Source of the DNA: an uncultured Opitutales bacterium
GTDB taxonomy: Bacteria; Verrucomicrobiota; Verrucomicrobiia; Opitutales; Intestinicryptomonadaceae
Assembly: GCA_934613415.1 (NCBI GenBank)
Contig: CAKTSY010000001.1
Span: 390,001 to 422,000 of the forward strand
Reading direction: 5' to 3'
Length of the DNA stretch: 32,000 nt
How positions within the stretch are numbered: position 1 is the first letter of the stretch; the number at the start of each line of letters is the position of its first letter. The notes under the pieces are model-generated. The model was not told where the DNA came from. It saw only the letters and a program-made list of their open reading frames with translations, and searched no databases. A program made the translations under genes and the position numbers. Shown in pieces: positions 1-32,000 of this stretch.

Positions 1-905
1 TCCAAAGCGCCCGCGCCCAAATCGCCGGCATAAATAAAATCGCCAAAGGCATTTTTTTTGCCGTCCGACAAATATTTGCAAACGCCCTTTATGTCTTTGC
101 ACATAAGCACCGCCGAATACGCCAAGTCGAAAGATTTTGCATCGGGAACATTTTTAAATGCAACGGATAAATCGGCATAGTCTGCCATAGAATCGACTTT
201 TGAATTAAGCTCGCACAATTCAATCCAGTTAAGCTTTTTTGCAAACGACAACAACCCAACGCAATACGATTCGTACTTAAAGCGCGAAGTGTCGTCGTTT
301 TTTATGTTGCTTAGCTTTAGGGCAAAGTCTTTTAAAAATTCGGCGTTAAACGAGCCGCTTTGAACGCTTAAAGCCGTTATTGCAACCGCTGCCGAATAGG
401 GAACGCCAGCCGAAGTGGAAGCCGCAGGCAGCAAAACCGTGTTTAAATTCCGCAATTTTAAAATTTCGCAAACAAGCGGCATTTCGCTTTGCGAAAGGAA
501 ATCGAAAAACGCGTTTCTTATTTGGGGCGTAGCCAACAGCGCATATACGCTTTGCGGAGTTTCGTCTTTAAGCGAAAATGTTGAATATAACGCCGAAAAG
601 AAAGTTTCTTCGCCGCCCGCTACGCGCCAAACGCCCTTTTCGCTTAGCATATTTTCGCTTGCAGCTTTCAACGCCTTTGCGCTGGGCGAATTGTCGTATC
701 TTAATAAGTCTATTGCCAAACTTGGCTTTGCCGTACCCAAATAAAATTCGGCAAGAGTTTTGCGGTTTACCGAATTGTTTGCGCTAAGCAGCTGCGACTG
801 TGAAATGCCCGAAAAATACGAAGGCACGTTTACCGCCAAAAATATTGCGGCAAAGCCCAACACGGCTTTTAGCGCAGCTATAACGGCTTTGGCAAACGGC
901 TTCAT
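1..905 (-). CDS. hypothetical membrane-anchored protein (3' end runs off the window; not in the ORF track)
   Basis: I reverse-complemented 905..1 by hand. ATG at 905 gives MKPFAKAVIAALKAVLGFAAIFLAVNVPSYF..., followed by ~301 codons with no stop down to position 1. It has an N-terminal hydrophobic anchor and starts 18 nt after the IMPase stop on the same strand. The + strand ORFs 415..1092 in the track are low-complexity shadows of it. Confidence 0.6.
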   Translation of the reverse strand, partial: MKPFAKAVIAALKAVLGFAAIFLAVNVPSYFSGISQSQLLSANNSVNRKTLAEFYLGTAKPSLAIDLLRYDNSPSAKALKAASENMLSEKGVWRVAGGEETFFSALYSTFSLKDETPQSVYALLATPQIRNAFFDFLSQSEMPLVCEILKLRNLNTVLLPAASTSAGVPYSAAVAITALSVQSGSFNAEFLKDFALKLSNIKNDDTSRFKYESYCVGLLSFAKKLNWIELCELNSKVDSMADYADLSVAFKNVPDAKSFDLAYSAVLMCKDIKGVCKYLSDGKKNAFGDFIYAGDLGAGAL

Positions 906-923
906 AAAGAATTTTTTTAAATT

Positions 924-1694
924 CTATTCTTTTGGGTTTAAAATTTTAACGCATTCGTCGAACATATGCTTTGTGCAGCACGCCATACAGCCGTGCTTTT
1001 TGTGGTCGTTGCCGCCGCATAAGTCGCCAACTGTTGCCCCTGCGCCCTTTAGGTTTGGCAAAAGCGCCATAATATCCCAAATTTCAAGCTGAGCGTCTAT
1101 CATAACGTGGGCTAGCCCTCTGCACAAAAGCATATAGCCGTAGCAGTCGCCCCACGAGCGCAAGATATAGCACTTCTTTTCCATATCGTACCAGCCTTGG
1201 CGGCTGTGCAAAAAGGGCACTCCCCTTGTGTCGGAAGTTAAAACGGTTGCCTTTGCAATGTCGGTTTCGTGCGAAACTTTTACAGGCTTGCCGTTAAACA
1301 GGCATTCGTTGTTGTCGCCAATCATACGCTGTTTTAAAATGGGCTGGTTTATCATACCCAAAATTGGCTGGTTATTGCGCATTAGGGCAACCAACGTACC
1401 GAACAGCGGAACTTTTGTTATATACGACTTTGTTCCATCTATGGGGTCTAGCACCCAAACATATTCGGCGTCGGTATTTTCGTTGCCGTATTCTTCGCCA
1501 ATAATGCCGTGGTCGGGGAACTTCGCCTTAATGCGTTCCCTAAGCATAAGCTCGGTATTTTTGTCTGTACGGGTAACGGGCGAATGGTCGTTCTTTAAGT
1601 CCCAACTTATATTTTGTTTAAATTCGCCTGCGATATAATTTTCGGTAATATCGCCCAATTCGTTAATAAATTTCTTGAAAATTTCCATTTCCAT
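924..1694 (-). CDS. inositol monophosphatase / HisN-family phosphatase
   Basis: It carries IMPase signatures: EEYG, WVLDPIDGTKSY (the DPIDGT metal site) and a C-terminal WDIMAL...GAGATVGD block. The ORF is open to 1781, but the conserved N-terminus begins at MEMEIFKKF (ATG 1694, alternatively 1688). Confidence 0.85.
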   Translation of the reverse strand: MEMEIFKKFINELGDITENYIAGEFKQNISWDLKNDHSPVTRTDKNTELMLRERIKAKFPDHGIIGEEYGNENTDAEYVWVLDPIDGTKSYITKVPLFGTLVALMRNNQPILGMINQPILKQRMIGDNNECLFNGKPVKVSHETDIAKATVLTSDTRGVPFLHSRQGWYDMEKKCYILRSWGDCYGYMLLCRGLAHVMIDAQLEIWDIMALLPNLKGAGATVGDLCGGNDHKKHGCMACCTKHMFDECVKILNPKE

Positions 1695-1714
1695 ATATGT
1701 TCTTATAGTTGCAA

Positions 1715-2368
1715 ATGACAAAGGATTACGCAAGCGATAAAATACCAATTTTTGCCCTTGATTTCGAGGGTGCAATAGCATGCGGCATTGTGGAATTTGG
1801 CGTTGTAGAAATTAGAGATTGGGAAATTGTTTCGCTTAAAACGTCCCTGTGCGCGCCAAGGCAAAAGGTTGCCCCAAAAACTATGGATATGTGCGGCTTT
1901 TCGGCAAACGAATTAAAGCGCGCGCCCAGGTTTGAAAGCTTTGCAAACGATTTCATACAAATGCGTAAAATAGGCCTTTTTGCCGCCCACAATAAGGGGG
2001 CAGAAAGCTCTATGCTAAACAGCTATTTCCCAAATCCCAGCGCGTTTACCGATTTTACAAACAATACCCCCACCTTTTCGTGGTCGCCTTTTATAGATAC
2101 GCTTGTTTTGGTAAAGAAAATATTCCCCATGCTAAAAAGCGCGGCTTTAAGCAACGTAATAGAACGCCTTGGGCTTTTAGATAGGCTAAACGAAAACGCC
2201 CAACGCTTTTGCCCTAAAAACCGTCAAAAGTGGCACTGCGCCCCCTACGACGCCCTTGCCTGCGCCGAAATTATTATTGCGCTTTCTAAACTAAACGGGT
2301 TCGAAAACCTAAGCGTTAAGTGGCTTGCCCAAAATTCCACAAACGACAACCAACTTAGCCTGTTTTAA
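1715..2368 (+). CDS. DEDDh-type 3'-5' exonuclease (DnaQ/epsilon-like domain protein)
   Basis: ExoI is FALDFEG, ExoII-like is AAHNKGAESSML and ExoIII is HCAPYDALACAEI (H-x4-D). The first ATG is at 1715; the track start at 1709 is a TTG. Confidence 0.75.
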   Translation: MTKDYASDKIPIFALDFEGAIACGIVEFGVVEIRDWEIVSLKTSLCAPRQKVAPKTMDMCGFSANELKRAPRFESFANDFIQMRKIGLFAAHNKGAESSMLNSYFPNPSAFTDFTNNTPTFSWSPFIDTLVLVKKIFPMLKSAALSNVIERLGLLDRLNENAQRFCPKNRQKWHCAPYDALACAEIIIALSKLNGFENLSVKWLAQNSTNDNQLSLF

Positions 2369-2423
2369 AAATTTTTGGTTTTTGCTTGTTCAACTGCCAA
2401 GCAAATTTTGCCATTTGCAATTT

Positions 2424-2448
2424 GCCGCCAAAATTGGCGGCTTTTTTG
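2424..2448 (+). terminator. rho-independent terminator after the exonuclease gene
   Basis: Stem GCCGCC(AA)/(TT)GGCGGC at 2424-2441, followed by TTTTTTG. Confidence 0.7.
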
Positions 2449-2562
2449 TTTCGGATATTTTAAGCATTGCAGCCGATAAATGTCTGCAAATATAAATACG
2501 CGAAAAAGCCCCCATAAAAACACGCCTAAAAAAGGCGCAATTTTTATATATAAATTCCAAAC

Positions 2563-2592
2563 AAAAAAAAGGGCTTGCCTTGCGGCAAGCCC
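2563..2592 (-). terminator. rho-independent terminator after the secretin gene
   Basis: On the minus strand the stem is GGGCTTGCC-GCAA-GGCAAGCCC (2571-2592), followed by T8 (the A-run 2563-2570 on the + strand). It lies 26 nt after the stop at 2618. Confidence 0.85.
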
Positions 2593-2617
2593 CACTTTCG
2601 AAAATATAACTAACTAA

Positions 2618-5479
2618 TTATTTTGTAGCGGCTGCTTCTTTTTCTACAGCTCTAATGCGCTTGATAGCTCCGCCAGGCGATACAACTATCGGGCTTTGAT
2701 ACAAGCTGCCGGGACGCATTGCCGAGAATTGTTCGTTTGCTATGCTGCCTCCTGGAGAGATTCTGTTGGCCGTTACGAATATCAACAAGTTTCTCTTTTG
2801 GCGAGTTTCGCCCTTCGATTTGAAGAGACGGCCCAACAAGGGGATATCGCCCAAAACGGGAACTTTGTCGTTTACTGTTTTAACTTCTTCGCGTGTTAAA
2901 CCGCCCAATACAACGGTTGCGCCGTCGAACACTGTAACCTTGGTGCGAACTTCGCGAACCGAGAATACAGGCTGAATGAAGCCCGAGGGAACTGTAACCG
3001 TTACATAGCCAGACAAGGCAACTGCAACGCCACCGTATTCCATAAAGCCTTCAAATTCGCTTACTGTGGGGTTCAACAATAGTGTTATAGAAGAGTCTTC
3101 TTCAACCGTGGGGGTAACTTCCATTACAACACCAACGTCGTATTTTACGAAGTCTTGCGGAGTACCGGGGGTGATTGTAACACCAGCTGCGCCGCCGCTT
3201 GTGCTTGTACCGGAAGATTGACCTACGTTAGATTGAACGTCGCCCCATTGTTCGGGATAACGCAATTCTTGCGAGATTCTGATTTGGGCTGTTTCGCCCG
3301 AAAGAACCGTTAGCTTGGGTGCGCAAAGCAAGTCGCTGCCTTGTTCTTGGCTGATTGCGGTAATTGCCATTCTGGCTTCAAAACCGTTGATTACGCCAAG
3401 GATTGTGTCGGCTGTGCTCATTGCATTCTTTGCCAAGTTAATCGACGAGGGAACGTCGGGAATGTTTTGGGCAACTTGGTCCTTTGTGGGAGCCGACAAA
3501 GTCGGGTCTGTATTGATGATGGTTGTGGGAACCGAACCCGCATTTGTTTGCGACTTAGTCATCGAAAGCAAACGGTTGTTCGAGTAGTCCAAGCTCTTAC
3601 CCATTTCGGTGTTGTAGGTTTGGAACAATGTTTCGGTTCTGCCGTCGGCTCTTACGCGAGACATATTGTAGTTGAATGCCAACTGGTCTAAGTTGCCCTG
3701 GTTTACTTCCATAAACTTGGTTTCAACTTCAACCTGTTTTACTTCGCTATAACGCTGCAATATGTTGCGGATCTTGTCCAAATTGCGGGGGGTGTTTGTT
3801 ACGATAATTGTAGTACCGTCGAATACCAAACCGCTTGCAGGGCCAAATTCTACGCCCGCTTTGGTGAGGAATTGCTTAATCATATCGTCTTTCTTATCGC
3901 CGCCGTCTGCCGAAGCTGCTGCATTGCTTGCAAAGGGATCGTTGCCGCCCTCGCCTTCGGCCTTAGTGCCCGAAATACCCAACATGCGGGTTACAGTTGC
4001 CTGCGACAAGGGGAACGAAACTGTGTCGGTCTGCAATGTGGGCTGGTTTTCTGCACCCTTGCGAACTACAACAACGTCGTCTTCAATATCGTAGGTGTAG
4101 GCTACTTGGCGTGTTGCAAAGTCTAAGATTTGACCCAATGTTGCGCCGCGCAATACCATAGAAACATTCTTGGCGTTGCTGCCTTCGGCTCCGTAAAGAA
4201 CCATATTAACACCCTTTTCGCCGTCTGTAGACTTATCGTATTCAACCGACAAAGTGGAGAGTGTGCTTACAACCTTTGCCAAGGGAACTTCCTGGAAGTT
4301 GGCTTCGGGGATAACAATTTCCTTCAACTTGGCAGCTACGGGAGAGGTTACTACACCCTTTTCGTTTGTTGCCAAAGTGCCCGAATAAACTTGGGGCAAT
4401 CTCCAAGCTTCGTTTACGTCGTTAAGCATCGAAGCCCTTGTGCTTTCAACCGTTTTGCGGCCAACTTTGTTGAGCTTTTCGGAGATAAGCTTAAGGTATG
4501 CCAAAGATTCTATGTTGTTGGAATCTAATGTACCAACCGAGCGGAATGTTATTGCAGCACCGTCGTAGTCGCCGTACAAGTACTGAATTTTGCCGCGCTT
4601 GATAAGGTTTTTAACTTCCTTTTGGCGTTCAACATATTCGGGACTTACCGATTCCAAAGTGTTCTTGTAGGGGTTTTCGTCGTCTCTAGCAATCTTGTCT
4701 GCCAAGCGCTTCGAGTCGGAGGAATTGTCGGATTTTTCGGCATAGTCTTGCGCATATTGTTTTGCGCTTGCAAAGTCGCCCTTGGCGGCTGCCGCTTTGG
4801 CGTTTTCTTTAGCCAACGCTGCTTTTACTGCCTTAATTTCCTTCTTGGCGTTCTTTACCAAGTCGGTTGCAGAGTCGCATTCTGCCAATTTGGCGTCTGC
4901 GGTAGAAATCTTTTGAGCTGCGTCTGCCAACTTTTCGTCGTCAATCAAAGTGTACGATTCGTCAATCAATTCGTATACCTTGTCTACAGTAAGCTTTTGC
5001 TTGTGTTCGGCTGCTGCCAATGCCTGGTCTACAGCTGCCTTTTCGGCTGCAATTTTAGCGTCTTTTGCCGCTTTTTCGTCTGCAACTTTTTTAGCTTCTG
5101 CCGCCGCTTTAGCTTCGGCGGCTTTCTTTACTTCGGCTGCCTTTTTGGCTTCTGCTACTTTCTTAGCTTCGGCCGCTTTTGCTGCAGCTTCTTTTGCCTT
5201 GGCTTCGGCAACTGCCTTGTTTTGAGCCTCTATAGCCGCATTTACGTCCATAAGAAGTTGCTGAACTGCCTTATCTTTGGGGGCAATTTTCAACAATTCT
5301 TCGAGGGATTTTTTAGATGTGGCCAAGTCGCCGCTGTCTCTAGCCTGTACAGCTGCAACCATTAGGCTTATTTTCTGCTGGGTTTTGTCTGCCTGCGCGT
5401 ACGACGATACCGCGAACGACAAGCCCGCGAATAGCACCACTGCAAAAGCAAGCAGCTTTTTAACTCGATTTCTTTTCAT
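2618..5479 (-). CDS. secretin (PilQ/GspD family outer-membrane channel) with a long N-terminal extension
   Basis: Sec signal MKRNRVKKLLAFAVVLFAGLSFAVSSYAQA. An N0-like domain is present (IVIPEANFQEVPLAKVVSTLS...LRGATLGQILDFATRQVAYTYDIEDDVVVV). The C-terminal secretin signature is VPVLGDIPLLGRLFKSKGETRQKRNLLIFVTANRI. Confidence 0.9.
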   Translation of the reverse strand: MKRNRVKKLLAFAVVLFAGLSFAVSSYAQADKTQQKISLMVAAVQARDSGDLATSKKSLEELLKIAPKDKAVQQLLMDVNAAIEAQNKAVAEAKAKEAAAKAAEAKKVAEAKKAAEVKKAAEAKAAAEAKKVADEKAAKDAKIAAEKAAVDQALAAAEHKQKLTVDKVYELIDESYTLIDDEKLADAAQKISTADAKLAECDSATDLVKNAKKEIKAVKAALAKENAKAAAAKGDFASAKQYAQDYAEKSDNSSDSKRLADKIARDDENPYKNTLESVSPEYVERQKEVKNLIKRGKIQYLYGDYDGAAITFRSVGTLDSNNIESLAYLKLISEKLNKVGRKTVESTRASMLNDVNEAWRLPQVYSGTLATNEKGVVTSPVAAKLKEIVIPEANFQEVPLAKVVSTLSTLSVEYDKSTDGEKGVNMVLYGAEGSNAKNVSMVLRGATLGQILDFATRQVAYTYDIEDDVVVVRKGAENQPTLQTDTVSFPLSQATVTRMLGISGTKAEGEGGNDPFASNAAASADGGDKKDDMIKQFLTKAGVEFGPASGLVFDGTTIIVTNTPRNLDKIRNILQRYSEVKQVEVETKFMEVNQGNLDQLAFNYNMSRVRADGRTETLFQTYNTEMGKSLDYSNNRLLSMTKSQTNAGSVPTTIINTDPTLSAPTKDQVAQNIPDVPSSINLAKNAMSTADTILGVINGFEARMAITAISQEQGSDLLCAPKLTVLSGETAQIRISQELRYPEQWGDVQSNVGQSSGTSTSGGAAGVTITPGTPQDFVKYDVGVVMEVTPTVEEDSSITLLLNPTVSEFEGFMEYGGVAVALSGYVTVTVPSGFIQPVFSVREVRTKVTVFDGATVVLGGLTREEVKTVNDKVPVLGDIPLLGRLFKSKGETRQKRNLLIFVTANRISPGGSIANEQFSAMRPGSLYQSPIVVSPGGAIKRIRAVEKEAAATK
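5033..5215 (-). repeat. in-frame degenerate 18-nt (6-aa) tandem repeats encoding an Ala/Lys/Glu-rich segment of the secretin
   Basis: Residues ~89-149 read AVAEAKAKEAAAKAAEAKKVAEAKKAAEVKKAAEAKAAAEAKKVADEKAAKDAKIAAEKAA. The periodicity is visible in the DNA as repeated gcttc(g/t)gc(c/t)gc units. Confidence 0.7.
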
Positions 5480-5544
5480 ATCTGTTAGTTGTATATTTTC
5501 GTTTAGTTAATAATTCAGACTATAACGTCTTTTTTATTTTTTAA

Positions 5545-5571
5545 AAGCTTTATTTTGTAAAATTTTTACAA
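5545..5571 (-). promoter_or_regulatory. conserved AT-rich motif (copy 2) upstream of the secretin gene, containing an 8-1-8 inverted repeat
   Basis: The minus-strand reading is TTGTAAAAATTTTACAAAATAAAGCTT. The 12-mer TTGTAAAAATTT and the downstream AAAGCTT are shared with 10052..10077. TTGTAAAA-A-TTTTACAA is palindromic. It lies in the only long (100 nt) intercistronic gap of the operon. Confidence 0.35.
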
Positions 5572-5579
5572 GTAAAGAA

Positions 5580-6464
5580 CTACTTAGTTTCAATGTCGTG
5601 TGCACCCGAAGCGTCTAGCTTCTTGGTAACAGTGCCCTTGCCTTCGGGCAAAGTCTGTTCAACAACAACAAAAGCATCGTCGAACGAAAGGTCTTTTACC
5701 GTGTAAACCGAATTGTTGTATTCGATTTTTTCGCCCTTGTTCTTTATAAGCCATTTTTGGTTCGGGTCTTTTGCCGACGCAATTTCTATGCGGCGTTCGG
5801 CGGGCAAAAGCGTGGGCTTGCCTGTAGAAATTTCTACGGGTTTGCTTAGGCGTTTGTCTTCAAAAACAACCGTCATACCAATAGTGATTGTGTTGTCGGC
5901 GTTCTTGGTTGTAAACTTTTTAAAGTCTAGCACCTTAAAGCCCAAATCTATGCGCCTTTTGCCGCTAATGTCGGTTGGGTCTTTAATTGAAATGGGAACG
6001 CCCTTTTTGCCGGTAAACTCCATATTGTTGTCGGCATTTTGGAACTGGAAAATCGGGTTTTCGGCCGAGCCTATGTAGCCTGTAAGCTTAATACCGTAAA
6101 CTGCGCTTGTAACCGACGCGAATTTGATTTCGAATGCGGTTTTTTCTTCGGCAACGGTAATGGGGGCTTCGGTTATGAATTTGCCGGATTTGTCTACCCA
6201 AATTTTCGGGGGCGTAAACAATTCAAAAAGCCAGTTAGCGTCTTCCGACTGTGCGGGCGGATTTTCCCACGCCATCGACTGCGAAATTGTAAACTTGGCG
6301 TCTTTGTCTACCCACTTTTCGCCCTGCGGGCCGCTTTGCAACGCCGCTTTCGCCTTCTTTTCGAATTTTGAAATGTTCGGGCTATTCAAGAAATAGAACG
6401 CCGCACTTGCCGCCAACACCAGTAGCGCCAATACAAAGCAAATTTTATCGTAATGTTTGTTCAT
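5580..6464 (-). CDS. bitopic inner-membrane protein, PilP/GspC-like (Amuc_1099 position)
   Basis: N-terminal TM segment ICFVLALLVLAASAAFYF, followed by beta-rich modules (LFELFTPPKIW..., YTVKDLSFDDAFVVVEQTLPEGKG). It sits immediately upstream of the secretin. AAGGA lies 8 nt before the ATG. Confidence 0.55.
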   Translation of the reverse strand: MNKHYDKICFVLALLVLAASAAFYFLNSPNISKFEKKAKAALQSGPQGEKWVDKDAKFTISQSMAWENPPAQSEDANWLFELFTPPKIWVDKSGKFITEAPITVAEEKTAFEIKFASVTSAVYGIKLTGYIGSAENPIFQFQNADNNMEFTGKKGVPISIKDPTDISGKRRIDLGFKVLDFKKFTTKNADNTITIGMTVVFEDKRLSKPVEISTGKPTLLPAERRIEIASAKDPNQKWLIKNKGEKIEYNNSVYTVKDLSFDDAFVVVEQTLPEGKGTVTKKLDASGAHDIETK

Positions 6465-6490
6465 ATATAAAATCCTTCAAAAAATTGCCG

Positions 6491-7507
6491 TTATTTGTTG
6501 TTTTCGGCGGCTTCAGGCGTAGGTTCGTCTTTAGCCATTTCAACATATTCTATTACAACCGTAAATTCCGACAAATTGTCGGTAATGATGGGTTCTTTTG
6601 CAGCGTCTTTGCCCTTTGCGGCTTCGTCTTGAGCCTTTTGCTCTTGCTCAAAAGAGTCTGCCGAAGCAACTTCGTCGGTAACGGGGCCGCCCAATTTTAC
6701 CTCTACCGAGCGCACAACAAGCATAATGTTGAAATCTTTAAGCTTGTTAAGGAAATTGCGCAATACGTCGGTTTGCGAAGTAAACGTAATTTTATACGCC
6801 AATGTGTCTATGCTGCCGTCTACCCTTGCCGAAACAATGTCGTCTATCTTAAAGGTGTCGGAGCTAGCCTGAGCCCTCTGGCGAACCCTTCTGGAACGGG
6901 TGTTACGCTTGTTGGCGTCGGCGGCGGCTTCTTCCTTCGAGATTTCTACGGGAATAACTTCGCGCATAACGCTATTTATTTTCATAGGCACGTTTTCTGC
7001 CTTAGAATCTATAAGCTGGTGCATTATGTAGCCCAAAACCGAGGCTTGCTTCCACAATTCGGGAACAGCTTCGTCTCTGGGAGGGTTAGAGCCTGCAACA
7101 TAATATTTCTTAAAGCCGAAATTTTCGTTTTCGTTTAAGTAAATATCTTTGCTTTTGGCTTCAGCCGTCCAAGAATCTACCATACCGCGCAAGGCTTCAA
7201 CAAATGCAAAGCCCTCCTTCATGGGAGCCGGCTTTATTATGTCGGAAGACGCGGGGCTTAAGCTTGTTACAAGCTTGTCTAGCTTGCCTTGAATGTATTT
7301 AATGTTTTGTTCAGACTTTTCTACCGATTCTACCGAAGGGTCTTCGTTTTGGGCGGTTCTAAATGCCGAAGCCGCCTTATTGTAGGCCTTTTCGGCTTTC
7401 GACAAATCGCCCAGCAAAACAACGTCGTATGCCGCGCCGCCAACAAAGGCCGCCAACAACAACGCTACTACGGCAAAAAATAGAGGGTGCTTTTTTATGT
7501 AATTCAT
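6491..7507 (-). CDS. Amuc_1100-like / PilO-like bitopic protein
   Basis: N-terminal TM segment PLFFAVVALLLAAFVGGAAY, then a coiled-coil region, then blocks that line up from memory with Akkermansia Amuc_1100. Examples are FGFKKYY vs LGFQVYS, VLRNFLNKLKDFNIMLVVRSVEVK vs VLKAMNAITGMQDYLFTVNSIRIR, and a C-terminal EFTVVIEYVEM vs VFVQVSLNLVHF, plus an acidic tail. Confidence 0.6.
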   Translation of the reverse strand: MNYIKKHPLFFAVVALLLAAFVGGAAYDVVLLGDLSKAEKAYNKAASAFRTAQNEDPSVESVEKSEQNIKYIQGKLDKLVTSLSPASSDIIKPAPMKEGFAFVEALRGMVDSWTAEAKSKDIYLNENENFGFKKYYVAGSNPPRDEAVPELWKQASVLGYIMHQLIDSKAENVPMKINSVMREVIPVEISKEEAAADANKRNTRSRRVRQRAQASSDTFKIDDIVSARVDGSIDTLAYKITFTSQTDVLRNFLNKLKDFNIMLVVRSVEVKLGGPVTDEVASADSFEQEQKAQDEAAKGKDAAKEPIITDNLSEFTVVIEYVEMAKDEPTPEAAENNK

Positions 7508-7549
7508 TTAAAATTCCTTTTTCTATTCAAGATTGCGCCGATAACAAAA

Positions 7550-9214
7550 TTATATGGGCTTTTTCTCGTTTACCAACAGTGTGAATGTAAACTTTAGCAC
7601 CCTCGGATTGGTCGGGTCTGTCTTTACATTCAAGTAGTCGGTTATGAAATCCGAATTTTTGAAAGTTTTTAGCAAGTCGGTTATGCGCTTGGTAGCAGCA
7701 GCCGAGTCGTAACGAGACGGGTCTTTGGGGTCTACATCGCGCAAAAGCAGGCGGCCTGTTACTTCAAGCTTATATTCGGCCTTTTTGCGGATATTGCCTT
7801 TTAAGTCTTTTACAGCCGCCGTTCTTACAACATTAAGGCCTTCAAGCCATACGTCTTTGGCGTCTACAATACGCTTTTCAAGATCTACAAAGAAATTCAT
7901 CCAATTCGACTTTGTGTTTGCCAAGCCTTCCAAGTCGCCGATTTTGGCAATAAGCTTGTTTACCTTTTCCTTGTTGGCAGCAACCTGCTCTATGCGTTCG
8001 TTCATTGCGGGAACGGCTTTGTTGAGCTCTTTAGTTAGGGTTTTGCGAGCCGAAATTGCATTATTTATATAAACAAAGGGCAAAATTGTAGAGCACGCCA
8101 AAATCAATGCCGAAACCATCAAAAGCGGGCGTTTTGCCTCGAAAGCCAAATGCGCGCCAATTTCGGGAGGCAAAAGATTTACGCCAACTGCCTTGTCGCC
8201 CAACACCAAGCGCGAAGCTTCGCCTATAAGTTCGCTTAGGGCTGCGGCGTTTGCATTTAAAATGTTGCCGTCTACTTTCGGGCTAATTGCCAAGTTTTCG
8301 AGCGGGTTAAGGTAGTCTACACTTACGCCTTGGTCTTCGCACAAAATCTGCGAAAAGTCGGGCAAAAGCGAACCGCGGCCCGTAAGGAAAATCTTCGAAA
8401 CAGGGTCTTTTACCTTGCGGCGATATGCCAATATGGAACGCTTAATTTCCATACTGATGCGCTTGATAACAGCCTTTTCGTTGTTCTTGAAAATGTCGGC
8501 TGCAGCGTCGGAAGAATTGTAGTTTGCCTCGTTCGAGTAGAAAGTTGTTTTAATGCCTTCGGTTTGCTGGAAGTTTTTGCCCAGCGAGTCGGCAATTGCC
8601 TGAGTAAGCGAGTTGCCGCCAATGGGAATGCTTCTTACAAAAAGCCCCTCGTCGCGCGAGATAATCATATTTGTGGTTCTAGCTCCCACATTAAGCATAA
8701 TCGCGTTTTCGGGCAAAGAGAATAGCTTCCAAGTGTTATAGTCTAACACCGACGAAGCTTCCAAAGATTCGGGAACAACGCCCGCCTGACTTATAGCGTC
8801 GCAAAAATCGTTTGCCGCCGACTTGCGCATAGAAACAAGCAATACTTCGGTTTCTACGCCGTCGTCGGAAATAACCTGATAGTCCCAAGTTACTTCGCTA
8901 AGGTCGTAGGGAATGTTCTTTGCGGCCTCAAAGCCGATAACTTCCTTTTGCCTGTCGCCGGTTACATGGGGAACCTGAATTGTTTTGGGCAATATAATGC
9001 TTGCTGGTGCAATAACAACCGCCTTGCCCGACAGGTTCATTTTTTTAAGTGCGCTTGTAAGAGCCGGCAACCATTGCGACTGGTCGGAATAATCGTAAAC
9101 CAGCTCTTCGGCGTAAAACTTTTCCAGAACAAGCTTTTTCGAGTCGCAGCTAAAAAGCCCCGCCGTTAGATAGGTTGTTCCGCAATTTATTATTAGTTTG
9201 CTTTTTGAAGCCAT
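7550..9214 (-). CDS. PilM-PilN fusion protein (actin-like ATPase domain + TM + PilN-like periplasmic part)
   Basis: The N-terminal ~340 aa are PilM-like (LIINCGTTYLTAGLF, LNVGARTTNMII, IPIGGNSLTQAIA). A TM helix follows (LLMVSALILACSTILPFVYI), then a coiled coil and a C-terminal ~130-aa domain. Confidence 0.8.
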   Translation of the reverse strand: MASKSKLIINCGTTYLTAGLFSCDSKKLVLEKFYAEELVYDYSDQSQWLPALTSALKKMNLSGKAVVIAPASIILPKTIQVPHVTGDRQKEVIGFEAAKNIPYDLSEVTWDYQVISDDGVETEVLLVSMRKSAANDFCDAISQAGVVPESLEASSVLDYNTWKLFSLPENAIMLNVGARTTNMIISRDEGLFVRSIPIGGNSLTQAIADSLGKNFQQTEGIKTTFYSNEANYNSSDAAADIFKNNEKAVIKRISMEIKRSILAYRRKVKDPVSKIFLTGRGSLLPDFSQILCEDQGVSVDYLNPLENLAISPKVDGNILNANAAALSELIGEASRLVLGDKAVGVNLLPPEIGAHLAFEAKRPLLMVSALILACSTILPFVYINNAISARKTLTKELNKAVPAMNERIEQVAANKEKVNKLIAKIGDLEGLANTKSNWMNFFVDLEKRIVDAKDVWLEGLNVVRTAAVKDLKGNIRKKAEYKLEVTGRLLLRDVDPKDPSRYDSAAATKRITDLLKTFKNSDFITDYLNVKTDPTNPRVLKFTFTLLVNEKKPI

Positions 9215-9241
9215 ATTTTTTTGAAGTTTTTTTATAAAATT

Positions 9242-9270
9242 TGGGCGGCAAAGCCCGCGCTTTGCGCCCA
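9242..9270 (-). promoter_or_regulatory. stable intercistronic stem-loop between the first gene of the operon and pilMN
   Basis: TGGGCG(G)CAAAG-CCCGCG-CTTTGCGCCCA forms an 11-bp GC-rich stem with one bulge. On the mRNA strand it is followed only by AATTTTAT, so there is no clean U-tract. Confidence 0.5.
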
Positions 9271-9285
9271 GTTTAAAAATTTACA

Positions 9286-10017
9286 CTATTCCAAAACCAA
9301 AGTAGAATCGTTCCTTGCCGATTTATACTCGTTTATCTTAACCGCAAAGGGGGCCTTTTCGAACGGAACCATTACGCCCTTGTTTGCATCTAGGTTGGCC
9401 ATTGCCTTTTCTACAAATGTTTTGCCCTGCGTACCCAAGCTGCAACGCTGTTTAATGTTGGTTTTTGTTAGCGGGTAGTTTGTGCCGTTTACAGAAAGGT
9501 CTACCAACCACGCGTAGGGAGCATCTTTAATTCTATATACCGAATAGGCTTCCCACGGAATATAGAATGTTACTGTGCTTTCTTTGTTGCGCTGCATTGC
9601 AAACAATGTTGCGCTAGAGCTAAACCAAACAAACTTGGGGCTTGAAGATGTGCTCATTTTTGCGTCTTCGTAGGCGCAAACAAGCTTTATATTTACGTTG
9701 CGAACCCAGTCGGGGTTTAGGTCGTTCTTTTCGGCATCGGGGTTGTCTATGCAGCGAAGCTTAACCGTTGCCTTTATCCAGTTATTGTTGCCGTTAATAT
9801 TTACCTTCTCAAACTTAACTGCACTTGTAAGCACAACAGGGTCTTTCTGGTTGCCCTTTGCGCCCTTTTTTGCACCGCGTTTTGCGGGGGCTTTTTGAGA
9901 GGAAGGCTCTAATTGCATATCGTCGGCATCGGCATTCTGCGTTTTATTTTGCGCAAAAACCGAACCTGACACACAAAAGAACAATAGGGAAAGTAAAGCA
10001 AAAATACGATAATTCAT
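9286..10017 (-). CDS. secreted hypothetical protein, first gene of the pilus-like operon (Amuc_1102 position)
   Basis: The Sec signal MNYRIFALLSLLFFCVSGSVFAQ starts at ATG 10017 (the track ORF extends to 10053). A Lys-rich linker follows, then a beta-rich domain. There is no class III (prepilin) signal. Confidence 0.6.
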   Translation of the reverse strand: MNYRIFALLSLLFFCVSGSVFAQNKTQNADADDMQLEPSSQKAPAKRGAKKGAKGNQKDPVVLTSAVKFEKVNINGNNNWIKATVKLRCIDNPDAEKNDLNPDWVRNVNIKLVCAYEDAKMSTSSSPKFVWFSSSATLFAMQRNKESTVTFYIPWEAYSVYRIKDAPYAWLVDLSVNGTNYPLTKTNIKQRCSLGTQGKTFVEKAMANLDANKGVMVPFEKAPFAVKINEYKSARNDSTLVLE

Positions 10018-10051
10018 AAGTTTGATTAAAACGGTAATAGTGTTTGTGTTC

Positions 10052-10077
10052 AAGCTTTTTTTACTAAATTTTTACAA
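10052..10077 (-). promoter_or_regulatory. conserved AT-rich motif (copy 1) upstream of the first operon gene
   Basis: The minus-strand reading is TTGTAAAAATTTAGTAAAAAAAGCTT, beginning 60 nt upstream of ATG 10017. It shares the 12-mer and AAAGCTT with 5545..5571. Confidence 0.35.
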
Positions 10078-10102
10078 AGCGTTGTTGCTTGCGCAAGCAC
10101 TG

Positions 10103-10768
10103 CTATTTCAACAAGCTGCGCAAGTTTTTTGAAATTTCGGTATAGGCTGCGCGCCTAAAGTGCAGCATATTTTTTCTGAACATATCTTTTTGGGGCGTTT
10201 TGTTTTGGTCGCAAACAACGGTGTTTACATCGAAAAACTCGATATTTTTGCCGCCCTTTTGCTTTATATACTCTGCCAAATTTGCGTTTACGGCGTCTAT
10301 TTTGCCAAAATATACGCTGCGCGCTGGGCTTTTTGGCACCGACAAAACAATTATTTTTGCATGGGGTAAATCGGCGCGCAGTTTTTCTAGCAAAGACTTA
10401 AAATCGCTAACAATCATTTCGGTTGCGCGCTTGCTGGCGCATTCGGCGTCGCCCGTACCAATAACTATTGTGGCGGGTTTGTATTTTAAGATAATGTCGT
10501 TGTAATATCTAAACAAATCCTGCACATTCGAACCGCCAAAGCCCCTGTTTATAACGCCAAATTCGGGAAAGCAATCGGCGGTTTTCCATATATTTATAAT
10601 GTCGGAACCCACAAAAAGCACGGCATTTTTCGGATACGAATTTTCAGAATCGTACTCTTTAAAGCTTGATATGGAACTTTGCCACCTAAGGTCTGTTCCC
10701 GTAGACGCCGCGCGCAGTTGGGGGATAATCGCGCACGCGAACAATAAAAGTAAAGCAGTAAATTTCAT
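10103..10768 (-). CDS. secreted SGNH/GDSL-family hydrolase (esterase)
   Basis: Signal peptide MKFTALLLLFACAIIPQLRAAS. The SGNH blocks are FVGSDIINIW (block I, GSD rather than GDS), NRGFGGSN (block II), IGTGDAE (block III) and NMLHF (block V, N-x-x-H rather than D-x-x-H). Confidence 0.65.
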   Translation of the reverse strand: MKFTALLLLFACAIIPQLRAASTGTDLRWQSSISSFKEYDSENSYPKNAVLFVGSDIINIWKTADCFPEFGVINRGFGGSNVQDLFRYYNDIILKYKPATIVIGTGDAECASKRATEMIVSDFKSLLEKLRADLPHAKIIVLSVPKSPARSVYFGKIDAVNANLAEYIKQKGGKNIEFFDVNTVVCDQNKTPQKDMFRKNMLHFRRAAYTEISKNLRSLLK

Positions 10769-10815
10769 TGAAACAAAAAGCTAAATATACATTCTTGCTT
10801 TTACAATAAAAAACT

Positions 10816-11631
10816 ATGGCTAACGCATTTTACAGGGGAAGAATTGCGCCAACGCCCTCGGGCTTTTTGCACAAGGGGCACTTAGAAACTTTTAAAACGG
10901 CGTATTTAAGGGCAAAAGAGGCACATGGTGCCCTAGTTTTGCGCATAGAAGACATAGACAAAGCCCGTTGCAAGCCAGAATATATAGCTCAATGTGTAGA
11001 AGACTTAAAACGTTTCGGCATTGTGTGCACCGAAGGCTACGGCATTGGCGGGCAGTTTGCGCCCTATCTGCAAAGCGAGCGTTTTGAATTATATAGGCAA
11101 ATTTTGGTTGTCCTAATAAAAAAAGGCTTGGCATACCCAAGCAATCTCAGCCGAAAAGAGATTGCCGAAAGCTGCCCCCTTTCGCGATACGACAAAAGCG
11201 AAAGAATCTTTAAAAAATCGCTTATAGACCCTTCGTATAAATTGGGAACTATTCCAAACAATTTCGAACAACTAAACTGGCGTTTTAACCTAAGCTATGC
11301 GCAAACATTTGCCTTTTACGACGCATTTGAAGGCATGCAAAAATTTACCGCGGGCGAAGACTTTGGCGACTTTCTTATTTGGCGCAAAGAAAACGCCCCT
11401 TCCTACGAGCTTGCGGTAGTTGTAGACGACCATTTTATGCAGATAAGCGAAGTTGTAAGGGGCAAAGACCTTTTGCTTAGCACCGCAAAACAAATGGCAA
11501 TATACAACGCTTTTGATTGGAAAATTCCAGCCTTTGCGCACTGCAAACTTTTGCTTGGCAAAGACGGCAAAAAGCTTTCGAAAAGCGTAATGAAAAAAAG
11601 CGACCCTAATTTGCTTATAAACCGCCGCTGA
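10816..11631 (+). CDS. gluQ: glutamyl-Q tRNA(Asp) synthetase (GluQRS, truncated GluRS paralogue)
   Basis: It has only a class I catalytic domain (271 aa). The HIGH motif reads LHKGH, followed by APYLQSER, YELAVVVDD, VVRGKDLL and KLSKS. Confidence 0.75.
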   Translation: MANAFYRGRIAPTPSGFLHKGHLETFKTAYLRAKEAHGALVLRIEDIDKARCKPEYIAQCVEDLKRFGIVCTEGYGIGGQFAPYLQSERFELYRQILVVLIKKGLAYPSNLSRKEIAESCPLSRYDKSERIFKKSLIDPSYKLGTIPNNFEQLNWRFNLSYAQTFAFYDAFEGMQKFTAGEDFGDFLIWRKENAPSYELAVVVDDHFMQISEVVRGKDLLLSTAKQMAIYNAFDWKIPAFAHCKLLLGKDGKKLSKSVMKKSDPNLLINRR

Positions 11632-11718
11632 TTTTGCTTGCATAAGCTTTGCTAAAAATGTAACGTGCCCGAGACGGAATTTAAGAAACATATTTACAAT
11701 TCTTATCGGGGAGCATTT

Positions 11719-14700
11719 ATGAAAATTTTAAACACGCTGAAATTTGCGGCTGTTTTGGGGTTTGTATTTTGCAATTATGCAAAAGGCGAAACCATATTCC
11801 AAATAGGCACGCCCGACTCTTTTGCCAAAGAGTTTAAAACATTTGCAAATTTAGCCGACGACCGCCACGCCTATAACCACGACTATTCTCAACCGCGGCG
11901 CACGTTTAGAGACGTAGACGGCTGCATAAAATTCTTTAACGATACAAAGCGCAGTTTCACTTTTGTTGTAGGCAAAAACAAAGACAAAGACTGGCCATTT
12001 GTACAACCAATTTCGGGCTGTCGCTGGAGCGGCTCTACGGAAGCTGCCGACTACGCAATTAAGTTCGACGCCCCAACAGCGAAAAACAACCCCGACAAAA
12101 CCTACATATTGAGAATAGGTCTAGCCGACGCGTATTGCCGCCACGACAATTTTTTGGACATATATTTGAACGGAAAAAAGCTTACCCGCATTGCAAATCC
12201 GCACAAGCTTAACTACGAAAAGGCGAACGTTTCGGCGGTGGTTGCATATCACCCCCAAACATGGGGCATTCCCGCGCTTTCAAAAATAAACATTCCCGCC
12301 AAAAGCCTGAAAGAAAAAGACAATTTAATAGAAATAAAACCCCACCGTTTTAAAAGTACAAACGCGGAAAGATGGGTTGCCTACGACTACATAAGCCTTT
12401 CCGACGACAAGCAAGACCCTAAAATAAAAGACCACCAAAAAGAGTTCGAGCAAAATGCGCTTAAAGCTCTCGGTTGCGACGAAGTTGTTTTTTGCGTAAG
12501 GTCGTCTAGCCGCGACCCCCATTGGTATGCAAACGTAGGCAAAAGCGTATACGCCAAAACCCCCGAAGGCGACTCGAAAGCCGACTTGTGGTTTAACAAG
12601 GAAATGTTTTCGCGCATGGGCGGCAAGCTTGTGCGCTACAACCTTAAAACGGGCGACTACGAATATATTCTAGACGACCCCGACGGCTCTGTACGCGACT
12701 GCAGGTTGCACTACGACGCAAAGAAAATTTTGTTTTCGTACAGAAAAGGAACCAGCGACCACTTTAAACTTTACGAAGTAGACATAGACGGCAAAAACTT
12801 AAAACTTTTGCCTATGACGGGCGACTGGGACGACTTTGAGCCCTGCTATATGCCAAATGGCGACATTCTTTACATTTCAAACCGCCAACCGAAAACGGTA
12901 CAGTGCCTTTTTGTGCCCGCAAACAATCTTCACAGGTGGTATTCAAAAGAAAATATGATACGCAACATAAGCGTTAATCCCGACCAAGACGACACCCCCG
13001 CCCTGCTAAAAGACGGCCGCGTTGTGTATATGCGTTGGGACTATAACCAGCGCAGCCAAGTTTCGTTCCACCATCTTTGGGCAATGAACCCCGACGGCTC
13101 GAACAACACCGTATTTTTGGGAAATAAAAGACCCGGAGGGCTTTTCTTGGCGGCAAAGCCCGTACCCGACAAAGACGAAGTTGTTTTCACCTTGGGCACA
13201 GGCCACGGGCAAACCGACTCGAGGGGCTTCCCCGCAAAAATGAAAATAGGGGCAGACCCTTCCGACGAGCACGCGTTCGACATTATAGTAGGCGGCTACT
13301 CAAACCAGTTTTTTGACCCCTTCCCGTTGGGTAAGGGTTTTTACCTTACAACCAACGGCAAAAACATTGTAATTATGGACGACTTCGGGCACATATTTAC
13401 CGGCTTTAAGCTGCCAAACGACCTCTTTAAAAGCGAGCACAAAGTTCTTACTTTAACCCACAAAAAAAACGTTCCCTGCAAAATGTTTATGCGCGACGTT
13501 CAGCCCCTAAGGCCGCGCCAGCGCGAATATCTTATCCCCGACAAGGCCGACTTTACAAAGAAAACCGCCGTAATTTCGCTTATAGACATCTACAACGGCA
13601 GAGAAATGCAATCGGTTAAAAAAGGCTCGGTTAAAAAGCTTTTAATAACCGAGGTTTTGCCCGAACCCGTGCACTACCACGGCGGAATGCACCCTATTTC
13701 GAACGGCGGCGGCTTTATTCTGGAAAGAATTTGGGGAACCGTTCCCGTAGAGGAAGACGGCAGCGCAATGTTTGAAGTTCCATCGGGCATGCCGCTTTCT
13801 TTTTCGGCGTTAGACAAAGACGGAAAACTCATAAAGAAAATGCAAAGCTCGGTGGGCTTTTCGCCCGCAACGTCTACAAGCTGCATAGGCTGCCACGAAA
13901 AGCGCACCGAGGCTCCAACTTTAACAAACACGCCTATGTCGTTTACAAAGGGCGTGCAAAAAATAACCCCGTTTAAGGGGCGCAAACAGCCCTTTGTTGT
14001 AGACCTAACGCGCGACTTGCAGCCCATATTCGACAAGCACTGTGTAAAATGCCATAACTCTGTTGATTTAAAAGGCTCGCTTTCGCTTGAAAAGGGGCTT
14101 AGCACAAACAACGTTTTAAACTATGTTGCCCTTTCAAAAAAAGGCCAATATAACGACGGCCGTAACCGCTGGGGCGAATCGGCGCCCTACTATTTCGGTT
14201 CGGGCTCTAGCAAGCTTATGGACAAAATTTCGGGAGGACACCATAATGTAAAGCTTAGCGACTACGAGCGCGAAAGCGTTATGCTGTGGCTCGACACTGG
14301 GGCTATGCAATCTGGCACATATGCCATACAAGGCACCGGCTTTTTAAGAATGAATTTTTATATGGCAATGACGGGCATAGACCTTAACAATATGCCCGAA
14401 ACAAAAGATTTTAACGATACAATAAAACGCCGCTGTATGGTTTGCCACAACAAAAACGGCGGACAAATGCGCTGGACAATAGGCGGCGTTGCCAAGTTGC
14501 CCACTCCCGACAAAAAAGGCAAACCAAGCAAAGTTGCAACCGACTTGCAGTTTAATTTCGACAATCCCGAACGCTCGATTTTTGTGCTTACCCCGCTTGC
14601 CAAAAGCGCGGGCGGACGCGCCGAAAAGAACGTGCACCCCGTTGTTTTTAAAGACAAAAAAGACGGCGACTACCAACTGATTATGTCGTTTTTAAACAAG

Positions 14701-14910
14701 TGCAAAGAGTGGCTAAGCCAAAACCGCCCATTCTACGACAAGCCCAATTTTAGACCCAACAAGGGATACACAATGGTTCTTCAAAAATGCGGCATAATTA
14801 AGAAAAACCTTAAAGACAAAACACCCATTCCCGCGTTCGAGTCCGACGAAAAATATTTTCAGTGGATACACGACACGCTATACGTTAAAGCTCCGCGTCC
14901 GAACAAATAA
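11719..14910 (+). CDS. large secreted beta-propeller protein with three C-terminal CXXCH (haem c) motifs
   Basis: GGGGAG lies 6 nt before ATG 11719, and the signal peptide is MKILNTLKFAAVLGFVFCNYAKG. TolB-like repeats are present (DPDGS, MPNGD, LKDGR, MNPDGS). The CXXCH motifs are CIGCH 13882-13896, CVKCH 14041-14055 and CMVCH 14434-14448. The context LQPIFDKHCVKCHNS...LKGSLSLE resembles the Planctomycete cytochrome C domain. Confidence 0.8.
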   Translation: MKILNTLKFAAVLGFVFCNYAKGETIFQIGTPDSFAKEFKTFANLADDRHAYNHDYSQPRRTFRDVDGCIKFFNDTKRSFTFVVGKNKDKDWPFVQPISGCRWSGSTEAADYAIKFDAPTAKNNPDKTYILRIGLADAYCRHDNFLDIYLNGKKLTRIANPHKLNYEKANVSAVVAYHPQTWGIPALSKINIPAKSLKEKDNLIEIKPHRFKSTNAERWVAYDYISLSDDKQDPKIKDHQKEFEQNALKALGCDEVVFCVRSSSRDPHWYANVGKSVYAKTPEGDSKADLWFNKEMFSRMGGKLVRYNLKTGDYEYILDDPDGSVRDCRLHYDAKKILFSYRKGTSDHFKLYEVDIDGKNLKLLPMTGDWDDFEPCYMPNGDILYISNRQPKTVQCLFVPANNLHRWYSKENMIRNISVNPDQDDTPALLKDGRVVYMRWDYNQRSQVSFHHLWAMNPDGSNNTVFLGNKRPGGLFLAAKPVPDKDEVVFTLGTGHGQTDSRGFPAKMKIGADPSDEHAFDIIVGGYSNQFFDPFPLGKGFYLTTNGKNIVIMDDFGHIFTGFKLPNDLFKSEHKVLTLTHKKNVPCKMFMRDVQPLRPRQREYLIPDKADFTKKTAVISLIDIYNGREMQSVKKGSVKKLLITEVLPEPVHYHGGMHPISNGGGFILERIWGTVPVEEDGSAMFEVPSGMPLSFSALDKDGKLIKKMQSSVGFSPATSTSCIGCHEKRTEAPTLTNTPMSFTKGVQKITPFKGRKQPFVVDLTRDLQPIFDKHCVKCHNSVDLKGSLSLEKGLSTNNVLNYVALSKKGQYNDGRNRWGESAPYYFGSGSSKLMDKISGGHHNVKLSDYERESVMLWLDTGAMQSGTYAIQGTGFLRMNFYMAMTGIDLNNMPETKDFNDTIKRRCMVCHNKNGGQMRWTIGGVAKLPTPDKKGKPSKVATDLQFNFDNPERSIFVLTPLAKSAGGRAEKNVHPVVFKDKKDGDYQLIMSFLNKCKEWLSQNRPFYDKPNFRPNKGYTMVLQKCGIIKKNLKDKTPIPAFESDEKYFQWIHDTLYVKAPRPNK

Positions 14911-14932
14911 CAGGGCAAACTTTGCAAAAAAA

Positions 14933-14964
14933 ATCGGGGCTTTGGCGAAATGCCCCGATTTTTT
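14933..14964 (+). terminator. rho-independent terminator after the large CXXCH protein gene
   Basis: Stem ATCGGGGC-N11-GCCCCGAT followed by a T-run. An A-run precedes it, so it has a bidirectional look. Confidence 0.8.
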
Positions 14965-15061
14965 GTACGAATACAACAATATAAACCGCTTTTTTTGGTT
15001 GCAATCGGCGGTATTTGTCGAGATTATTATACGAATATACAAACTTTACATTTAAACATTT

Positions 15062-18043
15062 ATGATAGCTCAAATTTTTAAACTTTTTGCGGGCAGCCAC
15101 TATAAAAAATTCTACAAAAAAGTGCGCCCCATTGTAGCTAAAATCAACGAGATTGAAAAGCAGTACCAGTCGCTAACCGACGAACAGTTAAAGGCAAAAA
15201 CCCAAGAATTTAAAGACCGCCTAAAGAACGGCGAAACTACCGACGACATTCTGCCCGAAGCTTTTGCCGCGGTAAAGAACGCCGCCCGCAGGCTTTGCGG
15301 CAAAACCGTTAGCGTTTGCGGCCACGACATTAAGTGGGAAATGGTTCACTACGACGTTCAGCTTATAGGCGGCATTGCCCTACATAAAAATATGATTGCC
15401 GAAATGGCAACGGGCGAAGGCAAAACTTTGGTTTCTACCTTGCCGCTATATCTAAACGCGCTAACGGGCAACAACTGCCACTTGGTAACCGTAAACGAAT
15501 ATCTTGCCCGCCGCGACTGCGAATGGATGGGCTATTTGTATAACTTTTTGGGTCTTACGGTAGACTGGATTTACAACCAGCAAGACAACGCCTCGAAAAA
15601 GCAGGCATATGCTGCCGACATTACCTACGGCACGGCAAGCGAATTCGGTTTCGACTATTTGCGCGACAACGGCATGACAAGCTCGGCGCAGGAACAGGTA
15701 CAGCGCGGCCAATTCTACTGCATTGTAGACGAAGTAGACTCTATTTTGATAGACGAGGCTAGAACCCCGCTTATTATTTCGGGCCCCGTTCAGGAAGACC
15801 ACGAAGCACCCTTTATGCTTTTAAAACCCGCGGTTGAAAAGCTTGTTAAACTTCAGCATACTTTCTGCAACAGGTTGGCAATAGAAGTAAAAGAAGCCGC
15901 CGAAAAGAACCCCGAGTTAGACAGACCCACAATACAAAAGCTTTGGCAGGTTAAACTTGGTATGCCCAAGAATAGAACCTTGCGCCAGCTTATGGAAATT
16001 GGAGCTATACGCCGCCAGCTTGACAAGTTTGACATGGAAATGGCTGCCGACTTTAACAAGCAGGAACGCTACGCGCTAAAGGAGCAGCTATACTACGTTA
16101 TAGACGAAAAACAGCACCAAAGCGACCTTTGCGAGCGCGGCAGAAACGCGGTTGAACCCAACAACCCCAACGCCTTTGTGTTGCCCGACTTGCCGAGCAT
16201 TTTTGTTGAAATAGACTCGAAAACCGACTTAACCGCCCAGCAAAAGCAGGAGGCAAAACTTAAGGCGGAAGCCGAATTTATTTCCACTTCGGAAACCATA
16301 CACTGCATAAGCCAGCTTATACGCGCTTATTCGCTATACGAAAAAGACGTTGAATATGTTGTGCAAGACGGCAAAGTGCACATTGTAGACCAAAACACGG
16401 GCAGAATTATGTACGGCCGCCGCTGGAGCGAAGGCTTGCACCAAGCAATAGAGGCAAAGGAAAATTGCCAGATAGAAAAGGAAAGCAAAACGTATGCTAC
16501 GATTACAATTCAAAACTACTTTAGAATGTACTCGAAGCTTGCGGGCATGACCGGCACCGCCGAAACCGAAGCGCAGGAATTTAACGACATTTACGGCCTA
16601 AACGTAATGGCAATTCCCACAAACAAACCCTGCCGCAGAATAGACGCAAACGACGTTATCTACAAAACTCGCAGAGAAAAGTGTCAGGCAGCCATAAACG
16701 AAATTGTTGCCACCCATAAAAGAGGCCAGCCCATATTGGTGGGCACGGCCTCGGTTGAAGCCAGCGAAGTTTTAAGCCGTATGCTCCGCAAAACGGGCAT
16801 TGAACACAGCGTGCTTAACGCCAAAAACCACGCAAAAGAAGCCGAAATTATAGCAAACGCTGGGCAAAGGGGCGCGGTTACAATTGCAACGAATATGGCA
16901 GGCCGCGGCACCGACATTAAGCTTGGCGAAGGCGTTGCCGAACTTGGAGGCTTGTATGTGCTTGGCACCGAACGCCACGAATCGCGTCGCATAGACCGCC
17001 AGTTGCGCGGCCGCTGCGCACGTCAGGGAGACCCTGGCTACACAAAATTCCTAATCTCGCTTGAAGACAACCTAATGAGGCTCTTTAGCAATATGGGCGC
17101 AATTTCGAGAATACTCGACAAAACAATGAAAGAGGGAGAACCCCTCGAGCACCCGATGCTAAACCGCTCTATAGAGCGCGCGCAAAAGACGGTTGAAGGA
17201 CAAAACTACTCGGCAAGAAAAAGACTTTTGCAGTACGACGACGTGCTAAACAAACAGCGCGAAATTATCTACGGCATAAGAAACGACATTTTAAGCACAA
17301 AAGACACCCGCAAGCTTGTAAGGGAATTTGTAGACGAGGAAATAGACGAACGCCTTTCAGTTTACGACGAAAACGGCGACTCGAACACCGACAAAGATTC
17401 CATTGCAATGTTTGCAAGCTGGCTTACAAGCCGTTTCCCGATTACGATTTCGGCCGACGACCTAATCGGGCTTTCGAGAGACGATATGCGCAAAAAAATT
17501 CTCGGCGAAATAGACGAGCTTTACAAAATGCGCGACGAGCTTGAAGAGCCCGAAATGCTTAAGGCAATAGAAAGATTTGTTCTTTTGCGCGCCATAGACA
17601 AAAACTGGCAAGACCACCTTACCGAAATGGAAGACTTGCGCAAGAGCGTTGGCCTTCGTAGCTATGGGCAAAAAGACCCCTTAAACGAATATAAGAGCGA
17701 AGCCTTTAAGTATTTCGAAGCCCTTATGGGGAAAATCCGCAACGATATTTGCACGGGGCTTTTTAGAAGCGCCTCAAGCATAGAGGTTTTGCAGGCAATG
17801 ATTTCGCGCATACAGGAAAAGTCGGCAAAGTCCGAACCCAAAGCGCAGGAAGCACAAGAGGCAAAACCCGCCTTGGGCGATTCGCCAAAGGAAATTAAAC
17901 TTCCCGACATTGCCGAGCCCGAAATGCCGAAAATCGGCCGCAACGAGCTTGTAACCATTGTAAGAAACGGCGAAGAACAAACCCTTAAGTTCAAAAAAGC
18001 CGAGCACCTTATAAAAGAGGAAGGCTGGCGCATTAAGGAATAA
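15062..18043 (+). CDS. secA: preprotein translocase ATPase SecA
   Basis: Walker A is [10 protein letters not shown]. The DEAD-like box is [22 protein letters not shown]. Further motifs are [21 protein letters not shown] and [23 protein letters not shown]. Confidence 0.97.
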
Positions 18044-19761
18044 TGTATTACATTGCATACATTCTAAGCGCGCTTTTGTGGGTTGTTAGTTTCGACCCAT
18101 TTGCCTGTTCGGAGGCCGCTTGGGTGTTTGCAGTGCCGGTTTTGCTTGCAAATATGGGGCAAAGCCCATCTAAAAAAACGTGGTTGTGCTCGTTTTTAAT
18201 GTGCTTTGCCTCTTGGGTTGCGATATTGGCATGGCTGCGTTTTGTGTACCCGCCCTACGGCGTTTTAGGAATGCTGCTTTTGCCCGCCGCAATAGCGTGT
18301 TTCTATGCCCCCTTTTTTGCATTATGCGGCTACTTTTTGTCGGAGCGTTTTTCGCAAAACAGCTGGGCAAAAAAAATATTTGCAATGCTCGCCTTCTCGG
18401 CCTTTTGGGTTGTACTGGAATTTTTGCGCTCGAATATGTTTACGGGCTTTGGCTGGCTTTGCCTGGGGCACAGCCAATATTGCAGACCCGCGTTGCTGCA
18501 GTCGGCGGCAATAGGCGGCGTTTATATGCTTTCGTTCATAATAATTGCGTTTAACATAGGCATTGCAAAATACGTTATCCGCCTAATACGCTTTAACAAA
18601 GACAAGCTAAAGGGAATAAAAAGCAAAATAAGCGTTTGCCCCGAATTTTATTTGGCGGTTTTGCTTTTAATGTTCAACATTTTTTTATACGCCTACAACC
18701 TGCCGCTTAAGTCGAACGCCGAGTATATGTTTAGAGCCGGCTGCGTACAAACCGACTTGCAGGGCTTTAGAAAATGGGACGCCCAAAACGCCCAAGCTGA
18801 CTTAAAAACCCTTACTGTCCTTACAAAATCGCTTAAAAGCGCAAATGTAGACATTGCCTTGTGGCCAGAGGCCGCCACACCGCCTTCTATGCCCATTGTT
18901 TCAAGCCCATTTGCAAAAAGCTATGTAGAAACTCTTTCAAAAGATTTGGGCTTCCCCATATTGGGCGGCACAATGGCTTTTGTTGAGGAACTTGGCAAAT
19001 ACAAGGCGCAAAACGCGGTTTGCTTTGTATCGGAAAGCAACGGGCTTTTAAAAGAATATTACGCAAAAACAAAGCTTGTGCCTTTCGGCGAATATATGCC
19101 CTTTTGGTGCTCGTTCTTAAAAAGCGTTGTGCCCGTAGGCGAAATGAAGCGCGGCGAAAACTTTATGCCCTTGAATATAAAAATTGCCGACAAAAACTAC
19201 AAGGCGGGCGTTATGATTTGCTACGAAGACATTTTCGAGCAGCTCGGCAGGAGAATGGCAAAAAACGGTGCGGATTTTCTTTTTGTATGCACAAACGATT
19301 CGTGGTACGGCAAGGAAGGCGGCGCATACCAGCATGCCGCACATTCGGCATTGCAGGCGGTTTCGCTGCGAAAGCCCCTTTTAAGGGCGTCAAACAACGG
19401 GCTTAGCTGCGTGTTTAACGAATACGGCGCAAAGCTTTGCACAATAACGCTTATGTCGAAAGACAACACCGCCTACAATGGAACAAACCAGCTAAAAGCA
19501 CCGCTAGATATTTTCGATGAAAACAACAATAAGCTAAACCCGTACACCTATAAAATCCTTAAGCCCGCCGAAATGGCAAACGAAAACAATACCGTATATT
19601 TTAGGGGGGCTGCCTTTACCGATGTGTACCGCTTTAAAAACTTTTCGGGGCAGTCGTTCTATGTAAGGTACGGGTATCTATTCCCCTACTTTTGCGCGGG
19701 GCTTTTGGCGTTGTTCTACGTTGCAAAAAGGCGTAAGCGCCCTAGCCCAACAAAGCGGTAA
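18043..19761 (+). CDS. lnt: apolipoprotein N-acyltransferase
   Basis: A multi-TM N-terminus is followed by a CN-hydrolase domain with the E/K/C triad contexts ALWPEAA, KTKLVPFGEY and GVMICYEDIF, then a terminal TM. Its ATG overlaps the secA TAA by 1 nt. Confidence 0.85.
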   Translation: MYYIAYILSALLWVVSFDPFACSEAAWVFAVPVLLANMGQSPSKKTWLCSFLMCFASWVAILAWLRFVYPPYGVLGMLLLPAAIACFYAPFFALCGYFLSERFSQNSWAKKIFAMLAFSAFWVVLEFLRSNMFTGFGWLCLGHSQYCRPALLQSAAIGGVYMLSFIIIAFNIGIAKYVIRLIRFNKDKLKGIKSKISVCPEFYLAVLLLMFNIFLYAYNLPLKSNAEYMFRAGCVQTDLQGFRKWDAQNAQADLKTLTVLTKSLKSANVDIALWPEAATPPSMPIVSSPFAKSYVETLSKDLGFPILGGTMAFVEELGKYKAQNAVCFVSESNGLLKEYYAKTKLVPFGEYMPFWCSFLKSVVPVGEMKRGENFMPLNIKIADKNYKAGVMICYEDIFEQLGRRMAKNGADFLFVCTNDSWYGKEGGAYQHAAHSALQAVSLRKPLLRASNNGLSCVFNEYGAKLCTITLMSKDNTAYNGTNQLKAPLDIFDENNNKLNPYTYKILKPAEMANENNTVYFRGAAFTDVYRFKNFSGQSFYVRYGYLFPYFCAGLLALFYVAKRRKRPSPTKR

Positions 19762-20524
19762 TAACCGCAATAAACAATATTCCAGAAAACACGCCCAAAA
19801 TACCGTAGTGTTCCTGCCCGTATTCCTTTGCCATTGGCAAAAGTTCGTCGAACGAAATGTAGACCATAATGCCGGCTACCAGCGAGTTTGAAACGGCAAA
19901 AACCCATTCGTGCGCAATACCCGCCAAAAGCCAAAAACCAAGCAAGGCCCCCAATGGCTCGCTTAATCCCGCAAATGTAGCCCACATAAAAGCCTTAAAT
20001 TTTTTGCCGCTTGCGGCATATATGGGCAAAGCTACAATAAGCCCCTCGGGTATGTTGTGCAGCGCTATTGCAAGAGCAATCGATAAGCCCAAGGTTGTAT
20101 CAGCATTTAAGGTAGAAAACACCGCCAAGCCCTCGGGCAAATTGTGCAGCATTACGGCAAGCCCCATAAACACGCCCGTCTTTTCCATTTCGGCAGCATG
20201 CTTTTTGTCGGCTTCGTATAGGGCTTTGTCTTCGCTGTTTAGGTGCTCGGGTATAAAATAGTCTATTAAGGCCGCCATAATAGCCCCCAACGCAAAAAGC
20301 CCCATTACCAAAAGCTTTGCATTTTGCACACCAAGCGACGGCAGCCCCTCTTTTACCGAAACGGGCAACAATTCGCCGAACGAAACGTATATCATTACGC
20401 CCGCCGAAAAGCTCATGCAAAACGCCAACGTTGAAATGGGGATTTTCTTTGCGGCAAAAATGAGAGCCGCACCCAAACTTGTAGCGGCTCCCGATAAAAA
20501 GGTTATAAATAAGGCAAAGCCCAT
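19742..20524 (-). CDS. zupT: ZIP-family zinc transporter ZupT
   Basis: It has multiple TM segments and duplicated HNLPEGLAV / HNIPEGLIV motifs. It starts 1 nt after the glnS stop. Confidence 0.85.
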   Translation of the reverse strand: MGFALFITFLSGAATSLGAALIFAAKKIPISTLAFCMSFSAGVMIYVSFGELLPVSVKEGLPSLGVQNAKLLVMGLFALGAIMAALIDYFIPEHLNSEDKALYEADKKHAAEMEKTGVFMGLAVMLHNLPEGLAVFSTLNADTTLGLSIALAIALHNIPEGLIVALPIYAASGKKFKAFMWATFAGLSEPLGALLGFWLLAGIAHEWVFAVSNSLVAGIMVYISFDELLPMAKEYGQEHYGILGVFSGILFIAVITALLG

Positions 20525-20525
20525 T

Positions 20526-22202
20526 TTAGAACTTTTTGGAATCTTTCAGCAAAACGGTTCTATTGAAAACAAGTTCGCCTTCGGGCGATTTTGCTCTTGT
20601 AAAATACGCTATGCGTTCGAACTGCAGGGGCTGTTGAACCTTTGCGTCTTTTAAGGCCTCTTCGCCTATAAACTGAACCTTTTTCAACGAATCTTTGTTT
20701 AGGTAGTCTACGGGTGTCTTGCCTTCGGGCAAGTCCGTCATATCTTCCTTCGTAAAAAGCTTATCGTACAAATTTGCCGTGCACTTAACGTTGCGGTTTG
20801 CGCTTACCCAGTGAATGGTGCCCTTAACCTTGCGGCCGTCGGGCGAATTGCCCCCGCGCGAAGCCAAATCTATTGTGCATATAAGCTTTACTATTTTGCC
20901 GGTCTCGTCTTTTACAACTTCTTTGCAGCGCATAAAGTATGCGTAGCGAAGCCTTACTTCGTTGTCGGTAGAAAGCCTGAAAAACTTCTTGGGCGCGTTT
21001 TCCATAAAGTCTTCCCTTTCTATGAAAATGCGCTTTGTAAAGGCAACTTTGCGAACCGTAGAATTTTCGTCCTCGGGGTTGTCTACGGCGTCTAGCTCGT
21101 CTACAAAGTCTTCGGCAATATTCTCGATTTCGACTTCCAACGGGTCGAACACCGCCATGCGGCGCAGGGCTTTTTTGTTTAAGTCCTGCCTTACGCAGTG
21201 TTCCAAAAGAGCAAAATCGGTAAGGCTGTCGAATTTTGTAAGCCCTATCGTTTCGCAGAAGTTCTTTATAGATTCGGGCGTATAGCCCCTTGCCCTCATA
21301 CCCGAAAGCGTGGGCATTCTCGGATCGCTCCAGTCGTCTACAACCTTGTCGGCAACAAGTTGCTGCAACAAGCGCTTGCTCATAACCGTATAGCCCAAGT
21401 TAAGCCTTGCAAATTCGTACTGGCGCGGCTGAACCTTGTTAAGATTTTTAGCCGAAGTGTTTTCAATAAACCAGTCGTACAACGGGCGGTGCACAACAAA
21501 TTCAAGCGTGCAAAGCGAATGTGTAATGCCCTCTATTGCGTCGCAAAGGCAGTGCGCAAAGTCGTACATTGGGTAAATGCACCATTTGTCGCCCGTTCTG
21601 TGGTGGTGGTCGTACTTAATTCTGTAAATGGCAGGGTCTCGCATGTGCAGGTTCGGAGACGCCATATCAATCTTCGCCCTAAGCACATATTCGCCCTCTT
21701 TAAACTCGCCCTTGCGCATTCTTTCAAACAAGTCCAAACTTTCCTCTATGGGGCGGTTGCGGTGCGGACTTTCTTTGCCCGCGCTACCGGGAACGCCTCT
21801 ATATTCCTTAAACTCTTCGGGCGAAAGCGTGCACACATAGGCTTTGCCCGCCTTTATAAGCTCTACAGCATATCCGTATAGCTTTTCAAAATAGTCGGAG
21901 GCATAAAAAAGCCTGTCGCCCCAGTCGAAGCCGAGCCAGTGAACGTCTTCCATAATGGAATCTACAAAGCGCGTATCCTCCTTTGTGGGGTTTGTGTCGT
22001 CGAAGCGCAAGTTGCAAATACCGCCATATTCGGCAGCAACGCCAAAGTCTAGGCAAAACGCCTTAGCGTGCCCTATGTGCAAACAGCCGTTAGGCTCGGG
22101 GGGAAAGCGCGTATGCACTTTTGTCAAGCCGTTTGCAATGTCGGCCTCTATTATTTGCCTTACAAAATTTTTAGAAACTGTAGGTTTTTCTTCTTGTTCC
22201 AT
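20526..22202 (-). CDS. glnS: glutaminyl-tRNA synthetase
   Basis: FPPEPNGCLHIGHAKA is the HIGH motif and VMSKR is the KMSKS motif. The catalytic and anticodon-binding regions are GlnRS-like, and the length is 558 aa. Confidence 0.95.
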   Translation of the reverse strand: MEQEEKPTVSKNFVRQIIEADIANGLTKVHTRFPPEPNGCLHIGHAKAFCLDFGVAAEYGGICNLRFDDTNPTKEDTRFVDSIMEDVHWLGFDWGDRLFYASDYFEKLYGYAVELIKAGKAYVCTLSPEEFKEYRGVPGSAGKESPHRNRPIEESLDLFERMRKGEFKEGEYVLRAKIDMASPNLHMRDPAIYRIKYDHHHRTGDKWCIYPMYDFAHCLCDAIEGITHSLCTLEFVVHRPLYDWFIENTSAKNLNKVQPRQYEFARLNLGYTVMSKRLLQQLVADKVVDDWSDPRMPTLSGMRARGYTPESIKNFCETIGLTKFDSLTDFALLEHCVRQDLNKKALRRMAVFDPLEVEIENIAEDFVDELDAVDNPEDENSTVRKVAFTKRIFIEREDFMENAPKKFFRLSTDNEVRLRYAYFMRCKEVVKDETGKIVKLICTIDLASRGGNSPDGRKVKGTIHWVSANRNVKCTANLYDKLFTKEDMTDLPEGKTPVDYLNKDSLKKVQFIGEEALKDAKVQQPLQFERIAYFTRAKSPEGELVFNRTVLLKDSKKF

Positions 22203-22349
22203 ATAGCTATATATTACTTAAAATGTTTTCCATATTGGCGCGTTGGTCAAATATAAAATCCAAAAACAACGCTATTTTTGCATATGCTAGCCGCCGCGCT
22301 TTGCATTGGTTTGTTTGCATAAAAAATAACGGCATAACGCTATAAGCAT

Positions 22350-22378
22350 AAAAAAAGACGCTTCCCGAAAGAAGCGTC
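22350..22378 (-). terminator. rho-independent terminator after rpsA
   Basis: The minus-strand stem GACGCTTC-TTTCGG-GAAGCGTC is followed by T7. It is also flanked by T6 on the + strand. Confidence 0.85.
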
Positions 22379-22405
22379 GTTTTTTGCGGTAATCTAAAAA
22401 AACGA

Positions 22406-24064
<1,659 letters not shown>

Positions 24065-24112
24065 ATTTATCCTTATACGCACAAGCGGCGTTAGTGTCGA
24101 ATGTGCGGTTGA

Positions 24113-24142
24113 ATTTTATTTGTTGAACGCCGAACGATGCAA
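24113..24142 (-). promoter_or_regulatory. candidate sigma-70-type promoter for rpsA
   Basis: The minus-strand reading is TTGCAT-N18-TAAAAT, about 45 nt upstream of ATG 24064. Confidence 0.35.
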
Positions 24143-24194
24143 AAAACCCTCTTTTTCGCATAAAACGGCGAGCGTTAAAGGTTGTAATGCCACC

Positions 24195-24217
24195 AAAAAA
24201 CGCTGCCTTTGGCAAGC
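24195..24217 (-). terminator. weak/imperfect terminator after folC
   Basis: An imperfect stem GC(T)TGCC-AAA-GGCAGC is flanked by A6 and T6, 58 nt after the folC stop. Confidence 0.4.
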
Positions 24218-24275
24218 TTTTTTAAGAAATTTCGCCGAAAAATTTTCCCGTTTTTCGCCGTCGGGGCAATTTAGC

Positions 24276-25607
24276 CTAAATCAAGTCCGACAAAGACGGC
24301 TTTTCGCCCGCCGTTATCGCCGACAAAACTTCGCCCGCCAAATATATAGAGCCTGTTATAACTGCAAGGTCTCCAAGTTTTGCGCTACACTCGTTTTTTG
24401 CAGGGAAAATGTCTTTAATTTCGGCATATTCGTAGGCAACGCGGCAATTAGGCGGCATAAGGGCTGCCAATTCGTTCTGCGGCAAAGCCCTAGGCTGGTC
24501 GGGACGCACAAAAATTATCTTTTTTGCGTGCTTTGCTATTACCTTTAAAAGGGGTATTGCCCTATCTTTGCCCAAAACGCCGCAAACTACAACGGGCTTT
24601 TCGGACAAAGTCGCCAAATTTTCGTCTAAAACTTTGGCGCATTCCTCGTTGTGCGAAGAATCTAATATAACGGTTGCGCCGTTCTTCATTTTAAAGGTTT
24701 GCCAGCGCGCCGCCCATTGAACCCGCATAAGAGCCTCTTTTACAGATTGTTGAGGCAATTTAAACACACCGCGTTCGTTAAGCACTTTGCAGCAAAGGCT
24801 TGCCGTTGCCGCATTCTTGCGCTGATACGCCCCAAATAGCGAAGGTTGCGGCAGCGCTTCAATAGATTTGTAATAGTCTTCAACGCAATAAATTGGGGCA
24901 TTCAATTCCTTTGCCCTAGCCTTTATAACGGCAAGGGGGTTTTCGTCTATAAAACCGCAAACTACGGGCACATTGGGCTTTATAATGCCCGCCTTTTCAA
25001 AGGCAATCTTTTCCAAAGTATCGCCCAAATAGTCGGTATGGTCTTTGCCTATGCTAGTTATAACCGAAATTTCGGGAGTAATTATGTTTGTTGCGTCTAG
25101 CCTGCCGCCAAGACCAACTTCGGTAACGGCAACATCTACTTTTTCGTCGTTAAAAATAAGGAAGGCAGCCTCGGTTATAAACTCGAAAAATGTAGGGTAC
25201 ATTTTTGGGTCTATCTTCCCCGATTTTTCGGCATATTCCTTTAATTTTAAGATATATTTTACAAGTTTTTCCTCGCTTGCCTGAACGCCGTTAACCCTAA
25301 TTCTTTCGCCCAAATGTATTAAATGCGGCGAAGTAAACATTCCCGTTTTGTAGCCGCAATATCTAAAAACGGCGTCTAGCATTGCGCAAGTAGAACCCTT
25401 GCCGTTTGTACCCGCAACGTGCACTTTTTTGTAGTTGTTTTGAACGTTGCCGCAAATATCGGCAAATAATTTCATTCTGTCTACCGACAAACTTGAACCT
25501 ACATTGCGCAAATTATATATAAAAGAGCTTATATCCTTAAAGTTTTCCACTTTCTTACCCGCCTTTAAACGGGAAATATAGCTTGAAATAAAATGAAAAT
25601 TATACAA
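24276..25607 (-). CDS. folC: folylpolyglutamate synthase / dihydrofolate synthase
   Basis: Mur-ligase-type P-loop VAGTNGKGST, plus EVGLGGRLDATN, SIGKDHTDYLG and a C-terminal GSIYLAGEV. The start is uncertain: the track start is a TTG. Confidence 0.85.
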   Translation of the reverse strand: MYNFHFISSYISRLKAGKKVENFKDISSFIYNLRNVGSSLSVDRMKLFADICGNVQNNYKKVHVAGTNGKGSTCAMLDAVFRYCGYKTGMFTSPHLIHLGERIRVNGVQASEEKLVKYILKLKEYAEKSGKIDPKMYPTFFEFITEAAFLIFNDEKVDVAVTEVGLGGRLDATNIITPEISVITSIGKDHTDYLGDTLEKIAFEKAGIIKPNVPVVCGFIDENPLAVIKARAKELNAPIYCVEDYYKSIEALPQPSLFGAYQRKNAATASLCCKVLNERGVFKLPQQSVKEALMRVQWAARWQTFKMKNGATVILDSSHNEECAKVLDENLATLSEKPVVVCGVLGKDRAIPLLKVIAKHAKKIIFVRPDQPRALPQNELAALMPPNCRVAYEYAEIKDIFPAKNECSAKLGDLAVITGSIYLAGEVLSAITAGEKPSLSDLI

Positions 25608-25682
25608 GCTAAAAGGCTGTATTTTTGCGCATTTGCAGCATAAATTTTAAGACGGCAATGCGCCAAAAACACGCATTAAACT

Positions 25683-27065
25683 ATGGCAAGGGAACTTTCG
25701 CAAAACACTCAACTTAGGCAGTCGCTTGGGATAAACGCCCAAATGCGCGACAGCCTAGACGTTTTGCAGGCTCCCTCTTTGGAATTAAGGGAGCTTTTGC
25801 GACACAAGCTTGAAAGCAACCCCGCTTTGGAGGAAATTGCCCCCGATTTTTCGGCACCTTCTAGCCCCGACACCGAAGAAGGCAACGAAGCCTACGATGG
25901 CGACGACTACGATTATAGCTACGACTATTTGCCCCAAAAAAAGTCCGACAAAGACGCCTCCGAAACCTACGACTTTCTAGTAAATTCTATAGAATATAAA
26001 AGCACATTAAGGGAAGAATTGGTAAACCAGGCAGCCTGCGACTGCAAAGACGAAAGCGTTGTAAAGGCCTTTATAGAGCTTTGCAACCATTTAGACTCGC
26101 GCGGGTTTTTACCGCTTGGAATTGCCGAAACATTAACTGCCGACGGCTTTACAAGCGAGCAAATTAACGAGGCTTTAGAATTGTTAAAGTCTATGGAGCC
26201 TGCGGGCATAGGCGCAAGCGATTTAAGGGAATGTTTTTTGCTGCAACTTGAAAGGCTTGATTTGCACGACAGCCTTGCCTACGAAATTGTAGACGAACAT
26301 TACGACTTGTTTGTAAAAAGAAAGGTTGCAGACCTTGCCGAAAAGTGCGCCACTACCCCCGCAAAGATAGAAAATGCCTTTAATGTGTTGGCAAAGTTGC
26401 ACACGTCGCCCGCGCGCGAATACGAGCAGGAAGAAGCCACCCATATTTGGCCCGACGCCAGAATTTACAAGGCAAAAGACGGCTCTTTAAAATGCGAAGT
26501 TTTAGACACCTTTTTGCCTCGCCTAAAAATAAGCGACGACTACCGCGATATGCTTGCCAAAGGCGAGCTTGAAGGCGAAGGCAAAAGCTACATAAAAGAA
26601 AAGATTAGCGAGGCAAAAGCGTTGGTATCTTCGCTACAAGAGCGCAAAAACACAATCTTAAGAATAACCGAGCTTATATTGAAAAAGCAAAAGGCATTTT
26701 TTGAGGGAGGCAACTTGCAGCCTATGACAATGACAAACATTGCCGAGGAATTGGGGATAAACCCCTCCACCGTAAGCCGCGCGCTTTCGGGCAAGTATTT
26801 GGAAATTCCCAACGCTATTAAGCCGTACGAATTTTTCTTTTCTACTGCAGTTTCTAAAAACGGCGAAAGCGCCCTTTCAAACAACAGCGTAAAAGAGGAA
26901 ATAAAGCGCATAATAGAATCTGAAAACCCCAAAAAGCCCTATTCCGACTCCGAAATATGCGAAATTTTGGCGGAAAGCTCTATAAACATTGCAAGGCGCA
27001 CCGCCGCAAAATATAGAGAAGAACTGGGCATTCCCGTAAAGACGCTTAGAAAGCGATTTTCATAA
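25683..27065 (+). CDS. rpoN: RNA polymerase sigma-54 factor
   Basis: Region I is LRQSLGINAQMRDSLDVLQAPSLEL. An acidic region II is present. The HTH is IAEELGINPSTVSRAL and the RpoN box is ARRTAAKYREELGIP. Confidence 0.93.
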   Translation: MARELSQNTQLRQSLGINAQMRDSLDVLQAPSLELRELLRHKLESNPALEEIAPDFSAPSSPDTEEGNEAYDGDDYDYSYDYLPQKKSDKDASETYDFLVNSIEYKSTLREELVNQAACDCKDESVVKAFIELCNHLDSRGFLPLGIAETLTADGFTSEQINEALELLKSMEPAGIGASDLRECFLLQLERLDLHDSLAYEIVDEHYDLFVKRKVADLAEKCATTPAKIENAFNVLAKLHTSPAREYEQEEATHIWPDARIYKAKDGSLKCEVLDTFLPRLKISDDYRDMLAKGELEGEGKSYIKEKISEAKALVSSLQERKNTILRITELILKKQKAFFEGGNLQPMTMTNIAEELGINPSTVSRALSGKYLEIPNAIKPYEFFFSTAVSKNGESALSNNSVKEEIKRIIESENPKKPYSDSEICEILAESSINIARRTAAKYREELGIPVKTLRKRFS

Positions 27066-27703
27066 TGAAAGAACAAACTATTTTGGTTGCCGACACTTCG
27101 TCGTATACAATAAGAGCCGCAATTTTTAAAGGCAACGCCCTTGTTGCAAAGGTAGAAAAACAGGCAACACCGCTAGAAAACTTTTCCCCAATCTTAAAAG
27201 AGCTTTTTGCGCAATCGAAAATATGCCCCAAAGACGTTTCGCAATACTGGTTTTGCGAGGGCACGGGCTCGGTTTTGGGAATACGCAGCGCAAGCGTTTC
27301 GTTCTGCACAATGGCGTTCTTAAACAACGCAAAAATTAAAACTTTTAGGTTGTTCGAAACGCTGTATGCGCTGGCCAAGTCGGAGGGCGTAAAAGAGCCG
27401 TTTACGCTGTATTGCGGGTCGCGCAAAGGCTGCTACAATATTTGCGCAAACGGCAACGCTCCAAAGGAAATTGCCGCCGCCGATTTTGAAGGCGAAAAGA
27501 TAGGCGACTGCTATTTTATAAAACAGCGCAACGCAGAAAGCATTGCCGAAAACTCGAAAGAATTTAACTACAACATTACCAACTTGTTCGAAACGCTGGA
27601 CAAAAACCCCGCGCTTTTAACCGAACAAAGCTTGAATATACCCGACGCATTGCTGCTGTCGAAAAGGGAATTTGCAAAATGGAATTCGCAAGCACACATT
27701 TAA
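27065..27703 (+). CDS. TsaB/YeaZ-like (ASKHA-fold, t6A-biosynthesis partner) protein, divergent
   Basis: ILVADTSSYTIRAAIF and CEGTGSVLGIRSASVSF align with the TsaB N-terminal and GPGSFTGLRIG blocks. Its ATG overlaps the rpoN stop (TAATG). Confidence 0.5.
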   Translation: MKEQTILVADTSSYTIRAAIFKGNALVAKVEKQATPLENFSPILKELFAQSKICPKDVSQYWFCEGTGSVLGIRSASVSFCTMAFLNNAKIKTFRLFETLYALAKSEGVKEPFTLYCGSRKGCYNICANGNAPKEIAAADFEGEKIGDCYFIKQRNAESIAENSKEFNYNITNLFETLDKNPALLTEQSLNIPDALLLSKREFAKWNSQAHI

Positions 27704-28806
27704 GATGTTCTGTTCAGATAGATTTATGCGCGCTAGAGCGCAATCTTAAAAACGTAAGGCGTTTTTTGCCGAGAGAGCGCGGCTATATAGCCTTTGTGCC
27801 CGCCGACGCATTCGGCATTGGCATTAGCGCGGCGGTTGCGCGCCTTATGGAAAGCGGTGCCGATGCCTTTGCCGTAACCAACCTTGCCGAGGCTATGCAA
27901 GTGCGAAGCGTTGGACTTGGCTGGCAAATAATAGTTATGAGCCCTTCAATTGTAGGCGAAGAATCTTTCTATTTTGAAAACGACATTACCCCCGTGCTTG
28001 CAACTTTAGAAGAGGTTGAACGCTTTGAAAAGGCTGGCGAAAAGCTTGGCAAAACGCTTGCAGTTCATATGCGCTTGCCGCTAAAAAAACCCCTTATACC
28101 CGACAATATCGAGGCAAAAAAAATGCTAAACGCCCTGCTCGAATCTAAATATTTAAAGTTCGAAGCATTTTGCGCTCCGGGAACAGGTAGCGGCGCAAAA
28201 GAGCGCGACATTGAAGTAGACGCCGACTTTTTGAAAGACGCCGCCGAAATTTTAAAATACAAAAAAATATACATACACCACGGCGATATTTTCGACTATT
28301 CGCGCGTGCCCGAAAATTTCCTTACGGCAATAAGAATAGGGCTTATTTTGTTCGGAGTTGCCCCCGAAGAAAATTCCATATTAAAGGAATTTAAGCCCGA
28401 ACAAATAATGTATTTTAGAACCGCAATAAGCCAAATAAAGTGGCTGCCAAAAGGGGCTTCGGTTGGCTACGGCAATACCTATACATTGCAAAAAGACACC
28501 AGAATTGCACTTATTTCGGCAGGCTACGGCGACGGTATGACGCGCAACGCAGGCGGCCGCACAAAGGTGCTAGTAAGGGGCAAGTTTTTGCCTATTATAG
28601 GCAGAGTTTCTATGGACCAAGCCTGCCTAGACACAACCGGGCTAGACGACATAAAGGAAGGCGACGAAGTTATTTTAATAGGCAAATCTGGCGAAAACGA
28701 AATAAAGATAGAAGACTATTGCCAAAGTATGTCTATAGTTGCAGCCCAAGCCCTGTGCTCTATAACCAAGCGCGTTCCCCGCTACTACAAAACCCTAACC
28801 TACTAA
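27679..28806 (+). CDS. alanine-racemase-fold protein lacking the PLP-binding lysine (probable non-racemase)
   Basis: The C-terminal domain is strongly Alr-like (GASVGYGNTYTL, ALISAGYGDGMTR, IIGRVSMDQACLD, ITKRVPRYY). At the N-terminal PLP motif it reads AFVPADAFGIG where Alr has AVVKANAYGHG, with the Pro codon at 27799-27801. Confidence 0.7.
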   Translation: MEFASTHLRCSVQIDLCALERNLKNVRRFLPRERGYIAFVPADAFGIGISAAVARLMESGADAFAVTNLAEAMQVRSVGLGWQIIVMSPSIVGEESFYFENDITPVLATLEEVERFEKAGEKLGKTLAVHMRLPLKKPLIPDNIEAKKMLNALLESKYLKFEAFCAPGTGSGAKERDIEVDADFLKDAAEILKYKKIYIHHGDIFDYSRVPENFLTAIRIGLILFGVAPEENSILKEFKPEQIMYFRTAISQIKWLPKGASVGYGNTYTLQKDTRIALISAGYGDGMTRNAGGRTKVLVRGKFLPIIGRVSMDQACLDTTGLDDIKEGDEVILIGKSGENEIKIEDYCQSMSIVAAQALCSITKRVPRYYKTLTY

Positions 28807-28862
28807 TTAAAAATCTTGACTAACGCGTTATTATATAAATAGTCTTAACGCTTTATAAATTT

Positions 28863-28945
<83 letters not shown>

Positions 28946-28953
28946 TTGTTTAT

Positions 28954-28988
28954 AGCCCGCATTCCTACAAGGTTTGCGGGCTTTTTTT
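28954..28988 (+). terminator. rho-independent terminator after tRNA-Leu
   Basis: Stem AGCCCGCA-N13-TGCGGGCT followed by T7. Confidence 0.8.
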
Positions 28989-29046
28989 GTGTATGCATTT
29001 AAGATTGGCAACTGCGCGTTGCGCAACTTTTTATAATGCGCATATA

Positions 29047-29076
29047 CAAAAAAACGCCGCTTTGTTTTGCGGCGTT
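29047..29076 (-). terminator. rho-independent terminator after the FAD oxidoreductase gene
   Basis: The minus-strand stem AACGCCGC-AAAACAAA-GCGGCGTT is followed by a T-run, 30 nt after the stop at 29106. Confidence 0.8.
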
Positions 29077-29105
29077 TTGTTTGAAAGCTTGTTGTTTTGC
29101 ACTGG

Positions 29106-31046
29106 CTAAGCGTATGCCCTTATTTCCGACACCGTAATTTTCGGCGAACCGTTGGTAGCCAAAATTTCGGCGCGCAAAGCCGTTACAGAAACTTCGTTAA
29201 AGCTTAGCCTTACCAAGCGTTGCGAGTTGTTGCGAACCGAGCACAACTTCCTTTGCTCGCCGTTTTCCAAAGTGGCTATTAAATCGAAATCCCTTACAAG
29301 CTCTTTTTGCGCGCCGCGGTGCATATGCTTTAGCAGATATGCCGAATGTGTCATAGACAATTCCGTGCAGCCGCCGTAGAACGTAAACTGCATATTCGAA
29401 ACTTTTACGGGGCTATTCCACTTAAGCTCAATCCACTGCTTTTCGGCGGCGTCGGCAACCCACCTGTTTTTGTTTTCTTTGGGCTTGTCTATAACTACAC
29501 CGCTTAAAACATTTTCGGGGCTGCTGTTTTCCATACTAGACGAAGCCGAAACTTTTGCATTTCTTGCCAAGTCTTTCGGATCTTGGTTTTTTATGCCTAT
29601 AATGGTTTGGTCGTCTTTTAAAAGCGTTTGCTGAAGTTCGAAAATGCGGTTTTTGTCTGCACGCAACTGGCATGGCAAAATGTTTTTGTCCAAACAAATT
29701 GCGGCTGCAGTTCCAACCGCCTGCCCTACCGCAGAGCAGGTAGACATTACCCTTGTAGATGTAAACGCAACGTGGCTGCAGCTTATGTTGCGCCCTGCCA
29801 TCATCAAATTTTTAACGTTCTTTGAATATAGCGAAGAAAAGCCTATGTTGTAGTACGGCACTTTGCCGAACTGGCGACATGGCTTGCGGTCGCTGGCGTA
29901 AAAGCCCTTTGCGGGGTGGTCGTCCATAGACCAGCCGCCGACTGCAACGGCATCGTCAAAATCGCGCCACTTGCCCATAATGTCGTGCTGTGTCATAATG
30001 CGTTCGCCGACAATCCTAAAAGTGTCGCGCCTGCCGGGAACCATTGCAATGCTGTCTAACGCCCTGTTTGCAGCGGCCGGGAATTTGCCGCTGTTTTTAA
30101 TATAATCCCACACGCCCATTACAATCGAAAGCAATTCAAAGCGCAATTTTTCGTTGTCGCCAATGGCGTCACCTTCGCCGCCAAGCTCTATCCACCAATA
30201 GCCGTAAGCTAAACCGTCGCTATTAAAGCCCCTAAATTTAAGTTGTTCGGGGGTAATTTTCTTTGCCCAAACAGGTGGGGTATACGGCATTGGCTTGTCG
30301 TATAATTTAGAGGTAAACATTATAGACGAGCCTTGTCTTGTACCAACGGGGTCGAAATCAGCAAAGGGTTCGCCGAACTTTTTAGAGCCGTCTCTGCCCG
30401 ACATAACTTCGGCGTTTGCCTGCATTGCAAGGGTACTGTCGCCCGTGCAGTCTACAAATATCTTTGCCGAAATTTTATAGAGCTTGCGCGAAGTTGAGCA
30501 TCTGGCATAAGCGGCTTTAATCTTGTCGTCTTTCATATCCACAGCGCAAATGGCGGTGTCTAAAAGCAGCGTTATGTTTTTTTCGCTTACACATTTGTCG
30601 TATAGCAAAAAGTCCCACATTTCCCAAGCTAGCTGCGGGTTGGTTGCCGCATTTGCAAGTTTTAGCTCCTCTATAATGCCGCCCTCGCGCCAACCCGTAT
30701 TTGGCGAAAACACTCCCAACGGGTGCATTTTAATTTCCGAACTAGAATTGCCGCCAAGCCTAGACCTGTCTTGAACAAGCACAACTTTTTTGCCGTGGCG
30801 CGCCGCCGAAATTGCAGAACACACCCCCGCCAAGCCGCCGCCTGTCACAAGAATGTCGCACTGCAGTTCAACTGTGTCGTCTAAAATGCCAACCGCGTCG
30901 CTGGGCGGAAAACTTTGCCTTTTTTGCACGCTCTTTCTTTTGTGTTGCAGGTTGCTGGCCGCGTTTTTGGGCGCTGCCACAACCAAGCTATAGCCGCACA
31001 TTGCGGCCGACGTAGTTAAAAAATTGCGTCTGTTAATTTTGCTCAT
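29106..31046 (-). CDS. Tat-exported FAD-dependent oxidoreductase with a C-terminal discoidin/CBM-like domain
   Basis: The twin-arginine signal is [16 protein letters not shown]. The Rossmann FAD motif is [37 protein letters not shown]. The C-terminal ~150 aa are beta-rich ([19 protein letters not shown]...[10 protein letters not shown]). Confidence 0.8.
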
Positions 31047-31121
31047 ATATAATCCCCATTATTTATTATGCGCGCTTTGCCGAATTTACGGCAACAAAGC
31101 ACGTTTACAAAGCTGAAAAAT

Positions 31122-31139
31122 TTTGCAAAATATTGCAAA
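31122..31139. promoter_or_regulatory. 7-4-7 perfect inverted repeat, candidate operator upstream of the FAD oxidoreductase gene
   Basis: TTTGCAA-AATA-TTGCAAA lies 76-93 nt upstream of ATG 31046 and 26 nt downstream of the XRE gene stop. Confidence 0.4.
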
Positions 31140-31164
31140 CAAATTTTGCCTATTTTGCGCTGCC

Positions 31165-31494
31165 CTATTTTGCCGGCGTCTTTCTTTTTTTTGCCGTTTT
31201 TTTGTGGCAGTTTGCGTCGACTTTTTTCGGTCGCCCCACAGGGGCAGCAACCCTAACAAAACAGTCTTTTACAAAATCTTTTGTCGGCGGTTTTAAAAAT
31301 TCCCACACGGGCATTTTGCAGTTTTCGGCAATGCGCTCTATAGTGTCTAGCCTGATATACTTTTTGCGCCCCGACTCCAAGTCTTGATAGAACTTATAGT
31401 CTAGCCCAAGCTTTTCGGCAAAAGCCTCTTGTGTTAAAGACTTGGCACTGCGCAAAAGCCTAAGCCTTTTGCCAATAAAAAGCATATAGTTCAT
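31165..31494 (-). CDS. XRE/Cro-C1-family HTH transcriptional regulator with a basic AT-hook-like tail
   Basis: The HTH_3-type motif is IGKRLRLLRSAKSLTQEAFAEKLGLDYKFYQDLESGRK. The C-terminal tail is PVGRPKKVDANCHKKTAKKRKTPAK. Confidence 0.8.
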   Translation of the reverse strand: MNYMLFIGKRLRLLRSAKSLTQEAFAEKLGLDYKFYQDLESGRKKYIRLDTIERIAENCKMPVWEFLKPPTKDFVKDCFVRVAAPVGRPKKVDANCHKKTAKKRKTPAK

Positions 31495-31554
31495 CTATAA
31501 ATTGTAATTGCTTTTTTGCACATAAAACACCTGTTAGTTAACGGTGTTTTTATC

Positions 31555-31583
31555 TTGACAGGCAATATTTACTTTTTAATTAT
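31555..31583 (+). promoter_or_regulatory. candidate sigma-70-type promoter for the downstream lipoprotein gene
   Basis: A perfect -35 TTGACA, a 17-nt spacer and AATTAT. The -10 element ends 9 nt before ATG 31593, implying a very short or absent leader. Confidence 0.4.
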
Positions 31584-31592
31584 CCGCCTATT

Positions 31593-32000
31593 ATGACAAA
31601 GAAAATATCTGCAATTTGTTTTACAGCCCTTATTATTATGCTGGTTTCATGCGACAACAAAGCCGCAAAACCAAAGCCCAAACCCGACTACTACGAAGAG
31701 GTTTACAACGCCCCTTCCGCCGAGCAACCCGCCAAGCAAAACTTAAAAGGCAGTGTAAAAACAAACGCCCAAACCATAAAAAACAAGGTTGAAGACACTG
31801 CAATTTCGCTAATAAACGCCTTTGCGCGGGAGCAAGATTCAAAATTCCCGCCCGAAGTTTTAGAAAATCTAAAAAACGGGCTTTTAAAGCTTGGACAAGA
31901 CTACGACACCGAAATGAAAAAGACATGGTTTAACGAACAGGCAACCGCCTACCTAAAACTTGCCGATATAAAAAAGTCGCTAAGCTTCGACGAAATGAAA
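31593..32000 (+). CDS. putative lipoprotein (3' end runs off the window; not in the ORF track)
   Basis: Hand translation gives MTKKISAICFTALIIMLVSCDNKAAKPKPKPDYYEE..., with lipobox LVSC (Cys20). The frame stays open for 136 codons to the window end. The track's antisense ORF 31636..31926 is a shadow. Confidence 0.65.
   Translation, partial: MTKKISAICFTALIIMLVSCDNKAAKPKPKPDYYEEVYNAPSAEQPAKQNLKGSVKTNAQTIKNKVEDTAISLINAFAREQDSKFPPEVLENLKNGLLKLGQDYDTEMKKTWFNEQATAYLKLADIKKSLSFDEMK

Follow-up and report, generated by a model that had tools for sequence, protein, structure and literature searches.

A five-gene secretin operon related to Akkermansia MUL2 in an uncultured human-gut Opitutales bacterium

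Which envelope machine is encoded by a compact secretin operon that has no pilin or motor gene beside it? The operon in question (g1–g5) lies in a 32,000-nt stretch of DNA, here called the window, from an uncultured Opitutales bacterium of the human gut (Table 1). ORF coordinates agree with the first-pass annotation, which described five co-directional genes of these sizes separated by 26–100 nt (gaps of 71, 42, 26 and 100 nt from g1 to g5). The topologies it described are likewise recovered, with signal peptides in g1 and g5 and a single transmembrane (TM) segment in each of g2, g3 and g4. For g1 we use the ATG start chosen by gene callers for the source contig; in the mechanical ORF list this frame begins further upstream, at a TTG at 10053. 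A strong, terminator-like hairpin with a T-run, about 25 nt past the g5 stop, closes the operon. Because the order g1-g2-g3-g4-g5 is kept in virtually all 80 related loci, taken from Opitutales, Puniceicoccaceae and Coraliomargaritaceae genomes and searched with ±10-kb flanks, the block is a real operon, far beyond chance.

Table 1 Coordinates of the five genes and the closing hairpin in the window
Feature	Position (nt)	Strand	Detail
g1	9286-10017	minus	243 aa, from ATG
g2	7550-9214	minus	554 aa
g3	6491-7507	minus	338 aa
g4	5580-6464	minus	294 aa
g5	2618-5479	minus	953 aa
Terminator-like hairpin	2570-2593	minus	10-bp stem with 7 GC pairs, then TTTTTTTGTT

As a counterpart, the first-pass annotation had named the Amuc_1102–1098 cluster of Akkermansia muciniphila, which is mucin utilization locus 2 (MUL2; MUL2A is Amuc_1102 and MUL2B is Amuc_1101). 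Profile searches and BLASTP found the similarity to PilM/PilN, to secretins and to the Akkermansia cluster on which this idea depended, and the correspondence holds for all five genes in the same order. It is direct for g2, g3 and g5, whose best NCBIfam matches are the Amuc_1101, Amuc_1100 and Amuc_1098 families, respectively; g1 and g4 are tied to their Akkermansia counterparts through family profiles, and g1 also through its predicted fold (7DSZ).

The second gene, annotated as PilM by NCBI, matches Pfam PilM_2 (E 2.7e-25) and NCBIfam Amuc_1101_fam (E 2.2e-71; 241 bits, under the 650 cut-off) and aligns with Amuc_1101 by BLASTP at 27% identity over 380 aa (E 9e-39). Its family profile finds both Myxococcus PilM (3JC8_Ma, E 1e-37) and PilN (3JC8_Na, E 1.1e-4, profile positions 349–462) in the PDB, bearing out the PilM–PilN fusion proposed earlier. 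From these matches and a single TM segment at aa 365–387, g2 is assigned a cytoplasmic actin-like PilM domain (aa ~1–354), followed by the TM segment and a periplasmic PilN-like part (~349 to at least 462).

The last gene is assigned on sequence grounds as an outer-membrane secretin. A signal peptide is followed by an Ala/Lys-rich stretch (aa ~80–165), a TPR-like N-region, N-domains and the secretin domain (aa 708–904, nt 2768–3358; Pfam Secretin, E 6e-36). It matches NCBIfam Amuc_1098_fam (E 9.4e-114; 381 bits, under the 750 cut-off) and Amuc_1098 itself by BLASTP (27% over 822 aa, E 1e-66). Among solved secretins, T2SS GspD types come closest (~1e-16), with PilQ next (1e-12 to 1e-14).

Much of this is shared with PilMNOPQ of Pseudomonas aeruginosa and Myxococcus xanthus (3JC8), which likewise combine an actin-like PilM domain with a PilN-like segment and a secretin in one operon. 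The locus could accordingly be read as an ordinary pilMNOPQ operon serving retractile pili (twitching, adhesion, DNA uptake), with g1 as an accessory gene and no special link to glycans, a reading that the PilM and PilN homology of g2, the presence of a secretin and the NCBI call all suit. We nevertheless judge it unlikely. PilM and PilN are fused here, g5 falls far under the cut-off of the PilQ model TIGR02515 (91.6 versus 284) and is nearer to GspD types, and Pfam found no AMIN domain in g5, which carries a TPR N-region. The proteins in the PilO and PilP positions, and g1, depart further from a type IVa pilus, as described below.

The proximity to GspD raises a different possibility, namely the outer half of a T2SS-like system, in which g2, g3, g4 and g5 would be GspL-, GspM-, GspC- and GspD-like and would secrete exoproteins such as glycoside hydrolases without an external pilus. 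GspL consists of an actin-like cytoplasmic domain, a TM segment and a periplasmic ferredoxin-like domain, and GspC is bitopic. The window topology parallels GspL, GspM and bitopic GspC, with g2 'fused' in the manner of GspL and its partners bitopic; outside the Amuc families, the best NCBIfam match of g5 is TIGR02517 GspD (E 9e-36), and MUL2 has been called 'similar to a secretion system' (PMC13174399). Sequence matches to the GspL, GspM and GspC families are nevertheless lacking: g2 matches PilM and not the T2SSL (GspL) family, the g3 match to GspM is not significant (E 0.2), and neither Pfam nor fold comparison related g4 to GspC or an HR domain. Against GspD, g5 scores 123, far under the cut-off of 351; the operon contains no gspE, gspF or pseudopilin genes, and gspE, gspF and gspG-K adjoin none of the 80 loci. 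We regard an exoprotein secretion system of this kind as improbable.

The two bitopic proteins between g2 and g5 point to the Akkermansia cluster. With one N-terminal TM helix, g3 matches NCBIfam Amuc_1100_fam (E 9.8e-23; 81 bits, under the 180 cut-off), carries a precomputed Pfam assignment to PF28028 (Amuc_1100) and aligns with Amuc_1100 by BLASTP (25% over 195 aa, E 3e-4). The best PDB matches of its family profile are Amuc_1100 structures (6LAD, 6KNY; E 0.011), and a 97%-identical MAG protein is listed by NCBI as an 'Amuc_1100 family pilus-like protein'. Amuc_1100 structurally resembles PilO/PilN (bioRxiv 10.64898/2025.12.30.696933), and we assign g3 as a bitopic Amuc_1100-family protein and putative PilO/PilN-like partner. 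PilO models (Pfam, NCBIfam and PDB profile search) gave no match to g3, and the place of PilO, unlike in PilMNOPQ, is taken by an Amuc_1100-family protein.

The fourth protein comprises an N-terminal TM helix, a linker in which the motif FTPPxIW is invariant and an all-beta periplasmic domain (aa ~113–290). No family profile matched the window protein directly. NCBIfam Amuc_1099_fam was matched by 30 of 59 members of its family (best E 3.5e-9) with no competing family, BLASTP aligned the N-terminal part with Amuc_1099 (E 0.002), and hhalign gave a weak 17% probability for the same pair; g4 is therefore classed, by sequence, as a predicted member of the Amuc_1099 type. Its AF2 model (pLDDT 91.4) matched no PDB fold at E ≤ 1e-3, and comparison with the PDB by sequence gave no match either. 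Pfam, PilP included, matched none of 95 family members, and g4 contains no lipobox. The PilP-like label for g4 found no backing in any sequence or fold test run, and the PilP position of a type IVa operon is held here by an unrelated bitopic protein.

The first gene encodes a protein with an N-terminal Sec signal peptide, not a class III signal. Pfam and NCBIfam profiles gave no direct family match to the window protein, and 18 of 51 family members match NCBIfam Amuc_1102_rel (best E 4.4e-6), again with no competing family; hhalign against Amuc_1102 returned 69% probability (E 4.5e-5). An AF2 model (pLDDT 73.5; core about 80–93) was compared with the PDB using Foldseek, and the top three matches, the sole ones at E ≤ 1e-3, were all 7DSZ (Amuc_1102; best E 1.6e-4). 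The structural match is moderate (TM 0.44–0.56, rmsd 5.8 Å, 10% identity). Profiles and model together suggest that g1 is a divergent member of the Amuc_1102 (MUL2A) family whose Ig-like beta-sandwich core spans aa ~61–236. It is kept as the first operon gene across two classes, and to our knowledge canonical pilMNOPQ operons have no g1-like gene; both points count against an ordinary type IVa pilus.

The genes expected to power or build a filament are absent nearby, as had been noted at first pass. A six-frame search of the window found no class III prepilin motif, and about 48 kb of the 281-kb source contig, including the 10 kb past either window end, where a pilin–ATPase–platform set might have lain, contains no pilin gene, no platform gene and no gene for a PilB/GspE-type ATPase. 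The same layout recurs elsewhere: the 80 related loci with their flanks contain no PilB-type Walker A motif, no platform gene and one prepilin only, 3 kb from the secretin in one relative, and five representative Akkermansia loci have no pilin, ATPase or platform gene near the cluster. In classic cases such as Pseudomonas aeruginosa, the pilMNOPQ operon lies apart from pilA/pilBCD, a likeness to model type IVa pilus organisms that would equally suit that reading. Since an unlinked layout is normal both for pilMNOPQ-type operons and for Akkermansia, the missing pilin and motor genes are not the anomaly they were taken for.

The same absence invites another explanation, a self-contained module that would use no pilins or pilus ATPase, the secretin, inner-membrane scaffold and g1 forming either a conduit or a fibre made of g1, with glycan import as one conceivable use. 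The five genes are the sole conserved unit and travel together, with flanking genes shared among very close relatives only and variable beyond, and no linked ATPase gene occurs in the related or Akkermansia loci. The Sec-exported g1 has an Akkermansia homologue, Amuc_1102, described as archaeal type IV pilin domain-like and modelled as a homotrimer, and MUL genes are reported to be needed for mucin to accumulate in internal compartments. Against this, every secretin system known to us needs pilin-like subunits as well as an ATPase in the cytoplasm, the usual coupling partners of a PilM domain are PilB/PilC, and one relative has the prepilin near its secretin. Akkermansia, moreover, encodes and expresses type IV/type II pilins elsewhere in its genome, some of them needed in vivo (bioRxiv 10.64898/2025.12.30.696933). 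An autonomous module of this kind has a low probability in our estimation.

Alongside the observed homologies, domain architectures, operon structure and conservation of the block across Opitutales, we favour, as the probable explanation, that the locus is a MUL2 ortholog: a type IV filament-like envelope scaffold that would serve glycan foraging, by analogy with Akkermansia. In this MUL2-type scaffold, the actin-like PilM domain of g2 would sit in the cytoplasm, fused to the bitopic PilN-like part, with g3 as its inner-membrane PilO/PilN-like partner. The g4 protein, in the PilP/GspC position and unrelated to both in the tests run, probably bridges to g5, the outer-membrane secretin, whose own TPR N-region would be pilotin-like, and g1 would be the exported Ig-like component. 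Prepilins, prepilin peptidase, platform and PilB/GspE-type ATPase would be encoded elsewhere in the genome, by analogy with unlinked pilMNOPQ operons and Akkermansia.

At first pass the assembly mechanism and substrate of the Akkermansia cluster were considered not established, a view now partly outdated: MUL2 is reportedly essential for acquiring mucin (Davey et al. 2023, via PMC13174399, PMC12418764 and bioRxiv 10.64898/2025.12.30.696933). MUL2 synteny is also kept in Verrucomicrobiales, where it is linked to fucoidan uptake. By analogy with these reports from another class, the Opitutales locus may capture or take up glycans of host or dietary origin at the cell surface. The system is thus one already described, and the window holds a divergent member rather than a new kind of machine; the MUL2-type locus extends from the Verrucomicrobiia, the class of the MUL2 host, to a second verrucomicrobial class, the Opitutia, a modest advance.

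Both loci have the same five genes with the same order, orientation and architectures, homology is detectable for each gene, and both are unlinked from pilin and ATPase genes. Divergence is nevertheless considerable, with 23–27% identity where the proteins can be aligned and direct NCBIfam scores well below all equivalog cut-offs. Relative to Akkermansia, g2 and g4 are shorter (554 versus 612 aa and 294 versus 337 aa), and the Ala/Lys-rich stretch of the window secretin is an addition.

The five minus-strand genes under study, g1–g5, are best read as an Opitutales ortholog of mucin utilization locus 2 (MUL2), the Amuc_1102–Amuc_1098 cluster of Akkermansia muciniphila. Using a 162-aa stretch of Amuc_1100, rebuilt from a PDB alignment, as query, we fetched A. 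muciniphila loci from metagenomes; in both MUL2 and the window operon, five genes run in one direction and follow the order 1102-1101-1100-1099-1098, the Akkermansia order being read from one such locus, L089. The ORF list returned five minus-strand ORFs with intergenic gaps of 71, 42, 26 and 100 nt, and a hydropathy scan found signal peptides in g1 and g5, one internal TM segment in g2 (aa 365–387) and one N-terminal TM helix each in g3 and g4; the coordinates, sizes, gaps and architectures proposed in the first-pass annotation were therefore correct. A terminator-like hairpin with a 10-bp stem (7 GC pairs) and a T-run lies directly 3' of the g5 stop. Rfam and tRNA scans found no RNA features within the operon; across the whole window they detected a single RNA gene, a tRNA-Leu. 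The remainder of the window holds housekeeping genes, including SecA, Lnt, GlnRS, ribosomal protein S1, FolC, RpoN and alanine racemase, among others.

Coordinates of the operon, its surroundings and the features compared with it in other loci
Feature	Sequence	Position	Strand	Length or product
g1	window	9286-10017	minus	243 aa
g2	window	7550-9214	minus	554 aa
g3	window	6491-7507	minus	338 aa
g4	window	5580-6464	minus	294 aa
g5	window	2618-5479	minus	953 aa
Terminator-like hairpin	window	2593-2570	minus	
GDSL-family acylhydrolase gene	window	10103-10768	minus	secreted product
Secreted-protein gene	window	11665-14910	plus	1081 aa
tRNA-Leu	window	28862-28946	plus	anticodon TAA
Amuc_1102	L089	7274-7990		
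Amuc_1101	L089	8037-9875		
Amuc_1100	L089	9905-10858		
Amuc_1099	L089	10894-11907		
Amuc_1098	L089	11979-14699		
Prepilin gene	L085	19297-20010	plus	

Sequence similarity to the Akkermansia cluster is uneven along the operon. By BLASTP, g5 aligned with Amuc_1098 (27% over 822 aa, E 1e-66), collinearly and including the N-terminal TPR-like region, followed by g2 with Amuc_1101 (27% over 380 aa, E 9e-39), g3 with Amuc_1100 (25% over 195 aa, E 3e-4) and g4 with Amuc_1099 (23% over 95 N-terminal aa, E 0.002); g1 gave no significant match to Amuc_1102. Domain and family models identified g5 as a secretin (Pfam Secretin, E 6e-36; NCBIfam Amuc_1098_fam, NF042912, E 9.4e-114, 381 bits vs a cut-off of 750) and matched g3 to the Amuc_1100 family (NF038287, E 9.8e-23, 81.1 bits vs a cut-off of 180), with a precomputed Pfam match to PF28028 ‘Amuc_1100’ on locus L001. 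The top PDB matches of a 63-sequence g3 profile were 6LAD and 6KNY, both crystal structures of Amuc_1100 (E 0.011). The top NCBIfam model for g2 was Amuc_1101_fam (NF045709, E 2.2e-71, 241.5 bits vs a cut-off of 650); g2 is homologous to Amuc_1101, yet not an equivalog by the NCBI threshold. These NCBIfam scores all fall far below the equivalog cut-offs; g2, g3 and g5 are distant relatives, not close orthologues. Besides matching Pfam PilM_2 (E 2.7e-25), g2 yielded two separate hits when a profile of 13 homologues was compared with the Myxococcus structure 3JC8, one to PilM (3JC8_Ma, positions 50–339, E 1e-37) and one to PilN (3JC8_Na, positions 349–462, E 1.1e-4); the PilM–PilN fusion in one polypeptide, claimed at first pass, is therefore real. 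Near the secretin N-terminus, aa ~80–165 of g5 are of low complexity and rich in Ala, Lys and Glu (36 Ala and 19 Lys among 86 residues); this stretch lies outside the region aligning with Amuc_1098.

For g1 and g4, direct searches of Pfam, NCBIfam and PDB sequences returned no match, and homology surfaced solely via family-level scans and structure. Homologues were queried with a concatenated g1 + g4(1–180) profile balanced on local score distributions, which returned many g1-type and only five g4-type proteins; the g4 alignment was built from an exhaustive representative search, and the g1 alignment (A8, 64 rows) includes one g4-type protein, P0184, wrongly taken in. The NCBIfam model for Amuc_1102 (NF042424) matched 18 of 51 Opitutales g1-family members (best E 4.4e-6) and that for Amuc_1099 (NF042425) matched 30 of 59 g4-family members (best E 3.5e-9), with no competing family in either case. 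Two g1-type proteins, P0126 and P0139, carry the precomputed Pfam accession PF28178.

With hhalign, g1 aligned with Amuc_1102 over 99 collinear columns (69% probability, E 4.5e-5), and its AlphaFold2 model (mean pLDDT 73.5, core ~80–93) is a seven-stranded beta-sandwich with helices. Foldseek against the PDB ranked the three chains of the crystal structure of Amuc_1102, 7DSZ, as its top three hits and sole matches at E<=1e-3 (best E 1.6e-4, probability 1.0, TM up to 0.56). Thus g1, as a Sec-exported Ig-like protein with a 7DSZ-like fold, corresponds to Amuc_1102 (MUL2A), with moderate likeness; the crystal structure paper is cited as reporting for Amuc_1102 an Ig-like fold with kinship to an archaeal type IV pilus (Xiang et al. 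2021). We assign g4 provisionally to the Amuc_1099 family, to which hhalign linked it weakly (17% probability). Its predicted model (pLDDT 91.4) has a TM helix joined by a linker to an all-beta domain and had no PDB match at E<=1e-3, and no Pfam family matched any of 95 g4-family members; a PilP-/GspC-like label for g4 draws only on operon position and topology. Within the linker, aa 83–89 form an invariant F-T-P-P-x-I-W motif, kept across 59 to 95 g4-family members and aligned with ‘VAPNLW’ in Amuc_1099, which may be a docking peptide. Taken with BLASTP, NCBIfam, the family scans and the g1 fold, the likeness to Amuc_1102..1098 put forward in the first-pass annotation is upheld and now extends to all five genes.

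The five-gene block is a conserved unit. Scanning one genome per species, we recovered 80 loci, all from Verrucomicrobiota (gut Opitutales, Puniceicoccaceae, Coraliomargaritaceae, Cerasicoccus, Thalassobacterium, Ruficoccus and Lentimonas), and virtually all kept the order g1-g2-g3-g4-g5. The genes flanking the block in the window are common to its two closest relatives only. This also applies to the GDSL-family acylhydrolase gene, which shares the strand of g1 and lies 85 nt upstream of it; the acylhydrolase gene is therefore probably outside the conserved unit.

As stated at first pass, the window has no prepilin signal, ATPase or platform gene, judged by gene content and a scan for class III prepilin motifs in all six frames. 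The first-pass annotation had also allowed that a canonical pilin–ATPase–platform set might adjoin the window; we looked in 10 kb on each side (~48 kb of the 281-kb source contig, window included) and found no pilin, ATPase or platform gene, so no such set adjoins it, and a reading of the operon as split by the window edge was rejected. Linkage to pilin or motor genes in relatives was likewise rejected. The 80 loci, taken with flanks of up to 10 kb, encode no PilB/GspE-type Walker A protein, their Walker A matches being only ABC-transporter ATPases of ~230 aa, and the sole prepilin with a class III signal (N_methyl E 4.6e-7, weak PilW_C) is encoded in L085, from a Coraliomargaritaceae MAG, by a gene standing alone 3 kb downstream from the secretin. 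Six loci (L044, L053, L056, L067, L073 and L083) carry, directly ahead of the block and within ~1–1.5 kb upstream of the g2 homologue, a ~230-aa ABC-type ATPase whose Walker A motif reads GESGSGKTT. Five representative Akkermansia loci also had no pilin or ATPase genes within 10 kb.

Such an absence is normal in operons of the pilMNOPQ type, as in Pseudomonas aeruginosa. The first-pass annotation had treated the missing neighbours as the main oddity of the locus, which does not hold, the same being usual for such operons and in both classes examined. Its description of an orphan module, with neither its cargo nor its energy source known, is supported in part only. Other Akkermansia pilin genes, needed in vivo (Amuc_1523-24, 1583, 0394 and 0745), are reported to lie elsewhere in its genome (bioRxiv 10.64898/2025.12.30.696933; PMC12418764).

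Compared with canonical machines, the operon architecture sits between the type IVa pilus (T4aP) and the type II secretion system (T2SS). On the T4aP side, PilM and the bitopic PilN are both matched by parts of g2, here fused. PilO found no match in g3 in Pfam, NCBIfam or PDB sequences, and a PilO/PilN-like fold, by structural likeness, is reported for Amuc_1100 only (bioRxiv 10.64898/2025.12.30.696933). The operon encodes no recognizable PilP lipoprotein with a secretin-binding HR domain. Nor is g5 a PilQ-type secretin: it has no Pfam match to an AMIN domain and scored 91.6 bits against PilQ TIGR02515 (cut-off 284), below the GspD and MshL models. On the T2SS side, the g2 fusion resembles GspL, the bitopic third component resembles GspC, and the g5 secretin domain is nearest to GspD types among solved structures (~1e-16, vs 1e-12 to 1e-14 for PilQ). 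The operon nevertheless offers neither the GspL, GspM and GspC families nor an equivalog-level GspD: no operon protein matched T2SSL or T2SSC, GspM reached only E 0.2 (NCBIfam), and g5 scored 123.5 bits against the GspD model (cut-off 351). We propose that g1–g5 encode parts of a type IV filament-like machine, namely its inner-membrane alignment scaffold, its secretin and an Ig-like protein that is exported.

Work on Akkermansia gives this machine a context. The Amuc_1098–1102 products are abundant envelope proteins (PMC4960237, PMC5332112), and the locus, which carries Amuc_1100, is of medical interest. Two reports name the cluster MUL2 and describe it as important for mucin acquisition (bioRxiv 10.64898/2025.12.30.696933; PMC12418764); the mucin/glycan-acquisition phenotype is genetic and reported for Akkermansia only. 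A 2026 ISME J study found that Akkermansiaceae share MUL2 synteny with other Verrucomicrobiales, described the locus as less conserved in Chthoniobacterales and absent from Methylacidiphilales, and linked it to fucoidan uptake, with no mention of Opitutales in relation to MUL2 in its text or supplements (PMC13174399). Opitutales is an order in class Opitutia of the Verrucomicrobiota. The window operon adds a new, divergent member, from a second verrucomicrobial class, to a system already known and named, and by itself reveals no new kind of system. The same five-gene machine, very divergent in sequence, is found there in one uncultured lineage of human-gut Opitutales and in many marine relatives, which suggests that its use for glycan foraging may be general among Verrucomicrobiota and not special to Akkermansia. 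A more novel reading makes the block an envelope machine that is shared across the phylum and self-sufficient, a T4P scaffold and secretin working without class III pilins or a PilB-type ATPase, with g1/MUL2A as fibre or gate subunit, and moving glycans inward. If true, a secretin would be used for import; we consider this improbable, and a pilin- and pilus-ATPase-independent machine using a Sec-exported Ig-like subunit is similarly unlikely. The locus adds deep comparative data, such as the FTPPxIW motif and a confident predicted fold for the Amuc_1099-type protein.

Proteins identical to g1–g5 are present on contigs from metagenomes, the longest of 594 kb. Among genome records, the nearest come from Opitutales MAGs of the human gut, namely JAXFOH01 (isolate SUG3736) at 99% and a Hadza gut MAG at 97%. 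In MAG SUG3736, NCBI labels the g3 homologue (97%) ‘Amuc_1100 family pilus-like protein’ and that of g2 PilM. The g1 and g4 homologues are labelled ‘hypothetical’; these two are here assigned to the families of Amuc_1102 and Amuc_1099, respectively. Divergent from the operon and lying two genes upstream, the gene at 11665-14910 encodes a 1081-aa secreted protein with a PL4 CBM-like domain (E 3.8e-20), a hydrazine-synthase alpha middle domain (E 5.7e-19) and three CxxCH haem-binding motifs.
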